Shown here: piece by piece, positions 1 to 64,000 of the stretch
Position numbering within the stretch: the stretch's first letter is position 1
Layout of the letters: each line of letters begins with the position of its first letter
Source of the DNA: Laetmonice hystrix
Taxonomy: Eukaryota
Direction: 5' to 3'
DNA length: 64,000 nt
Assembly: GCA_965235115.1 (NCBI GenBank)
Contig: OZ249437.1
Location: 27,156,001-27,220,000 of the forward strand
Position numbers and translations under genes: made by a program
The notes under the pieces: model-generated
Seen by the model: the letters and a program-made list of their open reading frames with translations, nothing else
Database searches by the model: none
Told to the model about the DNA's origin: nothing

Positions 1-115
1 GCAATGTGATGAGGACTGCGGGACAAAACAATATCCGGGGGCAGTTCAAGCTGTTATAGGTAATCCATAATGTTATAAAACTGTAGCATTATTAAAATGA
101 CATCTAAAACAAATG

Positions 116-288
116 CAGTCAGACCTCGTTTATCCGGACAGCTTGGTGCCCATTCAAATGTGTTCGGATTGTGAAATATAGGGATTACTGAATCATTTTC
201 AATAGAAAATGGTAGAAGAAGTTAACAGAAAGTCTGTTTGGATTGTGAGGTATACGGATTACAGAAGCACGGATTAACGAGGTCTGTG
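116..288. mobile_element. Non-autonomous Tc1/pogo(Tigger)-type MITE
   Basis: Terminal inverted repeats cagtcagacctcgtttatccg (116-136) and cggattaacgaggtctgtg (270-288), followed by TA. CAGT-type TIRs with TA target sites are typical of pogo/Tigger MITEs; the left TA appears as TG. Confidence 0.65.
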
Positions 289-2640
289 TACTAAACCTTT
301 TTGCAAGACGGGGTCTTTTGATAAACATCCGCAGCCGCCGTGGAGCTTGTTTGAATAATTTGGCTCAACCACAACTCCAAGTGTTACCTTTATACCAGTT
401 TTTACTCTGTTTCCTGGTGTAATGGATTGGGTTGACGTGGTGGAGGTCCAGCTGTCGTAACGTATCTATATCGAGAGTCCCCACCCGCCTACTCCCGCCT
501 CAGGCTAGCAGATCCTCGGATTGACTTGAACAGAAACGAGTTCATTCCCGTTCAGACCAATATCTGGCAGGCAAATCCTGAAGACAGTGATGCAGCGGAG
601 GGCGGTATCACATGGATTTCCCATCACTTGTAAGTGCGACTGATGTGGAAAGGCGTGCGTTTTTTCCCCTCCTCCTCGGTTGCATTCGCTTGCGTATTTG
701 TGATATCAAGAGGGGAATGTATGTCGGGCCTGCCTCCTCCATTTCCCCCTAGGTCCTGTCCGACATAGCCTAGCGAGTGGATTCCATTTGGCAGGGAAAT
801 GAACTCATTTTGCGCGTGTGTACTCTACGTGTGCCAGCCTCCTACGCTGAAGAACCTCTCTAAATATTCTCATCTTGGCTGACTGCGAGGAAAGTAAAGT
901 TTGGATTTCGTGTTGCCACTCGACAGCACTGCGTGTAGCAAGTATGAAGCAAGCAGTGGTGGGAGCAAACTTTGGGAGATTCTGATGTCCACGCCGATGG
1001 AAAAGTCATGCTTGAGCCGAGACGAACCGGTCACGTTTCCTTGTGTTCAATTTCTTGGCAACTTTTGTCCAAATCTTGTGGAAGAAAACCAAACAGCAGA
1101 GAAAGTATAAGGTGGGGCCTGTCTGTTTATAGCTGACTAGCAATGACGTCGTTCTGAAAATGTACACTGACGGCTTTCTGTTTTTCGGTTGGAAAAGTTA
1201 GTTTATAAAGCAGCTCTTGTCTCAGTTGTCTAATGTACAGCTAATATTTGATTGATGGTCTCAACAGCATTTCGGTCGCTAGCAACCAAACCGAAGAGGT
1301 TATATTTGTCAAGTTGTCTGCACCCAGCCATGACGTCATCCCGGTGCGTATCATAGCTCTGTAACAGACTGAAGAACCCTTCATGCCTTACCATCGAGTT
1401 TGTGTCAATAATGGCGGCCGTTTGATGGCTCCTCCACCAACTCCTCCCACTCACAATTACCGAGATACTCAGTCACCGTGCCAGATTACAATGTTTGCTA
1501 CAAGCATCGCTCGTTGTCAGCAACATTGCCAGTAAAATGATGAACAGTCGACTTCCAAGTCAGTCCTTGCTGGTTACTTACAGGCCATTTAGCAAATGAA
1601 GCCATTTTGGCAGGCCTTATTACTCACTCTTTGACCCAGGGATTATTAACAATATAGGTTTCCATCTTGCCTGGGGAGAATAAGAGTAGATACCGAGACT
1701 GTGAGAACTTACAGACCTGTTTCAACTTTCATCCACCCTCCTGTCGGAACACTTCTGTAGACTGACCGTGGGACCACGACCAATTTGGTCAATCCAATCA
1801 AATATGATAAACCCGGTCCATTCTTCATAATCATTTCCGAGGTAGGCCTTGACCTCAATATTCCCAAAGATGCTTTAACACTTTGTCAAACCAAATTGCC
1901 AGTTCACCAAGCTTAAGAACCCTAATAGGGTTGGTGACAGTACCCTATCTTTTGGTCATCGACCGCGGAACCCCTGTCTCAGTTCAATCGTAATCATAAA
2001 CCGGAATTGATTTTTTAATATATCCTCTTTCCTCTTTCAGACCTTTAGGCTACATTTCCTTTTTTTGTCCTTTTATGAATTCCTATATTATTCAGACACT
2101 TGTATAGAAGGCATGGACTGCTCATACTCCAAAAGGTAGTGGCAACAGTCGAGGTTGATTATTGTATCCCTTGTGGCTCCATGTCAAGGCCCTTCGAATA
2201 TTGAACGGCATTCAGCAGATCCTACCAGGGATTAAGGTGTTCGCCCCTTTCTACTCGCAATGACCAAGGTAACCTCGGAGTGACTTCAATCCTGGTCGGT
2301 GGCGGGCTGATGGTTTTGATGCTCAGTTATCATATCACATGGGTTGATAAGAAGAAGTAGAACAGCCATTATCCCAATGAATCTCAGCCTCTGCCGCTGA
2401 AGACTTGATGTGGGAGGATCGGGGCGGCCTCTGAGTGCCGGCTGTCCACACTGATGAACTGCGGCAGGGCCATCACTGGGGCTTATCTATGGGAAGTGGG
2501 TAAGGAGTTTGGCCCGGGAGGAGATGGAAGTGGCAGGGTAATAAAGTTAGGGTGCCAGAGGATGATGGATGGGCACGGCCAGCGGCCGGTTTGGTATATG
2601 TCGGGCCTGTTTACGGGCGGCGTGGTCGCCCACCCACCCG

Positions 2641-3660
2641 CCCCGACCAGTCCCACCCGCCCGACCAGTCTCACCGGCGGCAACACTGGGCAGGCCGGCC
2701 AGTCACACCGGCGGCAACACTGGGCAGGCCGGCCAGTCCCACCGGCGGCACCACTGGGCAGGCCGGCCAGTCACACCGACGGCACCACTGGGCAGGCCGA
2801 CCAGTCACACCGACGGCACCACTGGGCAGGCCGACCAGTCTCACCGGCGGCACCACTGGGCAGGCCGGCCAGTCTCACCGGCGGCACCACTGGGCAGGCC
2901 GGCCAGTCTCACCGGCGGCACCACTGGGCAGGCCGACCAGTCTCACCGGCGGCAACACTGGGCAGGCCGACCAGTCACACCGACGGCACCACTGGGCAGG
3001 CCGACCAGTCTCACCGGCGGCACCACTGGGCAGGCCGGCCAGTCTCACCGGCGGCACCACTGGGCAGGCCGGCCAGTCCCACCGGCGGCACCACTGGGCA
3101 GGCCGACCAGTCTCACGGCGGCACCACTGGGCAGGCCGGCCAGTCACACCGGCGGCACCGCGGGGCAGTCCGGCCAGTCACACCGGCGGCACCACTGGGC
3201 AGGCCGGCCAGTCACACCGGGGCCACCACTGGGCAGTCCGGCCAGTCACACCGGCGGCACCACTGGGCAGGCCGGCCAGTCACACCGGCGGCACCACTGG
3301 GCAGGCCGACCAGTCCCACCGGCGGCACCACTGGGCAGGCCGACCAGTCCCACCGGCGGCACCACTGGGCAGGCCGGCCAGTCACACCGACGGCACCACT
3401 GGGCAGGCCGACCAGTCCCACCGGCGGCACCACTGGGCAGGCCGACCAGTCCCACCGGCGGCACCACTGGGCAGGCCGACCAGTCCCACCGGCGGCACCA
3501 CTGGGCAGGCCGGCCAGTCACACCGACGGCACCACTGGGCAGGCCGACCAGTCCCACCGGCGGCACCACTGGGCAGGCCGACCAGTCCCACCGGCGGCAC
3601 CACTGGGCAGGCCGACCAGTCCCACCGGCGGCACCACTGGGCAGTCTGGCCAGTCGTTCC
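2641..3660. repeat. GC-rich 34-bp minisatellite, about 30 copies
   Basis: Unit ccggcggcaccactgggcaggccg(a/g)ccagtc(a/c/t)ca. The 34-aa cycle in all three + frame translations equals 3 x 34 nt. Confidence 0.95.
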
Positions 3661-4788
3661 GGCAGCATGCCGGGAAGGCTCCCCAGTCATGAGACAAGGA
3701 TCTCTTCCACAAAGATGGCACATGATTGTCCTTGTTCATATAACATGTCCACAGTGCCAGTTTTTCGTGCAATAAAAGAACACGGAAAATCTCCTTAAAA
3801 GTTTTCGGTGAAGGGCGCCGCAGTATATTATAAATGGCCACTAGTTCAATGGGCGACTTAACCAAAACGGTTTTCTAACATGGGTCAAACCAAAAGTTTC
3901 CCCTTTCCTGAAGTAATGGTCCACTTCACCAAAAAAGTTCACTTTGATCCCATATGCGACCCACATGTTTAGAATCCTATAGCTATGGGCCTGTAGGTCC
4001 TCTTAAGTGTAGAACACTTTGAAATGAAACCGTCCACGCGAAATTAAACAGGAAGGCGACGATTATTGTATTGTATTGTATTGTCAGGATTGAGGAAATA
4101 ATTGTTCAGTGATGAACTTGTCACCAAAATACCGCCCTCTGCTTTGTTCCATTCTTACACTAATTTCACATTTTGCCCATAGTTTTGTGTTATCATTCTT
4201 AAGATCTCGCGTTTAATTTTATTATTTAAACATTAAAAGCCTACTTTAAATGACGAAAGTGGTACCAGGGTACGTGTACTTTTGGGCCGCAGTGTTTCCG
4301 CCCACAGTAGTGACTCGTATTATGGCTGCCCCCTGGTGAGCGTGACAGGAACTAAGTCCGGAAAATAGATTAGGCAGACTAAGTAAGTGTGCAATGGCTT
4401 GGAAATTGAACCTTTACTGCCCTTAGTATTCGATGGAAGATTCTTTTAACATGATGGGACCTGAGAGCTACTAGAAACGGGAATTGAATTAGGTGGAGAG
4501 CTAATGGTATAGCTGTAGTTAATTAGCGGTAAGCCTGGACAGTAAAGCCTCCCTAGATGTGTTCGTCGTAGAGACCTTGAGGTCGGCGTACTCGTGTGAT
4601 AGAGTCCATTTTCATCTCACCAATGGCAAATGGTCGTTCTAACTGTCATGTCGAGTTAGGAAGAAAGATTAAGGACTAACCAAATGATGAAAGTGTTTGC
4701 ATTGACTGGACTAAGAAAGTTGACGACAGAATCTTAGCGCCTAGACTTTCCATCTGTGAAAGAGACAGACAGACAGATAAACAGGCCG

Positions 4789-5033
4789 ACAGTGATCTGG
4801 AAAAACCTAGTAAGTCGAGTTTTTGTCCAATTTGATTTAGTCCCATTTTTGGACTTACTAGGTTTTGCCCTTTCATATAGTCCTATACAAGTGATCAGAA
4901 CTACTACGCAATTCATAGTTCTTGACCTGGAAAAACCTAGCGTTTGCAGCACCTTAATGACAGGAATGGTTTGTTTTTCCCAATTTTCTCAAAATGAGGC
5001 AAAGTGGACTTGCTGGCTTTTCCAGATCACTGT
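4789..5033. mobile_element. MITE-like foldback element with nested inverted repeats
   Basis: acagtgatctggaaaa (4789-4804) pairs with ttttccagatcactgt (5018-5033). An inner pair, aaaacctagtaagtc and gacttactaggtttt (about 4852-4866), is nested inside. Confidence 0.55.
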
Positions 5034-6797
5034 AGAGGCAGACAGAGAGTTAATGGGAAAATGGGACCCGGATAGTTGTTCCAACTTGGTCCTGTATTTT
5101 GCTGAAGATTATTAAGATTTTCGGACTTGGTCCTGATGGTCGTGTCACCAGAGAAGGCTGCCATTGTACGAGTGTCCCGACAAGTACCGAACTGATCGAG
5201 TCCTGACGAAGTGATCTGAGTTCAGGGACCAGTCACAGCCTGGCCGGCAGATAGAGTGTATCCCCCCGATAACATCAGCAGACGACAGGCTCCGACTTGA
5301 GTCATACACGTGTCACAGTTTGATGATTAGTACGAATAGAGTGTCGTAAATCGAATCAGTGCCCAGTCGTAGTCTTCACGTCAAGTGAAGTTTACATGCA
5401 GACGTGGGACGGCCCGCATCGACAACGAGCAATTACCGCCACAAACCAACTAGCCGAAGCCTAGTTTCTAACACTCTAATAGATTTGCTCTGCAGTTGGG
5501 GCGGAAAAACGTGGAAGACAATTGCGTAAACATGAGTCCACATCTGAGGGCTAGCTTAGTGGACTGTTGGAGACGGGGCAACACTTTTATTGGCCGTGAC
5601 AAATTGCCAGTAGCTTCCACTGGGACTATCGATTTTGTCTCCTTCCAGGAAAGACCTTTTTCGCCTGCGCAGGAGAGATCAGAGAACTGGCGCGGTCGAC
5701 GTGTTAATACTAGTTGTCCCAGCCAATGGAGGCGTGTGGTTCTGCATGAGCTACATCCAATTATAGGCCTCCCTCTGTCTGATAGATACACGCAGCCCTG
5801 TCTGGAAACTTGCAGTCGTTGCCGGCCGCCAAAACTCTTTGACACCTTCGAGTGATTAGAAGCGGCCTGATAGGAAAGTCGCCGATCTATTCTGACTGAC
5901 AGTTTAACACCAGTCGCGAGAAGAAACAGTACCCAGTGGTACAATAGAAGATTTGATTCGGAGAAGTTTTCCATGCCATAACTTCGTTTAATCGGAGGAG
6001 GAAACAAACAGCACCTCCCTGTCCAACTTCTCAAATAGTTGTGGCACTGTGGCTTCATGTGATGTCAGGATTTTGTAAAGTTGTGGAAGCAGTTTTAGCC
6101 CTTTTTTTTCTCTTGTCATTCTCAAAGAGTCATTTTCCTTTGTGTAATTGTTCATATCGCATGCATTAATAATAATGTTATTCGTATGAAACCCAGGTCC
6201 TGCCTCGTGCTGTTGTTAACATAGCCCTACCATCAGTCTTCATCAGGAGTGGTACCAAAAACTATAAACAGTTGATATATAGACATGTATTCTAGACCTC
6301 ATAGATGATTGATCATCTACCCAGACATCCTCGGTAATTGAGGTGGATTTGGCCAGTCGGCCTCTATCCCCCCTCGACACGTGACAATACAGGTCCCCTG
6401 GGGTCGTACCCTTATTCTCCGCCTTTTCTCTCGTCCATCTCCATCATTCTTTCATCTTTGTGTCTTCGTCTTACTCTGTCTTCATGATTCTCGGGGACTT
6501 CGGAGTCTCGCGCGACACCACCGGATTCCGCCTGGTGTGGGCTCTGATCTCCACGGAAAAACTTTGGTGGTTTAATATAACTAATCACCGCGGTCATAGA
6601 GGTACGGCCAGCCTCTTGACCATTGGATCATACAGCGTCCCAAACTCTGAATACCGTACGTGGATACTCGTAACTCAGAGATTTCATAAACTGCTTCCAA
6701 CTCTACATGTTACAAATCGCCATGTGGCGGTCTTTACATGCAACTTAGATGCGTAATGCGTATTCATCAAAATCAATGAAAACAAGTTGGAGTGATT

Positions 6798-6867
6798 CCA
6801 TGTGTGCGTAGTGCGTAATTTCTTTGTTTTGATTACGCACTACGCAATACGCACTACGGACACATGG
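6798..6867. repeat. Short inverted repeat (hairpin)
   Basis: tgcgtagtgcgtaat (6805-6819) pairs with attacgcactacgca (6832-6846); outer ccatgtg/cacatgg also pair. Confidence 0.7.
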
Positions 6868-7084
6868 ATTCCTGGCTTCACTGTTGAAATGATCTTCTGT
6901 ATACGTAGATGATCTTGTTGACAGACTTTCTCTATTTTAACCAACAGAATGCGCTATATATCCTGACAAAACGTTTAGGGTCACCTCAAACCATTTCAAA
7001 TATTCCAGTTGTTAGAATGTGAAAACCTTGTTGTACCAGAAGGAATCCCCTGTTTATTCCTGTTCACTGTTTCTATGATTCCAG

Positions 7085-7286
7085 ATATTGTCGTGCGTTA
7101 TCCCAAGTTCATGGGGACGGGGTACATAGCGTTCCCCGTCTTGAGAGGGGCCTACAAGGAATTCACCATCACGATCGAGTTCCGACCCGAAACCTCCAAC
7201 GGTCTGCTCATGTTCAGCGCCGAGCACCCCAATGCTCGCTCCGATTTCTTCTCTATTTCCCTCGTCGATGGCCATGCTGAGTTCAG
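7085..7286 (+). CDS. EGFLAM: EGFLAM exon, start of laminin G domain 1 (IVVRYPKFMGTGY...DGHAEFR)
   Basis: Acceptor ttccag (AG 7083-7084, phase 1); donor gtgagt at 7287 (phase 2). LG motifs FRPETSNGLLMF and DFFSISL. Confidence 0.92.
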
Positions 7287-10200
7287 GTGAGTTCATCTTG
7301 TCTGCTGGGCACTGTTAAACTGATGGTGTGACGGAAGATAGTGAAGGAATATATGGATTAACTCTCACTGTATGTAGTGCTACGTGTGCTACATGTGTCA
7401 CTGGAGAGTGTGGGTCGATAGATAAGTAAAACGATATACATTCATACCTGCTAACCCATCCGCATTCTGCGGAATCTTTCCGCATTTGAGTGATGTATTC
7501 CGCACGCCGCATTTTTCTCAAAATATTACGGAATCACGAAATTTACCCCCAAAAATGTTTATATTCACCTTCAGTGGACGGTAAATTTCCAGTTCAAAGT
7601 ACATATTCACCAGCAAAAGATGGTTTGTGGGCGCTGCCATGTTGTCTGGGGGGAACATGTAAGTTTGGTCTGGCAAGGAGAGAGAAAAAGAGCGGAAAAT
7701 ATCGAGATTGACAGACGAATAAGAAATAAATTAAGTTATTGAAACAAAGGAATGTCATTCTCTTTGATGAAGATTCCGCGTTGAGTTGACCAAATGTTGG
7801 CAGGCATGTACATGTAGACACGTGTTGGCTGAAAGGACGTATCAGGTATTTAGAGCCCTATTCCTGTAGTAGCAGAATCGTAAAGAAAGATTATATAAAT
7901 GTGTAGCCCGTAAGACAAATGCCAGGCCTTAAAAAACATGCCAAAGTTCGTGGTCCCAAACTTTCTGTCTCAAACTTTACTTGTTAGAAGATTTCTGACT
8001 TATGCTGGGTCTGTACCACTGCGACTTCACAGCACCAACATATTCACTGAATGCTAAGTCGGTGCTACAGAGGCGCAACGGTTGCACACACTTCTTTGTA
8101 CTTTTTTTTCTGAATTCACATCCAGGCTTGAGACAAGATCAACAATGTGATATGCAATTTCCTCCAGATATCCGAAGTGAGACGGCGAATTCCCCACCAA
8201 ACAGAAAGATTCATCTCAGAGGACCTCATGAATTTCATTACCATGATATTGCCGAGTTTCTCTCGGCGTTTTTCCCAGAGATATTGCATGTTACTACAAG
8301 GAAGAGCACAGACAGCTGAGTAATTGATTTCAACAAAAATATCCGCGGCATGGGATTTGCGCAAATATGAATAAAGTCTCCTTCATTTATGTCTGTCGTA
8401 ATTCATGCTAGCTCCAGAAAATCGATTTCTGAGGCAAACATCATTTGATATGGTTTACTTGGGATGCTACTGTATGTTAAGGGAGAAACTTTAAAGGAGG
8501 GAATTTAAACGTATTTGTCTGTAGTTTTAGGCGTTCCCTCAGGCTATGTTGCCCCGAGATTGGAAGAATTCGAAGGAAGCCAGCAGTCGTTGGTAACAGG
8601 CGTACTTTGCTATTTAAAAAAATTGATATCAGAGAGAAAGAACTTGTGAATTGTTGTGAGCGAGAAGTGTCAAGTTGTATGCTGCGTATAGCTTCCATGT
8701 ATGACGGCGTCTCGCTGAGCCAGGTGGCGTTACGTAGCTAACAAGAACCCTCTCGAACCTCCACTGAGTGTCTAAGAGCAGACAGCTGGCATACAGATTC
8801 AATGCAAAACACAACCACTCTCACACGCGATACTACAAAAGCAGCGCTCCATGTTTTCAGTTAGTGTTTGTCTTTAATTCCAGGTATCCCACTTATACAT
8901 GACGTGAATCGAGGCGACATTTATATCACTTTACTTGTAGTCGGCTAGTCCTGCCATAGGGACACCATTTACTGATGTCGAGGCTGTGTCAGTCTGTACA
9001 TCCATCATAGCAGTGTGCAGCCAGACCACTACAGATCAATGTAAAGGATTACACTTTACAATGCAAATGGCAAGAGGTGCTCATGAGAATGAAGTGCGGG
9101 TATCTGTGAGTTAGAGCACGCTTCACCCTGTGTGAAACTCTTTGCTTGGGATCAATAATTATATTCGTCAAGATAGCACGGCTGATGCCTGTGTGTGTGT
9201 GTGGGGGGGGGGGTCTCTGCTCGAACTTGCGATCCGTCTACCACAAAGATGGAATAGACCGAAGTGTCTGCAGCGGCAAAAAAAACTGCGTGATTGAAGC
9301 AGCAGTTCTTGTTCATGAGAGAGTCAAATATGAGAATCTTAAGCACAGCTCCAGACATGTCGGGCTGTGTATCAAAGAACGTAACAATACTTGAGATGAT
9401 GAAGCACATTTCCAGGTCAGCAACCCATGGTGGCTAGGTCCTTGTGGACCCTGGAGATGATTAATGGTACCAGCACCTGGGCGTAATCTCCATTCAAATG
9501 TCTTCCATAAATTCAAGGTATGAGACAAGAGCATGGATATTAATCAACGCAGCAGAGCCGAGGTTAATCCAGGCGTTCTTCGTTAGGAAGAATTTTTGAG
9601 CCGCTCGGATTAAGAAGTTCTTCACACAGAGTCTGTGATATGCATAAAATTAGAGTGATAGGTATGGAAAGCTTTCACAAGTGTTAGTGTTGTACTTCGT
9701 CCTTTATGAAATAAGGCACAGTTATCACTCAACGGAGTAATAACAATAATATGTCAGCAGAAAGAACTTTTGAAGTATTGGAACTTGGTTGTATTCTACG
9801 TTGTTCTGTATGTATAGTGCCTTCTTTGAAATGCAGGATATGTTTTTTTTTCAACTTCAAAGGCATTTACATTAAAGATTTAAACTTCTTTGTTTCACAT
9901 ATTCCATCTGAGGCCTTAGTTCTAGTGGTAGGCCTCGTATACATGCACAGTTATGTAGGCTTGCACAAATTAAATATTTTCGTTTTTTTTTAAACAAACA
10001 TGAAGATGAAAGATTGGGTAATCTAATAAAACAACAGCAGGTGGATAAAAGGCGGGTTTCGACTGAATAAAACTGACAAGCCAGTCGCCAGGCATGAAAG
10101 GAGTTGAAAAAATACACCATCGACCGTTTATATAACATGATCCAGTATAATATCTACGGGTATTCCAATTTTTTCTCGGCATCATGATGGTGCTGCAGGT

Positions 10201-13200
10201 GCTCCACTGCCATCTAGTATTTGATATACAAGCCGCCATGAACATCGCACAACGACTGGGTGAGATATGAGACAGGGCGCCACCTGGGGGGAAATGATGG
10301 CGTAACGGCTAGGACCTTGGTGGACCCTTATATATCGTACATGACAAAGGCGCGATCAGTACGCATACTGCATGATGTCAAAACGGTCGGTTTGAATGGA
10401 GGAGGAAGCTGGAATGCCCAGGAAAACAACTGACCTGCTGCAAGTACTTGATAACCTGGTGGTCCTGTTATCATCAGCCATCAGAGCACTGAGCTACGAT
10501 GGCTCTCCCAAGTCCCAGTACAAGTATAGTTTATCATAATTTAAAAAAACGTAGTATTTCGAAAAAGTTAGAAAAACTCCAAAAGTTGGAAATATGTGCA
10601 AAAGAAAAATGGAGTCACCATGGGGGTCCATTAGACGGCACATATTGACATGGAACTTACTAAACGCCTGCTCCCCTCAGCAACCTCAGACATGCTTCAA
10701 TGAGAGGCTTGGGAAAAATGGATTTGTGAGGCTGACTTCGTAGGAATCTATTCATCTATATTGTGTTAATCCAGGTGTCTTATATTGTGTTAATCCAGGT
10801 GTCTGAATTATAATCCAGGTATAAAGCAGCTGCAGGATTCCCAGTGTTGATTAATCGGATCTATCAGACAGACAATGGCCTGTTTGTTGCTTTCCTTATC
10901 CTGCCACAATTATTAGGAGAAACTCTATCTTGGAAGTAGGCCTATAACCGTGGGATCCAAAGAACCGAATTACGATTTTGGGAGCGGGCCGGTTTCCTAC
11001 AGCCAGGACGTATTGGGCCCGACAATCTTGTCTGCAGATCTTGCAGTCGATGGAGAAAAACTGTATGATCCCAGCCGACTATTATATTCAACCATATGGT
11101 CGAGTAAGATTGGTTGATCGCGTGAAATGTTATAGTTACCGTACTGTACTGTAGAGGTACATCCGGCCTATTTGTTGGTTCCTGTCCATTCTGCCAGGGG
11201 ATTCTGTTGGTCATGTGACAATCAGTCCTCCGTTTAAGGTAAAGTGTAACTTCGTCTCGTTGTCCTCCACATCGTCAGACCAGACCGGAAGTTGTGGTGA
11301 ATCAGATAAACATGTGTTCAGCTGATGGAGTGATGCATATGAACAATATTCAAAGGCAGTTACAGTTGTCGAACGTACACTTTATTCCATACTTCGCAAT
11401 TTGGTACTTGCGGTTTCATTGCCTTTCAGTATACATTGTATATGGGGAAATGGGATCTCAAAAGATTGCCCGCAATATGGCTCCCTGTTCCCTGTATTTT
11501 TTGATTGTAACCCATTTTGATTTGGCGGGTTTCAACGCAATGTTAATGTCGCCCCCCCCCCCCCCCCCCCCACCACCACCACCACCACCAGCAGCATCAC
11601 TCCAACCTTGTAATGAAGTGCATCAAACTGTGTACAATTTCCTGCTGGCCCGTGTGGAGGCGATGATTGAAGGGGTCCATGATCCCGCCGTGTCATTTAG
11701 TGACGGCAGCGCGGCCCGCAGGTCGGCACGGAAGGAGGGAGGGAGGTCACAAGGGAGGGAGGGAGGCCGACCAGGAGGAAAGGAGGTTGGCGCCTGGCGG
11801 TGAACGTGTGGCCAACTAGACGCCTTGAGGGATTCAAACGTGGCGGCAGGCCGAGATCACAAACTTTGGGGAGGCTGGTCCCCCGTGATAAAAGATGGTC
11901 AGACGGGCGGAAGTTCGCCAAGTTGCGCGACGTGACGGCGCGTGGGACTGCACGGCCGAGCGACTGTCTCTGTCCCCACCCTTAGCACGTGTTTACAGAC
12001 CTCACCCCCTGACCTCTCCAAGCCGTGAGGCACCGGCCAAACGACAGTGAAAAATAGCCCGGATTTTCGGCACACCTCAAAGTGCCCGCCAGGAGTCGCT
12101 CAAGATTCAGTGGGGCGTCCAGAAGAGGATTACCCAGCATGCATCATCCCATTTCCGGAGGGAGGAATGTGGAGCTTTCGGCTGTGACCTTTGACCCTGG
12201 GACAAGCCGCCATCTCCTGGCAACTCCACCCCTTATCTTGTTATGGAGATTCGACCCTCGTGCATACATGTCTTTGAAAATATTCAAATTCACGTTTATA
12301 ACAGGAAGAAAACAGGGAGTAGATGGGTAGTGAGGAAGGAGCACAGATATCTATCTACCTTTTCCTCATTTTGCAAAGGCAGGCTGTAGAAGGTTGTCAT
12401 GTATACATGGCAGAGAGTGTCAGCCATGACAATAACTCTGTATTCCCGTGTCCATTCCAACCTCCGCAGTCTATGGGGACGGTATCCTGGGAGGGTGATC
12501 CCACTTCCCCCTGCATTTGCTGAAATCAAATTCTTCTAAAGTGGCCTGGCCTCTGTCGGATCCAAATGCAGCCAACTGTCTCGTAAATGAAGCTCGCCTC
12601 GCCTCGGTCGCGAGAAAATAACCGTTTTGAGGCAATGCAGCGAAGTCGTGCAGGAGATAACGGTTTTGAGATATGGCCGGACTTATAGAAGCAGATGAGG
12701 CAGCAGAAATCGCATCAGTTCTGAGAGCTGAAAAAGTTGTTGGTTAGGCCGGTTTGATGTGTTGTTTCTATCGGGAGGGATGTGGCGAGACTCTAGAGAC
12801 CAGAGCAGTTGTCAATTTTCACAGCGCATCTCGTGACGTCACAGTTACGTCATAGTCCGGCGTACGGCTTCACAGTGCACCGTGGCTTCAATTTTGCTTC
12901 GGCCTAGCGACAAAACTTTCCAGGCCGAACTCGGATACGATGTAAAACTTATTCAGAAGCGCTGGTGGCGGCCAAAATGTAGATTTACAATCAAAGAAGA
13001 TTAAGAGACATGTCGTTATTTAATCTTAACAGCAACTGTGAGCTCATGCTATATGGTGTGAAATATTTCAACCTCCCACCAAAGCTAATTTTACCGTCTA
13101 ATCAAGATGAAGTATGACGTCTAATGTTTATACAAAGCGCGGTTGATATTTCTAGTATTGTAAGCTTCACCATTTATTGACTTTGTCTGTTTTCTGTCAT

Positions 13201-16200
13201 ATGCTGTCATTGTTCCAGTCTTTTCAATTACTACAAGACCGCACACACCGCTTTGAAGGGGGACTGAGTATGAAAAAGGAATGAGCAATGTGAAAGGCTG
13301 CCAAATCTATCAAGAGATGGAAGGTTGGAGTGTACCATCGACACATTTCCATACAAAATCTTAAAAAATGGAAAGTCTGATCTCCTCAAGTATGAATTTT
13401 TGTAGGAACTTAGTAAGCCAGCTTCTCTCAATAGAAATGGATTCTTGCCTTGTTGCAGTTCTGGCTTTAAGAATATTTTCATAATAGTATAGGTTCTTTC
13501 GATTGTCCGAAGACATAATGTAAATTCACATTGTGTATGAAAAGTCCCAAGTTCTGGGGCAAGTACTTTTTATAGGCCTACATGAAACATATCGTATAGT
13601 TGCAGGAATAACCCGCACATACATTTGATACAACGTTTTAAACTTAAAGTAGGAGAGTTTGATTGGAACCGGTTTTTACAGCGTGGTCTGTGCCATCAGT
13701 GATATCAGGTTAGAGTAGTTACTCCCACAGACGTATATCCAAGATACATATCAGTATGCAGTAAGAGGTTGCTTCTAATGCTGTTATGATGTATCCAGTC
13801 AAGTCTCATTTCCATATTCATAGATGGAAGGTGGTGGAGGCCTCGCCCAGCTTTACGGGTCTCGTCTATATCATACAAACTAGATACCGATTGTAATGGA
13901 CTATCCGAATGGCCATGGCCGGGACTCGTAATAAAGAAAAGGATTGGTGAATTGAGGAGGAACGGATCGTAAAAAAGTCGTAGAATGGATTAGAGAGTGT
14001 TGGAGATAAAGTGAACTCCCAGCGAACTAGATGTAATTAGCATATGTAAATTCACAGTTTCAAATTAGTAAGTTGAGAATGTATTTGGTCTAGCTTATGT
14101 TGTCTAGCCAAGAGAGAAAAAACGTATGTCTCCGCTGGATGATATAATTTATTGCTTACTATTTATGAAGGTGTAGATCGACGTATGAATGTTTGTATGT
14201 ACATGAATACACTAATGTACGGTTGATTGTTACAGTACGTAGTACGTGTAGGCGTAGAATATTGTAATGTAAATGGAAGTTTTTGTACTTCATCGTTTTG
14301 TTTGCACACAGATCCTGGATATTTCAGGTGAAATAGGCCCTGAGTTATCTATGGGGCACCCTCTCTCTGAGAACAGAAACTATAAAACTGGCTCATACCC
14401 TGCTCGGTCGGTCCGACCGGGGCGTTCAACCCACAAACGAGCCAGCCGGAAGTGGTCGGAAATGAATTGCTTGCCCACAGATAGGAACCTCATCAAGCCG
14501 GGCTCCTCCCGTGATGCAATGGCCTTTTCTAATGTACATCCGGTTGGCCAGGAGCTGCGCTCATTCTGCCGCATACTCTGCCGTCGACTCTGTCGCTGAC
14601 AGTGACAGGCAGGGGTCAATTGATGGAGGTCCTGCCTGTCAAACGACCAACTCTGATGGCATAATAACCGCACGCCCTTCTTAAAGCTACGGGCGAGATG
14701 GATGGGTAGTTTTTCGTTGCATCTCATAAACTCCCTCTAGAATGTGCTTATAAAGGCATTAGGCATGTTGAGTGGGTACTTATACCGTGTCTGTGTGTAA
14801 TTGAAATTACCAGCCTTGTACGGCAGTCATTAATATGCATTACGTTTTGAAGCAATGGAAAGAGATATAGAAACATTCGGGTAAAGCAATAGCTCTGAAA
14901 TTGGACCCCCCCCCCCCCTATGGATAATGAGGGGTCGCATGGGGGGGGAGGTTACAGACTACGCAAAAATATGAAATTCAGCCGCGATATCCATAATTTC
15001 AGTAGATTTGCACAACTACAGCTCTTAGTCTCAGTCTAGATCCGATAAAAACACTTCATATTTTCTAAACAATATTGAAACTGTTTAATATATGTACCGC
15101 AAACAGATCAGTTGGACTCTTGGCAAATTTTACGCCCATTTCAAGAAAAAGTCAAATGTTATTACGCTTTGTGGCAGGATTCTGATGCCAGGCGAGTCTA
15201 GAATTCACATCGAAAAACTCTTGAAATCGACGATATTTTAGAGACATAAAAGAAGTCAATTTCTAAGAAAATTAAGATTAGTATCGACCAGTCAACAAAT
15301 CAATGATTGCCTATTGTGATTGTGACGATAAAAAGGGTGATGAAGGTAGATTGCCATTACTGTGTGGTAATTATTGTAAGGTGAATGTGAGAGTGTCCAT
15401 GTAGAGGGACTGTGTGTCTACTAATAGAATTAGACTATGGTACACTTCTGGTATCTAATGGAACTCTCTCAGACCAATATCGACTTCCTAGCAGGATCTC
15501 AGCCGACTACAGGGTTCTTACCTTGAATGGAATAAGATATAAACAATAAAATAATTTATAGATTTTTATTCTCCTTATTTAGGGGGGGGCAAAGTTTGAT
15601 TTGAATGACAAACAAAGTATTACGAATCGAAGGATAATAATGTTGTAGTAACAAACAATCTCAGCTTGTCTGTATCGAGGAGAAACAAATGACAATCGGT
15701 AGGCATATCTAGTTTGTATGATATAGATGAGACCCGTATAAACAAAGTTCTTGGTTTCTTGTCTCAGTGAGGTCTGCCAAACTGCTGTTTTTACAACTTG
15801 TAGATAACCAGCAGGTTGGGCATTGCAACATCTCGCAGGTATTGGTCTACTTGACAGGTGCACATGGAAAACAATATCGAATCCTGCCTTATCTGTGGGC
15901 TGTGTTAGGGGAAACACGGAGGCTATTGTGACCAGGGCCACCATTTGTCTCACAAACTCAATTTCCCGGTAGTGGAAGCCGGGACAGGTAACTACATTAT
16001 TATCTGAATCCAGCCCACCCGGACCTGGTATTGGATTGCCTCTTCTGATGTCATTGGTGTTTGGTGGTCGGAGGTAAAGCAGGTCTGCGGGGCTGATCTG
16101 ATTTTACAGCCATTGAGGGGATGACTTCCGCAGCAAGGTACACTCGATTGGAGGTACTTGATGGCACTTGATTGTCCAAACAAGTTAAGTGGCTTCTTAC

Positions 16201-18183
16201 CTTATAATGTGAGCAAATGTTTGTGAATATGGAAGTTCTCAAAGACAGAGACAGTTTCTGTGCTTGTTGTAAAGGCTCCGGTTGTAATATTAACATCATC
16301 ATGGAATCATCGTGATGGTTCCGTCGTATAGAAGTGTGGTTACTATCTTGGCGGACACCGTGCATCTATACTTCATGGTCTGTCGGTTGTCTTGGCCAAT
16401 ATAAGACAAAGTATAAAAAATGTCGCCGAAATCTTCTTTAATCTTACAAACCTCATGAAAGAGAAATGCTCCTTCCTTTGATGTAATGTCCCCTGACTCC
16501 GTTTGCGGTTATAGAAACAAAATGATATTACAAGAATGAAGATTAGAAAAACTGAATTATAATAATATTAGTATACGGCGCATCTCAGAATTCTGAGCGT
16601 GAGCACTAACTCTACCCTGTCAGAGATTTCCTATTTAACTTCTCCTTTCTCAGCCCACGCGGACTGCAGTTTACATATTGGCAGTTAGGGCCTTATTTAC
16701 GGCCCTTCCCTGTCAGATGTGGATTATAACTTGGCCTGGGTAGAATCGGTCCAGTGAAGCCCGGCTCCTTCAGTACTACATATCAGTGGCCATTGTTTGG
16801 CGATCATCTTGATCTAATGACAGCAGTGAGGCATCCCATAGATCCCAACTCTGCATGGTCAGCACTGGGGGCGGGGACCTAGGGGTGTCGTAGATATGAA
16901 CCACGATTGTTGCTCAAGGAGCCAGCTCTCCGTGTATCATCCCTCATCAGATCTAACCCTTGAGTTCGGTCCCGGTATCCTGGTGAAAGATCGGAGAAAC
17001 TAGTGGACCTGTGCCACAAGCGTTTAATTACTTGACAATTAGTTTAGTCCGTTTAGTCATTAAGAGGGGTAATGCAAATGAAGGAAGTTAGCGGGTGATT
17101 TTCGCTGCCTGGTTAAGGCTAAGAACTTCATAGTTGCCGAGCTAGCCGAGTCTATGAGCTTGGCCGCCGCAGACAGTTCCAATCGTAGCTTCACTTCCCA
17201 TGTATTGATTGGTAGTAAGCCTGCGCTGGGCCCATCCTCTGCCCAGTCTGATGGTATCGGCCGGCTAGGGGATGGTGTGTGGAGGAGCAGGCTTAGCCTG
17301 GCCACAGACCGTTGGAGACCTCTGGCCCCAACCTCGACCACCACTCACAGCGCCCCCTGCTGGCCACTCCACCAGGCTGGCTACGGGGACCAACAATTGC
17401 CTTCCACGGGGGACATTGATCCGGGCTCACTCACCCCCACCCCCGAGATTTTTCATGACCCGCAGTTCCTGCTCGGATGTGGCACCATCGAATCATTTTC
17501 CCATCCGTTTTCTTCTTTCACTATGGATATGAGTCTGAAGTTCTTCCGGACTGTCCCACAGTGGAACAAAATCCGTTTGAAATGGAGAGGTCATATAACG
17601 GAAGAGAAATAGCTTTCCATGTAGGATAGGAATAAGCGAACGTTTTGAGTGGATGAGGGTAGTTTTTCCCCCACCAATGTTCTCGATTGTTGGTACCGCG
17701 ATGTCTGGTGAAGGATATAAAGTAGTAGTTTATCTATCGATTCTTCTGTCGGCTGAACCGTCCCCCATCCCAGGCTCAATGTTTATCGTCCACAGTCCTT
17801 GTGCCCTCTGACTTCAGACAGGAAGTTCTGAACAATTTAAAAATACTATTACTGTAAATTACGTATACAATGATTTACGTCCCTTATAATCGGAAAGCAA
17901 GAGTGTGTTTTATCTTTCATGGTTTTGCTGATACGTATGATGGGACAGACTGCGGTAGTGGTGCAGCACAAACAGTGGGATATTTTGACTGTTATAAACT
18001 TTGTGATATCAAATGATACAAAACAAGAAGAACTTCGCTGCCTGTTACGGATGTTATTGTTTTAGGGTTTGCAATAATACCCGTGGGATAATCCATTGCC
18101 AGTCCAGGATAATCCGGGTGATTACCCGGTTAACTGATTACTCTGTTGTTTAATCACTTCTGTTTTGTGTATGTGTTACATAG

Positions 18184-18328
18184 GTTTGACTGCGGGACTG
18201 GTCCGGCCCAGATTACGTCTGAGAACCAGGTAGAACTGGGTCAGTGGAACACACTGACGGTACACCGGAACGATTGGAACGGGTGGATACAGCTCAATGA
18301 CGGACCACAGGCCAAGGGCAGGTCAAAG
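18184..18328 (+). CDS. EGFLAM: EGFLAM exon, LG1 middle (FDCGTGPAQI...GQWNTL...GRSK)
   Basis: Acceptor catag ending 18183; donor gtcagt at 18329. Completes the split Arg codon of the previous exon. Confidence 0.92.
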
Positions 18329-18975
18329 GTCAGTGAGACGCCAAACCTTCCGTATTGGATGTAACCAAATACTATATCATGTCGTGGGCAATATTTTTGA
18401 GCACAATTCTTTTCATTTCATGTTCGAAATTGTCTATCCTGGTCATAATTGCTGTAAAAGGGCGGGTAGATAGAACTACAATTCATGAAGAAAAAGGGGA
18501 AACTACATAGGAGTTAGGTCCCAAGGGTGGTAAACATCTGCTCACGGGATTTTGTGACGTGAATGTAGACCTTGTCTAGGCTGTCCTACCATTCTTCTCC
18601 CAGGAAAAATCGACACCTAAAGATCTGATTTAAGGTGACAGGTAATACGATTATGAATATTATAAAGAATAAATAAATAAAACCTTGCCAGGAGAACTAC
18701 GCCTGCCACCACGTCCATCATTTTCGCTGACAGCTGGCGTGGAAGAATTTGTTTTGTCCCCATGGGTGTCATGTAAAACTGAAATGGTCTCGTTGAGGAT
18801 GGCAAAAAAATGCAGAAATGGGCGGTAGGCAATTGTGTGATAAAAATTGGTTTTATGTCAATATTTATGGTATGTTTTTCTCATGGTACAGTACGTGATA
18901 ACAAATAAGTGGCTTCATGACGAAACGAAAGAAAAAAAGAGAATATGGCCATTATCAGAATAAAGTCGGGATGAA

Positions 18976-19749
18976 GTGTTTATTAACGGTGTTGTGTGTC
19001 TGACCACCTGGTGTATTGTTCAGGGTCTGTACTCGCGGATCACGTTCCGGGAAGATCTGTACTTGGGTGGTTACAAGAACACCACAATGATTGGGGAGAG
19101 GACTGTGTTTATTAACGGTGTTGTGTGTCTGACCACCTGGTGTATTGTTCAGGGTCTGTACTCGCGGATCACGTTCCGGGAAGATCTGTACTTGGGTGGT
19201 TACAAGAACACCACAATGATTGGGGAGAGGACTGTGTTTATTAACGGTGTTGTGTGTCTGACCACCTGGTGTATTGTTCAGGGTCTGTACTCGCGGATCA
19301 CGTTCCGGGAAGATCTGTACTTGGGTGGTTACAAGAACACCACAATGATTGGGGAGAGGACTGTGTTTATTAACGGTGTTGTGTGTCTGACCACCTGGTG
19401 TATTGTTCAGGGTCTGTACTCGCGGATCACGTTCCGGGAAGATCTGTACTTGGGTGGTTACAAGAACACCACAATGATTGGGGAGAGGACTGTGTTTACT
19501 AACGGTGTTGTGTGTCTGACCACCTGGTGTATTGTTCAGGGTCTGTACTCACGGATCACGTTCCGGGAAGATCTGTACTTGGGTGGTTACAAGAACACTA
19601 CAATGATTGGGGAGAGGACTGTGTTTATTAACGGTGTTGTGTGTCTGACCACCTGGTGTATTGTTCAGGGTCTGTACTCACGGATCACGTTCCGGGAAGA
19701 TCTGTACTTGGGTGGTTACAAGAACACCACAATGATTGGAGAACGGACT
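18976..19749 (+). repeat. Six tandem copies of a 129-bp unit: 48 nt intron end with acceptor plus the first 81 nt of the LG1 exon
   Basis: ttgttcag|ggtctgtac acceptors open at 19024, 19153, 19282, 19411, 19540 and 19669. Copies 1-4 are identical; copies 5 and 6 carry a few substitutions. Confidence 0.97.
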
Positions 19750-19861
19750 GGAATGAGGTGGGGATTCGTCGGCTGTGTACGACTGCTGGAGATCAACAAT
19801 CGCAAGTACGACATGCGCAAAGGGGCGTTTGTCGGCGACGCCATTCACGGAGTGGATGTGG
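19669..19861 (+). CDS. EGFLAM: EGFLAM exon, end of LG1 (GLYSRITFREDLYLGG...GFVGCV...GVDVG), using the most downstream acceptor
   Basis: Phase 0 acceptor and donor gtaagt at 19862 (phase 1). LYLGG and GFVGC are LG hallmarks. Which of the six acceptors is used cannot be told from the sequence. Confidence 0.85.
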
Positions 19862-22023
19862 GTAAGTGTTTGTGTCAAATAAAACCCCTGCTGACGGTTT
19901 ATGAAATAACGCTACCGCTAGCTGTGACCGCTCGTAATGGCCAGACAAAAGTGGTGCCTGGCATCCTGTTTAGTTGGACGTTGCCAGTCTCAACGTGGAA
20001 ATAGAAATACACATGGAGCGTGTCAATGTGTCAGAAAGGTTGAACTGTTACGGTTCAATCGACCTACAATTCTGAAGGCAATGTATTTTTTTAAACCTGG
20101 AGCTGTTTGTGTCAAGTATAAATGTACTCATGATTGTCAACTTTGGCCAACTCGGTTTGATTTGTTCCGAATCGATGGTGGAAGGTATCCAGAGTCGCAG
20201 GACGTCTGGGTGTCAGGTTTTCATTGCTGATTGCCCAAAGTTGACCTAATCATGGGTCTTATACAAGGCACTGGGAGTGACCGATTATGATTATTAGCAC
20301 CATCATCTTTCTGTGGTCGATGTTTGCACCTCCCACCCCCTCCCCCTTCCCTCACTCTTATCTTGTGACAGAACCCCGTGTCTCGACCCCAACCAACGAG
20401 TCTCTCTTCACACGTGTATGCATGTGCCGCCAAGTGACACATCTGCGCACCCACACGAAGCCTGCTCTAAGAACATGCTCAGGTTTTTCTTTACTCGCAT
20501 GATGAACACGTTGTTCTCTCAGTATGATCCTCTTACCACCAGTAGCACACAGAGCAGAGCTCACAGAGCCCCGAACAATTACCGTCTGGTTAGTGAGCTA
20601 CCCACTGTCTGTCTGAATCTCCCGGGATTAGCAGTTCCCCCCTGTAGAGTGACTACTTCTTCATTAACCTTACCATGCACATCCCTCAGAGACGCCCGTG
20701 TGGTCCCAGCTAGGTCCCGCCAGACAGGCTCTGTCCAACTGCTCCCCCACCCTATCGGAAAGGTCAACATACAGTTGTCGGAACCCAAAGCCTGGGAAAC
20801 ACATAGCACAGACCGCCATGACTAATGGCAGGGAGAGAATGAGAAGTGCCGAATTAGCTGGCCCTTGAGCCCACTGCTGGGCCTGGGTTGTCATTTGTCA
20901 ACAGTGAAGTCGGCGGTCAGGGCACATGGTCCACAGTGAGACTGAACGATAATGGCCGCTGGATATATATGCTTTGTCTACCCAATGGTGTAGCGCTTTG
21001 GTAAGGATTCCACCGTAGATTAGGGTCAATATTTCTAGAACGTGGCACCTATCTCGACCGATTCATCGTGCACATATGTGATTTTTTTTCTTAAATCGAA
21101 CCAGTCCTTTTAAATGATAAGTAGCGTCTTAAAATTAATCCGAGTTATAACAATGTACAAGAAAATCAAACTTGAGTAGACTCCTCAAAACAAACATTCG
21201 GTCTGATGGATATAAATGTAGATACATAACTTAATTATGGAATAGTATTGATTAATTATTGCCGATTATGCCATTTGTCTGTACAAATAGTAAGAGAATC
21301 TAACATTTTAAATATGATTCCACAGATCTCTTTATAATTCATGAATGTCTTGTGTCTTACCCAATACTAGATACATTATGAGAATCTTATTATAATTCAT
21401 ATCAACATATGCTAAAACGCTAAGCATTTGTCTTCAGCAGTAATGTAGGATTTCGTAATAGCAAAGAAGAAGAGAATGATTGTCATTTTGAACGTTTACA
21501 TATCTAAAACGCTTCATCAAAGCAACTAATATAATGTATTTATCGGTATAATAGTAATTGGTTAACGACTACGGACAGCGACAAGGTTCCACCCACCCTA
21601 TGTTTGCACTGTATTTGCACAAACCTAGCTTTATCACCATATTCTGGTCGAATTGCAACAAGATCTGAGAGATGGCACCCTTTGTGCTTTACGTCAAGGA
21701 GGCAGGAGCGATTTGGATTTTGAGGGGGCTAAATTCATTATGTCTTTGTCCTAAAACTGATATTCCTGGTGTAAGTAGTGTACCGGGTCTATTTGCACAA
21801 AACGGTAACAGACTTTTAATCAGATTGTATAACAACAGATAATAGTAGGACTATTTTCTTCATTTTTAGGTTAGATTCCAATAATAAATGACTTGGGGAG
21901 AGAATCAATGTTTGTTATTGACCAGAATATGGTGTAAAGCCAGTGAACGTGAGCCTCATTGCTCTGCCCTCACTGCACCTGCTAACCGACGCCATGTTGT
22001 TTCTTGTGCTTTCGCCCTCACAG

Positions 22024-22026
22024 AAG
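22024..22026 (+). CDS. EGFLAM: Candidate 3-nt microexon (AAG) of EGFLAM
   Basis: Branch-like gctaac (21980-21985), AG-free pyrimidine tract with TGC at 22007-22009, then cag|AAG|gtacgt. Frame-preserving in a phase 1 intron. Confidence 0.5.
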
Positions 22027-22889
22027 GTACGTGCTGCGGTTAAAGCCACATGTAAGGAGTTTGCCTCATGCTAGCCCGTAGGCGTCTCACAAAAAAATCA
22101 TCCTTGCATGCCACATTCCTCCCATCGATGGTTTACCTATACATGTCCATACTTATATATGTATCTCTCGATGTATGTGTGTGACATGGTTCCGATGTTA
22201 CAGCAGCATGATAGGTGGGCGAGGTGTTACCACTGCCCCGGCTGGGTTTGACGTCTACCGTCCATAATACCATGATAATGATAAACGCTTTATCAGGGGA
22301 TCCCACTACTACATCCGGGTGTGGAGATGACGTCAGGCGGGTGGGATTGTACTGCGCATGTGTCGTCCACTAACCAATCAGTTAGCTAGTTCTACTGCTT
22401 GAGTGTCCGATATTCTCACGGTGTTCTTCTGCCAGTTATTTGTATATATCTGTTTTTCTGTATATATATATGCAGGACATGGACCTGTTGCACAGATAGC
22501 GTCTGCTTGACTGAAAACGTATAGGAAGCTCGTTATGGGGGTGGTTTGCAGAAATAGTTTTTTAAAAAAGTTACCTTTTGTTTTAACACTTATTGTTCGT
22601 GCCTTTTTTTTAGACTAACAACTTAAGATTGATTTGTCTGTCATATTTCTATTTTATATTTTTTTACCGTCTTATCGATTCATCTGCGTCACTAAATGAC
22701 ATGTCTTCATGTACAGCCTTAGATCATGTTTTCTTTTCCCGTTCCACGGAGTTCGGTTGACGTTCTTGAAAGCGTCAGTTCTTGGTTTTTCATCTGTTTC
22801 CGTGCAGATAATTAGAATCGTGATTTGTACTTTTTCCACCAACTCCTCCTGTACATGGGTTGTCTGATGATGTTTGGTGCGTGATCCAG

Positions 22890-23015
22890 GGGAGTGCTCC
22901 AGTGGAGTGTGTGAGAAGGTGAAGTGTCAGAACGGCGGCTCCTGCGTGGCTGACTCGGCTGACAGTCACGTGTGTCTGTGCCCGCTGGGTACGGCCGGAG
23001 ACAGGTGTGAAAATC
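22890..23015 (+). CDS. EGFLAM: EGFLAM exon, EGF-like domain 2 (GECSSGVCEKVKCQNGGSC...CLCPLG...RCEN)
   Basis: Acceptor tccag ending 22889; donor gtgagt at 23016; EGF cysteine spacing; phase 1 to phase 1. Confidence 0.93.
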
Positions 23016-23280
23016 GTGAGTACCAAACGTCAGCCTGGAGTCGTCTGAGGTTTTAGGCCCTATGACGTCATGGAAACTATGACGTCATTTGTCGAATACG
23101 GTATCTCTTTGTTTTGGCGATAAAAAATGATGGCGTAGATAATCGTAGATGTATCATCCGCGTACATTTTTTAAGTAGGCATGCTGGGTAAGATTTACGC
23201 TGTAAATAGGCCTATATTATTATTATCAAAGTTGGGAAATGACGTAGATTGGTAACATTTAAACTTGTGTTATATTTCAG

Positions 23281-23518
23281 GAATTGACATCCAGGTGACG
23301 TCGTTTAGCGGGAACTCGTACCTGCAGTTTATCGGCCTGCGGCGAACTGTTCTCTCGTTTACCGAGGTAGAGATAGTCTTTAAGGCGGAGCATCATACGG
23401 GTCTGTTGTTTTACAACGGGTACACAACGGACGGCAGCGGAGACTTCATCGCACTGGCTCTCGTAAACGGCTACCTCGAGTTCCGCTTTGACCTGGGAAC
23501 CGGCCCTGCAATCATTAG
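23281..23518 (+). CDS. EGFLAM: EGFLAM exon, LG2 first part (IDIQVTSFSGNSYL...EFRFDLGTGPAII)
   Basis: Acceptor tttcag ending 23280; donor gtgacc at 23519. Confidence 0.93.
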
Positions 23519-24179
23519 GTGACCTTTTAAATGGGGCAACTTTTTTTGTGAGGGGGGGGGGGGAGCGAGGTCACTAAACGTGGCAAGTTCAAACTGACTT
23601 TCGACATTGTCGTAAGTATAGATTCTACGTACAGGTCCTGGCCAGTGTGTTTGTTTTTAAGAGTTTCAAGCAAACGGTCTAAATGTATTTATACAGTGTT
23701 TAATCGGTCTGCCTTTGACAGATTCACATAATGGGATTTTTACTGATTCGCTTCCATTACGGCTTCTAGATTTTAAATCGATTCTTTTATCGCGGCAGTA
23801 TCCTTGTGTATTCCTATTGAGGGTTCTGATAAAAACGTGAAGTGACTTAAATGGAGGATCAGAGTGAAGATTTGATGAACATTTTCTGTGCTCCACGACG
23901 ATTGCCTAATCCAAGTAGTGGCTGGGTGTGTTCAGGCTTTATGGTATTTCAGTACAGAACACTTGAAATTAAATCACAAATAATCCATTCGCGGTGTCCT
24001 CAGAAACGCTGAATATTGTTAGGCTTATGGCACTTTCTCCAAGTAAAGCCTACCCACGTCAGCATGGTCGTGTTTTTTTAATCCTTTGACTGCGTTACTA
24101 CATAGCGGTATATCATCAAGGACATAATTATAATCATTATTATAACCGAAGTAATTACCATTTCTGTTGTTTACTGTAG

Positions 24180-24408
24180 GAGTCGGAAGCCGCCCACCCT
24201 TAACGAATGGCACGTGGTTCGGTTCTCGAGAACTGGACGAGATGGCTACATGCAGATCGACAACCAGGCCGCCATCGAGGGCATGTCCAAGGGCGCCTAC
24301 ACACAACTCACCTTGACACTTGACCTTTTTGTTGGAGGTCATCGGAATTTTGATGAGGTCGCTAAAAACGCTGGAATTAAAGATTCCTTCAAGGGTTGTA
24401 TACAGAAG
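24180..24408 (+). CDS. EGFLAM: EGFLAM exon, LG2 second part (SRKPPTLNEWHVV...LFVGG...FKGCIQK)
   Basis: Acceptor tgtag ending 24179; donor gtaatg at 24409. Confidence 0.93.
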
Positions 24409-25896
24409 GTAATGACAAACAGAATGTGGTATCTTTTATGGAAAATAATATACACAGCTAATTCTAGTTTCTATGTGAATTTCAGAAAGTAATAATGTCG
24501 GATAGAAAAATAAGTGTATGTGTTCAAACCCGTCGTTATCATAGAAGGCGCTCTCATTTAGACATTAGGGCCTATATCTAGACAAGATAAATTTAATTTA
24601 TCCTCTTGACAAAACTCTGCCACACAAGACATCTCCTATTTTCGCATGAGAACGATTTGAGATTGAATAGTGGGGCCGTGTGCGCCATCGTTGTGCGCTC
24701 TAATCGGTTTCATCCATACATATTTGAGGTCAAGCCCGTCCAACCCCTACAGTGATCTGAAGCTTGGGAATAGTGAAGACAAAATTGAAAACCTCCAGCA
24801 AAGCCCTATGGTGTATTTCAGCCGTTGTATTACTGGAATATGTCTCCAGTGGGGATCGTAACGGTTGCAGTGGTCCATGGGTTTGACTAGGTCTCCCGTC
24901 TCTGTAAAATCGCAGAGAATTGGCGGGCAAGAGTTCACTGAAGAGCCTCAGAATACAGCTCAGGAAGATAGCAATATAAAGGCGCTAACCACTGGGACTG
25001 CTTTGTTAAAGAAGACATTCGTAACTCCCTTTGTAAAGAAACTACAGACGAGGCCTTGGGCACAAATGCTTTCAGGAATCCAGTGGGAGTTAACTGGGCT
25101 GTGATATGTAGAAGCCAGTGGCGCTGAATGGCGGAGGGAAGGGGTAACCTTAGCTTTGCACGCCCGCCCCTACCTCATCAGTACTAATACCCGTGTTGTA
25201 GCAGTATGGGGGCGGATTACCCCCAGGACGTCATGAGTTGATACTTAGGCATTTTATCACACTCCTGGGAGTTGTCAATATTTGCAAAGTATGTAACCGA
25301 ACGTGGACCACAAAGGACGCGGTGTCTGAGAAAACGAAGCCATTTGATCGTAATTGCTGTCATTTTAATGAGTTGGTCTCATTGGGAAGCTAATATAGCG
25401 CCCCCTATGGGAGTAAAAGAATACATTGGGTGTGAAGGAGTAGACATGAGGGAGATTTTACACAGCACCAGTTGTCATTTAGCGCCCAGTACTCTACAAG
25501 CATGTTCCTTGTTTTTTGTTTGCTGAGACATTTGCTCGTTGTGAGTCTAACTTGTGTTTTGATGGGCAATGAGCCCTGGGAATTTTTTTTATAGAACCAT
25601 CCTTCAAATCCCGGACAGGGTTCAATAGTGTATGGAATATGAATCGCTACAAGACACTGTGAAATTTGAATAGGGTTATCAAATCTGCATCCAGCTTCGT
25701 TGTACAGGAATAGCCTTTGCCATGAGTTCTTCCGATGAAATTATCAACGATGGAAATGATCTAGGAAATTAGAGACAGCAATAACACACTGACGATAAAA
25801 ACTAATAATCCGTTCTAATTCAACCACAACGCGGAGCACGGAACTTATAATGAATTTGGCTTGACAGTAAGGACAAGGTCATATCCAGACGCTGGA

Positions 25897-26090
25897 CAGT
25901 CGGCCCAGTCTCCATCCAGTCTGTACCCAGTCCGTCCCCAGTACCCAGTCCGTCCCTAGTCTCCAGTCCGTCCCCAGTCTCCAGTCCGTCCCCAGGACCC
26001 CGTCCTTCCCCAGTACCCAGTCCGTCCCCAGTACCCAGTCAGTCCCCAGTCTCCAGTCCGTCCCCAGTACCCAGTCCGTCCCCAGTCCAC
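25897..26090. repeat. 18/19-bp minisatellite, about 10 copies
   Basis: Repeats of cccagtccgtccccagt(ac/ct). Confidence 0.9.
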
Positions 26091-27176
26091 CAGGAAGGTG
26101 ATCGCTCAGTGACGGTTGACGTATTAGAGTTTGTTTTGAGTCTAACCGTGACTTTGATTGTCTGTCGGGGGCCTGGGCACACGTTAAACACGGCCAGCCG
26201 GGAGTACCGTCAGAGCAGCCATCACAAAGCCTGCGCGTCTGGTTTTAACTAATTGAAGCAGAAAAACAGCTGGCGTTGGGACGGTTGGGGAAGGCAGGGG
26301 GTCAGGCCAGGTGATGTATCATCGCTGTAACAAGCTTAGGCCCGATCTGAGCGTCTCTGGACTCTATCAATCCGCCATGATTCGGTTAACGCCGGACAGA
26401 CGCAACCGGCACCGTGAGCCAGGTTAATCATCTAAAGTATCAATGATCTATTATAGCATGGCTAGCAGAGGGAAAATAGCACAGGACAGTGAGAAACGGA
26501 CGGTTAGTTTCTAGTTTATGTAATGTTTGCACAATAAAGGAGTTAGATATTGCTAGTATTATTGCTGCTCGAGGCGTGTGGCTGTTTTGTTGACTGTCGC
26601 CTGTCTATATGAATGCTCTCTGCTCGAGTTGCGCCACGTAATTTGTTTTCCGTTCCGTGTCTCTGCTAAGTTTAAAGGAGTTGGCAGGAGTGGGAGGATA
26701 GCCGGGTAATTGGGCCTGGGTCAGTCGAGGTCTGATTGTAATACTCGCAGCCTACCACGGAACGACCAAAAGAAACTGTGTGGTCCCAGCCGGACAGTAA
26801 CCAGCACCGACAGAACCAGGAAAAAGTGACAAACCAATTTTCCTGGACAAACACCCGTCGGAGGGTCTTTCCCCGGACACTACTGGAAAGTTAATGATGA
26901 TGGGAGTGGGATTAAAAGAAAATTACCGAATTGATCGGGCCAACGAATTCGGCCCCTTTTAGGGGGCGGGGGGGGGGGGGTAGGACCTGCATCTCCAGCT
27001 GAGACCAATGCATAGGCCTACCGATTGTCTGCTGCATGGTTATCAACCCCCTTGGAATCCAACCATTCTATCTTTGACCTTTTTCAGGATATCTTCCATT
27101 CTCGCTTGCTCCCTTGTTCTAGTAGCAGTGTGGGTTCGAACTGAAGCATAAGGCATCAGTTCGCTGGGGATGGAAT

Positions 27177-27220
27177 GGGGTGTGGGTGTGGGTGTGGGTG
27201 TGGGTGTGGGTGTGGGGGTT
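27177..27220 (+). repeat. (GGGTGT)n microsatellite
   Basis: About 6 tandem gggtgt units. Confidence 0.9.
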
Positions 27221-28669
27221 AAGTAATAAGTAGTGGCCGGCCCCCAGGTGGTAGTTTAACTTAAAGTGGATTACCGCTGTCTGGTAGCTGCCTGGACCAG
27301 CCGTGAACTACTGGCCGGGGAGGTAGGCGTGGGGACCCTGGGCCCCCTGGAGGGGACAAACCATAGGAGGGCAGGGGGTGGTCAGATGGGGCCCCCAGGA
27401 ATAATGCACCTGACCGGGGGACACATCATGGGGCCAATGCACCATGGTGCCGACACTGCGGACACGGCACTGTTTAGAACCGATCTCTCATCATGTCGGT
27501 GACTGGGGCGCCGTCTGTTTGACAACAAACATCACCAGAGGGCGCTTAGCACAGCCTGCCTCCATCCGGGATCTGTGGACATCCCCACGGTGTCAGCTCA
27601 GAATGCGCCGCCGCGAATAAAAAGTGCCGTTTATTGACGGCTTCTATTGGCATGAATGATTGCATTGAGGCCTGAACTGACCGTTCGGACCGGAACCTAT
27701 GGAGGCCACGTGACCTTTGACCTGACGTAGGGGCTCAATCGTGAAGTTATTCTCATGCATAAGTCATAAAGGGGGGCTAACCAGGCATGAATGTCACCGA
27801 CACTCAAGAAAATATCACCCCGACGTGGCCACGCCTTCCGCGGGAAGTAATTCACGACAAGTGAGAAATATAAATCTCATAGACACACAGACACGCCGCC
27901 GTGACTGAGCTCAAACTAACCAAATCTATTCAATCTAGGCACCAAGTAAAGGCATACGGAACCCAGTTTGACCGGATGGAATCCTGTTTGTATATTTACC
28001 CTCCTGTAGGAGTGAGTTTCACCTCACCTCTAGACGGAACGTAAGGGAGGTACAGCTACACATGACGTCAGTCATTGGATCCTGGTTAACAATTGACCGT
28101 ACCATCTATTCGGACAAGATGAACTTCAACTTTACTGAAGCAAAAAAATGGTTCATTTAATAAAATCCATTTAAACATAATTTGTCTAAATATGGGTCCA
28201 CTTAGCAACCAACCAACTAACCAACCAAAAAATACATACGTTTTAGGGTTTCTGTACTTAGTATGATTGCATTTCAGGCACCAGGTTTTCCATATTATTC
28301 CGTGTCAATATGTTGGGTATTAGCTCAGATACATAATGCTAGACGATCTGCGTATGTATGGTTAAGCTCCTCATTTTAAATGCTAACCCGTATACTTAAG
28401 TATCGGAAGTCCTGCTATGCAAAGAACAGAATCGGATCGATGGTAAAGTTTAAACTCAGGAAGGAAGTGGAGACTGTTACAAGAGTTAGGTTTAACTGAA
28501 TTAATTGACGTAATGAGTTTCTTGTTCAGATCTCTTTAACCAGAATGAAAAGTGTTTTGGGAGGGGTGTCTTGAAGCAACAGTGGTTATCTCTGAATGGA
28601 GCAGACATTTGGGAGTTTTCTTTTGTTGAAATAAACTGATGTATTTTGGTTTTTTTTCTCCCCGACCAG

Positions 28670-28850
28670 GTTGTAATCAATGAGCGGCCGTTGAAGTTAC
28701 TGGAGGAAGCGATCAGTGGAGTAAACATAGACAACTGTAACCATCCATGTACCGGGCAGCCGTGTCTGAACGGAGGACGCTGTATCCCCATCAGGGACTT
28801 CTACAAGTGCAGCTGTCCGCTTGGATTTGAAAATACCAACTGTGAAGACA
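28670..28850 (+). CDS. EGFLAM: EGFLAM exon, end of LG2 plus EGF-like domain 3 (VVINERP...HPCTGQPCLNGGRC...CSCPLGFENTNCED)
   Basis: Acceptor accag ending 28669; donor gtaagt at 28851 (phase 1). Confidence 0.93.
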
Positions 28851-30944
28851 GTAAGTATGATTCAGCACGTAAGAGTTCTATCGAGTGCCATTTGTATAAG
28901 TAACAAAATATACATAGGGAGACGGAGATTAGGTCTGCCATGCAGCCAATGTATGCAGCATATATGCATGTATATATGATAAACGCTTGTGATTGTGTAG
29001 AAGAAATCTAAACATAACATGTATCAAAAGAGTTGTGAATATTTCTATGATAACCAAACCAAAGACGTAAATGATACCCGTATTATAATTTCAATGTGTC
29101 TCATCATAGGAAGCCAAACGTTGCCCATTGTGCTACATAGAGTTATATATATATATATATATAGTATTTTGCAGATAATGGTAGTTTAAGGCATTTGAAT
29201 GGATAAACTAAATCTTACCTCACAGACACAAGCTTTTACTTAACTACTGATAGCACTCTATTCTTCCACTTCTCATGAATTGTTTCTCCATACTAATATT
29301 CTATGAATATACCTACTATATTTTCAACGAATTTTGTACAGTGCATATCAGAGACATTATGGAATTCAGGGAAACTTCATGGGGAACTGCTTTGGTGGAC
29401 ATTGTCCTGCAGTATAATTACATATCAGTTATTGTACATTGAGGGATCTTTCGACTTCAGTTCTCAGTATTAGACTATTTATATATAGATGATTTATACA
29501 GGTACTCTCTGGATGATGACCAAAGATACCGATCGAATATTTAGCTTTCACAGAAATTGCAGGGTTAGAAAATTGAGGGCATAATTACATCCAAACATAT
29601 TTCTCGCTCTTTATGAATTCGGCATTATGTTAATGCAAAGAAAATTTTCGACAGGTGCTAATTGTTCAGGTTGTGTTCAGAGATAGAAGTCATCGGATAG
29701 AACTTGTCACAGCGGCCGGGTATAGAGGTTTGGATTGGGGGTTACTATAGTGTTTGCAGGTTACGGTTTTGGTCTTAAGGGTAAAGTCAGTAAGGTCAGG
29801 GTATCACGTTAATTAATTAATGAATGAACCTGTGTTATAAATAAGAGTGTCCTAAATGTAATGTCTAACTTGTTACTCACAAGCCACATTGTTAACTGCT
29901 ATGGAATGTTGTTGTCCTACGCCGGAGGCAAGTTGTGTAAAGGGCGACAAGTCCTGTCATTGTGTGTCATCATAACGTTACCTGAGTTCTTACATGTGAT
30001 CAAATCAAAAACCACCGTAAACTTAGATACGTTAGCCATGCAGTCTATATGTTTAATGCTATATGGAGTCGAAGAATGTATGGTAAAAAATGCCTGCACT
30101 AGTCAAGAACCGTTAGTTGAGAATTCTCTGGGAATGACTGACACATTCTTTTCTCTGTCTGAATACCCTAGATGATAGCTACAGGAAACTGTAAACCAGC
30201 ATGAAATTACTGCTCTTGTTCTTAAAGATTCTGTCTACTTCATAAATCTATAAAAGGTACACTATATTAGACCATGGATTAGCCTGATGTAAACTTATAT
30301 ACGCTGTGGTCATGATAATAGCTCTTTTTCCTTTTGTATACAAATGAATGTGTATGTACATCAATTTTTTCCCCTGAACAATTCGTTACATTTGCATATA
30401 TTTGCATAATGTATGCAAACCATCTGTAGATCACATCTGCTGTCAGATTGTATGTCTGCAGGGTGATGTTTCTGAGGGCCCCAGAAACATCATGTCCTAC
30501 ATACGAGCCATTTATCAGATGTGATGTGCAGATGGTCTGTAGCTTGAATCCTCCTAAAACTGTAGCTCTGAGAACCTAGATACACATTATCCTTGCATGG
30601 AACCCTCCCTGCTCTAGAAGACAGTAACCCCCACAGCCGTCGACTGCCATGTGTTCTTAGCCCAGAGAAGGCACTCTTGTGCCTTTATACAGGCTTGTTG
30701 TACTCAAGGAACCAAACGCAGATTTGCTCACCACCTTCCTGCCTGGTGCCCCTCATCCCAGAAGTGGTTTCTCCCAGCAATGTCAAGGGTTGATTCCATT
30801 GTGGGATTGCCAGGGGAGGTGTGTCGTGGAGTGCCTTGTTCGTCGCCGACCTGAGCAAGTCTGCAGCTGCTGTTGTTAGACCATCTATACGGTCCTAGAC
30901 CGGCACAATTTGCCCTTCTCTCTCCCTTACTCTGCCCCTCTCTC

Positions 30945-30980
30945 TGTCTCTCTCACTCTCTCTCTCTCTCTCTCTCTCTC
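30945..30980. repeat. (CT)n microsatellite
   Basis: Run of ct dinucleotides. Confidence 0.85.
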
Positions 30981-31455
30981 TGGAAGTGTAGCGTCTCTTA
31001 CAGGCATGCAAAAAAAAACTGTTTCAACTGACCTGTGATGTCACCTTTGTGCTCCTTCATTTCATTTTACCTCAGCAACTTCAGTTTCATCTATTTTTTT
31101 TTGGTATTGGTCGCGCACGGCCCTTACATTCTCTACAGCTACGATATAATTTCATTTTATTTGGAACCTCATGACTATGACTTTTGTGTGTGATTCTGAC
31201 GTACGTGCACCCTGTTTACTCCTGACCGGAGCAGGCGTTTTGTCCCTCCCTCCCCCTCCCCCCACCAAACCCACACACACAAAAAAAGAATTTTTAATCC
31301 AGATATACCACAATTTTGTGGGATTTCTTTTTTCCAAGTACTTTTTTTGCAAGACGCAGCAAGCGTTGTATATATATATATCTCGATTGTTATTACATTT
31401 CTGTTGTGACGGTACGATTAAAATCACCGTTTCTGTTCATGTTCCGCCACTGCAG

Positions 31456-31530
31456 AGGTTTTGGACCGCTCTCGATTATATTTTGCGCGTGCCCGGCGAG
31501 GTCCTTATGCTAACGCCACCGAACCCCCAG
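31456..31530 (+). CDS. EGFLAM: Candidate 75-nt alternative exon of EGFLAM (K-VLDRSRLYFARARRGPYANATEPP-E)
   Basis: About 90 nt AG-free region ending ctgcag (31455); donor cag|gtgatg at 31531; phase 1 to phase 1; open in the EGFLAM frame; two tandem TGCATG at 31651-31662. Confidence 0.45.
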
Positions 31531-33122
31531 GTGATGCCTACGTCACGCTTCAGTCACACTGCACATGCTCGCTCCCGCACACCGCGTGCTCTCACACTCA
31601 CACACCGGGACATTATTTTCATCATGTTCGGTGGCATTTTTCACACAACATGCATGTGCATGCAAAGCTAAGGCGTGACAGGTTCACAGTTTTGCTCAAG
31701 ATGACCCGATCAACGCCCCTTTCAAACCTACTCTTTTGGGAGATTTTTCCCCGAGGCAGCAGAAGTTGAATTTTGACATGTGCTATTTATTCACCGCTTG
31801 TAAATATATCTATTTTGATACATATTTTTGAGACAAACATAGAATGATTGTCTAATTTGCAATAATTTACTTGGGTGAAAATAGAAAAAATAACCAGTAG
31901 TTGTCTTAAGCTGCTGAAATGCCTTCTTTTTTTTGTAAAGGACAGTTTTGCTACCCTTTCGTTTGAAAAGAAATTGCAAGCGATGGTTTTTTTTGTCAAC
32001 CCGGTAGAATTTATTTCGGAAAGTAGACCTTTTGTCGCACTTATTTTTTGTAAGACCCTTCGGCTTGGCTGATCCAACACCAGCTTTGTGTTTGGTACCA
32101 CTGAAAACCTGATCCGTCTATGGGACGGTTTGCCTGCCTTAGGTCAACGTCCATAACCAAGTTCAATTCATCACGCTTCATGAAGGTAACATAGCCCATT
32201 GGTTGACCAGAAACTATTGAAAAATCATAGTCATAGTTACATCTCAAAGTCATTTTACAGTCACTTGCTGAAACTCGCCGTACCATCATCTCATTCATGG
32301 ATGGATAAATTCCCAGAACGCCTCTGTACGTTAGAGATCATCTGGAGCACAAAAGGACGTCCACAGAATGTTGTCACGTTTGTTGTGTGCATGTTGTTAT
32401 AGCATGAGTCTGCCGCCGCTGCCGCTGCCGCTGCAGTGTTTTACCTCATTCCATTGCCGTGTAGACATGCAATTAAAGGATGTGCGTTGATATGACCTGT
32501 CTGATTCACACACGGATACATACCTTTTAATACACATTAAAGTGGGTTGAAATGGGAGTGGGGGTATGTCTGCCTATAGCTAAACCTTTACATTTGGGCA
32601 GCTTGTACGTGATTATGTGCCTGTCGAGCAGAAAACACTCGGATATGCCAGAAAACTTGTCAGGTATTTACGCTTACAGCGGCAGCCATTCACATGAAAT
32701 TAAAGTATTCATAATTATTTTGGAATTTATTCTAGGGAGACTTAATGGATCATTGAGATGCAATTCAAGTGCATTAAAGGGTATATTCCATTTGATTATT
32801 ATATCGACAGGTGTTATTAAAGTGTGTATGAGTGAAAGTGTTTGATTTTCTGGTGTTCTAATTTAACGGATCACATGTGTTGTGGTGTGAAATTGTCGAC
32901 GTGTGCATTTCGTGTGTTGACGTCATAATCGGACATGGTGCATTGCGTGTGTTGACGTCATGTATACGGTGCCAGTGTGGCCGACCAATCGACGCTCCCC
33001 GCTGGCTTGCCTGTTGTGACGTGGCGTTGCCTCCACAACCATCCGCACTCACTAACGCTTCACACTTGGTTTTGTTCCACTCCTCACTTGCCTTGCATGC
33101 CATCGTGTGGTGGGAATTGAAG

Positions 33123-33137
33123 GGAAGGCGCGCCGAG
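33123..33137 (+). CDS. EGFLAM: Candidate 15-nt microexon of EGFLAM (R/G-K-A-R-R)
   Basis: Branch point actaac at 33051-33056; first AG after it is at 33121-33122; exon ggaaggcgcgccgag; donor gtacgt at 33138; frame-preserving. The acceptor itself (tgaag) is weak. Confidence 0.5.
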
Positions 33138-34575
33138 GTACGTGCTCAACTCGACCCAACAACTCTTGACGGTTCTCAAGTCGGTCATCGTGCCGATACG
33201 ACTACATTTCAAGTAGACTTGTAACCAATGGCTGCACCGCTGTGTACGCGCTCATGGTGCGGCTGGCCCCTGACCTATGACCCCCTGACCCCTAGTAGCG
33301 CGAGGTCCCGCAACCTGTACCACCCCCACCCCCCCATCCGACCCCAGAACCCCCATGAACCCTCCTCGTAGGGGTTGTGAGTGTAGGAACAGTGTGACGG
33401 GCACCAGGCTTAAGCCTGAATGGACACGGCAGACACACACAGGCCTTGGCACGACTGGCCAGCAATAGAAACCTATAACTTGTGGTAACTCTAAACTTTG
33501 AATAATTCAACAGTCTGCACTATACTGATCTCAAACTAACCTTCTGCACCTGTGTACATATGTAAAGTTTGAAGAGTTTCGATATGCCATGATACATGAA
33601 AGTGGTTAAGTCGCCAGGAGGTTATCAATATAAATATGTCACTAACAGTTTCTTGTACACATTAATGTTAACTGATGTAGGTTTATAGGATGAATGCGGT
33701 GTGCTTATCCTTTTAAGTAGTGTATATTTTCTTTAGCGCTACAGATAGACACTCTTTGGCTATACGTTAGACTAAGGTAAAAGTCTCAGAAATTCGCCTC
33801 AGTTTCCATGTGGTAGGTAAATAAATGCATGATATGCCTAATGATTCTGGCATGCCTTCTGTGATACTAGTCACAAAATTAACATGTGGTCCAACTATTA
33901 TGATTGGGATACTCATGCCTTTTTTCTAATCCTGATTTATTGAGAATAATACATTTAAGCAATGTTTGATGTGTGTATCTAATTGCGTATGATTAGCACT
34001 GCGGGTTGGTGTAGGAGATGATGTAAGTAGTATATAAAAAGTGTAAGTAGTCTATAAAAAGTGTGTGTGTCTGTGCTGAGGTTCCTTCCGGTCCCCCCTG
34101 CTGGGAGCCACACTGCCTCTACCCTCACAGCCAACGTGTCTTATAGCTATGGGCCTACTGTATGTTATGTTACCATGTAAAAAGGCGATTCGCACCAGCC
34201 AAACTGACAACTGTGAAGCCTCTGTGTATGGTTAGAAATGACGTTGATATTAGGCTTATGCAAAATCTGACCCATTCATTCCACGAAGCCACCGAGCTTT
34301 CCTTTGTATTCTATGAATTATGTTCTGCCTCGCGTCATTTTAATTGATGCAGACGTTTTGAAGCTTATCATGAATTCACATAGGCTGTTTGAAATAACTA
34401 AATACAATGGTATTATTGATTGAATTTTGGACCAGACTTCTGTTCTGCAAGTCTCACAAAAACGAGTTGATCAGCAGTCAAGGTGGTGCGCACCGTCTAA
34501 GCTAACCTATCTTAAGTTACAGCAGACAAGTTGTAGACCCCCTTATACTTACGTTGTTACAATGCCCTCATGCAG

Positions 34576-34654
34576 AGTTGAAGGAACCAATCAGGGAGCC
34601 AATGTTTGGTGGCGACAGCTACCTAGTCTACATGGACCCTTTCATCATGCAGAG
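34576..34654 (+). CDS. EGFLAM: EGFLAM exon, start of LG3 (LKEPIREPMFGGDSYLVYMDPFIMQR); not in the ORF track
   Basis: Acceptor tgcag ending 34575; donor gtgtgt at 34655. Phases 1 to 2 exactly bridge the neighbouring exons; PxFxGxSYL is the LG start motif. Confidence 0.88.
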
Positions 34655-35294
34655 GTGTGTATGCTTCGCAGCCCAGCCGCCAGGAGGGGTTTGGGGCGAT
34701 AATAGGGGAATTGGGTGATCGGGTCTAGCTCCTCAAGCTCTTTTCCTCAGAAAGAGTTATTGCACGGCGATGAACAGAACCAGAAGTAGCTCTATCGACG
34801 GCACAGACAAAATACTAAACACTTGATTGTAGCTCGGGGCGTATTGCCTCGTTATGGCTTGAATACTGTTTAGACTGAGGTCTGTTTTCGAGCTTTCATG
34901 TTGTGCCGATCTGCTTCTAGATTGAATACATACCTACATTGTGTAGGCCTAATGGATTTGATCAAAACGGAATGTTATTATTATGTGAGACCATGTGATC
35001 AGTATAAGGATAACAATAAATGATACGGAACTATTGATAACATACAAATTGCAGAAAATATCAATGTAGAACGGGAGTGTATTAGGCGTGGCCTATAAAG
35101 TATAATTGAACGCAATCGGTTGTGCTATAACGTTACGGCATCTTTACGATTGGCCGGGTCATGCGGAACGGGGAACCCTTGATATCGCTCCTAGATGTAA
35201 CCTTCACCGATCTTTAAATCTAGACTATGTGGATTATCATTGAGCCTACATGTACAAATCATCATGGATTAATTTCAAGCGCCGTTTCCTACAG

Positions 35295-35525
35295 GGTTCG
35301 TGGGAAGAAGATCGATATTCAAATGAAGATCAAGGCCAAAGGCCCGGATGGTCTGCTCTTCTGGACGGGAGAGGAGAAGATGACGTCATCGAGTGACTAC
35401 CTTGCCCTGGGCATTGACAGTGGTCACGTCCAGTTCGGCTACAACCTGGGCTCGGGCGAGGTGGTTATCACCTATAACGAAAGCCGTATTGACGATGGCG
35501 CTTGGCACAAGATCCGAGCTCAGAG
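35295..35525 (+). CDS. EGFLAM: EGFLAM exon, LG3 core (VRGKKIDIQMKIK...YNLGSG...DDGAWHKIRAQR)
   Basis: Acceptor tacag ending 35294; donor gtacgt at 35526. Confidence 0.93.
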
Positions 35526-36646
35526 GTACGTATGGATAGCATGGAAATCCTGAAAATTAAATAAGAATATTTTTTAAAATGTCTAAATTCTTCTAAAGAG
35601 GATTGTGATGTCCTCTGAATGTCCTGTAATACATAGACCTATCGACACAGACGTAGGTTTGTCAAGGTGTTTTGAAGGACGTATGTTTGATCTTTAACCC
35701 GACTGTTGTTGCCAGTTTGACCTTACCCCTGTCAAGGGTGACCTTGTATATGTCTCGAGTAGTCAGAGACTACTGTAAGGAGGTAACCACCCCGGGGTCC
35801 AAGGGCCCATATTTTTCTAATTTTAATCTGGACGAGGTGTTAAGTTTTGACACGGGGCCTGTCCTGGGACCCATTACCCGTCCGTTCACAATCTGTTCCC
35901 ATGTGCAAGTCTACCAGCATTTCCGAACAGGGAACACTGCCACCCATCATGCTGTCAGGCCTGGCTGAGACTCAAAGCAAATCCAATTTTGATGCAATCT
36001 TAGATAAGGCTCGCTTGCAAGAATAAATACCCACACGGCTGTGAGGGGAAAAACACTTCTGAATCTTCATCCATTTATTAAATTCCACTGTTCCTACATT
36101 CTGCTGGCGGAGTTGATCAAGACACTCAAATATCTGGGCCGTCTTTCCACAAGGTTTGTCCTTATTACACCCGAGGTCCATTTATATACACTGCCCGCCC
36201 TGAAATCGAATCTACCCCAATCAATGTAGGTAGGCCTAATAAAGACTGATCCGTAATGAAGCTGAAAATAAAATGGCTTGATGTGGTCGAAACAAATAAC
36301 CTTCCCAAAATCCGGGCACGCCTTAGGTCAATCTCTTTAAGACCGGTGTATGGCAACGTTTATGCAATGTCATGTGTCCAATCTGATTGGACTCGGAGCG
36401 GACACTGTTTGCGTTGGTTTGATTGAGATGAACCGAAGTGCCAAACGTTGCCGTGAGAGGGCGCCACTAATGACGCGTTGTATCCTGAAAACGAGGGTCA
36501 CCACAGAGCTCAGTCTCCTGGCGGAGAGCCTGGATATATATGTGTACCTCCCTCTGAGAGTGACTGACCTTGAGTTTGACCTCACCCTGGACGCTCCGTC
36601 CACGTCACGTACAGCGTGACCTTGGTCCTTGTGACAGTGTCACAAC

Positions 36647-36785
36647 AATATCCCCATTGGATGTCATTAATTATATAAGGACAAAGTTAAGCATTAATAT
36701 CCCCATTGGATGTCATTAATTATATAAGGACAAAGTTAAGCATTAATATCCCCATTGGATGTCATTAATTATATAAGGACAAAGT
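36647..36785. repeat. 49-bp tandem repeat, about 2.8 copies
   Basis: aatatccccattggatgtcattaattatataaggacaaagttaagcatt starts at 36647, 36696 and 36745. Confidence 0.92.
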
Positions 36786-37119
36786 ATTGGATGTCAGCCA
36801 GTATGTTATTGGCATGGCGGGCCGGCTGGTGTCCGTCCACAGGCAACGGTTACGTTTAAATAATTTTAAACAAATCGAGATGGAGTATGAAAGGTTTGAG
36901 CCCCCACCCCGGGCTCTATGAGAGTGAGAGCGGGCTGTTCTGTAGATTGACAAACAAAAACCTGGTAAAATGTACTTTTTTTATTTATGGCGAGAACGTA
37001 TCGAATTCAAACAACGTGATAGGCAAGAAATGATGTAGGCCTAGGCATAGCGCAATTTACCTATGTTTGTTTTTATTTTATTAATTGATTCATTAATCCC
37101 TCAATCATTTATTTATTTA

Positions 37120-37159
37120 TTCATTCATTCATTCATTCATTCATTCATTCATTCATTCA
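37120..37159. repeat. (TTCA)n microsatellite abutting an exon acceptor
   Basis: About 10 ttca units ending in the aag acceptor at 37159-37161. Confidence 0.9.
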
Positions 37160-37161
37160 AG

Positions 37162-37265
37162 ATATGAGCGGATAGGATACCTGGAGATTGATGGTACTGA
37201 GGTGATCGAAGCGACATCTCCCGGTAACCTCAAACAGCTGAATACACAAAGTAAAGTTTACCTGG
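37162..37265 (+). CDS. EGFLAM: EGFLAM exon, LG3 (YERIGYLEIDG...SPGNLKQLNTQSKVYLG); not in the ORF track
   Basis: Acceptor aag ending 37161; donor gtgagt at 37266. Phases 2 to 1 bridge the neighbouring exons; SPG..KQLN motif. Confidence 0.9.
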
Positions 37266-37486
37266 GTGAGTGCGCGGACATAGTCAGTTTATACTTTTAC
37301 CAAACATGATAAATGTTATCTCCAACAGGTGCCATGTTGATACACCATTATGAAAACACAGTACTATCTTTTGGAAATTCAGTGATTAACAGTATCATGA
37401 TTTAAAATTTATTTGCGAGGTAAATTCCTTGGTTATGTTCATTGTAGGCCAAACCTTGTTAATTTCGAAGAGCTGCTCGTTTTCAG

Positions 37487-37635
37487 GTGGAATGGATGAT
37501 ATCGTCCTGTCTACAATGAGGAAGTATAGAACTGGATTTGTTGGGTGCGTTTCCGATGTCACCTTGGCAACAGACTATCATATTGACCTCATCGGCGAGG
37601 CTGCCGAAGGTCAGAACGTTCAACAATGTTCATAG
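37487..37635 (+). CDS. EGFLAM: EGFLAM terminal coding exon (GMDDIV...GFVGCVSDVTLATDYHIDL...NVQQCS*)
   Basis: Acceptor tttcag ending 37486; TAG ends at 37635. Confidence 0.93.
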
Positions 37636-38530
37636 GCTGGTACGTCCGGCTGCGTCAGCCAATCAGAGCGAGGATCTCAAGAGAGACATCTGCACAGACG
37701 TCGGAAATGATCGGTCAATAATTCAAAGGTGACTTGCTACGGAAGGATATTTCAACATAACCAATGCTGATTTGGGCACACATAAAGCTTCCCGGACAAG
37801 TTTGATGCAATGTAATATATATACATGACCGTTATGTATCCGCGTATTTAGCAGGACATTGATACAGCCGTGCTGTAAACGTTGCCTGAGATTCGGTCTC
37901 CCTAGTGACGGGTTGGAATGACCCGTATACGGGAACACCTGCCTGGTGGACCCCCGCCCCTTTTCAAAGTTTTTGACCAACTATATTGCTCCATGTTTGA
38001 TTTTTTCATCGTAATCATGGGCGAACGGTAACTGACTAGACTAGAGAGTACCTGGATTTTTAAGTTTTTCATTACCGTGCCTTTGTATGAATTGAACATA
38101 ATGAGAGAACTAGTCATTAGTTGGTCGGTTGATAACCTCCGTATTACTGTACTGATTTCACTAGAAGCGATGTAACCAGTCCACATCAGCAGATATACCA
38201 TGCATCAATAGAGAACCTGTTAAAATTAGAACTATAACTGCAACGCAAGATGTTCAGATATAACAACATGCTTACATTTGAAGGCAAGCAGGAGGAACGT
38301 GAAGGTACATGCACATCTACATTTCTTGAGATGATGTCATTGCCTGGGTGGTCGTTAGGGATATGGTTGTATATGGTTGTTGGCCACATAGCGTGGATAT
38401 GGTATTGAGATACAGCAATGCGTATTGCTATGCTGGCCTCTTATTATTATCTCCAAACAGAGGCGGATATTTCGGTGAATCGAGTCTGTGAAGGAACATT
38501 CGAGGGTCCATATATTCCTGTATCATATGT

Positions 38531-38536
38531 AATAAA
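38531..38536 (+). terminator. Possible polyadenylation signal of EGFLAM
   Basis: First AATAAA I found downstream of the stop codon; no transcript evidence. Confidence 0.3.
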
Positions 38537-41500
38537 TAACCTGAAGGAGGTCGTGTAGACCAAGATAGTTTAGGGAAAGTTTCACGTCTCATCGTGTAGG
38601 ACACTTACAAATTTGTGTAGCGTTGGCATGTGGTCAGGTCTAGACATCTTGCAGTGTATGCAACATTTACAAATACACAATGTTACATTACCTGGGTCAC
38701 TACTTAGTAGCAGTAGTGTTCCCCACTTTCCTTGGAAAACTTAGGCCTGAGCATGTAACCGTGAAGCATAATATCGAAGAATCTAGTAATAATCAGTCTA
38801 GGTTCCCGATAGGAGCGGTATATAATCGCTATAGTAACGTCCGTCTTTTTGTAAATGTGCAATACATCATATACACCAATATGTGTTAAGAGGTACTAAG
38901 CCAGCGACACTACTAGCCCCACCAGGCTCATCATTATCATATAATGTCGTCTGCTTCATCAAGAAGAACGCCGTCAGCGTCCGTATGACGTCATGGCGCT
39001 CATGTGACGTCATGCATGCATGCGCACAAGCAGGCACATCTCATCTTCGGACGTGTTACAGTCAACATAAATATTATGAAAGAATAGACAAATGATATAT
39101 TATACTAGGGTAGTTGTCCATTCCAGGAAGATACCAGTTGTACATTTCGCTTTGAGCAGGTCTTTAATAAGAAACCCCCTTGTTGTATATATGTTGTTCT
39201 GCCCATGGCAAATCTGAAAGATCTACACCAGAGGCATAGTCTAGAGACTTCGACTGTCCGTCTATGCTAACCAGATGATTAGATAGACTTCGTAATGCTG
39301 TGAAAACGTACTCGTAGAACAAAGGTATAGTGTAATTATTACACAAAGTCTGAACCGATTATTGGTAAGAAGCCCATCCCATGGCCCTGGTGGATAGTCT
39401 GCCTTTTTGTCACTGTAGTTAAACCATTTTGAACTATTCAGCATGTATTTGTTGGAAAAATTCCCATCTTTAATCACTACGGGCCAGTCTTATTTCATAC
39501 TTTAATCGAATAGGTTTTGTGATAGCTCTAAAATGAACCTATTATGCATGGACATGCGTAGAGATAACCAGACTTTGTGCAAGTGAAAACAAAAATTACA
39601 AACGGTCCCAGTATTTAAACTGCACGTATAAAATACTCGTATTAAATAATCATTGAGAATAATGGAGGACACGGGCAGTGACGTGCCTCCGTGTGTGTAT
39701 ATATATGTCACTTTTAAATTGTGGTCTTTGAGAATATATACTACCTAGACAGAGCATAAACGGCCATAGAGAAGTATACATGAATGTACCGTCGAGAATC
39801 AGTAGTTTGTGGTCGTTACAGATTTTGTAAGTTGTGAACCCCGATGTAACATGTAGTCATTCTCGAGATGCCAAGGAAAACTGAAAAAACCGAGTCCTAT
39901 TTAAATAATAGCTCTACCCATATATGTGTGCGTATAGAAACGCCTCATGTTAAAACCAACGTCGTATGGAATGTAAAGTCTAGAAGTATGACGATCCTAC
40001 ATACATAACTTTAACGTCCCACGAAAGGAAATCCACGAGGAGAGGAAGTAATTAGTCGCAGACTAGTCATTCCGGGCTAAAGTCAGACCGAGCAGGGATT
40101 GAAGAAATGGGTCGTAGCTGAAAGGTTTGACCTCCCAGAGGAAGCGCGAGAACCGGACAGGTGGGGGCATGTTGACTGTAATGTATTGTATTGGTTCCAA
40201 GTCGTTTGCCAGGTCTCCCTTCGTACCGTAAAACCTTCAGATATACTTGAAAGTTGTTTCCACAACAGACCGCCAGGGGTTCTTGGTGCGTCGACGTCAA
40301 GTCCCGCGCGATGACGTCACGTGACGCCGCGTCCCCCGCGTCTGTCGTGTTACGTTGTTGTCCTCACTGCTTGCTTCAACCGGCGGCTGCCCTCCCACCC
40401 TCCCCCAGCACGTGCGTATACGCCTTCTAGTGGCACCTACCATTTCTGTTGTATGTGGAATGTTTATTTATTTTATATGCCAGTGTCGTTTTATCCCCAT
40501 TTCAATTGCTGTAATTGCAAATGGTTATAAAACGTATGTGTCTGTGGGGTGTAACCGTCATACCGTATTTGCCACTGGAAACAACGATTCGAACCTAGAT
40601 TTTATCAATATTTTCTGAAGAAAATTCAGAAATATACAACCCCCCCCCCCCCACGTCTCTCCGTGTAGGGCTTCTCTACTGGAATCCGGGTAGTCTGTCA
40701 AGTAACAAATACCCAATAGGCGGCGTCGCCGACATTTAAAGGCTGCCACCTAACGCCAGTTGCAGGAACGGTCCCGCCCCCATGTGGCAAAAACGTTCAG
40801 TTCTTCCTCATCGGTGCTAGAAAACCCATGTCAAAGGATCATTTAGGTCACAGGACTCGGAGAACAGAAATTTATTGTTTAGGGGGTGTATAACTCACTT
40901 GAGGAGAAAAGGGGGGTCGGATCCCCCGAGCCCGTTGGAAAGCCCCGAGTCAACATTAAACATGTCTAAATTAATTTTTTTTTCTCAAACGTATACATTT
41001 TTTTCAGTGGTCATTGATCTAATAAAAAGTTAGCTTTCAATGTTTCTGAACCTTTTTTAAAAAAAATTATCGACATAAATAAAGACAGCGTGGCAACATC
41101 TTCAGTAGAGCATCGAGTGAGTTCCGTCTTATAGATCGCCAAGTGTTAATACACCATCCCGAATATTACCTCATTTTGTAACACTACAGTCTACCTATTT
41201 AACGATGTCAGAATGATAAGGAATGGAATGAAAGGATATGTACATTGTCAGATAGGAAAACTATGTCTCTCTGCGGTCATGACAGCAGTCGTCTCTGTAC
41301 GTATTTATGATTGTAGTGCTATGATTGGCCAAGAATATTTATTGTTTGCATTTGTATGTAGATTAATTTTAGTGTCAGAACCGACAGAGAAAGCTTGAAG
41401 TGACGGAGAAAGATTCACACATAATGGAGAGTGACGAGTATTTGAAGTACACCATGATATGTCAGTTAGCCCGTTGTAAACTTTCCGGTTCGACTCTCTA

Positions 41501-43548
41501 TGTCCGACTTTGTTTTTTGATGTGACACTGTGTACAGCTGACCTGCCAACTACGATCGAATAAATTGATCTAGAAACAAGTTGAAACGTTTTTATTCCGC
41601 TGAAAACTGGGGCGACGTTCTTTGTAGGCTCATTTGTGTGCATGTTAATCCTTTTCTACAGATATTTTTTATCTTTTACCTCAAAACTACGTTTCCTCTA
41701 AGTTTCACTCGTACTACTTTAAAACGTCAGATGAAGGAAATGGTTGGACCTGCTTCAAATATTGTTTGGAAATTGGTGTTCAAACCTGGCAGTCTCCATG
41801 TTTATTTGTGTGGCGGTGACCTCGTTAAGGGTTGAAAAGGTCAAATGAAAACACTGCCTCAAGCGAAATCAATAATATCTGGAAAATGCCCTTTTAAATG
41901 GCCAAACGTTACGTACCGAGGAATCTATTCCAGTTCAATCGTTCGTATACACAGCGACAATTCTAAACCCTTTTTTATTAAATTGTGGAAACGAATAACA
42001 GCGTCGGCTGCAGTGTTAACGATGTCCAACGATTGCTACTTGCACACTATATTAATTCCAGATTTTACTGATGTCTATCTCACATTGTTTTGCCGATAAC
42101 TTCCTTTGTACTCATATATATGCGATGCATCTTCTGTATAGCGCGTTATGACTTTTTCCAAACTTCAAAGGCTTATATTAAGAAAGGTATACTGTCTATT
42201 CTGTAGGTTATTTTACTGAGAGATCAACAGTAACACAAAAAGTAGCTATATACAACAGCTAGAGATCTCCACCGTTTTTTATATCAACTAGGGAGGACAC
42301 CATTCATGAATACAAAACAGTTCATGTCCACTTTTGTTGCGCAATTGGATGCCACTACCCAGGGACTGTGTCCTAATCCAGCTAGGCTCACTAGGCTAAG
42401 TGGGCCACTTATTAAAGGAGTACTCGCGCCGTCAGTAAAGCATGATCCAAATCAGGATCTATTGCTTCGGTCAATGGTGACAAAACATGTCTTGTTACCT
42501 TATAAATGCTGGAGGTATTCTCCTTGCCATGTCTGCACAGCTTTAAATTTATAGGTGAATGTTTAATCTGAATAATTCTCTCGCTGTTGATCGAAGGGCG
42601 AAGCCAGGATTTTATCGTGCTCCCAACCGATTTTGTCAAGTGAGATTGCATCCGCCTTAGGGAAAAAAGTTTTAGCTGTTTTTGGGGCACCTTTGTATAT
42701 CCGAAACAAGCAAGAAAAAACCTGAAGAGGATGCGCAATATTTTACCCGCTTGGTCCGTAAGTACCATTGCTCATTCTGGAAATAATACCTTCATCCTTC
42801 ACCATAAGATCAAGGTCGCAAGGAAAGTTGCCCTCCAGCTGTGCGTTTCACAACAATCGTAACCCTGTCGTGCGTAAAAATCCCCATTGAAAATACGTTG
42901 GCGTTTACGATACGACAAGCTACCGACAGGTTGTGAAACGTCAGGATGTGCAGGGCATGTTCAGAGTAAGTGCAGAGCATGCGTATACGTGTATGCGCAA
43001 AACATGCTAAGAGCATGCGCAAAGCAAGGTATGGTGCGGCGCTGCCGAATTCGACCTGAGCTGGTAGTATATCTCCGTGACCTCTGACCCAGCGTTAGGC
43101 TACTATTTTTGTCGTCAGCAAATTCGATCGTATTTCTGCCAAGGTATCCTTTAAAGGCTCACTAGGCTAAGTGCGCTCTAAACATAATTATGTTGGCTGC
43201 AGCGGTGAAGAACATGCAGGTTACGAACTAAGATAAACTCACCTATGCCAAGCGCCTCTAGCCGAACAGCCCCTAGCGTTGACGCATGCATGTGTCGAGA
43301 TTTTTAATAACCTCTTGAGACGTCCTCGTTCCTTTAAAAACGATCGGGTGGTCGCAAAGGCGCGTTTTTAGTGTTTGTATCACTTCTCATGGACCCGGCA
43401 AGATTCTGCCATTTATGAAGTTACATAATCGTTCTTGTGTAGATCTATAGGAAGAAGCAGACGTATGTATGTAACAAAGCAAAGAGGATCTCGGAGGTTA
43501 TGATTTAGGCGACCCATGCATGATAAAAGGGCCTTTCGGGTACACTAT

Positions 43549-43731
43549 GGCCCGGTTTCTCGAAAATACTTAAATCTGAGTTTCACTCAAATCTACTTAA
43601 CTCAGAGTGAGGCGTTCCAAAGAACGTTTTTAGCCAATGTGAATCCTCCATTTCATTCCATTTTGGCGCCATTCCTGAGTTGAGTAGATTTGAGTGAAAC
43701 TCAGACTTAAGTATTTTCGAGAAACCGGGCC
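43549..43731. mobile_element. MITE with 57-bp terminal inverted repeats (possibly PIF/Harbinger-like)
   Basis: 43549-43605 versus 43675-43731 differ at 2 of 57 positions; termini ggcccgg...ccgggcc. The superfamily is a guess and the TSD is not clear. Confidence 0.8.
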
Positions 43732-46025
43732 CATGAACATTATTTTAGAAACCAGCAGGACCACAACGAGGTTGGAACCGGAAACTTGGAAAGGTCCTGC
43801 GCGCGCCCTGGTGACAGAAATAGTTCGGTTGGGTTTAATAGAACGACCCAGTCCGTATACAACACGGCCTAGTTAGGTGAAACCTCACAGCCACAGCTCA
43901 TCATCCCTCATAGATGTCAACATTTTTATTTATTACTAAATCGCTGAGACAATTCGGTGCCAATTTAGGTCATTTCCATGCCCTTTGGAACTGTGCCTGC
44001 CATGCGAACTAGACGCCTCACATATTAACTTTGATCTCTCCGAGAAGATCATTGACGTACAATACGTGGCTATTTTCTATTCTTGTCAGCAGAGGGCCTC
44101 AACTAGCGATACAGGGGACTTGTCAATGGCTACACAAAAAGTTGCCGCAGTAGCAACCCGATGTACTTTGACGAGACAATACCTGTGGGCTTTGGGCCAA
44201 AGTGGGTCACAATTAATGCTTTCTCTCACGTTTGTTTGTCTTTAAACGGAATGCATGCGGCATGCACGGATATAACATGAACATGTATGAACCTGGAGTT
44301 AGGCCTATAAAAGAATGCTGGTAAAATACAGGGGCCTGATAGTTTAACTTATCCATTGCTTGGAATGTTTCATTTGATTCGTATAGGATGCTACTGAACT
44401 AATCCACATTCCGAGGGTCTTTACGTGCTGTAACTACATCTAATCTTCGTCGGTATGAACAAAAAAGGGAGGGGGTTGGAGCTTAGAACAAAACAATATT
44501 TATTTCATCAAGCACTCATGGTAAATGTTGTCCCTTCCACAGTCATTCCTGTAGAATCCATGCGGCCACTGGAAAATAATGAGTCAGGGAAAATCTGAAC
44601 ATTCGATGGAACATTTGATTTTGAGCTTTATCGAGAGCTGCCTAAAAGCTGTATCATACTAGGATGTGTCCGACCGTTTTTGTGGAACTAGTAAACTCCA
44701 GTATTGTTGTTTCACGGACCCTGTTTGTGCCACAATGATAAAATGCCCGGGGCAGAGCCATGTTGGCGGGTAGAAACAACGATTCTGTGAACTGGACACA
44801 ATGTCAGTGTCCGTGTTGGTCGGCTGGCCCCTCCGCCCCGCTCCCACAGTCCATGTCGTGCAGCGCTACCTGTTGGCAGTTTTCCGTTTGAAGTTTTTGG
44901 CGTGGGGCCAGTCACGGCCAAAACCGCTCCGCTGCTATGTCACTGAATTTATGTCATCGACGATCTGTCAACTTTGATCGGGAGGGCTGTTATTGTTATT
45001 TTCAAAAAGGTCAGTTGGCTGCGGTACGGGGAGCCCCATTTGGTGACAGGACTGGTGGTCGTTGATTACGACTCTTACAAATACCACTGGACGATCTGTA
45101 CCAACCTCAAATATTCTATACGTTTTCCGAAGAGGATCCTTGTCAACCGTCAAAAATTGAAGGTTTTGTCAACCATGGTATAGGACTACACGTATTTGTG
45201 AATATGCATGCGTATACCTAGATCTGGAAATGTTGTTAAAAATGATATTCCGAGAGAAGAAAGGAAGGAAAGTAATGGGGTAATTTTTATTCATCAAAGA
45301 CTGCATTTGTCAATACAAGTTTACGTATTATAACAAAAACAGAATGTTTTGTAATGTTACCTTTCACACCGTCTATTTATTCTCACAAAATCATACACTT
45401 AGCCCCAAAAAGCATTTGGTTCAACAACGTGTCCAAATTGGATAAACAGACCATTTTCTCACTTCTACATGAAGAAGTGCATGTACTGCTCTAACTCTCC
45501 CAGAACTGATGCAAGGGCGATGCCCACCGTGACGTCCAAACACGACAAGTGGAAGGTCATCTATATCTGAAAAATAAACATTAAAATTATAGTGGGTAGT
45601 TTTAGATACATAACACACCCATTACATGCTTTTCATTGCATGAGGAGGGATGTAGAGGAGGGGTGCACCTGCAAGAGGAGGGGTGTAGAGGACTTGAATG
45701 AAGAGGAGGGGTGTGGAGGACTTGCATGAAGAAGAGGTGTAGAGGCATGGAGAGTACAGTTGTACAGGATCAAGATGCCCAGGAAAGGTGTAGAGGACCT
45801 ACAAGTATCGGACAGTATATAGAGGGCCTACAGGAAGAGCAGCAGAAGAGCAAAGACCAGCACAATTTGTCGAGACCTGAGTGATGTCCGTTAAGGGCCA
45901 TAATATGCACTGGAACGTCCAGCCGGCCAATCTTTGAATTGTTGAAAATCTTCTTGAAAAATCGTTGAAAAGCTAACGTAAAGTCATGCAACATGCCAAT
46001 AGGATAACACTGTTGCATACGTTAT

Positions 46026-46318
46026 GGCATCCGTTACGGCATCCGTTACGGCGTCTGTCATCCGTTCTGGTCTTCCTTGACGGCATCCGTTACGGCATCC
46101 GTTACGGCATCCGTTACAACACCCGTCATCCGTTCTGGCCTTCCCTGACGGCATCCGTTATACGGAATCCGCTGCGGCATCCGTTATGGCATCCGTTACG
46201 GCATCCGTTACGGCATCCGTTACGGCATCCGTTACGACACCCGTCATCCGTTCTTGTCTTCTCTGACGGCATCCGTTATACGGAATTCGCTGCGGCATCC
46301 GTTATGGCATCCGTACGG
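46026..46318. repeat. 12-bp tandem array (ggcatccgttac) with higher-order interruptions
   Basis: Many ggcatccgtta(c/t) units, interrupted three times by a related gtcatccgttct.g.cttc..tgac module. Confidence 0.9.
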
Positions 46319-49300
46319 TAGCGAGCTACTCCCGTACATCAGATAACCTTTCAATAATTATGTAGATCTATGCATACCGAAGCTTCTCTATCGTGTTCCC
46401 TGTATGAGAGTATAGGACACCTGACAGGAATGTCGACATGCGAATTAAGCAGCTCAAGCATCTTACTGACCTCAATAAGATACGGCGTTGTCGTATGCAG
46501 GTGTGAGTAGCTGACACAGACGTGCATGAAAATAGAAAACATAAAAACAGTTTGAAATACGTGAGGCCATAATAAACCTTTAGAGTGACACGTTGTCGTC
46601 AAACCTACCGAATCGTTCGTTGGTCCTGAGTTCAAGTTTACCTGGCTGAGATCACTCAAAAACGCATGTGTGACTCTATTAAAGGCATTATCTTTTCACT
46701 CCGTTGTGATATTGAGTGCAATGTAAAGAGGCGAATTTTTTATCAATTCACTTTCCGGATGCGTCCTTTTGTTTTAAGATAAACGAAATGTCTCACTCTT
46801 GTACTTTCTTCCTAGCGTTTTTACATTATTTTTTGAGATTAGTTTCTCTGTGGGATTTTCTTAGCATTTTCTCCTTTTTTCAGGGGGGGGGGGGCGTTTG
46901 AGGATAGCAAGAAGCATGCTCTTATCAAGAAATGATAGCCCTTCTTTAACTGGTAAGTTCAAGCCTGTCGCTGTAGCACCAGCTCTTATCTTAGCATTTA
47001 TGATGTGTGTGAGTAGCGTTTTCATCAACAAAATTTTACTATTATGGGCAACAAAACGACCTGTGCGTTGCATACTCATCAGTCTTCAATACTATGGAAT
47101 GCCATGTCACCATTAAAACCACAATCTGATTCTCGCGCAGGGAATTTCAAATTTATATATTATCTGAATACTCTCAAGTACTGTGACTGCCAGACGTGTC
47201 CATCAACTTCTAAAAATTGCGAGATAAATTTGAGGCGTCAGATTGTGACATCGGTCTGACAGTCTCAGCTACACGCCGCGGTCGTGCTGGTTCGAGTTGC
47301 AGGCGGTTTCTGCACGTACACGACTGGTCAGCACTCAGGAGACGTTTATGACCGTTGACACAATCAGCTGAAAATACTGTGGCTGGCGGCAGGCATCGCT
47401 TTCAGATTACAGACAACATTGAGGATGCATCGGCATCCAATCAAATTAGCATGGAGCCAGAGCTTGTGCCGATGGTGACCCTCACGGCAAGAGGTTCCCG
47501 GCTTTCGGTGTATTTGACTGTCAGTGTCTTCAATAGACTGCTGAACAGGGATCGTCTCGTCAAACGAGACTTTTGTTTATTTTGTCTTAACTTTTTATCT
47601 TCGATGTATGTAATCCAACCAAACACGATTCTTATCTTATTCTTAAACAGTCAGGGACATGTATCGTCGTTACACTACATCAGCAGATACTTAAAGTGTA
47701 TACTCTTATAAAGTCATTGATAAAAAACTAAATACCCACCCACACCCACACCCACCCACCACACCCACCACACGCATACACGCAACCACCCACGCATACA
47801 TACATAAGAACAGATTTGGATTGATACACGTTTTTATTACAATACACTATAACACACAGATGACAGAATTGACTGACACGTATAATGTTTATAAACACAT
47901 TGATTGATATGATTCTGATGCATTTCAAAGATACTGAAATAACTGCAGAGGTAACGGTAACGAAGGTTTACTTCGCAACATCCGAAAATAACCCATGCGT
48001 TTCCATGGGAACCGTCGTATACCGCGCTCCCACCGTAATCAACTACATGTATAAACAATCTCAAAGGTTTCCATGGCATTAATATGTACATCCTGTAGAT
48101 ATCTGATCGCTATGGTTAGAATAAGGTTAAGTACCACTCGTCTTGTAAAATCATGGCAGTCTGATGTGTAAAAAAGATTAATGTGCCAACTAGATGGGCA
48201 CACTGAGGATGTGCCATCTAGATGAGCACACTGAGGAAGAATTACAGGGCAATAATTGCGGTTATATTTTCCGAAGGCCGTAATGAACGTGTTTAAGTAT
48301 TCACACTATAACCTGGCCGATTTATGAAGCAAAAAGTGCCATTAAATAGGACGAAACAGAACTAAGCACAAAATATTGTTTCGGTATTGGCGTTCACTAT
48401 AGGAAGCAGTCCAAGCATTTAGCATCGCTTCATATACATATACTAGGGTTGATTGGTGTCGTAACTGAATGCAGTTAGAAAATAAAAACCAAATGTATAG
48501 CTAAACCGCCGCTTTGCTTCAGCTTGTTTTTGATTACGGCTGTTTTGTGTAATGTATTCTTTGTACACACGTCCACACAGGCACGGCCACCATTACCACA
48601 GTGCACCGCTCCAAGTCATTTTGTCCATGCCCCTCCTTTGTCAGGTGACACTTAACTGTTTTAATATTGTTATTTTGATCTAGGCCGCTTGCCAGCCGTG
48701 CCCCAGGATCAGCTACCATTAACTGCCGTCGGGCTCGCCTAGAGCTATTCGACCTACAGCAGGGCGTCGCTAAATTTCTAAACACTGCGATACAAAGGAC
48801 AGCATATCAAAATAAGTAATAAATTACCTAACTGCGCACGCATGTGTGAATGCATGTCATTCAGTACTGAAACTTAACATGGATTGAAAGCTTCATATGG
48901 GATAACAAAGTCTGGTTGTTGATGTGAAAATATTTGGCGTTATATATTTACATTTTATACAAGTCTATTCGTCAGAATACAAATTATTTGTTAAGTGATA
49001 TCTCTGTACCATTATGATTTGTCAGATACGAGAATCATCTATTAAAGCCCTGACAGTTTTGATCCATCCGGTATATGTATATTAATACGATGCTGAATCT
49101 ACCAAGGGTCGAGTTCCTATACTTGTATCCCAGAATGGTATTGAATGAATGCTCCACCACATTCTCTATTTCGTTTCATAAGCCATCGTGCCATTAATTA
49201 TGGACATTGCTACAAATTATGATATGTCTCCGTCCCTTTAGACACATGTTTTGATAGTAAGAATGTAAGACGGCAGAGGTAATTTGGTGGTCCAACGCGC

Positions 49301-49542
49301 TAACATCATTTATCGTATTAAAATTCTTTGATTCTTCTAAAATCTTTGAAATTTAGCTTGTCGTTCAGTGTCTGTGCATACTTTGTGTAAAACTCGAGCC
49401 GCTACCAGATATAACATCCAGGACGGATTAGTAAATATTCAATATGTGTCTACATCTCTGAACAAATACAGGTCCTCCATTGAATATTATTAGGCGGAGT
49501 CACGGCATATAATGGAGACTGTGACGTCATAGAAGCCACTCG

Positions 49543-52500
49543 TTACAGTTCAGTCACCATGGTATCCCCAACGGTATACTGCATCAACATTTCTCCACTC
49601 TTACCGTCTTTAATTTTCACGGGTTGAAGAGTGGCAGTATTCATGTCATATAAATACTGTCGTTCTAAGGCGGCCACCTCCTCGTCAGCGATGCCCAGGG
49701 ATTTCTCCTGATCGTCGTATTCGATTGGTTTGTAACCGATTGAGGTCTCTTCGACTACATCGGGACCCGCGACAAGTATAGTGTTACCCTCGGGAATGTC
49801 GCCCTGTATGTCATCACCACCCTCCTCGTTTTCCTCATCACTCTCCACTTTTGAACTCTCGAAATGTTCTGTGGTTAAGTCAACTTCCACAAAGCTCTCC
49901 TCTCCCATTTCTTCGGTTGTCTGTTTCCGTTTAGGACTTTCCGCATCTGGAACGTAGTCAACAGTTTTTGTCATTTGTTGTTCCGTTGTAGTGACTTTCA
50001 GCAGGTTTCCCTCTTCGTCCTGCACGATTTCCGAATGAACTTTTGGCGGGAGTTGTTGACTCTCAGATTTTGTGGCCACACTGCGTCGTTTGATGTGTTC
50101 AGCCTCCACACCGGGAAGGGTATCTGGAAGGGAGTCATTGTCGTGTTCTCTCTTGGATGCTTCGTCGGAATCTTGAGACATGTTGAGAAACAGTTCGCTT
50201 GACTCAACAGGTGTCCATTGCGGCACCGTAAAGTATATATTTCCAGGGTCAAACCGTGACACAAACCGTTTTGACCTGTCCGATTTGCGGGTCATTGATT
50301 CCTGAGAGGTGACTGGTCCAGACAACTGGATGTCGGCTTCTGTTTTGTAATGTTTGTGATGCTTCACGGCACCATCGATATCCGGTAACTCAAACGAATG
50401 GAGTTTATCGATACGCATCTGACTTGTATTGTCAGACGAAGAGTATCCGGAAGAATTTGTGCTAGTCACAGTATGGTCCTCTTTAACAGGCCGCGAGTAT
50501 GTTGTCGTGTGCACTTCTGATTTCTTGCTTATATTGTCCTTCGGTCCAGACTGTCGAATGTAGGTGGTCGAGTGTTGGCTTCCCTTGGGTGGTGATTTTA
50601 GACGTGTGTAGGTGGTAATCGTTTTCCCTGTGGTCACCCCACGCCCTCCCCCTTCCGTTCCATTCATCTGGCGATTACCGGCTACATCAAGAACGTGCGT
50701 ACTCGAGAACTTCTTGTTATCAGCCGGTTTATCCTCTCGCGTCACAGTGATGTATCGTTCGGTTTTTTCATTCGTTGTCCTGTTCCTTGTTTTATCAGTA
50801 GCCGACGCGGTTTCTCTGGGGGCAGGGCTCATTATCTGTCGCTCGTAAATAGTCCTGTAGCGGCCGCTTGTCGGCGACGAAAGGTTGGAGCTGTCGCTAA
50901 CCGTGGTCACAATTTCACTTTTGTTGACCTTTTGAGCGTCGCCTCCAGTATTCTTGGAATGTTCACTCCATGACTGAACCCCCCTTTCCTCCAGAATTCC
51001 TGCCCCTCCTATTTTGCCCTCGGCAGACAAGGATTCCAACCCGCGTGACGTCACGAAACCGTCACGAGAATTGGCGAGAGCCGGGACAGAGCCCGACTGC
51101 ACCATGACGTTACCTCCCTCTCGGTGGATGTCCTTGACCTGCGTCACCTTCTGCTTCCGTCGGTCAACCACAGCTTCGTACTTCCCCGGAAAGACCCAGG
51201 GGACGAGTTCCGACGTCTTCCCGGTCTCTGAGGATGTCTTTCCACCCTGTGAACGTGAAAGGTTGAACTCAATCTCCTCAAAAATGGCCATTGAGAGACG
51301 TTGTTCCTTTTCCTCTATCTCGGTCCATTCGTATGTCTCCTCCTCGTCTGAATCCTCAGGTTCAGGCTCCGGTTCTGGCTCCGGCGCTGGCTGCCGAGGG
51401 GGAGGGGGAGCGTAGGTGCGTTCTACGATATCCATGATTGTCCTTTCAGGAGAGGCTCGCGTCGTGATTGGAATGTCTCGTGACAGTGAGGGCGGCTGGC
51501 TCTCCTGGACTCGGACCACCTCTTCAATCTCCCGCACCACCGAGTCGATAGCTGCATTAGAGGCGTGCATTTCGTTTATAGTTTGCTCTGCATCCAGTGC
51601 CCTTTGTTCTGCAGTTGTCAGCGCCCTATTCATCGCATTGACTTCATCATCCCAATCCTGCCCAGTCATGTCGGTTTGTACGCAGAATTCCGAGGTTTGA
51701 GGTGGGGCGGGGGGCAGAGACTGAACATGACGTTCTTTCGTGATGTAATGATGCGTTTCCCGGTGAACAGCCGGAGACGCCGGTCGCTCCGGCGGCTTCC
51801 TCGGCAGAATATGTTTGATTATTCGCTCCTTCTTTCGTTCTATTTTCTTTGGGGAAGAGGGCGATTTCTTTGGTTTGGCAATGTCCGGGGTTTGAGTCTG
51901 TTTGTGGTAGATCGTATACTCCTTGTGATCCGGCAGTATTGGATCCTCCGGTTGATATACCTGAACACCTTCTGATACCATATCTCTCACCTCATCTTCA
52001 TTCACATAGACGTTCATTAACTGCTGCCGTTCACCTCCGAAATTAGTTTCAATATCCTGAGCTGCGTATGTGATTTTGGGCATCCCTGGCTCTGGCTTAT
52101 GTTGATTGAACACATAAAAGTTCAGCACTTGATTCTTGTGCATGTTAACCGCCGGTTGTTGGCCTTTAACAGTATAAACTGGTTCTTGACGATCGAGAAG
52201 GTCGGCAACAATCATTGGTTCGTTACTATATGCACCATATTCATCGTCCTCTTGTATGGCAGGTAAGCTGATCGATTGCGCGATATCGTCTATTTCCTGG
52301 CGGGGGTAAACGTACGAAGGCGGTAGAGACAGAGGCAGACTTCTTACAAGTTCCCCTGTGTTCATGCGCAGGTCGATCCGTGTTGGCGAAGGCGTGGATT
52401 GTCTTGACGGATAGTCCTGGAGACTGTGCAGAGAATGCCACTGACCTGTGTATGAACCTAAATTCGCTTCCGAGGGTAAAGTGTTGTAATGTGGGTTATA

Positions 52501-54846
52501 CGACGGAAGGCTTTCGGTGAAACTTGTAGCAGAGGTGTCGTTTGGTGACATAACAGGTTTTGCCAAAGGCCATGTGTTTGTCGAGTACTCAACAGGCGGG
52601 CCATCCATGGAACGTAGCTGTGCTAACAACGAACTTGCAGGGACGTCACGTTGGTTTTCAAGTTCATGAAACACGCGAGTGACGGTTCCTCTGGTGATAG
52701 TGGGGGGATCCACCACGCCTTTTCTCTTATCTTTTTTGTCATCTTCCTGGTAGGCTGGCAAGGGCGGCGGTAAATGGTCATTGTGGTACACATGGACGTT
52801 AGTGGTTGCGTTGGAGTAGGCGTCGTCATACGGAATACGCTCCTCGAATTTCCGTGTCATGGCTGATTTGTCGTCTTCTTCCCCATGCGGTTGGATGACA
52901 AGGTCGTAAAGTCCACCGGCTGAAGTGTTTTGTTTACCGGGCAATGGAAGTGGGCGCAATGATGGGGACCTCCCCTGGGCTTGCCTCCCTCCGATAGGGA
53001 TGGGGCGCATTGATGGAGAACGGACCTGCTTTTGAGGCATCTTCTTAGCAGAGCTTCGTCTATGTTCTATATGTTCAACAATGTTTTTTTCTATGTGCGA
53101 AGTTTTCATAATAGATGACGATGAATGTTGGGATTGCTGGGAATGCTGCGCGGAATTTAGGCGACTGTTGGAAGATGAAGAACTTGCATGTGATTTCCTC
53201 CTGTCTCCATACAAGAATCGTAAGGCCCGCTCAACTGCGTCATCCACAATATACACCGCCTGTTTGTCAACTTCGGTCTGGCGAAATTTCACTCCCTTTT
53301 CTCTCCTACCATATTTGGCTGCTGCTGCTGCTCCTCGCGTTTGCTGCACAACCTCGTGTCTCTCCTCTGTCACGCTGTGCTCGGCTGTGACGCTACGTTT
53401 GGCACCGGCCGCCGCCATGCCCCCATGACTCGCGCTTTGTCGTTTCGCCATTTGGGCTTTAGAGGACGCCACCATGGCGCCCGCTGCGCCCCCTGCACTA
53501 GCCGCACCCATTGCCGCCGACACCGACGACCTAGATTGGACTTTTGATTGGGATTGGGAGGAGGCGGATTGGCCTCGAGAGCTCGCGGCAGCTGATCCGG
53601 ATTGCATCTGCGCACTGGCAGCAGCGGCGCGACCTTCCTGCATTGACATAGACTGAGACCGTGAACTGGACATCTGCTGGGACTGCGAGGCTCCAGCAGC
53701 TGCTGACGCCTTCTGCATTGGGGTCATGAGGTTCCAACTGTAGCTGGACGTTTCCGAGGCCGTCTCCCCTTCGATGTCCTCAACACGAGCCCCCGGTGGC
53801 GCCATCTGCATGGGCAGCGGCATGCTCTTGTTAAATGCCTGCCGCACATTCTCGTATTGCTCCAGATTGGCTATTTTATTCACACGACGTTGCTCCTTTT
53901 TGCTTTTGCTCTGCTTTGACGACGACGATTGGTCCTCTAAAGAACCCTCAAACTCGTCCACAATATCCTGCCACTTATTTACAGCTTCAGCTTTGGGGTC
54001 AGTCTTGCTAAGTAATCCACGTTTTAATCGAAGATCTGCCGATGACTTCCTGGCAGCTTTTGAAACCTTTTTCGATGACTTACTTTGGCTGCTTGAAGTT
54101 GATTCGACAGACACTGAGCTGCTGTTGCCACTCTTACTCCTGCTTCTTTTCTCCTTCTTGCTTTTCGATTTTCCAGACTTTGCAGCAACGGAAGCAGTAG
54201 CAGCTCCACCCTGCTTCTTACTTGAACCTTGTGCACTTACGCTGGACGATTCATGTCTTGAAACCGATAAATCCATGCCCTGGGTCTTCACTTTAGGGGT
54301 CGATGTCCTGTTGGTACGTCCCCTTTTATCTTGTAACTGTGATGGGTCAAACTCGATGTCCGTTTCAGCCTCGGAGTGGTCAGTGACGGTAATGACTGGG
54401 ACGCTCGCCTCTGTGCCAATACTACTCGATGTACCTGCACTTATCCGCCTCTGTCGGCGAATCACTGGTTGGGGATGTTTGATGGCTGATTCATTAAGGC
54501 GTTGTTGGCTTTTACGTGATTGCTGATTGTGGCCCGTGGCGCGACGACTATTTGAAGTATGATTCAAAACTTGCCGCCCACTCGAGCGGGAGCCCGATAC
54601 GGTGAACCTCCGACTGCCAACCCGATTCCGGCCATCGCCGCCAACAACTGAGGCTCTCGTCGTACGAGACGTGCCCTTCTTTGACGCGACCTGCTTCCGG
54701 TGAGATGTAGACTGACGTTTTGCTGGGGACGCTCTCCTGGGTGATCTGCTTGGCCCACGTGGTGTGGGGGTTGTGCTGCGCGAATGTCGGCTGCTGCGGC
54801 CACTGGACGAAAAGTGGCTGGCGCCGATGCTCTCCACCTGACCCAT
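49543..54846 (-). CDS. Large single-exon ORF, 1767 aa, low-complexity Ser/Arg/Lys-rich N-half and acidic C-terminus; candidate signalling scaffold; family not recognised
   Basis: 5.3 kb without a stop. The first ATG (54846, MGQVES) is preceded in frame by TAG (54922-54924) and TGA (54913-54915); the ORF-track start at 54873 is a GTG. A candidate acceptor tgtcctctggccttgttccag lies just upstream (AG at 54949-54948). Confidence 0.88.
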   Translation of the reverse strand: MGQVESIGASHFSSSGRSSRHSRSTTPTPRGPSRSPRRASPAKRQSTSHRKQVASKKGTSRTTRASVVGGDGRNRVGSRRFTVSGSRSSGRQVLNHTSNSRRATGHNQQSRKSQQRLNESAIKHPQPVIRRQRRISAGTSSSIGTEASVPVITVTDHSEAETDIEFDPSQLQDKRGRTNRTSTPKVKTQGMDLSVSRHESSSVSAQGSSKKQGGAATASVAAKSGKSKSKKEKRSRSKSGNSSSVSVESTSSSQSKSSKKVSKAARKSSADLRLKRGLLSKTDPKAEAVNKWQDIVDEFEGSLEDQSSSSKQSKSKKEQRRVNKIANLEQYENVRQAFNKSMPLPMQMAPPGARVEDIEGETASETSSYSWNLMTPMQKASAAAGASQSQQMSSSRSQSMSMQEGRAAAASAQMQSGSAAASSRGQSASSQSQSKVQSRSSVSAAMGAASAGGAAGAMVASSKAQMAKRQSASHGGMAAAGAKRSVTAEHSVTEERHEVVQQTRGAAAAAKYGRREKGVKFRQTEVDKQAVYIVDDAVERALRFLYGDRRKSHASSSSSNSRLNSAQHSQQSQHSSSSIMKTSHIEKNIVEHIEHRRSSAKKMPQKQVRSPSMRPIPIGGRQAQGRSPSLRPLPLPGKQNTSAGGLYDLVIQPHGEEDDKSAMTRKFEERIPYDDAYSNATTNVHVYHNDHLPPPLPAYQEDDKKDKRKGVVDPPTITRGTVTRVFHELENQRDVPASSLLAQLRSMDGPPVEYSTNTWPLAKPVMSPNDTSATSFTESLPSYNPHYNTLPSEANLGSYTGQWHSLHSLQDYPSRQSTPSPTRIDLRMNTGELVRSLPLSLPPSYVYPRQEIDDIAQSISLPAIQEDDEYGAYSNEPMIVADLLDRQEPVYTVKGQQPAVNMHKNQVLNFYVFNQHKPEPGMPKITYAAQDIETNFGGERQQLMNVYVNEDEVRDMVSEGVQVYQPEDPILPDHKEYTIYHKQTQTPDIAKPKKSPSSPKKIERKKERIIKHILPRKPPERPASPAVHRETHHYITKERHVQSLPPAPPQTSEFCVQTDMTGQDWDDEVNAMNRALTTAEQRALDAEQTINEMHASNAAIDSVVREIEEVVRVQESQPPSLSRDIPITTRASPERTIMDIVERTYAPPPPRQPAPEPEPEPEPEDSDEEETYEWTEIEEKEQRLSMAIFEEIEFNLSRSQGGKTSSETGKTSELVPWVFPGKYEAVVDRRKQKVTQVKDIHREGGNVMVQSGSVPALANSRDGFVTSRGLESLSAEGKIGGAGILEERGVQSWSEHSKNTGGDAQKVNKSEIVTTVSDSSNLSSPTSGRYRTIYERQIMSPAPRETASATDKTRNRTTNEKTERYITVTREDKPADNKKFSSTHVLDVAGNRQMNGTEGGGRGVTTGKTITTYTRLKSPPKGSQHSTTYIRQSGPKDNISKKSEVHTTTYSRPVKEDHTVTSTNSSGYSSSDNTSQMRIDKLHSFELPDIDGAVKHHKHYKTEADIQLSGPVTSQESMTRKSDRSKRFVSRFDPGNIYFTVPQWTPVESSELFLNMSQDSDEASKREHDNDSLPDTLPGVEAEHIKRRSVATKSESQQLPPKVHSEIVQDEEGNLLKVTTTEQQMTKTVDYVPDAESPKRKQTTEEMGEESFVEVDLTTEHFESSKVESDEENEEGGDDIQGDIPEGNTILVAGPDVVEETSIGYKPIEYDDQEKSLGIADEEVAALERQYLYDMNTATLQPVKIKDGKSGEMLMQYTVGDTMVTEL

Positions 54847-54921
54847 GGGGCCAGCGACGCGGGCCGCATACACAATCAGGACGTGGTGACGAGACCGAGG
54901 GACACTCCGGCGTCAGCGTAA

Positions 54922-54936
54922 CTATCGTGCCGTCAT
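54922..54936 (-). promoter_or_regulatory. Candidate upstream ORF (MTAR*) in the 5' leader of the large ORF
   Basis: gacATGacggcacgaTAG; the ATG is 90 nt upstream of the main ATG and downstream of the candidate acceptor. Confidence 0.4.
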
Positions 54937-55494
54937 GTCGCCGGCGCCTGGAACAAGGCCAGAGGACACTATAGGCGAACTTTCCCTGTAGCCCTCCCCC
55001 TAGACAGTATCACACCGGCATAAACAACATGCAAATTACCCATACACACACTCTCTATATCACTCAAATACTACACAAATTCCTCCATGTCGGTGGGAGT
55101 TGGTATTTAACGGTAAACTTGAGTTATTTTTAATTAACATTAGATACTTTATAATTCCGAGCAGTTTGGTAAATTGTTGAAAATAAGATAGTAAATCTTC
55201 ATTTAAGTTATGCACACGTGTTACTCTATTTCTAAGTGACACCAAAACGGGAATCTTTATATCTCTGTATAAAAGTAATGACTCTTATGGCCTTGCATGC
55301 AAATTGCCAGTAACGTTGGAGAATAAATGATTAGGTATAAGGAGGTTGATCTAGGCTAATCATTAGCTTGAACTCGCATCCTGACCGGGACTCCGACAGC
55401 CTTCAACCTCTCAACCTTATGCGACAGACCATAGGCCTATATTTGTGAATCGTTTGCAAATAGGCCTATTATAATTACTCTCCGTATCTCTGTC

Positions 55495-55523
55495 TTTCTG
55501 TCTGTCTCTGCCTGTCTCTCTGA

Positions 55524-55559
<36 letters not shown>

Positions 55560-55570
55560 ATCTCTCTCTC
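55495..55570. repeat. (TGTC)n/(TC)n compound microsatellite
   Basis: Runs of tgtc and tc. Confidence 0.85.
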
Positions 55571-56774
55571 CGAAATTAGTTACCAAGAAGTCATTTGTGA
55601 AGGTCAGTGACACAGAGAAATGGAAAAATGCTGATAGGATAATTGGAATTCCAATAATTATACGATCATTCATAATGGTGGACACTCTTTTGTAATGGGT
55701 CATAGTTGACTGCAGGGCTTAAATATCAATTAAAATCTAAGTATGGCTTCGTTTGGCCATGTAAACAGTCTATAGTACGCATGCGCCAGATGACGATGAT
55801 TAAAACGCCATGATACCTGTGACGGCATGTGCCCGAGACTTTTGATGGATGTGCGTTGGTCGCGACCTTTAGAGCTATAGTTCAGACTTATGAGGTCAAA
55901 TACGGTCGACTGCATGAAGTGGGCAGTTGGTCTGATCTGAATGAATATCTATGTACAGGTTAGATACAGCGCCACCTATAGGCCCATCGGCGCACCGCGT
56001 ATTACTATGTTATTTTGCAGACACAAAGGCACAAAGGTATAGGACATTAATACCTCGTCAGTGGTTATCTTTCACAGATGTTTCAGCATAATATACATCT
56101 ACCAGTTGCAGTATATTTCCGATATAATATGTTCGTAAGCACGTAGAGATAGCATGCATGATGCTTGTAAATGAGCATGTGGCTTTGTATGGTTTTGCGA
56201 ACGGTGTTTCTGGTGCTTGAACTACATTTGAATATTTTCGTATCATTAATCATACTTACATAATTATGAAAACAGTGGCCCCCAGCATCGACCCGTGAGA
56301 ATTAACCGCTACCGCAGCGTAGATTAAACACTTAAATCAGGGCTGCTGATGGCACGGTATTCCAAATTTTATAGTCAAAATTAAATTTTCTTGGTCTGAC
56401 TCCCCCCCTCCCCCCCCCAAAAAAAACCCCAATATTATGCAGTTTACTATACGGTTCTGTGTTTCCTTAGAAATATGGAAATAATAATATTCATCTCACT
56501 GTATAAATAACGTAAATTCTTAAATGTGAAATTACTCAGTCATTACCAATACATTGGTGACCCCTGCCCCCAAGCTAAAAAAAGAATTCAACCGCGTTGT
56601 AAAGAGGGGGGGGGGGGGGTTGGCCCTGCCCACGAGTGCCCTTGGCCTCTGGTCCCGCGGTGCCTTCGGTTTTTTTATCACGGTAGTCAGTCAACTCTCA
56701 GTTTGACTGCATGGAAGGCTGCTCCTCTGCATTATCTCCTTCAGATGCTCATTTCTCATTGGGTGTATGGGTCC

Positions 56775-56812
56775 TAGTAAGGAGATACATGTGCATGTGT
56801 ATCTCCTTACTA
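56775..56812. repeat. Perfect 15-bp inverted repeat with 8-nt loop
   Basis: tagtaaggagataca / tgtatctccttacta. Confidence 0.85.
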
Positions 56813-56858
56813 TAGGAGCCAATACGCATGTTGTCTCCTTCTTCGAAGAAATGATAAT

Positions 56859-57078
56859 TCTCTTGGTCTCTCCTTCTTCAAGAAGAGAACCTTCACCCAG
56901 CGTGCTTAGTGGTGTGCTGAGGTAGATAAGTACCTATAGGTACTTAATAATCTATAGATTATTAGCCCATGAATCACAGAGCGTTAAGGTTAGTCTCAAT
57001 TTGAAGAAGAAATTCTTCACCCATTGCGGTCACCACTCGGCGTGAAACTCTCTTCTTGAAGAAGGAGAAACCAAGAGA
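56859..57078. mobile_element. MITE-like element with 30-bp terminal inverted repeats
   Basis: tctcttggtctctccttcttcaagaagaga versus the reverse complement of 57049-57078: 1 mismatch. Confidence 0.7.
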
Positions 57079-57111
57079 TTGACTTGCATCTGCTTAGGAC
57101 CTTCTTCCCTA

Positions 57112-57308
57112 CACTGTAAAAAAAACAGCTGCGTATTTTTACAGTTAATTTCACTGGCGTCCCAGCTGCCAGTTATAATAACTGTAACTGTTTATTTGTA
57201 ACTGTAAAGATTACTGCGTTATTTTACAGATAACTCTACTGTAAAATATATTTACACCAAATAAATCTGTAAATTTTGTCTGTTATTTTACGAATATGTT
57301 TTACAGTG
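57112..57308. mobile_element. Non-autonomous DNA transposon with CACTGTAAAA termini and TA flanks (CMC/EnSpm-like)
   Basis: ta|cactgtaaaa ... ttttacagtg|ta, with internal ctgtaa/ttacag subterminal motifs. Confidence 0.8.
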
Positions 57309-57371
57309 TAGGAACCCTGCAGGTCCAGTGGACTTTTATCCCCTTCACACCTGCTATGACCTTCTCCTTCA

Positions 57372-57959
57372 GAAAGAACTTGAACTTGATGACAATCAAC
57401 TGGTCGTTAATTGTGCCAATGTCCGTACTGTTGGCAGCCGTGACTGCCGCACATCAATTATGTGGGTCAAAGATGACGTCACACTGGGCCACAGGAAGGT
57501 CCAGTGTATATGGGCCAGACAATACTACTGAACAATGAAATACTTAGGACAGCAACGAAATGAATAAAAGCTAAAGGTAAAATAAGGTGTAGGACAAAAT
57601 TGTAAAAAAAATAACTTTGTTTATTTGTCCCAAAAATCATTCACAATATACAAGTTTCATGATGTACGGGTCCGACTCAACTCAACTTCATCCTACTGCC
57701 TTGAAACCCGCTTCGGTCCCGCCCGACCCGTTAGAACCGGCCTTGCCTCCATTCAACTGGCTCAGAGAAGGGGTTATTCAGGCACAGAAAGCCTGTTACA
57801 GTTGAGTCGGAGAGTATGGAAGTCCGTTTTGTGAGACGGTGTTTGTAACTATCGGGAGGTTTTCTGACGCCAAGATCACGTCAAACTAAGGGCACCCAAC
57901 TCCAATGGGTGGGGTGAGGGTGGTTGACCAGTTGATTGTCATCAAGTTCAAGTTCTTTC
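57372..57959. pseudogene. Two inverted 34-bp copies of a leucine-rich-repeat-like fragment (KELELDDNQL)
   Basis: 57372-57405 (+) is the exact reverse complement of 57926-57959. The - copy continues after a frameshift as TTLTPPIG, resembling LxxLxLxxNQLTTLPxxIG. Confidence 0.35.
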
Positions 57960-60394
57960 CGTGGCTGTTTGGAACTAGATAGGTGTAATTTTGGAACATG
58001 GAAGGGCCGTAAAAAGGGTTCTTTATTGGGAGCTTATAGAGGAGGTCGGGAAGGTTTTTCGATAGGCTGCTAAAGCTTGGGACAGCTCCGAATTGTCTCG
58101 AGAGTTGGAATCTCAGCAAAGAAGATATTTTGAACACGATCGTATGCAATACTTTAATTTAATCAGTGAGTTTGTGATGATGAGATTTAAATTTCAATCC
58201 CAGTTTCTCATGATCAGTGATAAAAGTGTCGGCTGTCTAACCCAGCCGATAAACAAATCGGGTAAATATCTGGCCGGACGATATGTAACCTGCCTATACC
58301 CTTGCGGTAAACAGCGCTACCCTCAGCGTTACGTTTATTTCTGTAGCTATTTTGAACTAGATATGTACTTTTGCAACATCGGAGGGTGGTAAAAAAAACT
58401 TACGAACGTCGAACGTATGTTCTACCACTGGTCTGTCTACAGGGTTAATGGGCATATCGAGGCAAAAATTCGCTTCCGTTATAGTACGGTCGGTGCTATA
58501 CGCATTGTCATTGTCATTGGGTGTGAACATTGTTGCCGTCCACTGATACATGTCTACCAGACGTTTTCTAATCTAATAGTTTAAACAATCCTCCTCCTGT
58601 ACTTTTGTTAATAAAATCGACCTAAGACATTTTACAAATTTACCGTATTTCCTCAAATCGTATCGCCCTTAGGTACATCCCCCGCTACTCCCGAGACCTG
58701 GCGACGGGCCCGCTCAGGACAGAGCTTCGCGTACTTCTCTCCTAATATACCATTTTATATCATTTTGAATAATACTAAATGGCATTAAAGGTAAAAGTAT
58801 ATGTGGGACAAGTTTACCACAAAAAGAAGGTCTGAAATATAGACGCGTTCGGGCGGGAAATATCGCTGCATGAGTCTGGAATCCTTTTCGCATAAAATCG
58901 AAATGTTGCACCTTAAACGCTTAAACAGTTTAACATTTACGGTAGGATGTGGATTTCCCAACATAAACTACAGCGTCTGTAGAAAATCGTTATTTACGTC
59001 ACCAAAGGCATTGTCTTTTGATGTTCACGACAGTGTAACATAACTACCCTTGGTCAGTCAACTCACCTATGGATGCTGAAGAATGTCATCGATGGTAGAC
59101 GCAAGAGTGCTGTAGTCGGTGAACAAGGCCGCAGTGTCTTTCAGTCGACCAGATGGCTCATGTTCAAACAACGAGGAACGTTTGAGGAAGCTCCACATGA
59201 AAGAGAATATGAGCATGTCAGAATATGGTGGCCCATCGCCGAACACAGATGAACAATGCGGCTGGGAGAGTGTTGTCTACCCTTTGGAGCTTGTACGCGC
59301 TAAGCTATACGCGTTCCTCTTCGCTGCCCACCAGAATAACTATGCAATACAACTATTGAGCCGTAGGGCCCGATGGCATCTCGTTTTAATGCTGAACTTC
59401 CACATTCATGTTCAACTATGTCAGAATCGTAAACGCGATGGAAACCAGGCTGCAGCGTTGAAAGGATGTTGAAACAGTGTCCCGCTCAGGTCAGATGTAA
59501 CGTTGATGTTTTTCCCGCTGCCTTAGACCAAGCCGAGGTTCTCCGTTCCCGATAGATAAAGGGGGCTGTCTTCGGTCGAAATAACACGTCTCAGTCCGTT
59601 AAAAACGCTCTACTAACTGCTGATGGTACTGCTCTTATTGTGAATTCATACGTACCTTGATTGACATGACAATAGATTACAGATTTGAATATTAATAGAT
59701 GATTAATGGCATAAGATTGCCCAAACGTGTAAGCGATGAATTACATATTAGCCAAGACGGAAAAAAATAAAAAAAACAACAAACAAAAAACAATCAATGC
59801 CAAAAAAAGGGAGATCATGACACAGCAAATGGTCTTTCACGCTTCTGTTGAAAGAAACTGCCTCATGAGTTTGGCGATGTTTCTGGAACCGGTAGCGGCA
59901 TAAGTTTATTATTCCTTCATAATTATAATGATGTTTTCTCAACTGCATTGGACTAGATTGTGCCCTTCTCAAAAAAACCCCTCCTCACCATCTACGGGGG
60001 GAGTATGCATGGCAGACTTCCAAGAAGAGGTCGCTGTAATGTATTTTGACCCTTTGGTGCACCTTGTGCTGCCAGATGAATCCGTAATTCACACGGAGCA
60101 GTGTTTTAGTGACTCCGAAGGCGCCTGTCTGCACCTGACGTCACGCATGGTCCCGCCCTGTGGGTTTCTGGGAGGTACCAAGTGATGGAGCGTCTCGCTC
60201 TGTCCCCGCCCACCGGAGAGAGTCACTGTGGTCAGTCTGAGGACGCCTGGCCTATACCTATAACCTGTGGGTGGTCACATGGTGTCGTCGAGTGCAGGTT
60301 GTGGTAAAAGACATTGACCTTTCCACAGAGAACGAACTGAAACATTCTGAGGTCTCGATCCCCGGTGGGCGGTGTCAAATGGGCCTCAATCCAA

Positions 60395-61152
60395 ATAGCC
60401 GATCCCACCCGGCCTCACCCACATAGCTGATCCTACACACCCGGTCTCACCCACATAGCCGATCCCATACACCCGGCCTCACCCACATAGCCGACCCCAT
60501 ACACCCGGCCTCACCCACACAGCCGATCCCATACACCCGGCCTCACTCACATGGCCGATCGCACCCGACCTCACCCACATAGCCGACCCCATACACCCGG
60601 CCTCACCCACATAGCCGATCCCATACACCCGGCCTCACCCACATAGCCGACCCCATACACCCGGCCTCACCCACATAGCCGACCCCATACACCCGGCCTC
60701 ACCCACATAGCCGATCCCATACACCCGGCCTCACCCACATAGCCGATCCCATACACCCGGCCTCACCCACATAGCCGACCCCATACACCCGGCCTCACCC
60801 ACATAGCCGACCCCATACACCCGGCCTCACCCACATAGCCGATCCCATACACCCGGCCTCACCCACATAGCCGATCCCATACACCCGGCCTCACCCACAT
60901 AGCCTCACCCACCCAGCCTCACCCACATAGCCGATCCCATACACCCGGCCTCACCCACATAGCCGATCCCATATACACCCGGCCTCACTCACATGGCCGA
61001 TCCCACCCGGCCTCACCCACATAGCCGATCCAACCCAGCCTCACCCACATAGCCGATCCCATCCAGCCTCACCCACATAGCCGATCCCATACACCCGGCC
61101 TCACCCACATAGCCGATCCCATACACCCGGCCTCACCCACATAGCCGACCTC
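60395..61152. repeat. C-rich 34-bp minisatellite, about 22 copies
   Basis: Unit cacccggcctcacccacatagccga(t/c)cccataca, with a few truncated units. Confidence 0.95.
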
Positions 61153-61302
61153 ACTGCGGCTTCATCCACATTGTCGATCTCTGTCATTATGTTTTGATCG
61201 GTTACAAATCGGCGAATTTTTAACCAATTTTGAGATCCACCGTTACCAACCTGGATATATATAGGCCTAATTCAAGTCAGTTCAGGGTCTGTGTGAAACC
61301 TG

Positions 61303-61508
61303 GAATGCACAGAGGCCAATTGCATGCATCAGATTTCCTGCCCCAAATAGTCCAGTTCCGCATGTATGTACATGTAATCGGTTCCTGTGTCACATGACCA
61401 ACACAAATACTTTGAGAGAAAGAACAGGGCCTAAATTATACCCCAGGAACTGGACTATTTGGGGCCGAAAATCTGATGCATGCAAGTGGGCTCCTGCAGA
61501 TGCATTTC
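61303..61508. mobile_element. MITE-like inverted-repeat element
   Basis: 61321-61359 versus 61446-61484 match at 37 of 39 positions; weaker outer pairing. Confidence 0.7.
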
Positions 61509-62697
61509 AATAAAGCCCAAAGATATCTTTGAAAACATCGCTGGAGCCAGGTGCGAGGTTTTTATTGAAACACTCGCTCTCTCCCCATCCAGACTGCACT
61601 AGTCCAAAAGACATCTTTGGCAAAGATATTTTTGGCAAAGATATCTTTTGATATTGAAACTGGTTTCACATGAGGAGGGCGGGGGACATCGGGACACGTT
61701 CTCAGCTTATCAGAGAGTTGTCTCCAGTTGATAATACAGATATCGTATTATAATATCCCAACCTTAAAAAGTAGAAATGCCCTGAGGATATGGTCCACCA
61801 TACTCCCAGGGATAAGGTCAAACTACCAGAGTATTGTAAGGTCAAACATTTACCATGTTCCGCCCACTTCCAACCGGACTCCGACGCCCATGGTCTGTCG
61901 TTACATGTAATGTCCATACCCGTCAAGTCATGCATTTTTTTCTCGAATCCTTTTACCGCGCCACACCTACCTAACATGGTTCCTGTCACATTGGGGAAAC
62001 GATTATTCATATTGTGCAAATAGGACAAGTGGCATGTACCGGAGTTGTCCCCACCTTACTTCAAATGCATGAATGTGTAGGCGTATACCTACTTTAACCG
62101 CTTAAATAATTCTTATATATAAAGTCTTGTATACACGTATTGCTATTCGCGGTATTAGCCGTCACTATTGCCATTTATAAATTAATCCTGCATTTTGCAG
62201 GCTTGCACCAGACCGACCTTTTCAAATAAGGCACATTTTATTACAATTGTAAAATTGTAATAGTATATTATGCTCCTATAATAACTCTCTCTCTATCAGG
62301 ATAAAAAAAGATAGAAATATATCTTTGTTTAGTGGAGTAAAAAAATTCATTGAAATTATAGACCCCTGAATTTGGGCATGCGGGTTTCTGTGACATTCAT
62401 GATTTTTTGGTCCCTCAAAAATCAAAGCCATATATTTTGGTACATGACTTTTTGTATAATAAAATGCAACATTCTAATTGTATGTGTCTTCCTGTAGGTT
62501 AGTTCCATGGTGAAAATAACTATATTATATCAAGTTGGAGAATTTTTGGGTGTTTAATAGGTTTTGGACATCAAATTGCTCAGTTATCTTATAGAATCAC
62601 CTACAGAGAGATAGCCGAACATATTTGATAAGCTCTATCGGACGGTTGTTACATCATTTGTTGTAACACGCCCCAACCCGCCGTCCTGAGCGTCACT

Positions 62698-63088
62698 GCA
62701 GTGAGGGATCCAGGGGGTGCATCGGGTACGCATCCCCTCTTCAGTTTTGGGGGATTGTTCAGGAAGCATAGGTCGTCGGGGTTCCGGTGAATCGTCGAAT
62801 ATCGTGTTTTTTTTTGGCGAAATTGACTTTTTTAACAGAAATTTCTGTTTGCCTCAAAAGGATTCCAAAGTATGCCGTATCGCAACGAAAAAAATAATGA
62901 TAGATTGATTTTAGGGACATATGAGAGAAGTGCAAAACTTTAAGTGTGTTTTTCTCAGTTCCGTCAAACCCCCATATTCGACGGTCCGCGGGAAACCCAA
63001 CGAGGGGTACCATAAAATACAATGATTTTTTGTCCATAGTTTGTGCCCCCCCCCCCCGTTTGACAAAATCCTGAATTTGTCCCCGCTG
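62698..63088. mobile_element. Degenerate hAT-type MITE
   Basis: Left end cagtgagggatccaggggg and right end aaaatcctgaatttgtccccgctg resemble CAG(T/G)GGCGGATCCAGG-type termini; strongly diverged. Confidence 0.35.
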
Positions 63089-63196
63089 TCGTAACGTAGT
63101 CGGCGGATACTTGCAGTGTGATGTTATATCGCCGTAGGTGTTGGGCTGACGCGAGTCGAGTCGTCGTGGTTGTTCCATAGCATCATCATCGCCAAC

Positions 63197-63257
63197 ATGC
63201 CCGCCATCAGGGCTGGTGGTGTATCATTGTGTATCATGTTGGCGCTGACGTCCTCAG
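63197..63257 (+). CDS. Probable first coding exon of a downstream secreted or membrane protein (signal peptide MPAIRAGGVSLCIMLALTSS-)
   Basis: Acceptor ttgttccatag ending 63180; Kozak gccaacATG; 20 codons plus 1 nt; donor tcag|gtacga at 63258. A phase 1 intron is typical after signal-peptide exons. Confidence 0.5.
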
Positions 63258-63581
63258 GTACGACCGATGCTGAAGGCGAGGTTAGAGCCACGGCCCAGAG
63301 TTACATGTACAACCGATGAGTTGGACAGATACCACCGGTCTCCAGACAGCCCACGCCCAGCACGCCGGTCCTCTGGGCGGTCCCACTCTGTCCAGGAATA
63401 ATATACATGTACATTGGTACATTCAACAGTCGGAATTACTGCGTTATGCCACATAGAAGTCCTACCTCATATAAGTTGTTCTGTGAATCTCACAACACGT
63501 AGAGAACTTGTGTTCTTTGGTTATAGTTGAACGTATAGCCGAAATGTTACGTATTTGTTTTCTCTTTACGAATGGGTCTTT

Positions 63582-63730
63582 NNNNNNNNNNNNNNNNNNN
63601 NNNNNNNNNNNNNNNNNNNNNNNNNNNNNNNNNNNNNNNNNNNNNNNNNNNNNNNNNNNNNNNNNNNNNNNNNNNNNNNNNNNNNNNNNNNNNNNNNNNN
63701 NNNNNNNNNNNNNNNNNNNNNNNNNNNNNN
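63582..63730. other. Assembly gap (149 N)
   Basis: Run of n. Confidence 0.99.
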
Positions 63731-64000
63731 CAAAATTGAAGACTTTTGTCTCGTTTTTTACCTGTCTAAATAAGGTTCCACGAGTCCGAGGAATAGTGAG
63801 ACAAAAACAATTGTGAGAATTACCTTAACAACCATCCCCACCCCCCACCCCCCACCCCCTACCCCCATCGTCCAGGCGAACATAATGGGCCCACTCCCTC
63901 GTGACATTTGTAGGCTCTTACACCCTTTTCATTCCAGTGGTATTTCATCCCACTCTTTAATGGGCACAGCGCATCCTAAATCTGGTTTAGAGATGTGATC

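Follow-up and report, generated by a model that had tools for sequence, protein, structure and literature searches.

The pikachurin orthologue and its exon map

The window, by which we mean the whole stretch of 64,000 nt that was analysed, carries on its + strand a gene that is, judged by its sequence, a lophotrochozoan orthologue of pikachurin (EGFLAM). Pfam Laminin_G and EGF matches on successive + strand exons outlined a C-terminal array of LG-EGF-LG-EGF-LG, and the exon map paralleled that of P0152, the full-length mRNA of a relative (P0152/L004). The top full-length database matches, which came from many phyla, were named pikachurin rather than agrin, perlecan or neurexin. When proteins were ranked by tblastn against the window, P0152 reached 72% identity, Owenia about 60-61% and Lingula 58%; Owenia and Lingula are the nearest named relatives of the gene. 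In the precomputed Pfam lists, the FN3 domain (PF00041) was confined to vertebrate proteins, and the invertebrate "pikachurin-like" entries were without it. Domains, exon map, database matches and tblastn ranking thus agreed with the identification made in an earlier note on this DNA.

The two introns of interest are framed by constitutive exons whose boundaries at 19861, 22890, 28850 and 34576 are all phase 1. The exon at 19669..19861 (+ strand) encodes the end of LG1 (Pfam Laminin_G; 74% identity to P0152 by tblastn) and is followed by the phase 1 donor gtaagt. The EGF1 exon at 22890..23015 (+; 126 nt, phase 1-1) gave a Pfam EGF match and 87% identity to P0152. The exon at 28670..28850 (+) holds the end of LG2 together with EGF2 (Pfam EGF), terminates in GAAGAC A/gtaagt and shows about 77% nucleotide identity to L029, L030 and L040. 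The first exon of LG3, at 34576..34654 (+), has a phase 1 acceptor; it was located by tblastn with P0152 and aligns with positions 10163-10246 of L029 and 6432-6526 of L040, which are genomic contigs from two other species.

Three candidate exons and the chance background

The earlier note had singled out three frame-preserving candidates of 3, 75 and 15 nt in these phase 1 introns, each behind an AG-free tract, the 3-nt and 15-nt ones sharing a CTAAC, TGC and a common donor. All of these features are present in the sequence. The AG-free tracts measure 68, 90 and 145 nt for the 3-nt, 75-nt and 15-nt candidates respectively, CTAAC occurs at 21983-87 and at 33051-55, in both cases together with an upstream TGC, and the 11-mer AGGTACGTGCT is found in the window solely at the 3-nt and 15-nt donors. 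One junction had been misplaced: in "33123>34576", position 33123 is where the 15-nt exon begins, and its donor follows 33137.

In the two introns, 178 and 290 segments of at most 90 nt are bounded by AG and GT, keep the frame and lack stops, and picking some candidates is therefore easy. We combined the features into one test, which demanded an AG-free zone of at least 40 nt, a TGC within 40 nt, a strong donor and a length of 3-27 nt in multiples of 3. With these thresholds, which were set post hoc, 400 kb of neighbouring strand-sequence contained 4 such combinations, giving 0.087 expected in the introns against 2 observed. An origin from repeats or transposons was rejected for all three candidates, as all the regions are single-copy in the genome. 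A search for RNA runs brought up a single study, of the same sample; its runs X1-X3 are genomic DNA, because they cover the intron continuously, and X4 gave no alignments. Variants from the DNA runs fell at about 40 places in 6 kb and none in the candidate exons, numbers too sparse for inference.

The 3-nt candidate (22024..22026, +; AAG between cacag and gtacgtgct) has strong splice signals and would insert a Glu between LG1 and EGF1. Its splice-site score, 11.2, is the highest of the intron, where the runner-up reaches 1.9. This score, together with the rare combination of features and the identical 11-mer at the donor that the 3-nt and 15-nt exons have in common, favours the full model proposed earlier, in which a coordinated neural programme of 3, 75 and 15 nt with a shared donor code acts at both LG/EGF boundaries. 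However, a counterpart is absent from the LG1/EGF1 introns of two relatives (about 150 and 330 nt), a third relative with 5.6 kb shows no similarity to the candidate, and no variation was found at the LG1/EGF1 junction in about 120 orthologues. The donor code also fails outside the window: the three species agree in GTA at the donor of the 15-nt exon, yet the relatives read gtaaaatc and gtacagtg where the window has gtacgtgct. We consider the three-exon programme improbable. Its 15-nt member is conserved, whereas the 3-nt candidate, having neither a counterpart in relatives nor an isoform precedent, is unsupported and most likely a chance pseudo-exon.

The 75-nt candidate (31456..31530, +; 25 codons, open in phase 1, between ctgcag and gtgatg) scores highest for its splice sites among the 295 candidates of its intron (7.4; the runner-up reaches 2.1). 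L029 and L040 share a conserved 57-nt coding cassette at the collinear position. The donor region of the 75-nt candidate (31521-31566) and L029 6753-6794 are each other's best local match, with 2/200 and 4/200 shuffles scoring at least as high. The peptide showed no significant similarity to that of the relatives' 57-nt cassette (p about 0.2-0.3), and a search from L040 gave no match to the window at this candidate. The support is moderate, and we regard the 75-nt exon as probably real.

Conservation of the probable 15-nt microexon

The 15-nt candidate (33123..33137, +) has the sequence GGAAGGCGCGCCGAG between ttgaag and gtacgtgct, preserves the frame and is open in phase 1. Its AG-15 nt-GT unit has matching units at L029 8590-8604 and L040 4663-4677, both of which sit in the orthologous EGF2-to-LG3 intron, itself otherwise unalignable. 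In the adjoining exon, identity among the three lineages is about 77-80%. All three encode RKARR, each of the four variable sites is synonymous, and AG and GT stand at the exact exon boundaries in every case. When window 33063-33197 was compared with the L029 intron, the best local match fell exactly on AG+15+GTA (17/20 identical), and the searches in the other direction led from L029 to 33121-33140 and from L040 to 33121-33159. An ungapped comparison of the window and L029 introns gave just two 20-mers that agree at 17 or more positions, namely the microexon and an A-rich one. A degenerate RKARR-coding AG..GT pattern occurred once each in the window, L029 and L040, and nowhere in about 200 kb of background. 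By its alignment score alone, the 15-nt block is only borderline against shuffles (11/200); what carries the case is its exact placement, the purely synonymous variation, the recurrence in a second species and the motifs on its flanks.

These flanking motifs are shared by the three species. All of them have an unchanged branch-point-like ACTAAC (33049..33055, +, in the window) some 70 nt before the microexon; its CTAAC stands at -71 in the window, -70 in L029 and -76 in L040. A CTTGCATG block is conserved as well. Between the branch point and the AG lies a block, CTTGCATGCCATCGT (33091..33105, +), which contains UGC motifs and a UGCAUG; L029 agrees with it at 13 of 15 positions, and L040 has CTTGCATGTCA. 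The TGCATG stands at -29, -24 and -19, the AG-free zone measures 145, 79 and 107 nt, and TGC occurs within 35 nt of the AG three times in the window and twice in each of the relatives. The polypyrimidine region and the branch point are both conserved and correctly spaced. A generic matrix rates the acceptor as very weak (-6.8); the donor gtacgtgct (33138..33146, +) scores 4.6. The check proposed earlier, conservation in orthologous introns, came out in favour of the 15-nt unit with its branch point and UGC/UGCAUG motifs, but not of the 3-nt one.

Could the block be a pseudo-exon after all? In that reading all three candidates arose by chance, and the conserved block is a non-coding intronic element (a silencer, enhancer or decoy) that never enters mRNA. 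The hundreds of frame-preserving AG..GT segments in the introns speak for it, as do the good-scoring decoys common on both strands and the hairpin apex, another conserved non-exon element in the same intron. On the other hand, 4/4 variable sites are synonymous with exact AG/GT boundaries in three lineages; we calculated from codon degeneracy that the same peptide would appear by chance in an AG/GT-flanked 15-mer of the 4.4-kb intron with a probability of about 1e-5. The changes being only synonymous, the RKARR peptide is under selection. Taken with the properly spaced branch point and polypyrimidine region, this makes a pseudo-exon origin of the block very improbable.

As to its use, the linker of the relative's full-length mRNA is the skipping form, NCED-PIREP, in which EGF2 is joined directly to LG3. 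We infer that the microexon is alternative, because this transcript, the only one available from a relative, and all orthologue models skip it. Alternatively, the block could be a constitutive exon of the clade that annotation or assembly has missed, leaving no regulated switch. Conservation of a coding unit is by itself no proof of alternative use, which leaves room for this reading, but the skipping mRNA, the acceptor score of -6.8, and the distant branch point, long AG-free zone and UGC block typical of regulated microexons all count against it, and we give it little credence. Overall, the comparative support for the 15-nt candidate is strong, and it is quite likely that the EGF2/LG3 phase 1 intron holds a genuine conserved 15-nt cassette microexon (33123-33137) with a probable 75-nt cassette upstream (31456-31530). 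The orthologous introns of Owenia and Lingula, only 300-500 nt long, contain no counterpart and no microexon-like site, so the microexon is limited to a sub-clade.

The same intron also carries a conserved hairpin apex, which is plainly not an exon. An Rfam scan of the intron gave no matches.

The EGF2/LG3 junction across lineages and a possible splice switch

We compared the junction with those of other pikachurins. Among the fetched sequences, isoforms of non-mammalian vertebrates (fish, amphibians, reptiles and birds) bear a 24-nt insert, ECGNYCLN, at the EGF2/LG3 junction, and the fetched isoforms of non-human mammals differ at another site. In amphioxus, isoforms X1 and X2 are distinguished by an 81-nt cassette at the same junction. 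In about 20 protostome transcript/RefSeq clusters no variants were found at the two junctions; the isoform variants of invertebrates sit in the N-terminal region, amphioxus being the sole exception in about 20 clusters. An apparent precedent for the 75-nt exon, a 25-aa "insert" of Tubulanus isoform X1, was rejected since it is actually retention of a 75-nt intron. The comparison supports the EGF2-to-LG3 junction as a recurrent site of alternative splicing.

The vertebrate EGFLAM exon resembles the window's microexon in being a short frame-preserving cassette in the phase 1 intron that separates the last EGF from LG3; EGFLAM has been listed with regulated microexon genes in a VAST-TOOLS study. 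By contrast, the vertebrate insert is Cys-rich, while that of the window is basic and unrelated in sequence. We found no homologue of the ECGNYCLN exon in the introns of the window, Owenia or Lingula, and no CxxYC-coding segment in the window's intron. The amphioxus cassette occupies the identical junction behind a branch-like tgctaac. Unlike the microexon, it spans 27 codons, exceeding the microexon definition of at most 27 nt; it has no detectable similarity to the 75-nt or 15-nt candidates, and its peptide compared with that of the 75-nt exon gave no significant similarity.

Agrin offers a further parallel, as its y and z inserts are likewise short alternative insertions in the LG-EGF-LG array of a synaptic matrix protein, without homology being implied. 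The agrin z site is inside LG3, not at the EGF/LG3 exon junction, and for this reason the "z-equivalent" label given to our junction can be kept only as a loose analogy. What stands is that the EGF2/LG3 junction recurrently bears splice variants; the insert itself would sit in the EGF2-LG3 linker (..NCED / LKEP..) rather than in an LG-domain loop, such as the LG2 loop that receives agrin y. The y insert consists of four residues, KSRK, and is basic; it confers heparin binding and reduces binding to dystroglycan. The z inserts have 8, 11 or 19 aa; one review, at variance with the position given above, places them between the last EGF and LG3.

In the published eMIC cis code, a strong CUAAY branch point is combined with an extended AG-exclusion zone and with UGC close to the 3' splice site, and most SRRM3/4 microexons have UGC between branch point and AG. 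The 15-nt exon possesses the long AG-exclusion zone, the UGC between branch point and AG, the CUAAY branch point and the weak 3' splice site, and it further resembles SRRM3/4 microexons in its length, preserved frame and good donor. The SRRM4/eMIC layout suggested before was recovered at this exon. In one respect it departs from the plain eMIC layout: its conserved block also bears the Rbfox motif UGCAUG, and a different regulator may be at work. A search of this genome with SRRM_C (PF15230) yielded one match, at 20.46 Mb of contig 18, with 29.9 bits (cut-off 27), which covers profile positions 29-55 of 67 and points to a possible SRRM_C-like domain.

From this splice-signal layout alone, inclusion, neural specificity and SRRM/eMIC dependence are candidate properties of the microexon. 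Its weak acceptor would need an activator reading the UGC-containing region, likely a Srrm234/eMIC-type factor, possibly modulated by Rbfox via UGCAUG; under eMIC-type activation, inclusion would be neuron-enriched. Inclusion would change the linker from ..CED-K-LKEP.. to ..CED-RKARRE-LKEP.. and thereby add a cluster of four basic residues. This cluster could form a heparan-sulphate-binding patch, much as KSRK of agrin y does, or RKARR could form an RxxR/dibasic convertase site that frees LG3. A broader reading is that the pikachurin EGF-LG3 linker is an ancient or repeatedly recruited splice switch of bilaterians, and that in the annelid-like clade RKARR is neuron-specific and eMIC-controlled, releasing LG3 through a convertase site or adding heparan-sulphate binding. 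Its evidence base comprises the 15-nt and 57/75-nt exons of the annelid-like clade, the 81-nt cassette of amphioxus and the 24-nt exon of vertebrates. We put it forward only tentatively and think it rather unlikely in this full form.

Assembly and annotation readily overlook exons as short as 15 nt. For annotation, the lesson is that low-coverage genomic contigs from relatives can by themselves suffice to bring back such exons where gene models lack them. To our knowledge, very few neural-type microexons have been documented outside vertebrates and insects. The microexon programmes of fly and mammal reportedly evolved largely in parallel. A coding-constrained microexon in a synaptic-matrix gene of a lophotrochozoan, at the junction where chordate pikachurins also bear alternative inserts, would provide a test case for whether hot spots of splicing are passed down or arise anew. 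The RKARR insert suggests a testable route to tuning or releasing the LG3 domain and, if the broader reading is true, the switch would alter how the protein bridges dystroglycan and synaptic receptors.

The pikachurin gene in the window

Laminin_G and EGF matches fall on consecutive open segments of the + strand in the order LG1, EGF, LG2, EGF, LG3. Searches with a profile of the LG3 exon and then with full-length sequences retrieved proteins named pikachurin from many phyla; with the domain order, these bear out the earlier note's assignment of the gene to pikachurin. The closest proteins in tblastn against the window were P0152, a relative's mRNA-derived protein from a metatranscriptome (72%), and those of Owenia fusiformis (61%) and Lingula anatina (58%). 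This ranking places the host among the lophotrochozoans, probably as an annelid-like member. Alignment of P0152 fixed constitutive exons at 19669-19861, 22890-23015, 28670-28850, 34576-34654 and 35295-35525 (+ strand), and both introns holding candidate exons are phase 1.

A tandem repeat and a probable repeat array accompany the gene. At 18976-19750, six copies of a 129-bp tandem repeat (98% identity) each duplicate the intron 3' end, acceptor included, along with the opening ~80 nt of LG1 exon 19669-19861. The tandem repeat, a recent duplication if not an artefact of assembly, stays open and in frame, and the rest of the LG1 exon is reached only from the last copy; the additional acceptors could in principle compete. 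Upstream of the gene, 2400-3800 is 62% GC, open in all three + frames and composed of recurring PT/GQ-rich units (…TGGNTGQAGQSHRR…); a low-complexity repeat array is the probable reading.

Candidate exons and chance expectation

The features originally listed are all present: AG..GT segments of 3 nt (22024-22026, LG1-to-EGF1 intron), 75 nt (31456-31530) and 15 nt (33123-33137, both in the EGF2-to-LG3 intron), the AG-free tracts, CTAAC, TGC and a common donor. The junction coordinates stood except for one slip: the 15-nt exon begins at 33123, and its donor comes after 33137. Each of the three regions is single-copy. Counting AG..GT segments of at most 90 nt that are free of stops and preserve the frame gives 178 and 290 for the two introns. 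By a generic splice matrix, the 3-nt candidate tops its intron (11.2 vs 1.9 for the next) and so does the 75-nt candidate (7.4 vs 2.1); the conventional acceptor of the 15-nt candidate is poor (-6.8). Decoys with similar total scores become common once longer segments are allowed. The microexon-type combination (AG-free zone of at least 40 nt, TGC within 40 nt, strong donor, length 3-27 nt and a multiple of 3) occurs four times in 400 kb of neighbouring strand-sequence, so that 0.087 instances are expected in 8.7 kb of introns vs 2 observed, a rarity that is only suggestive because the thresholds were set after the candidates had been seen.

The candidates in related introns

Exon-sized open reading frames on relatives' genomic contigs were found by a fragment search across the EGF2/LG3 junction, and further contigs were added by a pattern scan and LG3-exon fragments. 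Two relatives' contigs, L029 (14.9 kb) and L040 (15 kb), contain the entire EGF2-to-LG3 intron. EGF2 exon identity is 77% between the window and L029, 76% between the window and L040, and 80% between L029 and L040; outside conserved pieces the three introns are unalignable. The best local match of L029 to the 15-nt region is exactly AG + 15 nt + GTA (17 of 20 identical), and reciprocal searches return to window 33121-33140 from L029 and 33121-33159 from L040. The unit reads GGAAGGCGCGCCGAG in the window, GGAAGGCCAGGCGAG in L029 and GAAAGGCCAGGCGAG in L040, each giving RKARR in phase 1, with all four variable sites synonymous. A degenerate pattern for it has a single occurrence in each of the three sequences and is absent both from 200 kb of background and from the loci of Owenia, Lingula, Tubulanus and amphioxus. 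This genomic comparison, with RKARR kept through silent changes only, strongly supports the 15-nt candidate as a conserved coding microexon.

The 75-nt candidate is collinear with an open 57-nt cassette in L029 (6706-6762) and L040 (3343-3399), both lying between EGF2 and the 15-nt exon. Between the two relatives the cassette is a conserved island within non-alignable intron, with 13 of 19 residues identical and six synonymous codon changes. The two lengths differ by 18 nt, and therefore the reading frame is kept. In the donor region, the window's 75-nt candidate and the L029 cassette are each other's best match, with 2 and 4 of 200 shuffles scoring as high; on the other side, the peptides show no significant similarity and the L040 search gave no match to the window at the candidate. 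We regard a real 75-nt exon as plausible, with the balance leaning slightly in its favour.

The same intron contains a single-copy 118-nt hairpin (30416-30536; dG -58 kcal/mol, z -7.5), for which Rfam gave no match and L029 no counterpart. Its 23-nt apex (TTTCTG stem, AGGGCCC loop) is identical in L040 at 2708-2733, likewise between EGF2 and the 57-nt exon, where it caps a hairpin that is shorter and whose stem differs in sequence. The hairpin may represent a small-RNA precursor or a structured element conserved within the intron.

The 3-nt site is absent from the full LG1-to-EGF1 introns of two relatives (~330 nt, L036 and L037; ~150 nt, L034), and a third shows no resemblance to the window either over the 4.6 kb preceding EGF1 (L038) or over the 1 kb that follows LG1 (L035). 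No orthologue compared varies at the LG1/EGF1 junction. The extended donor context common to the 3- and 15-nt candidates is not kept in relatives. The 3-nt candidate is unsupported and very unlikely to be real.

Inserts at the EGF2/LG3 junction comprise ECGNYCLN, 8 residues long, in 18 proteins of non-mammalian vertebrates and an 81-nt cassette in isoform X1 of amphioxus (L008, 77419-77499). About 20 other invertebrate clusters showed no variant there, and the Owenia and Lingula introns, just 300-500 nt, held no microexon candidate. A 25-residue RefSeq 'insert' of Tubulanus polymorphus was rejected as a cassette: what sets isoform X1 apart from X2 is a 75-nt intron retained in frame (L007, 22912-23259).

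Splice layout and possible function of the 15-nt exon

Upstream of the 15-nt unit, all three species keep ACTAAC (CTAAC at -71 in the window, -70 in L029, -76 in L040), the CTTGCATG block (TGCATG at -29, -24 and -19, respectively) and an AG-free zone (145, 79 and 107 nt), matching the published cis layout of eMIC-dependent exons. The host genome has an exon-sized SRRM_C match above the curated cut-off (29.9 bits; C18:20459758-20459838), probably an Srrm234 orthologue with its eMIC region. The layout fits a neural eMIC programme; inclusion, tissue specificity and regulator dependence of the candidate exons are what we infer. We read the 15-nt exon as alternative because in the P0152 mRNA NCED is followed immediately by the start of LG3 and because the acceptor is weak. 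Four sequencing runs from one sample were found; three cover the EGF2-to-LG3 intron continuously and are therefore DNA, not RNA, and no reads of the fourth aligned to the locus. Of the three exons proposed in the earlier note, the 15-nt one is strongly supported as a coding microexon, the 75-nt one is plausible and the 3-nt one is unsupported; a neural programme remains a putative reading of the splice layout.

Inclusion of the 15-nt exon would swap K for RKARRE in the EGF2-LG3 linker. By analogy with the agrin KSRK insert, which adds heparan-sulphate binding, this basic cluster may do the same here; alternatively, RKARRE could make a putative RxxR/dibasic convertase site, freeing LG3. Either effect would matter because in vertebrate pikachurin LG2-LG3 is the dystroglycan-binding unit.

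Follow-up and report, generated by a model that had tools for sequence, protein, structure and literature searches.

A conserved splice-signal module around a candidate three-nucleotide exon in the pikachurin-like gene of Laetmonice hystrix

Exons of three nucleotides are established in cytohesin (PMC6314551) and in NCAM and fly troponin T (PMC8042270). In cytohesin-1/2 (an extra Gly in the PH domain), mouse NCAM and Drosophila troponin T (an extra Lys), a single-codon cassette is provided with full splice signals; when it is included, the reading frame is maintained and one amino acid is altered, within a linker or a structured part of the protein. The AAG trinucleotide described here, in a 64,000-nt stretch of the Laetmonice hystrix genome (contig OZ249437.1, positions 27,156,001 to 27,220,000; hereafter the window), resembles these exons on each of these points. 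It differs from them in that the known exons were seen in cDNA, with the function of the cytohesin exon tested, while the AAG candidate is predicted from DNA; moreover, it belongs to another gene family and, as far as sampled, to one worm lineage.

A second arrangement to which the locus can be compared is the ratchet point. In Drosophila, ratchet points consist of an ultraconserved acceptor and donor with a short cryptic exon, the RS-exon, downstream of them; this exon is poorly conserved, generally out of frame and has a downstream donor at its end, and the stronger of the two donors wins (PMC8605326). The downstream half of the conserved block at our locus fits this RS-exon design (Joseph et al.; PMC8605326), with the proximal donor stronger than the distal one. 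The points of difference are that here the best acceptor and donor lie 3 nt apart rather than juxtaposed, juxtaposition occurring only at a weak second AG; that the intron is 2–3 kb rather than tens of kb; that the cryptic exon is 28–31 nt long as against about 50 nt in Drosophila, in a spiralian rather than a fly; and that the expected outcome is one added codon, where a Drosophila ratchet point adds none.

The third relevant class is that of the fly eMIC microexons, in which AG is excluded over a long zone, the pyrimidine tract is long, the CUAAY branch site is strong and a UGC is found near the 3′ splice site (PMC8797185). It is the upstream half of our block which fits these eMIC/Srrm234 (SRRM3/4) microexons (PMC8797185), with CUAAC in the window and AUAAC in the related locus L002. 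The candidate is also like them in being no longer than 27 nt, in having a length that is a multiple of 3 and in belonging to a host gene that acts at synapses, whereas its 5′ splice site is strong and those of fly eMIC exons are weak. The y and z sites of agrin and SS1–SS6 of the neurexins provide familiar cases of short, regulated inserts that fall within laminin-G and EGF modules or between them; these inserts comprise 4–30 residues and lie mostly in LG loops. The candidate Glu would be an insert in the same superfamily, but of one residue and at an LG1/EGF junction. NAGNAG tandem acceptors likewise offer acceptors 3 nt apart, as CAGAAG does here; normally a long exon gains or loses its first codon according to which of them is chosen, while here the choice would decide between a 3-nt and a 0-nt exon.

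The AAG occupies 22024–22026 of the window in the context ccctcacag/AAG/gtacgt, on the plus strand, which is the sense strand of the coding intron in which it lies. Full-length homologues, of 600–930 residues, map exon by exon onto 7084–37629 in the order LG1-EGF-LG2-EGF-LG3, and carry the names pikachurin or pikachurin-like in their sources (vertebrates, insects, spiders, molluscs, nemerteans, a brachiopod and a starfish). For the LG1c-EGF-LG2a part the best annotated match is that of Lingula, at 64%. When the first LG1 exon was compared with solved structures, agrin LG1 was the best match, followed by neurexin and pikachurin. From the LG-EGF-LG-EGF-LG part and the homologue names, the host gene is identified as pikachurin/EGFLAM-like; pikachurin is a dystroglycan-binding synaptic matrix protein. 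The original prediction had named these three bases, at this position, as lying between LG1 and EGF2 of a pikachurin orthologue, and both the letters and, by the exon mapping and homologue names, the context are as it had them. The features of the intron and of its two flanking exons are the following.

19669 to 19861, plus strand: last LG1 exon, phase 1, ending GAT GTG G/gtaagt; placed by translation and by tblastn of pikachurin orthologues
21916 to 22073, plus strand: the only conserved block of the intron, aligned with 3331–3494 of L002 at 74% over 171 columns
21982 to 21986, plus strand: branch-point consensus CUAAC, 42 nt before the candidate exon; the aligned bases in L002 are AUAAC
21990 to 22023, plus strand: pyrimidine-rich tract (23/32 pyrimidines) and acceptor cacAG, its AG at 22022–22023
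22024 to 22026, plus strand: candidate 3-nt exon AAG, invariant in L002/L003
22027 to 22032, plus strand: proximal donor GTACGT (AAG/GTACGT, 9.4 bits), invariant in L002/L003
22047 to 22067, plus strand: distal block CACATGTAAGGAGTTTGCCTC, 21 nt invariant, with the donor-like CAT/GTAAGG (G at 22052)
22105 to 22110, plus strand: UGCAUG (Rbfox-type motif), 79 nt after the proximal donor, within the aligned invariant TTGCATGC
22890 to 23015, plus strand: EGF-like exon, phase 1 at both ends, starting cag/GG GAG TGC, GECSSGVCEKVKC

The host intron is 3,028 nt long and is divided by the AAG into 2,162 and 863 nt. With phase-1 exons on both sides, skipping gives D-V-G-E-C at the LG1/EGF junction (junction sequence GATGTGGGGGAGTGC) and inclusion would give D-V-E-G-E-C (GATGTGGAAGGGGAGTGC), precisely the change that had been proposed; taken with the preceding G and the following GG, the candidate exon reads GAA GGG, Glu-Gly, with the frame kept and no stop. 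The tandem acceptor of the original prediction is also present, since CAGAAG is a NAGNAG whose second AG abuts the GT.

A separate feature of the locus is a six-copy tandem array with a period of 129 nt (43 codons) at 19015–19740 of the window. Each unit duplicates the acceptor of the last LG1 exon together with the opening ∼80 nt of that exon, and in the assembly the copies lie at 19015, 19144, 19273, 19402, 19531 and 19660. Logan contigs contain a joint at the array that goes back 129 nt, and the word depth of the unit is about 10 times that of the single-copy flanks, so the array may exceed its assembled length or differ between haplotypes.

The strength of the AAG site was judged by scoring AG-NNN-GT sites with a crude weight matrix for acceptor plus donor, the frequencies of which came from general knowledge. 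On this scale the AAG site reaches 16.1 bits and ranks first of the 424 such sites in the window, where the next scores 11.2; it takes first place again when 1,838 sites from 528 kb of strand-bases of the genome are ranked (mean −7.5, sd 6.3), and it clearly goes beyond chance. The AAG region is single-copy in the genome, and is thus not a repeat. Apart from the AAG site, scores above 12 bits were reached in the background only by a single tandem repeat (L027; G000:C2:20500001-20510000, minus strand) of ∼850 nt, each unit of which has cag/GAG/gtaggc, 13.7 bits.

Taken singly, the parts of the site are also strong. The CAG acceptor of the AAG scores 6.7 bits and the acceptors of the real exons on either side 2.1 and −1.1, whereas the second AG, that of the AAG itself, scores only 0.8 as an acceptor. 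The gene's own real donors score 5.3 and 8.5 bits, which is below the proximal donor, and the distal CAT/GTAAGG, at 7.9 bits, is weaker than the proximal donor too. Upstream, the pyrimidine tract comprises 22–23 pyrimidines in 32 across the window and L002, a conserved UGC (22007–22009) stands at −17 in the window and −18 in L002, and the AG-exclusion zone before the acceptor AG extends over 68 and 73 nt, respectively. Downstream, GCATG is found at +80 in the window and +77 in L002.

An RNA gene or structure was rejected as the basis of the element, as Rfam gave no match at E ≤ 1 for the element region and folding gave no signal on either strand (z −0.5 to +1.1). A hairpin that pairs the pyrimidine tract with ACAGAAGGUACG can be drawn in L002; in the window the register differs.

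Three runs of one sample contain 73–90% of the words of 19600–23100, a stretch which is ∼90% intron, and so represent DNA. In the Logan DNA contigs of these runs the site is covered, with no difference among those listed, although the assembly may have been built from these contigs, which are therefore not independent support for the site. Among the differences listed for the contigs none falls at 21894–22090, while the flanking intron has one per ∼50 nt; with 21 differences outside the list, this gap weakly fits constraint in the population.

Related loci were found by exon-sized open reading frames matching the LG1c and LG2a exons. L002 and L003, two runs of one species (Logan DNA runs ERR14368248/9), are sister to the window in a three-exon tree, with support of 88/90. 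The distance between the two species is considerable: the last LG1 exon is 89% identical in amino acids and the exons are ∼76% identical in DNA, but third codon positions are only 39–41% identical and four-fold sites agree at 9/46, which indicates that neutral sites are saturated between the window and L002. Against this background, a blastn search in which the whole intron was compared with every related locus returned a single match, the block listed above. Within it the 15-nt core TCACAGAAGGTACGT is invariant between the window and L002/L003, and inclusion in L002, where the intron is 2,312 nt long, would also read G/AA G/GT, that is, Glu-Gly.

The pattern of conservation downstream of the core is uneven. 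The distal donor-like block lies 25 nt downstream, and the spacer of ∼20 nt that follows the proximal donor is poorly conserved and carries indels. Acceptor and distal donor together bound a cryptic exon, 22024–22051, of 28 nt here and 31 nt in L002, which in both species is in the +1 frame with a stop (EGTCCG-stop here, EGT-stop in L002).

The block is absent from six more distant loci (L004, L005, L008, L009, L010 and L011), and the evidence for selection rests, as a result, on one pairwise comparison, though a very deep one. The introns of the relatives without the element measure 0.44–4.1 kb. No comparable AG-N(0–30)-GT was present in those six loci except L005:10742, a zero-length AG/GT (ttctttgcag/gtgatt, 12.8 bits) in the orthologous 1.3-kb intron, which was set aside as it does not align to the element. 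The intron comparison leaves out L006, L007 and L034, the contigs of which end short of the intron. It also leaves out P0275, which among the relatives is nearest to the window; its LG2 exon is 95% identical and its contig (ENA ERZ26222911) measures 296 kb. In a further relative, P0008, LG1c and EGF are contiguous in one open frame, both outer ends of which run into intron-like sequence; this contiguity suggests that the host intron is absent there. A metagenome scan with a two-part pattern gave no match. A 19-mer search of metagenomes gave one contig, L033, which was rejected as a chance match because it has no upstream core.

That these splice signals are conserved while neutral sites are saturated is strong support for a functional splice element, and we regard the AAG element as very probably a working one. 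The original prediction had left the choice between a single-codon exon and a recursive AG/GT site, and it is borne out in part: the conservation speaks for a functional splice element and the recursive alternative fits worse, but no annotated orthologue carries the extra residue.

We consider it somewhat better than an even chance (a probability of roughly 0.55) that the AAG is a lineage-restricted 3-nt cassette microexon which adds one Glu, turning DV-GEC into DV-E-GEC. All 15 invariant bases of the core agree better with a microexon than with a ratchet point of zero length. An exon of three bases leaves no room for U2AF/U2 and U1 at the same time, and it follows that the acceptor would be paired with the distal donor in the first instance. 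The exon would then probably be recognized stepwise, by way of the 28/31-nt cryptic exon, in a manner of the recursive-splicing type. On this scheme the acceptor (CUAAC, the UGC-bearing tract and CAG) and the distal CAU/GUAAGG would define the cryptic exon; the upstream intron would be removed at the CAG; and the stronger proximal donor, AAG/GUACGU, would subsequently be joined to the EGF exon, so that only the AAG would stay in the mRNA. Such a stepwise mechanism would account for every invariant base. That the AAG itself is spliced, the order of the steps and the tissue concerned are all points which we infer from the sequence. The original prediction had held that a 3-kb intron makes recursion less likely. 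The length itself is correct, but the conserved distal donor-like block makes stepwise splicing of the recursive type more plausible than that argument allowed.

Two motifs suggest control of the Srrm234/eMIC type together with Rbfox, and hence neural inclusion: the UGC close to the acceptor and the UGCAUG ∼80 nt downstream. The genome also has a match to PF15230 (SRRM_C), of 29.9 bits against a cut-off of 27 and covering 27 of the 67 model positions. It is a single match, at G000:C18:20459758-20459838 (L032), and is probably the eMIC-bearing end of a Srrm234 gene. More tentatively, we suggest that a recursive-splicing design may have been reused here for the insertion of a single codon, with the distal donor setting a 28–31-nt RS-exon which resplicing would trim to AAG. 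If this were true, the element would be intermediate between zero-length ratchet points and microexons, it would explain in general terms how an exon of 3 nt can be defined by the spliceosome, and it would place recursive splicing in a spiralian, outside the flies and vertebrates where it has been studied.

The microexon reading has to be set against what is known of the junction in other animals. Across ∼170 annotated or assembled pikachurin orthologues, from vertebrates to molluscs, the junction conforms to [DN][VI]-x-[ED]C and never varies in length, and an extra residue was found in none of them. As isoforms that differ by one residue would merge in protein libraries clustered at 90% or 50%, this negative is a weak one. 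With no variation in junction length, an insert would have to be an innovation of the lineage of the window and L002 in a tightly constrained hinge. An invariant linker further means that an insertion could be harmful, which would favour a reading that adds nothing to the mRNA. In the literature searched we found no paper linking pikachurin to a microexon or to a one-residue insert between LG1 and EGF.

The reading that adds nothing is a zero-length recursive site, in which the second AG of CAGAAG would be joined to GTACGT and the intron would leave in two steps with the mRNA unchanged. AG and GT are indeed juxtaposed at 22026/22027, such a site would leave no trace in the protein and the extra residue is absent from every orthologue compared, and the combination of an ultraconserved acceptor/donor core, a poorly conserved, out-of-frame 28/31 nt and a conserved downstream donor is that of the RS-exon (PMC8605326). 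However, ratchet points are mostly located in long introns (PMC8605326), whereas the introns concerned are 3.0 kb here and 2.3 kb in L002; recursion has no obvious purpose in an intron of 2–3 kb, and relatives manage without the element in introns of 0.44–1.6 kb, P0008 even appearing intronless at this place. The acceptor raises a further difficulty, since the poor AAG, at 0.8 bits, must beat a CAG of 6.7 bits three bases upstream. Normally it is the AG nearest downstream of the branch site that is chosen, and a conserved CAG in that position would do a ratchet point harm. Finally, the donor regenerated after the first step, TGG/GTACGT, would have 5.8 bits, less than the 7.9 bits of the distal donor, and the competition rule would then include the poison exon. 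We consider a ratchet point improbable on these grounds. It is also rather unlikely, in our estimate, that the unit from CAG to GTAAGG acts as a whole, as a regulatory cryptic, poison or decoy exon of 28/31 nt whose stop leads to NMD, or which stalls splicing, and so tunes pikachurin output, any AAG-only product being a by-product. The boundaries of the unit are conserved and its interior is not, and it is in the +1 frame with a stop in both species, as such cryptic exons are generally out of frame (PMC8605326). What this leaves unexplained is the invariant, strong GTACGT after the AAG, and competition between the donors would normally remove the cryptic exon.

Two other explanations depart further from a cassette exon. 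The block might be a conserved non-coding element, such as an enhancer or a protein-binding site, with a coincidental likeness to splice sites. Conservation alone is no proof of splicing, and the block is common to two lineages only; yet the invariant cores match the splice consensus base for base, at the best of 1,838 sites, Rfam and folding were both negative, and the pattern of indels is unlike that of coding sequence. We think it unlikely that the match to splice signals is a coincidence of this sort. The acceptor might, alternatively, open an alternative terminal exon encoding E-G-T-stop and so yield a truncated, secreted protein with LG1 only, which would suit the EGT and early stop common to both species. 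In the window, AATAAA and ATTAAA are absent within 600 nt downstream, the only such signal of L002 has no counterpart in the window, and a terminal exon gives the distal block no reason to resemble a donor, and we regard this as very unlikely indeed.

Annotation almost never includes exons of three bases, and their recognition is poorly understood. By its sequence, the AAG element is a conserved splice-signal module with a recursive-type architecture that can be read unusually clearly: branch site, UGC-bearing tract, acceptor, both donors and UGCAUG form a set of signals kept between species whose neutral sites are saturated. It thereby provides a compact minigene for testing the stepwise, recursive-type definition of a 3-nt exon. 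Should the AAG not be included in RNA, the element would still be a conserved intronic splice regulator, a ratchet point or a decoy exon, in an unusually short intron. If the microexon reading is true, this lineage would have a splice switch of its own in the LG1-EGF hinge of pikachurin, a hinge otherwise fixed in length across animals.

What the first reader, a model, noticed from the sequence alone, without database searches (positions are those of the whole stretch)
33051..33146. 15-nt microexon encoding a KARR basic patch just before LG3
Seen: perfect ACTAAC, a long pyrimidine tract, TGCATG at 33094-33099, first AG at 33121-33122 and a strong donor. Translation gives ED-RKARR-ELKEP, or PP-GKARR-ELKEP after the 75-nt exon. 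Known: the agrin y insert KSRK confers heparin binding, and R-X-X-R is the minimal furin-type site. Inference: it adds a heparan-sulfate-binding or cleavage switch. Caveat: the acceptor is weak, and a second AG at 33126-33127 would give a frameshifting 10-nt exon.
Basis: partly seen in the sequence, partly recalled or inferred. Interest (0 to 1): 0.75.

Follow-up and report, generated by a model that had tools for sequence, protein, structure and literature searches.

The report
Conserved 15-nt microexon in pikachurin-like gene
A 15-base mini-exon hidden in an intron of an invertebrate pikachurin-like (synaptic matrix) gene is almost certainly real: three distantly related species keep the same exon, its splice signals and its encoded Arg-Lys-Ala-Arg-Arg peptide, although no RNA data yet show when it is used.

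Summary
No RNA run exists for this organism, so the junction reads could not be checked.

Comparative DNA supports the exon instead:
- The gene is a single-copy pikachurin-like gene (LG–EGF–LG–EGF–LG).
- The orthologous EGF→LG3 intron was recovered from three other unnamed species. Their synonymous sites are saturated (33–48% third-codon identity).
- Each intron holds one 15-nt AG…GT exon encoding the same R-K-A-R-R-E.
- All four keep ACTAA[CT] 66–73 nt upstream, a pyrimidine tract, CTTGCATG 11–22 nt from the AG and a 79–145-nt AG-free zone.
- This layout matches the published code of Srrm234/eMIC-dependent neuronal microexons. The genome also encodes an eMIC-like motif.

Skipping appears to be the default. 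Two relatives' transcripts and about 35 orthologues have the 12-residue skipped linker. One other relative's transcript carries a different basic insert at this junction.

The function (convertase cleavage or heparan-sulfate binding) remains inference.

Verdict: a real, translated, alternatively used microexon; a new member of a known kind. The scan had noted this gene's microexon candidates on this window only, not on other DNA.

The parts
28670..28850 (+). Upstream constitutive exon (end of LG2 plus the last EGF domain). It ends ...NCED plus one A (phase 1); the donor GT is at 28851.
   Evidence: It is 80% identical at protein level to transcript P0176. The same exon end (GA[CT]A|GT) is present in L004, L016 and L008.
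33050..33148 (+). Conserved intronic island holding the microexon and its upstream signals.
   Evidence: It is 90% identical over 100 nt to L004, while the coding exons are 75-81% identical and third-codon positions 42%.
33051..33056 (+). Branch-point consensus ACTAAC. The branch A is 67 nt upstream of the acceptor.
   Evidence: ACTAA[CT] is kept at 66-73 nt from the AG in all four species.
33057..33093 (+). Pyrimidine-rich tract (76% C/T, contains CTCCTC), displaced upstream of the acceptor.
   Evidence: It is part of a 45-nt stretch that is 100% identical in L004.
33094..33100 (+). TGCATGC: a UGCAUG (Rbfox-type) element that also holds two UGC (SRRM3/4-type) motifs, 21 nt before the AG.
   Evidence: CTTGCATG is kept 11-22 nt from the AG in all four species.
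33121..33122 (+). Acceptor AG, the first AG after a 145-nt AG-free zone. It is weak (AAG|G preceded by a purine-rich stretch).
   Evidence: An AG at the same place is kept in all four species, as CAG|G in L016 and L008.
33123..33137 (+). 15-nt microexon GGAAGGCGCGCCGAG. With the flanking split codons it reads R-K-A-R-R-E and replaces the K of the skipped form.
   Evidence: Orthologous 15-nt exons occur in L004, L016 and L008. The five substitution events are all synonymous in this frame and non-synonymous in the others.
33138..33143 (+). Donor GTACGT (context GAG|GTACGT).
   Evidence: One search gives a score of 8.7, equal to constitutive donors of the gene. GAG|GTA is kept in all four species.
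34576..34654 (+). Downstream constitutive exon (start of LG3). It begins with AG, which completes K (skip) or E (inclusion).
   Evidence: Orthologous exons start with AG or AA in all four species, giving the same K and E.
31456..31530 (+). Neighbouring 75-nt candidate alternative exon in the same intron (same phase, contains RARR). It can precede the microexon.
   Evidence: L004 keeps it as a 69-nt in-frame exon with both splice sites and RSRR. It was not found in L016 or L008.

Best explanation
Positions 33123-33137 are a genuine, translated, alternatively included 15-nt cassette microexon. The gene is a single-copy pikachurin-like extracellular matrix gene of a lophotrochozoan, probably an annelid.

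What inclusion does to the protein:
- Splicing 28850>33123 and 33137>34576 changes the linker between the last EGF domain and LG3 from NCED-K-LKEP to NCED-RKARRE-LKEP.
- This adds 5 residues and a net charge of about +2.
- The linker is otherwise fixed at 12 residues, which becomes 17.

How the exon is recognised (inferred):
- The acceptor is weak and would need help.
- The branch point and pyrimidine tract are pushed about 65 nt upstream.
- A UGC-containing UGCAUG sits between the tract and the AG, there is a long AG-free zone, and the donor is strong.
- This is the published signature of Srrm234/eMIC-dependent neuronal microexons.
- The exon is therefore most likely skipped by default and included in neurons or other eMIC-expressing cells. 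Rbfox may modulate it through the invariant UGCAUG.

What the peptide does (inferred):
- The invariant RKARR motif lies in an exposed flexible linker and acts as a sequence-specific basic recognition site.
- Most likely it is a dibasic proprotein-convertase site that would release LG3. This parallels neurotrypsin cleavage of agrin in the same linker.
- Alternatively it is a heparan-sulfate or heparin-binding patch.

My odds:
- real translated microexon: about 0.9
- alternative rather than constitutive: about 0.8
- eMIC-type regulation: about 0.6
- convertase site: about 0.35
- glycosaminoglycan binding: about 0.35
For: Shown by tool results:
1. All motifs are at the stated places.
2. Orthologous introns from three other species each hold one 15-nt AG...GT exon reading R-K-A-R-R-E (L004, L008, L016). 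In every species the upstream exon ends in A and the downstream exon starts with AG or AA, so the skipped form gives K and the included form gives R...E.
3. Five substitution events occurred among the four copies: AGG/AGA, GCG/GCC, CGC/AGG (two changes) and CGA/AGA. All are synonymous. My estimate is that about 26% of random changes would be synonymous, so roughly 1e-3 for all five. The other frames change the peptide.
4. Neutral sites are saturated between these species (third-codon identity 33-48%). Even so, the window and L004 share 90% identity over 33050-33148, including a 45-nt perfect block.
5. The branch point, pyrimidine tract, CTTGCATG and a 79-145-nt AG-free zone are kept in all four species.
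6. The published cis code for eMIC exons lists long AG exclusion zones, UGC near the 3' splice site, long UCUC-rich pyrimidine tracts and strong CUAAY branch points (PMC8797185). A second paper describes the pyrimidine tract and branch point lying farther from the AG, with a UCU_CUC...UGC enhancer (bioRxiv 10.1101/2024.09.17.613571).
7. The genome encodes an eMIC-like motif...RRRKGSPSHLDRRRIT. It matches Pfam SRRM_C at 29.9 bits against a cut-off of 27.
8. The skipped form exists as mRNA in a close relative (L007) and in a more distant one (L002). About 35 orthologues have the 12-residue linker.
9. A transcript of another relative (L005/P0283) carries an 11-residue basic insert, RKVRYRYRFKR, at exactly this junction.
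10. In an AlphaFold2 model of that relative, the insert and linker are coil with block-mean pLDDT 56-76. The flanking EGF domain scores about 92 and LG3 95-98.
11. No Rfam family lies in the intron, and the stretch is single copy.
Against: - There is no RNA evidence of inclusion in any species. The only runs holding this DNA are genomic.
- The closest relative's assembled transcript is the skipped form.
- No annotated isoform of any orthologue differs at this junction, including species annotated by NCBI.
- The annelid Owenia has a 420-nt intron here without the exon. The exon is therefore clade-restricted.
- An upstream UGCAUG usually represses exons in the Rbfox RNA map (my knowledge).
- RKARR is not the strict furin consensus R-X-[K/R]-R.
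- The three comparison contigs are unnamed. L016 and L008 are fairly close to each other (92% amino-acid identity), so the independent lineages number about three.
Confidence: 0.8

Rival explanations
1. The conserved island is a non-coding intronic element: a splicing silencer or decoy, a recursive splice site, an enhancer or an unknown RNA. It would never contribute codons to the mature mRNA.
For: The most conserved part is the 45-nt intronic stretch upstream of the exon, not the exon itself. No inclusion transcript was seen. Juxtaposed AG and GT sites can serve recursive splicing (my knowledge).
Against: Exon length, AG and GT are all kept in four species. All five substitutions are synonymous only in the phase-1 frame, including a two-step CGC/AGG arginine codon switch. 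The split codons give the same residues in all four species. The 5.7-kb intron is short for recursive splicing. There is no Rfam match.
Confidence: 0.07
2. The element is mainly used through the second AG (33126-33127). That gives a 10-nt frameshifting 'poison' exon which lowers expression through nonsense-mediated decay.
For: The second AG is present in all four species. L016 and L008 also have a third internal AG. The first acceptor of the window is weak.
Against: The internal AGs are forced by the Lys and Arg codons. The first AG after a long AG-free zone is normally the one chosen (scanning model, my knowledge), and in L016 and L008 it is a strong CAG|G. Selection on the amino-acid sequence of all five codons is unexplained if the product is only a frameshift.
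Confidence: 0.04
3. The exon is real but constitutive in this species: always included rather than regulated.
For: No transcript of this species is available. The donor is as strong as constitutive donors.
Against: A close relative within the clade that shares the exon yields a skipped-form transcript (L007). The weak acceptor with displaced pyrimidine tract differs from the gene's constitutive acceptors. All orthologues have the skipped linker length.
Confidence: 0.07
4. The match is a chance co-occurrence of splice-like motifs in a compositionally odd intron stretch.
For: AG-free runs of 90 nt or more are common in the window: 28 on the + strand and 16 on the - strand. The stretch 32740-33120 is poor in AG on both strands.
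Against: The same exon and signals recur in three other species whose neutral sites are saturated. The pattern occurs once per orthologous locus and nowhere else.
Confidence: 0.01

Closest known systems
Srrm234/SRRM3/SRRM4 (eMIC)-dependent neuronal microexons of bilaterians
   Same: It is a 15-nt, frame-preserving exon that changes a surface or linker segment of a synapse-related protein. It has a weak 3' splice site with the branch point (CUAAY) and pyrimidine tract displaced upstream, UGC between the tract and the AG, a long AG-free zone and a strong 5' splice site (PMC8797185; bioRxiv 2024.09.17.613571). The genome has an eMIC-like motif.
   Different: Neither neuronal inclusion nor eMIC dependence has been shown. 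The conserved upstream element is the full UGCAUG hexamer, which may indicate Rbfox rather than, or as well as, SRRM. I found no paper describing this exon at this gene or position.
Agrin y (A) site insert KSRK
   Same: A very short alternatively spliced basic insert in an LG/EGF-module synaptic matrix protein. In agrin it creates a heparin-binding site and weakens alpha-dystroglycan binding (PMC6450144).
   Different: The agrin y site lies inside LG2, in the J-K loop next to the Ca2+ site. The present exon lies in the EGF-LG3 linker. The gene is pikachurin-like, not agrin, and heparin binding is untested.
Agrin beta-cleavage site (neurotrypsin) in the EGF4-LG3 linker
   Same: It has the same topological position. 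In agrin the linker just after the last EGF is cut (-KGLVEK/S-) to release LG3 as the CAF-22 fragment (PMC9616769). A microexon-encoded dibasic site here could likewise release LG3.
   Different: The agrin site is constitutive sequence cut by neurotrypsin after a single Lys. Here a dibasic convertase-type motif would be supplied only by splicing, and no cleavage has been shown.
Agrin z (B) site microexons (8 and 11 residues)
   Same: They are neuron-specific mini-exons near the start of LG3 in a related LG-EGF-LG architecture (PMC6450144).
   Different: By my alignment from memory of the agrin sequence, the z-equivalent junction of this gene is one intron downstream, at 34654/35295. The present exon lies before the first LG3 exon and encodes an unrelated peptide.

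Membership tests
Cassette microexon (3-27 nt, frame-preserving) | Length of 27 nt or less, a multiple of 3, with no stop codon in the host frame | tested here: met
   15 nt, phase 1, reads R-K-A-R-R-E.
Cassette microexon (3-27 nt, frame-preserving) | Functional AG acceptor and GT donor, conserved in orthologous introns | tested here: met
   AG and GAG|GTA are kept in four species at exactly 15-nt spacing.
Cassette microexon (3-27 nt, frame-preserving) | Purifying selection on the encoded peptide | tested here: met
   Five of five substitution events are synonymous in the host frame only.
Cassette microexon (3-27 nt, frame-preserving) | mRNA molecules both with and without the exon | tested here: inconclusive
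   There is no RNA run for this organism and the DNA runs show no joints. The skipped form was seen in relatives' transcripts L007 and L002. The included form was not seen. A different basic insert at the same junction was seen in L005.
eMIC (Srrm234/SRRM3/4)-dependent neuronal microexon | Cis code: long AG exclusion zone, strong distant CUAAY branch point, long pyrimidine tract, UGC close to the 3' splice site | tested here: met
   AG-free zone of 79-145 nt, ACTAA[CT] at 66-73 nt, TGC at 19-35 nt from the AG in all four species. Compared with PMC8797185.
eMIC (Srrm234/SRRM3/4)-dependent neuronal microexon | The organism encodes the eMIC domain | tested here: met
   PF15230 match of 29.9 bits (cut-off 27) at G000:C18:20459758-20459838. 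It reads RRRKGSPSHLDRRRIT. Only 27 residues matched.
eMIC (Srrm234/SRRM3/4)-dependent neuronal microexon | Neuron-enriched inclusion that depends on the eMIC domain | not testable with these tools
   No RNA data exist.
Proprotein-convertase (furin-type) cleavage site | R-X-[K/R]-R consensus, or the minimal R-X-X-R / [K/R]-X-X-R-R form | tested here: inconclusive
   RKARR contains R-K-A-R and K-A-R-R, so the minimal forms are met and the strict consensus is not. Strict forms occur in the neighbouring exon (RARR, or RSRR in L004) and in the L005 insert (RFKR).
Proprotein-convertase (furin-type) cleavage site | Exposed, flexible location in a secreted protein, with demonstrated cleavage | tested here: inconclusive
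   In the model of a relative's natural insert, the insert and linker are coil with block-mean pLDDT 56-76. Cleavage itself cannot be tested here.
Agrin y-site-type heparin-binding insert | Basic insert inside the LG2 loop next to the Ca2+ site | tested here: not met
   The insert lies in the EGF-LG3 linker, three residues after the last EGF cysteine. Agrin's site is described in PMC6450144.
Agrin y-site-type heparin-binding insert | Confers heparin or heparan-sulfate binding | not testable with these tools
   The only observation is that D-R-K-A-R-R fits XBBXBX (sequence).
Pikachurin (EGFLAM)-like gene | C-terminal LG-EGF-LG-EGF-LG architecture ending after LG3, with best named relatives annotated as pikachurin | tested here: met
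   The exons map onto transcript P0176 and named pikachurin-like proteins of Owenia, Lingula, molluscs and chelicerates. There is a single copy in the genome.

The most novel reading that the evidence does not exclude
A microexon acts as a splice-controlled proteolytic switch. In eMIC-expressing neurons, the included RKARR (together with the neighbouring RARR exon) makes the EGF-LG3 linker a convertase substrate. The dystroglycan-binding LG2-LG3 tandem is then split and a free LG3 fragment is released. This would be an invertebrate, splicing-gated counterpart of the neurotrypsin/agrin CAF-22 system.
Probability: 0.25. Interest if true: 0.75.

Novelty: new member of a known kind. Interest (0 to 1): 0.55.

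Why it matters
**For the method.** A microexon called from raw sequence alone can be validated without any RNA data. Deep conservation of the exon, its split codons and its regulatory layout was enough.

**For biology.**
- It adds a conserved lophotrochozoan example to the bilaterian neuronal-microexon programme, in a synaptic-matrix gene whose vertebrate orthologue organises the photoreceptor ribbon synapse.
- The invariant RKARR lies in a linker of otherwise fixed length, between the two LG domains that vertebrate pikachurin needs for dystroglycan binding (PMC6450144).
- It is also at the place where agrin is cleaved to free LG3 (PMC9616769).
- This gives a directly testable hypothesis: splicing gates either proteolytic release of LG3 or glycosaminoglycan binding.

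Tried and rejected
**RNA evidence**
- The search for sequencing runs found only three runs of one sample. All hold intron and exon alike, so they are genomic DNA.
- Laying them on 28700-34690 gave contiguous contigs and no joints. This only confirmed the assembly.

**Isoforms in other species**
- About 35 orthologous proteins all have the 12-residue (11 in cephalopods) skipped linker.
- NCBI isoform sets of Mya, Centruroides and Tachypleus differ elsewhere in the protein.

**Comparison loci that gave nothing**
- The orthologous Owenia intron is 420 nt, same position and phase, with no microexon.
- The genomic DNA of two further relatives could not be fetched because the files were too large (P0288 and P0305).
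- Two other contigs ended before the intron (L009 and L043).
- blastn missed the exon in L008 and L016. A splice-aware scan and a degenerate codon pattern found it.

**Other readings checked**
- There is no paralogue in the genome.
- No Rfam family lies in the intron.
- The stretch is not a repeat.

**Vertebrate comparison**
- I could not establish where vertebrate EGFLAM isoforms differ.
- Only a passing mention of an EGFLAM microexon was found, in bioRxiv 10.64898/2026.05.13.725022.
- The one fish protein looked up had no isoform partners.

**Not tried**
- No complex prediction was attempted, because no binding claim is made.
Full report
**Observation**

- ACTAAC at 33051-33056
- a C/T-rich stretch up to 33093
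- TGCATG at 33094-33099
- AG at 33121-33122
- the 15 nt GGAAGGCGCGCCGAG at 33123-33137
- the donor GAG|GTACGT
- a second AG at 33126-33127

The AG at 33121 is the first after 32974, which gives a 145-nt AG-free zone. The upstream exon ends at 28850 with a lone A. The next exon starts at 34576 with AG. The skipped mRNA therefore reads NCED-K-LKEP and the included one NCED-RKARRE-LKEP. After the 75-nt candidate exon (31456-31530) the included form reads PP-GKARRE.

Inside this window alone the combination is only moderately unusual. AG-free runs of 90 nt or more occur 28 times on the + strand. A scan for 'AG, 3-30 nt, strong GT' with a branch point, a pyrimidine tract and a long AG-free zone gave three + strand rows, at two acceptor sites, both in this gene. 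It gave none on the - strand. The stretch is single copy in the 627-Mb genome, is not a repeat and matches no Rfam family.

**The gene**

The LG3 exon finds three-LG proteins in a library of 1.8 billion proteins. The full-length relatives are named pikachurin or pikachurin-like in molluscs, the annelid Owenia, Lingula, chelicerates and insects. The nearest full-length sequence is an unnamed JGI transcript, P0176. Its main exon matches to the window are 70-87% identical at protein level, apart from the three LG3 exons at 46-61%. The genome has one copy.

The exons in the window are the EGF exon 28670-28850, the first LG3 exon 34576-34654, the second LG3 exon 35295-35525, and the gene end near 37632. 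By my recollection of the agrin sequence, the agrin z-equivalent junction is 34654/35295. That is one intron downstream of this finding.

**RNA**

No RNA run holds this DNA. The three runs found are one sample and hold 84-97% of the sampled words, introns included. Laid on 28700-34690 they give contiguous contigs and no joints. They show about 47 variants across 6 kb, none within 33050-33148.

**Orthologous proteins**

In about 35 orthologues, 12 residues separate the last EGF cysteine from the F of the F-x-G motif of LG3 (11 in cephalopods). This equals the skipped form here. NCBI isoform sets of Mya, Centruroides and Tachypleus differ elsewhere. Owenia has the intron at the same position and phase, but it is 420 nt long and holds no exon.

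Three shorter entries were informative:
- L007 is a Logan transcript contig of a close relative. Its flanking-exon protein sequence is close to the window's, and it is the skipped form (NCED-K-LKEPIRIPMF).
- L005 is a JGI transcript of another relative. It carries an 11-residue basic insert, RKVRYRYRFKR, exactly at this junction.
- L006 is a third transcript. It ends after the EGF with KSARYRYRYRYRYIH and a stop codon.

This junction therefore does accept basic inserts in real mRNAs of related animals.

**Orthologous introns (the decisive evidence)**

Three genomic contigs of other, unnamed species span the EGF→LG3 intron:
- L004, a Logan contig
- L008, an ENA contig
- L016, a WGS contig found by a pattern scan

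Between any two of the four species, the flanking exons are 78-92% identical in protein. They are only 33-48% identical at third codon positions, so neutral sites are saturated. Despite this, the window and L004 share a 100-nt island at 33050-33148 with 90% identity. That is higher than any coding exon (75-81%), and it includes 45 consecutive identical bases upstream of the AG.

A splice-aware scan and a degenerate codon pattern then found one 15-nt exon in each intron:

| Locus | Exon |
|---|---|
| window | GGAAGGCGCGCCGAG |
| L004 | GGAAGGCCCGCAGAG |
| L016 | GGAAGGCCAGGCGAG |
| L008 | GAAAGGCCAGGCGAG |

 The pattern occurs nowhere else in 353 kb of fetched DNA on either strand. In all four species the upstream exon ends GA[CT]-A, and the downstream exon begins AG or AA. 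Skipping therefore gives K and inclusion gives R-K-A-R-R-E in every species.

The four copies differ by at least five substitution events: AGG/AGA, GCG/GCC, CGC/AGG (two steps) and CGA/AGA. About 26% of random single changes in these codons would be synonymous (my calculation). Five out of five therefore has a chance of about 1e-3. Switching between CGN and AGR arginine codons is a classic sign of selection on the protein.

I conclude that the 15 nt are translated in this frame in at least some mRNAs.

**Regulatory layout**

All four species keep the same arrangement:
- ACTAA[CT], with the branch A 66-73 nt upstream of the AG
- a pyrimidine tract
- the octamer CTTGCATG ending 11-22 nt before the AG
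- an AG-free zone of 79-145 nt
- a GAG|GTA donor

The gene's constitutive acceptors instead have the pyrimidine tract directly at the AG.

[quoted passage not shown] It also matches the report that the pyrimidine tract and branch point lie farther from the AG, making room for a UCU_CUC...UGC enhancer bound by SRRM3/4 (bioRxiv 10.1101/2024.09.17.613571).

The genome encodes an eMIC-like motif, RRRKGSPSHLDRRRIT. It matches Pfam SRRM_C at 29.9 bits against a cut-off of 27.

That the exon is neuron-specific and eMIC-dependent is an inference from this layout. The conservation of the full UGCAUG suggests Rbfox may also act. From an upstream position Rbfox would usually repress (my knowledge).

**Function**

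The insert lengthens a linker of otherwise fixed length from 12 to 17 residues and adds an invariant RKARR. An AlphaFold2 model was made of a relative's natural insert-bearing EGF-LG3 (P0283:87-344, 43-sequence alignment, mean pLDDT 89.7). It shows the insert and linker as coil with block-mean pLDDT 56-76, lying between a confident EGF (about 92) and LG3 (95-98). The site should therefore be exposed.

RKARR fits the Cardin-Weintraub XBBXBX pattern. It also fits the minimal convertase forms R-X-X-R and K-X-R-R, but not the strict R-X-[K/R]-R (my knowledge). Strict forms occur in three neighbouring sequences:
- the 75-nt exon (RARR)
- its L004 orthologue (RSRR)
- the L005 insert (RFKR)

In agrin, the same EGF-LG3 linker is the neurotrypsin beta site, whose cleavage frees LG3 (PMC9616769). 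The agrin y insert KSRK lies inside LG2, where it creates heparin binding and weakens dystroglycan binding. Vertebrate pikachurin needs the LG2-LG3 tandem to bind dystroglycan (PMC6450144).

The complete invariance of the five residues, without any K/R exchange, favours a sequence-specific site over a generic charge patch. I rate convertase cleavage and glycosaminoglycan binding about equally (0.35 each).

**Rival readings**
- A purely non-coding conserved element (0.07) does not explain the frame-specific synonymous pattern.
- A 10-nt poison exon (0.04) does not explain it either.
- A constitutive exon (0.07) conflicts with the skipped transcript of a close relative.
- Chance is excluded by the four-species recurrence.

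**Comparison and novelty**

This is a new member of a known kind: a cassette microexon of the neuronal eMIC type in a synaptic-matrix gene. I found no paper describing a microexon at this position of pikachurin. One preprint mentions an EGFLAM microexon in human tissues without giving its place.

The exon is restricted to a clade. It is absent from Owenia, and it was not seen in mollusc, brachiopod or chelicerate proteins.

The interest is moderate. The exon and its invariant peptide are well supported, and its position makes a splicing-gated cleavage or binding switch directly testable. Inclusion itself has not yet been observed.

Noticed in passing
window 30469-30489 (also L004:1273-1293 and L008:11661-11681): A 21-nt element, TTTCTGAGGGCCCCAGAAACA, lies in the same intron. 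It is 100% identical in three of the four species, while its flanks do not align. It occurs once in the 627-Mb genome. In the window it sits inside a perfect 12-bp inverted repeat with a 7-nt spacer (RNA fold -15.4 kcal/mol). It has no AG...GT exon shape, and its function is unknown. It was not found in L016.
   Followed up: partly
window 31456-31530 (L004:2363-2431): The neighbouring 75-nt candidate exon is conserved in L004 as a 69-nt exon. It has an in-frame 6-nt difference, both splice sites and an open frame (KVLDRSR...ARARRG against ...ARSRRG). It was not detectable in L016 or L008. It is probably a second real alternative exon carrying a strict R-X-R-R motif.
   Followed up: partly
L006:611-1060 (JGI 3300036111 transcript): This transcript of a related pikachurin-like gene is spliced after the last EGF into a sequence reading KSARYRYRYRYRYIH followed by a stop codon and a 3' UTR. 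That would give a protein lacking LG3.
   Followed up: no
L005:9-1043 (JGI 3300008013 transcript, P0283): This transcript carries the 11-residue basic insert RKVRYRYRFKR between the EGF and LG3, ending in a strict furin-type RFKR. The genomic contig of a near relative (P0305) could not be fetched, so its exon structure is unknown.
   Followed up: partly
window 30787-30863 (L004:1810-1887): A further intronic block is about 75% identical between the window and L004. It was not examined.
   Followed up: no
G000:C18:20459758-20459838 (-), locus L010: This exon encodes RSRSPRRDSRSPSIRRRKGSPSHLDRRRIT and matches Pfam SRRM_C (eMIC region) just above the cut-off. It is probably the alternative eMIC exon of the species' Srrm234 gene.
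   Followed up: partly
window 32685-32797: In all three DNA runs this 113-nt stretch is assembled as two alternative contigs that differ at five positions, with depths of about 42 and 28. This looks like two haplotypes.
   Followed up: no
P0035 (Dermacentor silvarum protein), residues about 755-768: The annotated tick orthologue has 14 extra residues (SKWSDLVFPRERCL) at the agrin z-equivalent junction inside LG3. This is either a real insert or a retained piece of intron in the gene model.
   Followed up: no

What the first reader, a model, noticed from the sequence alone, without database searches (positions are those of the whole stretch)
49543..54846. Unrecognised 1767-aa single-exon protein that looks like a membrane-anchored PKA/phosphatase scaffold
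Seen: no globular domain is evident. In order it has MGQVES, a polybasic Ser/Arg region, PVITVT, KGVKF, AVYIVDDAVERAL, proline motifs (RPLPLP, LPPSY), a probable coiled coil (about 51503-51654), an acidic tail and terminal VTEL. Known: AKAP5 and AKAP12 are largely disordered, encoded mostly by one big exon, and combine membrane targeting, PKA-RII anchoring and, for AKAP5, calcineurin docking. Inference: a lineage-specific or highly diverged AKAP-like scaffold. Short motifs occur by chance in long disordered proteins, so co-occurrence is suggestive only.
Basis: partly seen in the sequence, partly recalled or inferred. Interest (0 to 1): 0.8.

Follow-up and report, generated by a model that had tools for sequence, protein, structure and literature searches.

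The report
Unnamed conserved AKAP-like disordered scaffold gene
This is a real, intronless, single-copy invertebrate gene for a 1,767-residue floppy protein of an unnamed but widespread family, whose best-conserved short motifs suggest a membrane-tethered docking platform for protein kinase A and other partners; no binding has been shown.

Summary
It is a real gene. It is single copy in this genome. Of 20 within-species SNPs, 16 are synonymous, and the CDS carries no indels. Two orthologues give dN/dS 0.13. An HMM profile finds 40 representative relatives, none named. Pfam, PDB and the ESM Atlas give nothing, and AlphaFold2 finds no globular fold.

Conservation is concentrated in about 12 short islands.
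- The N-terminal MGQxxS myristoylation signal.
- A PxIxIT-like P-x-I-T-[IV]-T.
- KGVKF, kept in nearer relatives only.
- An amphipathic helix A-x-x-[IF]-V-[DE]-x-[AV]-[IL]-x-x-A, present in about 22 of 25 members.
- A C-terminal T-x-[LF] PDZ-type ending, with T(-2) invariant in 26 sequences.

The helix profile's best natural match in the whole PDB is an AKAP (Ht31-type) RII-binding peptide. Docking to this genome's own RII docking domain gave only weak support (0.34 against a best control of 0.01).

The proline motifs and the coiled coil are lineage-specific.

Verdict: a new, unnamed AKAP-like scaffold family. PKA anchoring is plausible (about 50%) but unproven, and there are no expression data.

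The parts
49543..54846 (-). Complete intronless CDS, 1,767 codons plus TAA stop
   Evidence: The N- and C-termini are colinear with homologues. It is single copy in the genome. 16 of 20 within-species SNPs are synonymous and there are no indels in the CDS.
54829..54846 (-). MGQVES: N-myristoylation consensus (Gly2, Ser6)
   Evidence: MGQxxS is kept in every homologue whose N-terminal exon was recovered, including the most distant one, P0045.
54547..54828 (-). Polybasic Ser/Arg-rich stretch (residues 7-100, net charge about +19)
   Evidence: It is not conserved in the P0004-P0009 group, whose N-terminus is acidic.
54382..54399 (-). PVITVT: PxIxIT-like (calcineurin-docking type) motif followed by an acidic stretch
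   Evidence: P-x-I-T-[IV]-T occurs in the window protein, P0001, P0013, P0015, P0016 and P0045. It is degenerate in P0002 and P0017 and lost in P0004-P0009.
53947..53976 (-). KWQDIVDEFE: conserved N-terminal island of unknown role
   Evidence: W292, E298 and F299 are nearly invariant, and the island is present in distant members.
53284..53298 (-). KGVKF: RVxF-type (PP1-docking type) motif, 9 residues before the helix
   Evidence: It is the only RVxF match in the protein. It is conserved in the nearer relatives (P0001, P0002, P0004-P0009, P0011-P0013, P0015), has related forms in P0019 (KLVQF) and P0032 (KGVKS), and is absent in many others.
53209..53271 (-). Amphipathic helix VDKQAVYIVDDAVERALRFLY: candidate PKA R-subunit (D/D domain) docking helix
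   Evidence: It fits the AKAP helix pattern and is conserved at the same aligned position in about 22 of 25 members. The best natural PDB hit of its profile is the AKAP peptide 2DRN_C. Docking to the genome's own RII D/D scored 0.34 against a best control of 0.01, which the tool calls weak support.
53191..53202 (-). RRKS: basic R-R-x-S type (PKA-consensus-like) site just after the helix
   Evidence: A basic cluster with Ser follows the helix in most members, for example RRKS, KRKS, RRSVS, RRSIS and RRSRS. That it is a substrate site is an inference.
52672..52707 (-). PPTITRGTVTRV: conserved island of unknown partner
   Evidence: present in 23 of 27 members.
52102..52230 (-). YSNEPMIVADLL and VNMHKNQVLNFYVFNQ: two conserved islands of unknown partner
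   Evidence: N875 and N909 are invariant in 27 sequences.
51889..51906 (-). HKQTQT: canonical K-x-TQT LC8/DYNLL-binding-type motif, the only TQT in the protein
   Evidence: TQT is conserved in 24 of 27 family members. TQT is the core of most known LC8 motifs in disordered regions (10.1101/2023.09.15.557927). LC8 genes are present in this genome.
51730..51759 (-). ETHHYITKER: conserved island of unknown partner
51556..51657 (-).
   Evidence: AF2 predicts a helix at residues 1064-1097 with pLDDT 62-74. It is conserved only in P0001-P0003.
51127..51345 (-). Central block (residues 1168-1240): acidic run, EEKEQRLSMAIFEEIEF, a QGG turn, then PW.FP.KYEAVVDRRKQK. This is the most conserved part of the family
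   Evidence: There is no PDB relative. AF2 gives a helix when the block is folded alone (pLDDT up to 87) and strands in a longer context. In many homologues its first half also fits the AKAP helix pattern (EQRIAMAIFEEV).
49990..50259 (-). SRFDPGNIYFTVP, DNDSLPDTLP and DEEGNLLKVT: conserved C-terminal islands
49546..49653 (-). LYDMNTATLQPV ... GDTMVTEL-COOH: conserved C-terminus ending in a class I PDZ-ligand-type T-x-[LF]
   Evidence: T at position -2 is invariant in 26 sequences and the last residue is always L or F.

Best explanation
The ORF is a functional, single-copy, intronless gene for a roughly 190-kDa intrinsically disordered protein. It belongs to an unnamed family found in many invertebrate genomes. 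The protein is best read as a string of short docking motifs on a flexible chain.

Proposed mechanism:
1. The N-terminal Gly is myristoylated. In this lineage the adjacent polybasic stretch helps hold the chain on the inner face of a membrane. (Inferred.)
2. The conserved amphipathic helix at residues 526-546 docks the dimerisation/docking domain of a PKA regulatory-subunit dimer, so the protein acts as an A-kinase anchoring protein. An R-R-x-S site lies immediately beside the helix. (Inferred; weak in-silico support.)
3. The K-Q-TQT motif recruits an LC8 dimer, which would pair two chains. (Inferred.)
4. The invariant C-terminal T-x-L binds a PDZ-domain partner, giving a second point of localisation. 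(Inferred.)
5. In this and related lineages, PVITVT (PxIxIT type) and KGVKF (RVxF type) could bring calcineurin and PP1 next to the kinase, as AKAP79 and AKAP220 do. (Inferred.)

The gene's reality, the selective constraint on it and the pattern of motif conservation are shown. Every binding step is inferred.
For: Real gene under selection:
- 16 synonymous against 4 non-synonymous SNPs among the haplotypes in three runs of one sample. 17 of the 20 are at third codon positions. There are no indels in 4.25 kb of CDS, against 2 in the 1.75 kb upstream. The binomial P is about 4e-7 against 25% synonymous.
- dN/dS is 0.127 between orthologues P0004 and P0005, and below 0.3 in every 150-codon window.
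- Full-length ORFs of 1,000-2,000 aa exist in many genomes.
- The gene is single copy here.

Disorder: Pfam, PDB and the Atlas gave nothing. AF2 mean pLDDT was 46.6.

Helix:
- The pattern A-x-x-[IF]-V-[DE]-x-[AV]-[IL]-x-x-A is at the same aligned place in about 22 of 25 members, including ones with less than 25% overall identity.
- Its profile, searched against 177,635 distinct PDB sequences, gives as best natural single-stretch hit the 24-residue AKAP peptide of 2DRN. The alignment is iEekAaeIVDdaIerA against IEEAASRIVDAVIEQV, with E 0.26.
- Complex prediction used two copies of this genome's own RII D/D (L006) and residues 505-560. It scored 0.34 against a best control of 0.01, verdict 'weak support'. 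The runs agree in at least 86% of contacts and the partner pLDDT is at least 54.
- RI, RII and RIIa-domain genes exist in the genome.

Other motifs:
- MGQxxS is conserved wherever the N-terminus is recovered.
- TQT is conserved in 24 of 27 members and is the only TQT in the protein.
- C-terminal T(-2) is invariant in 26 sequences.
- PxIxIT-like and RVxF motifs are conserved in several lineages.
Against: - No binding has been measured.
- The complex score is at the tool's threshold. The tool says such passes are more often wrong than right unless the guess was likely beforehand. Because AKAP-D/D complexes are solved, a pass may also reflect memory of those structures.
- The PDB hit has E 0.26, which is not significant on its own.
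- The generic AKAP pattern is expected about 0.8 times by chance in a protein of this size and composition (own arithmetic from the composition).
- Pfam RII_binding_1 and other AKAP models do not match.
- KGVKF and PVITVT are missing in many members, so phosphatase docking cannot be a family-wide function.
- The most conserved blocks (central block, PPTITRG, YSNEP, HYITKER) have no assigned partner, so the core function may be something else.
- No RNA evidence exists for this species, and the runs that hold the locus are genomic DNA.
Confidence: 0.5

Rival explanations
1. It is a conserved disordered scaffold or hub, but not a PKA anchor. The amphipathic helix docks another four-helix-bundle D/D module, such as RIIa-domain 'R2D2' proteins of the SPA17/ROPN1 type or Dpy-30-type domains (as in the ciliary AKAP RSP3), or a quite different partner. 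The family's core job would then lie in the unassigned central blocks together with LC8 and a PDZ protein, for example cytoskeletal, ciliary or junctional organisation.
For: The genome encodes at least two non-PKA RIIa-domain proteins (L007, L008). RSP3 is an AKAP-type protein whose helices bind RIIa and Dpy-30 domains of non-PKA proteins, and it also binds LC8 arrays (PMC3494852, PMC3392930). The strongest conservation lies in blocks without any PKA link. The PKA docking prediction is only weak.
Against: The helix resembles an RII-binding peptide (Ht31 type) more than any other natural PDB sequence. The docking to RII exceeded all controls by 0.33. A basic R-R-x-S cluster sits next to the helix in most members. 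N-myristoylation and a PDZ ligand point to a membrane rather than an axoneme.
Confidence: 0.27
2. It is a very diverged orthologue of an already named protein, for example a vertebrate or insect AKAP such as AKAP12/gravin, AKAP5, AKAP2 or Akap200, or another named scaffold. On this reading it is not a new family.
For: AKAPs evolve fast outside their motifs. AKAP12 and Akap200 are N-myristoylated, AKAP5 combines PxIxIT with an RII helix, and AKAP12 is mostly one large exon (established knowledge, recalled from memory). The searchable collections carry few names for invertebrate proteins, so an existing annotation could have been missed.
Against: There are no Pfam hits to any AKAP model or any other family at E<=1. 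An exhaustive HMM search of 1.84 billion representatives returned only 40 proteins, all unnamed. Three word-index searches returned no named protein. The conserved blocks (TQT, HYITKER, the central block, the C-terminus) are not features I know from those AKAPs.
Confidence: 0.12
3. It is a chance or decaying ORF (pseudogene, transposon remnant or low-complexity artefact) with no protein product.
For: There are no RNA data. The composition is low-complexity and Ser-rich. An antisense 250-aa ORF also exists.
Against: A 5.3-kb open frame is kept in dozens of species. dN/dS is 0.13. Within-species SNPs are 16 synonymous against 4 non-synonymous, with none frame-breaking. The gene is single copy. 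The ATG sits in a good context (cccATGG).
Confidence: 0.02

Closest known systems
AKAP5 (AKAP79/150)
   Same: It is a largely disordered membrane-associated scaffold that uses basic regions for membrane binding, has a PxIxIT-type calcineurin site and an amphipathic RII-binding helix, and puts kinase and phosphatase side by side (PMC8560092, for PKA plus calcineurin anchoring).
   Different: There is no detectable sequence homology and no Pfam hit. The window protein is four times longer. Here the order is PxIxIT, then RVxF, then helix, all in the N-terminal third. AKAP5 has no N-myristoylation, no TQT motif and no PDZ-ligand C-terminus (my knowledge).
AKAP12 (gravin/SSeCKS) and Drosophila Akap200
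   Same: These are N-myristoylated, polybasic, long, acidic and disordered PKA scaffolds.
   Different: There is no homology signal. Their RII helix lies near the C-terminus. None of this family's conserved blocks is known from them.
AKAP13 (AKAP-Lbc) Ht31 helix, PDB 2DRN chain C
   Same: This is the closest sequence match to the family's helix profile among natural PDB chains: I-E-E-x-A-x-x-I-V-D-x-[AV]-I-E.
   Different: The likeness is confined to 18 residues and has E 0.26. AKAP13 is a DH-PH RhoGEF, and nothing else is shared.
AKAP11 (AKAP220)
   Same: It combines RII helices with a K-V-x-F PP1-docking motif on a long, mostly single-exon protein (my knowledge).
   Different: There is no match to the AKAP_110-type Pfam models. 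In this family the RVxF motif is not kept family-wide.
RSP3/RSPH3 (radial spoke AKAP)
   Same: It is an AKAP-type protein with amphipathic helices for D/D domains, and LC8 dimers bind its disordered N-terminal part (PMC3494852, PMC3392930).
   Different: RSP3 is an axonemal protein with its own conserved Pfam domain. It is not myristoylated and has no PDZ ligand. No homology was detected.
D-AKAP2 (AKAP10)
   Same: It is an AKAP that ends in a class I PDZ ligand (T-K-L) (my knowledge).
   Different: AKAP10 has RGS-like domains, which were not found here.

Membership tests
A-kinase anchoring proteins (functional class) | A 14-18 residue amphipathic helix fitting the R-subunit D/D docking pattern | tested here: met
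   AVYIVDDAVERA fits [AVLISE]xx[AVLIF][AVLI]xx[AVLI][AVLIF]xx[AVLISE] (pattern recalled from the AKAP literature). It is conserved at the same aligned position in about 22 of 25 members. The nearest natural PDB sequence is an AKAP peptide. The pattern alone is expected about 0.8 times by chance per protein, so conservation carries the weight.
A-kinase anchoring proteins (functional class) | Direct binding of PKA RI or RII dimers through that helix | tested here: inconclusive
   Complex prediction with two copies of the genome's own RII D/D and residues 505-560 scored 0.34 against a best control of 0.01, verdict 'weak support'. In the tool's calibration the mark was reached by 51 of 78 solved complexes and 2 of 108 mismatched pairs. 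At 0.60 or under it was reached by only 5 of those 78 solved complexes and by all 4 mismatches that passed. The runs agree in at least 86% of contacts and the partner pLDDT is at least 54.
A-kinase anchoring proteins (functional class) | A targeting element for a subcellular site | tested here: met
   The M-G-x-x-x-S N-terminus is conserved. There is a polybasic stretch in this lineage and an invariant C-terminal T-x-[LF]. This is sequence-level evidence only.
A-kinase anchoring proteins (functional class) | Co-anchoring of other signalling enzymes | tested here: inconclusive
   PxIxIT-like and RVxF motifs are present and conserved in several but not all lineages. No binding test was done.
AKAP5, AKAP12, AKAP2 and AKAP11 homology families (Pfam WSK, AKAP2_C, AKAP_110, RII_binding_1) | A significant match to the family's profile HMM | tested here: not met
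   There were 0 Pfam families at E<=1 on the whole protein. No AKAP model matched the helix peptides at E<=10.
LC8/DYNLL partners | An 8-residue motif with a TQT core in a disordered region | tested here: met
   HKQTQT is at residues 981-986 and is the only TQT in the protein. It lies in a region with pLDDT below 50. TQT is conserved in 24 of 27 members. The motif definition comes from 10.1101/2023.09.15.557927. Binding was not tested.
Class I PDZ ligands | C-terminal [ST]-x-hydrophobic-COOH | tested here: met
   The protein ends in -T-E-L. T(-2) is invariant and the last residue is L or F in 26 sequences. The partner is unknown.
Calcineurin substrates and scaffolds | A PxIxIT docking motif | tested here: inconclusive
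   PVITVT fits P-x-[IV]-x-[IV]-T. Equivalent motifs occur in P0001, P0013, P0015, P0016 and P0045 but are lost in P0004-P0009.
PP1-interacting proteins | An RVxF docking motif | tested here: inconclusive
   KGVKF is the only match in the protein. It is invariant in nearer relatives and absent in many distant ones.

The most novel reading that the evidence does not exclude
This is an old, invertebrate-wide and so far unnamed AKAP family that does in one chain what vertebrates split between AKAP79, gravin and AKAP220. It would be a myristoylated, LC8-paired, PDZ-tethered platform that holds PKA next to calcineurin and PP1. Its most conserved central block may be a second D/D-docking helix or a new binding module.
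Probability: 0.33. Interest if true: 0.65.

Novelty: new member of a known kind. Interest (0 to 1): 0.5.

Why it matters
AKAPs are defined by function and have arisen many times. Very few are known outside vertebrates, flies and nematodes, so how spiralian animals such as annelids and molluscs compartmentalise cAMP signalling is largely unknown. That includes the classical cAMP-dependent plasticity models.

A conserved, single-copy candidate with a clear, mutable helix would give a directly testable handle. It also carries an LC8 motif, a PDZ ligand and, in some lineages, phosphatase-docking motifs.

The family is also a clean example of a roughly 1,800-residue protein with no fold. Selection acts along its whole length (dN/dS 0.13), while only about a dozen short islands stay recognisable across deep divergence. 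Several of those islands have no known partner.

Tried and rejected
- **Family and structure searches:** Pfam on the whole protein and on helix peptides gave nothing relevant. PDB by sequence with the whole protein and with the central block profile gave nothing. The ESM Atlas gave no usable hit.
- **Names:** three word-index searches and two cluster look-ups returned no named relative, so I could not name the family or place its members taxonomically.
- **Expression:** two searches for sequencing runs found only three runs of one sample. Laid on 50600-56599, they cover gene and upstream intergenic DNA alike, with heterozygous bubbles and no joints. They are therefore genomic DNA and say nothing on expression or on a 5'-UTR intron.
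- **Transcript contigs:** I hoped the short Logan contigs of homologues were transcripts. L012 shows an intron-like interruption between conserved exons, and L011 has stop-rich flanks, so they are genomic.
- **Structure prediction:** residues 700-1250 gave mean pLDDT 46.6. The central block folded alone gave pLDDT 63.8 as a helix, which contradicts the strands seen in the longer model. No fold search was run on such models because matches would be meaningless.
- **Complex prediction:** RII D/D with the helix gave 'weak support' only.
- **Papers:** searches for an annelid or mollusc AKAP of this kind found nothing relevant. A search for a citable source of the AKAP pattern failed.
- **Rejected readings:** a spurious ORF or pseudogene; a larger multi-exon gene extending beyond the ORF (the termini are conserved); and the proline motifs and coiled coil as family features.
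Full report
**1. Observation**

The window holds one very long open frame on the minus strand, 49543..54873. From the ATG at 54846 (context cccATGG) it encodes 1,767 residues and ends at a TAA at 49543-49545. An in-frame stop lies 22 codons upstream of the ATG.

| Motif | Residues | Note |
|---|---|---|
| MGQVES | 1-6 | |
| Ser/Arg-rich polybasic stretch | 1-100 | net charge +19 |
| PVITVT | 150-155 | |
| KGVKF | 517-521 | the only RVxF-type match in the protein |
| AVYIVDDAVERAL | 530-542 | |
| RPLPLP | 631 | |
| LPPSY | 841 | |
| Acidic tail | 1601-1700 | net charge -22 |
| VTEL | C-terminus | |

The protein has 13% Ser and 0.1% Cys. No domain was found:
- Pfam gave no hit at E<=1.
- PDB sequences gave only noise.
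- The ESM Atlas gave nothing usable.
- AlphaFold2 with a 27-sequence alignment gave mean pLDDT 46.6 over residues 700-1250.

**2. Is it a real gene?**

Yes. Four lines of evidence agree.
- **Conservation.** A word-index search found nine full-length relatives at 27-69% identity. An exhaustive HMM search with a profile of residues 700-1767 found 40 representative clusters, 23 of them at E<1e-30.
- **Between-species selection.** Two orthologues for which DNA could be fetched (P0004 and P0005, 84% identical) give dN/dS 0.127. Every 150-codon window lies between 0.06 and 0.29, so the 'disordered' linkers are constrained too.
- **Within-species selection.** Three public runs of one sample hold the locus as genomic contigs with heterozygous bubbles. 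Of 20 single-base differences inside the CDS, 16 are synonymous and 17 are at third codon positions. There is no indel in 4.25 kb of CDS, against two in the 1.75 kb upstream. The binomial P is about 4e-7 against 25% synonymous.
- **Copy number.** The gene is single copy in the 627-Mb genome.

The CDS is a single exon here, because the conserved N-terminus (MGQ) and the conserved C-terminus (TEL-stop) both lie in this ORF and the homologues are colinear. In more distant species the gene has introns (L012).

Expression could not be shown. No RNA run holds the sequence, and the three runs that do are DNA.

Earlier notes of this scan on other windows describe the organism as a worm with a giant cuticle collagen. 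That suggests an annelid, but I did not verify it.

**3. Surroundings**

On the + strand, from about 7 kb to 38 kb, lie exons for three laminin-G domains and an EGF domain. Its 3' end faces the 3' end of the gene studied here.

**4. Where conservation lies**

In a 27-member alignment, mean similarity to the query is 0.26. It rises above 0.5 only in short islands:
- the amphipathic helix (534-540)
- DPPTITRGTVTRVFH (713-727)
- YGAYSNEPMIVADLL (870-884)
- VNMHKNQVLNFYVFNQ (900-916)
- TIYHKQTQT (978-986)
- ETHHYITKER (1030-1040)
- a 73-residue central block (1168-1240), the strongest of all
- RFDPG (1531-1535)
- DEEGNLLKV (1610-1618)
- the C-terminus

N-terminal islands (KWQDIVDEFE, and NLEQYENVRQ.F..S.PLP) are also shared by all members whose N-terminal part was recovered.

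- **MGQxxS.** It is present in every homologue with a recovered N-terminus, including the most distant one, P0045. Gly2 with Ser6 is the classical N-myristoylation signal (established knowledge).
- **PVITVT.** P-x-I-T-[IV]-T followed by acidic residues occurs in P0001, P0013, P0015, P0016 and P0045 (PEIVIT). It is degenerate in P0002 and P0017 and lost in the P0004-P0009 group. It fits the PxIxIT calcineurin-docking type.
- **KGVKF.** It is invariant in the nearer relatives. Related forms occur in P0019 (KLVQF) and P0032 (KGVKS), and it is absent in many others.
- **The helix.** A-x-x-[IF]-V-[DE]-x-[AV]-[IL]-x-x-A-[LI] sits at the same aligned position in about 22 of 25 members, even at less than 25% overall identity. 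In most members a basic cluster with Ser follows it (RRKS here; KRKS, RRSVS, RRSIS and RRSRS elsewhere).
- **The C-terminus.** Thr at position -2 is invariant in 26 sequences and the last residue is always L or F. This is the class I PDZ-ligand form.
- **Not conserved beyond close relatives.** RPLPLP, LPPSY, the coiled coil and the polybasic character of the N-terminus.

- **K-x-TQT.** HKQTQT at residues 981-986 is the only TQT in the protein. It lies in a segment with pLDDT below 50 and is conserved in 24 of 27 members. TQT is the core of most experimentally verified LC8/DYNLL motifs, which are 8-residue strands in disordered regions; the BMF reporter peptide has the same K-x-TQT form (10.1101/2023.09.15.557927). 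LC8 genes are present in this genome.
- **The central block.** It consists of an acidic run, EEKEQR[IL].MAIFEE[IV]EF, a QGG turn, then P[WF]W.P.K[YF]EA.VDRRKQK. It has no PDB relative. AlphaFold2 makes it a helix when folded alone (pLDDT up to 87) and strands in the longer model, so its conformation is undecided. In many homologues its first half (EQRIAMAIFEEV) also fits the AKAP helix pattern. It could be a second D/D-docking helix, but that is speculation.

**5. Tests of the AKAP reading**

(a) *Pattern.* The generic AKAP helix pattern is permissive. With this protein's composition it is expected about 0.8 times per protein (my arithmetic). The argument therefore rests on conservation, not on the match itself.

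(b) *PDB search.* A profile of the 31-residue helix region (A6) was searched against all 177,635 distinct PDB sequences. The top hits were de novo designed repeat proteins, which scored through many weak repeats. The best natural, single-stretch hit was 2DRN chain C, described as a '24-residues peptide from an a-kinase anchoring protein'. The alignment was iEekAaeIVDdaIerA against IEEAASRIVDAVIEQV. E is 0.26, so it is not significant by itself. Very few AKAP peptides of 20 residues or more are in the PDB, so the rank is telling.

(c) *Docking.* The genome encodes several possible docking partners:
- an RII subunit (exon 1 in L006)
- an intronless full-length RII-like copy (L010)
- an RI subunit (L009)
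- two non-PKA RIIa-domain proteins (L007, L008)

A complex prediction used two copies of the L006 D/D domain (45 residues) and residues 505-560. It scored 0.34 in three runs, against a best control of 0.01, and the tool's verdict was 'weak support'. In the tool's calibration the mark was reached by 51 of 78 solved complexes and 2 of 108 mismatched pairs. At 0.60 or under it was reached by only 5 of those 78 solved complexes and by all 4 mismatches that passed. The runs agree in at least 86% of contacts and the partner pLDDT is at least 54. Because similar complexes are solved, a pass may reflect likeness rather than binding.

(d) *Pfam.* Pfam's AKAP models (RII_binding_1, WSK, AKAP2_C, AKAP_110) do not match. 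The protein is therefore not a homologue of AKAP5, AKAP12, AKAP2 or AKAP11. It can only be an AKAP in the functional sense.

**6. Most likely mechanism**

Every step here is inferred.
- The chain is anchored at a membrane by N-myristate, helped in this lineage by the polybasic stretch.
- It is localised a second time by its C-terminal PDZ ligand.
- It is paired by an LC8 dimer at the TQT site.
- It carries a PKA holoenzyme on the helix at 526-546, with an R-R-x-S site beside it.
- In this and some related lineages, calcineurin (PVITVT) and PP1 (KGVKF) could be held nearby, as in AKAP79 (PKA plus calcineurin; PMC8560092) and AKAP220.

I put about 0.5 on this reading.

The main rival (about 0.27) keeps the scaffold but gives the helix another partner. 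Candidates are RIIa-domain or Dpy-30-domain proteins, as with the radial-spoke AKAP RSP3, which also binds LC8 (PMC3494852, PMC3392930). On that reading the unassigned central blocks carry the core function.

A diverged orthologue of an already named protein remains possible (about 0.12), because the collections I could search carry almost no names for invertebrate proteins. A non-functional ORF is excluded for practical purposes.

**7. Novelty and verdict**

No name, Pfam family, solved structure or paper could be tied to this family. Functionally it looks like a new member of a known kind: an AKAP-type multivalent scaffold made of short linear motifs. Its combination of motifs (myristoyl, PxIxIT, RVxF, D/D helix, TQT, PDZ ligand) is one I do not know from any single described AKAP.

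The interest is moderate. It offers a concrete, testable candidate for PKA compartmentalisation in a poorly studied animal group, and several deeply conserved motifs still lack a partner. Nothing about its binding or expression has been shown.

Noticed in passing
window 2409-3800: A GC-rich stretch (62% GC against about 43% around it) is open in all three + frames for about 410-427 codons and in several minus frames. It shows repeated peptide units of the type GRPAQWCRRWDW. It is probably a minisatellite or tandem repeat rather than a gene.
   Followed up: no
window about 6979-37632, + strand: A multi-exon gene encodes three laminin-G domains and an EGF domain (exons near 7.2, 18.2, 19.7, 23.4, 24.3, 28.7, 35.4 and 37.2 kb). 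It is convergent with the gene studied here. The domain types were verified; orthology to EGFLAM/pikachurin was not.
   Followed up: partly
L010 (G000:C1:8463134-8466241), + strand 1327-2571: An uninterrupted 415-codon frame encodes a complete PKA type II regulatory subunit: a D/D domain, an RRHSVS inhibitor site and two cNMP-binding domains. It exists in addition to a multi-exon RII gene (L006 on C13). It may be an intact intronless retrocopy.
   Followed up: no
window 54922-54950, minus strand: A 4-codon upstream ORF (ATG at 54936, TAG at 54924-54922) lies in the presumed 5' UTR. A polypyrimidine-AG (ttgttccag) ends at 54948 and could be a 5'-UTR splice acceptor. No RNA data were available to test either.
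   Followed up: no
window 60001-62000: This 2-kb bin has a strong negative GC skew (-0.29) and a raised GC content (53%), unlike its neighbours.
   Followed up: no
L001 17075-18419: A PiggyBac-type transposase (DDE_Tnp_1_7) in two broken pieces lies just downstream of the orthologue P0005 in another species.
   Followed up: no
window 63.5-63.8 kb: A run of 149 N is present.
   Followed up: no
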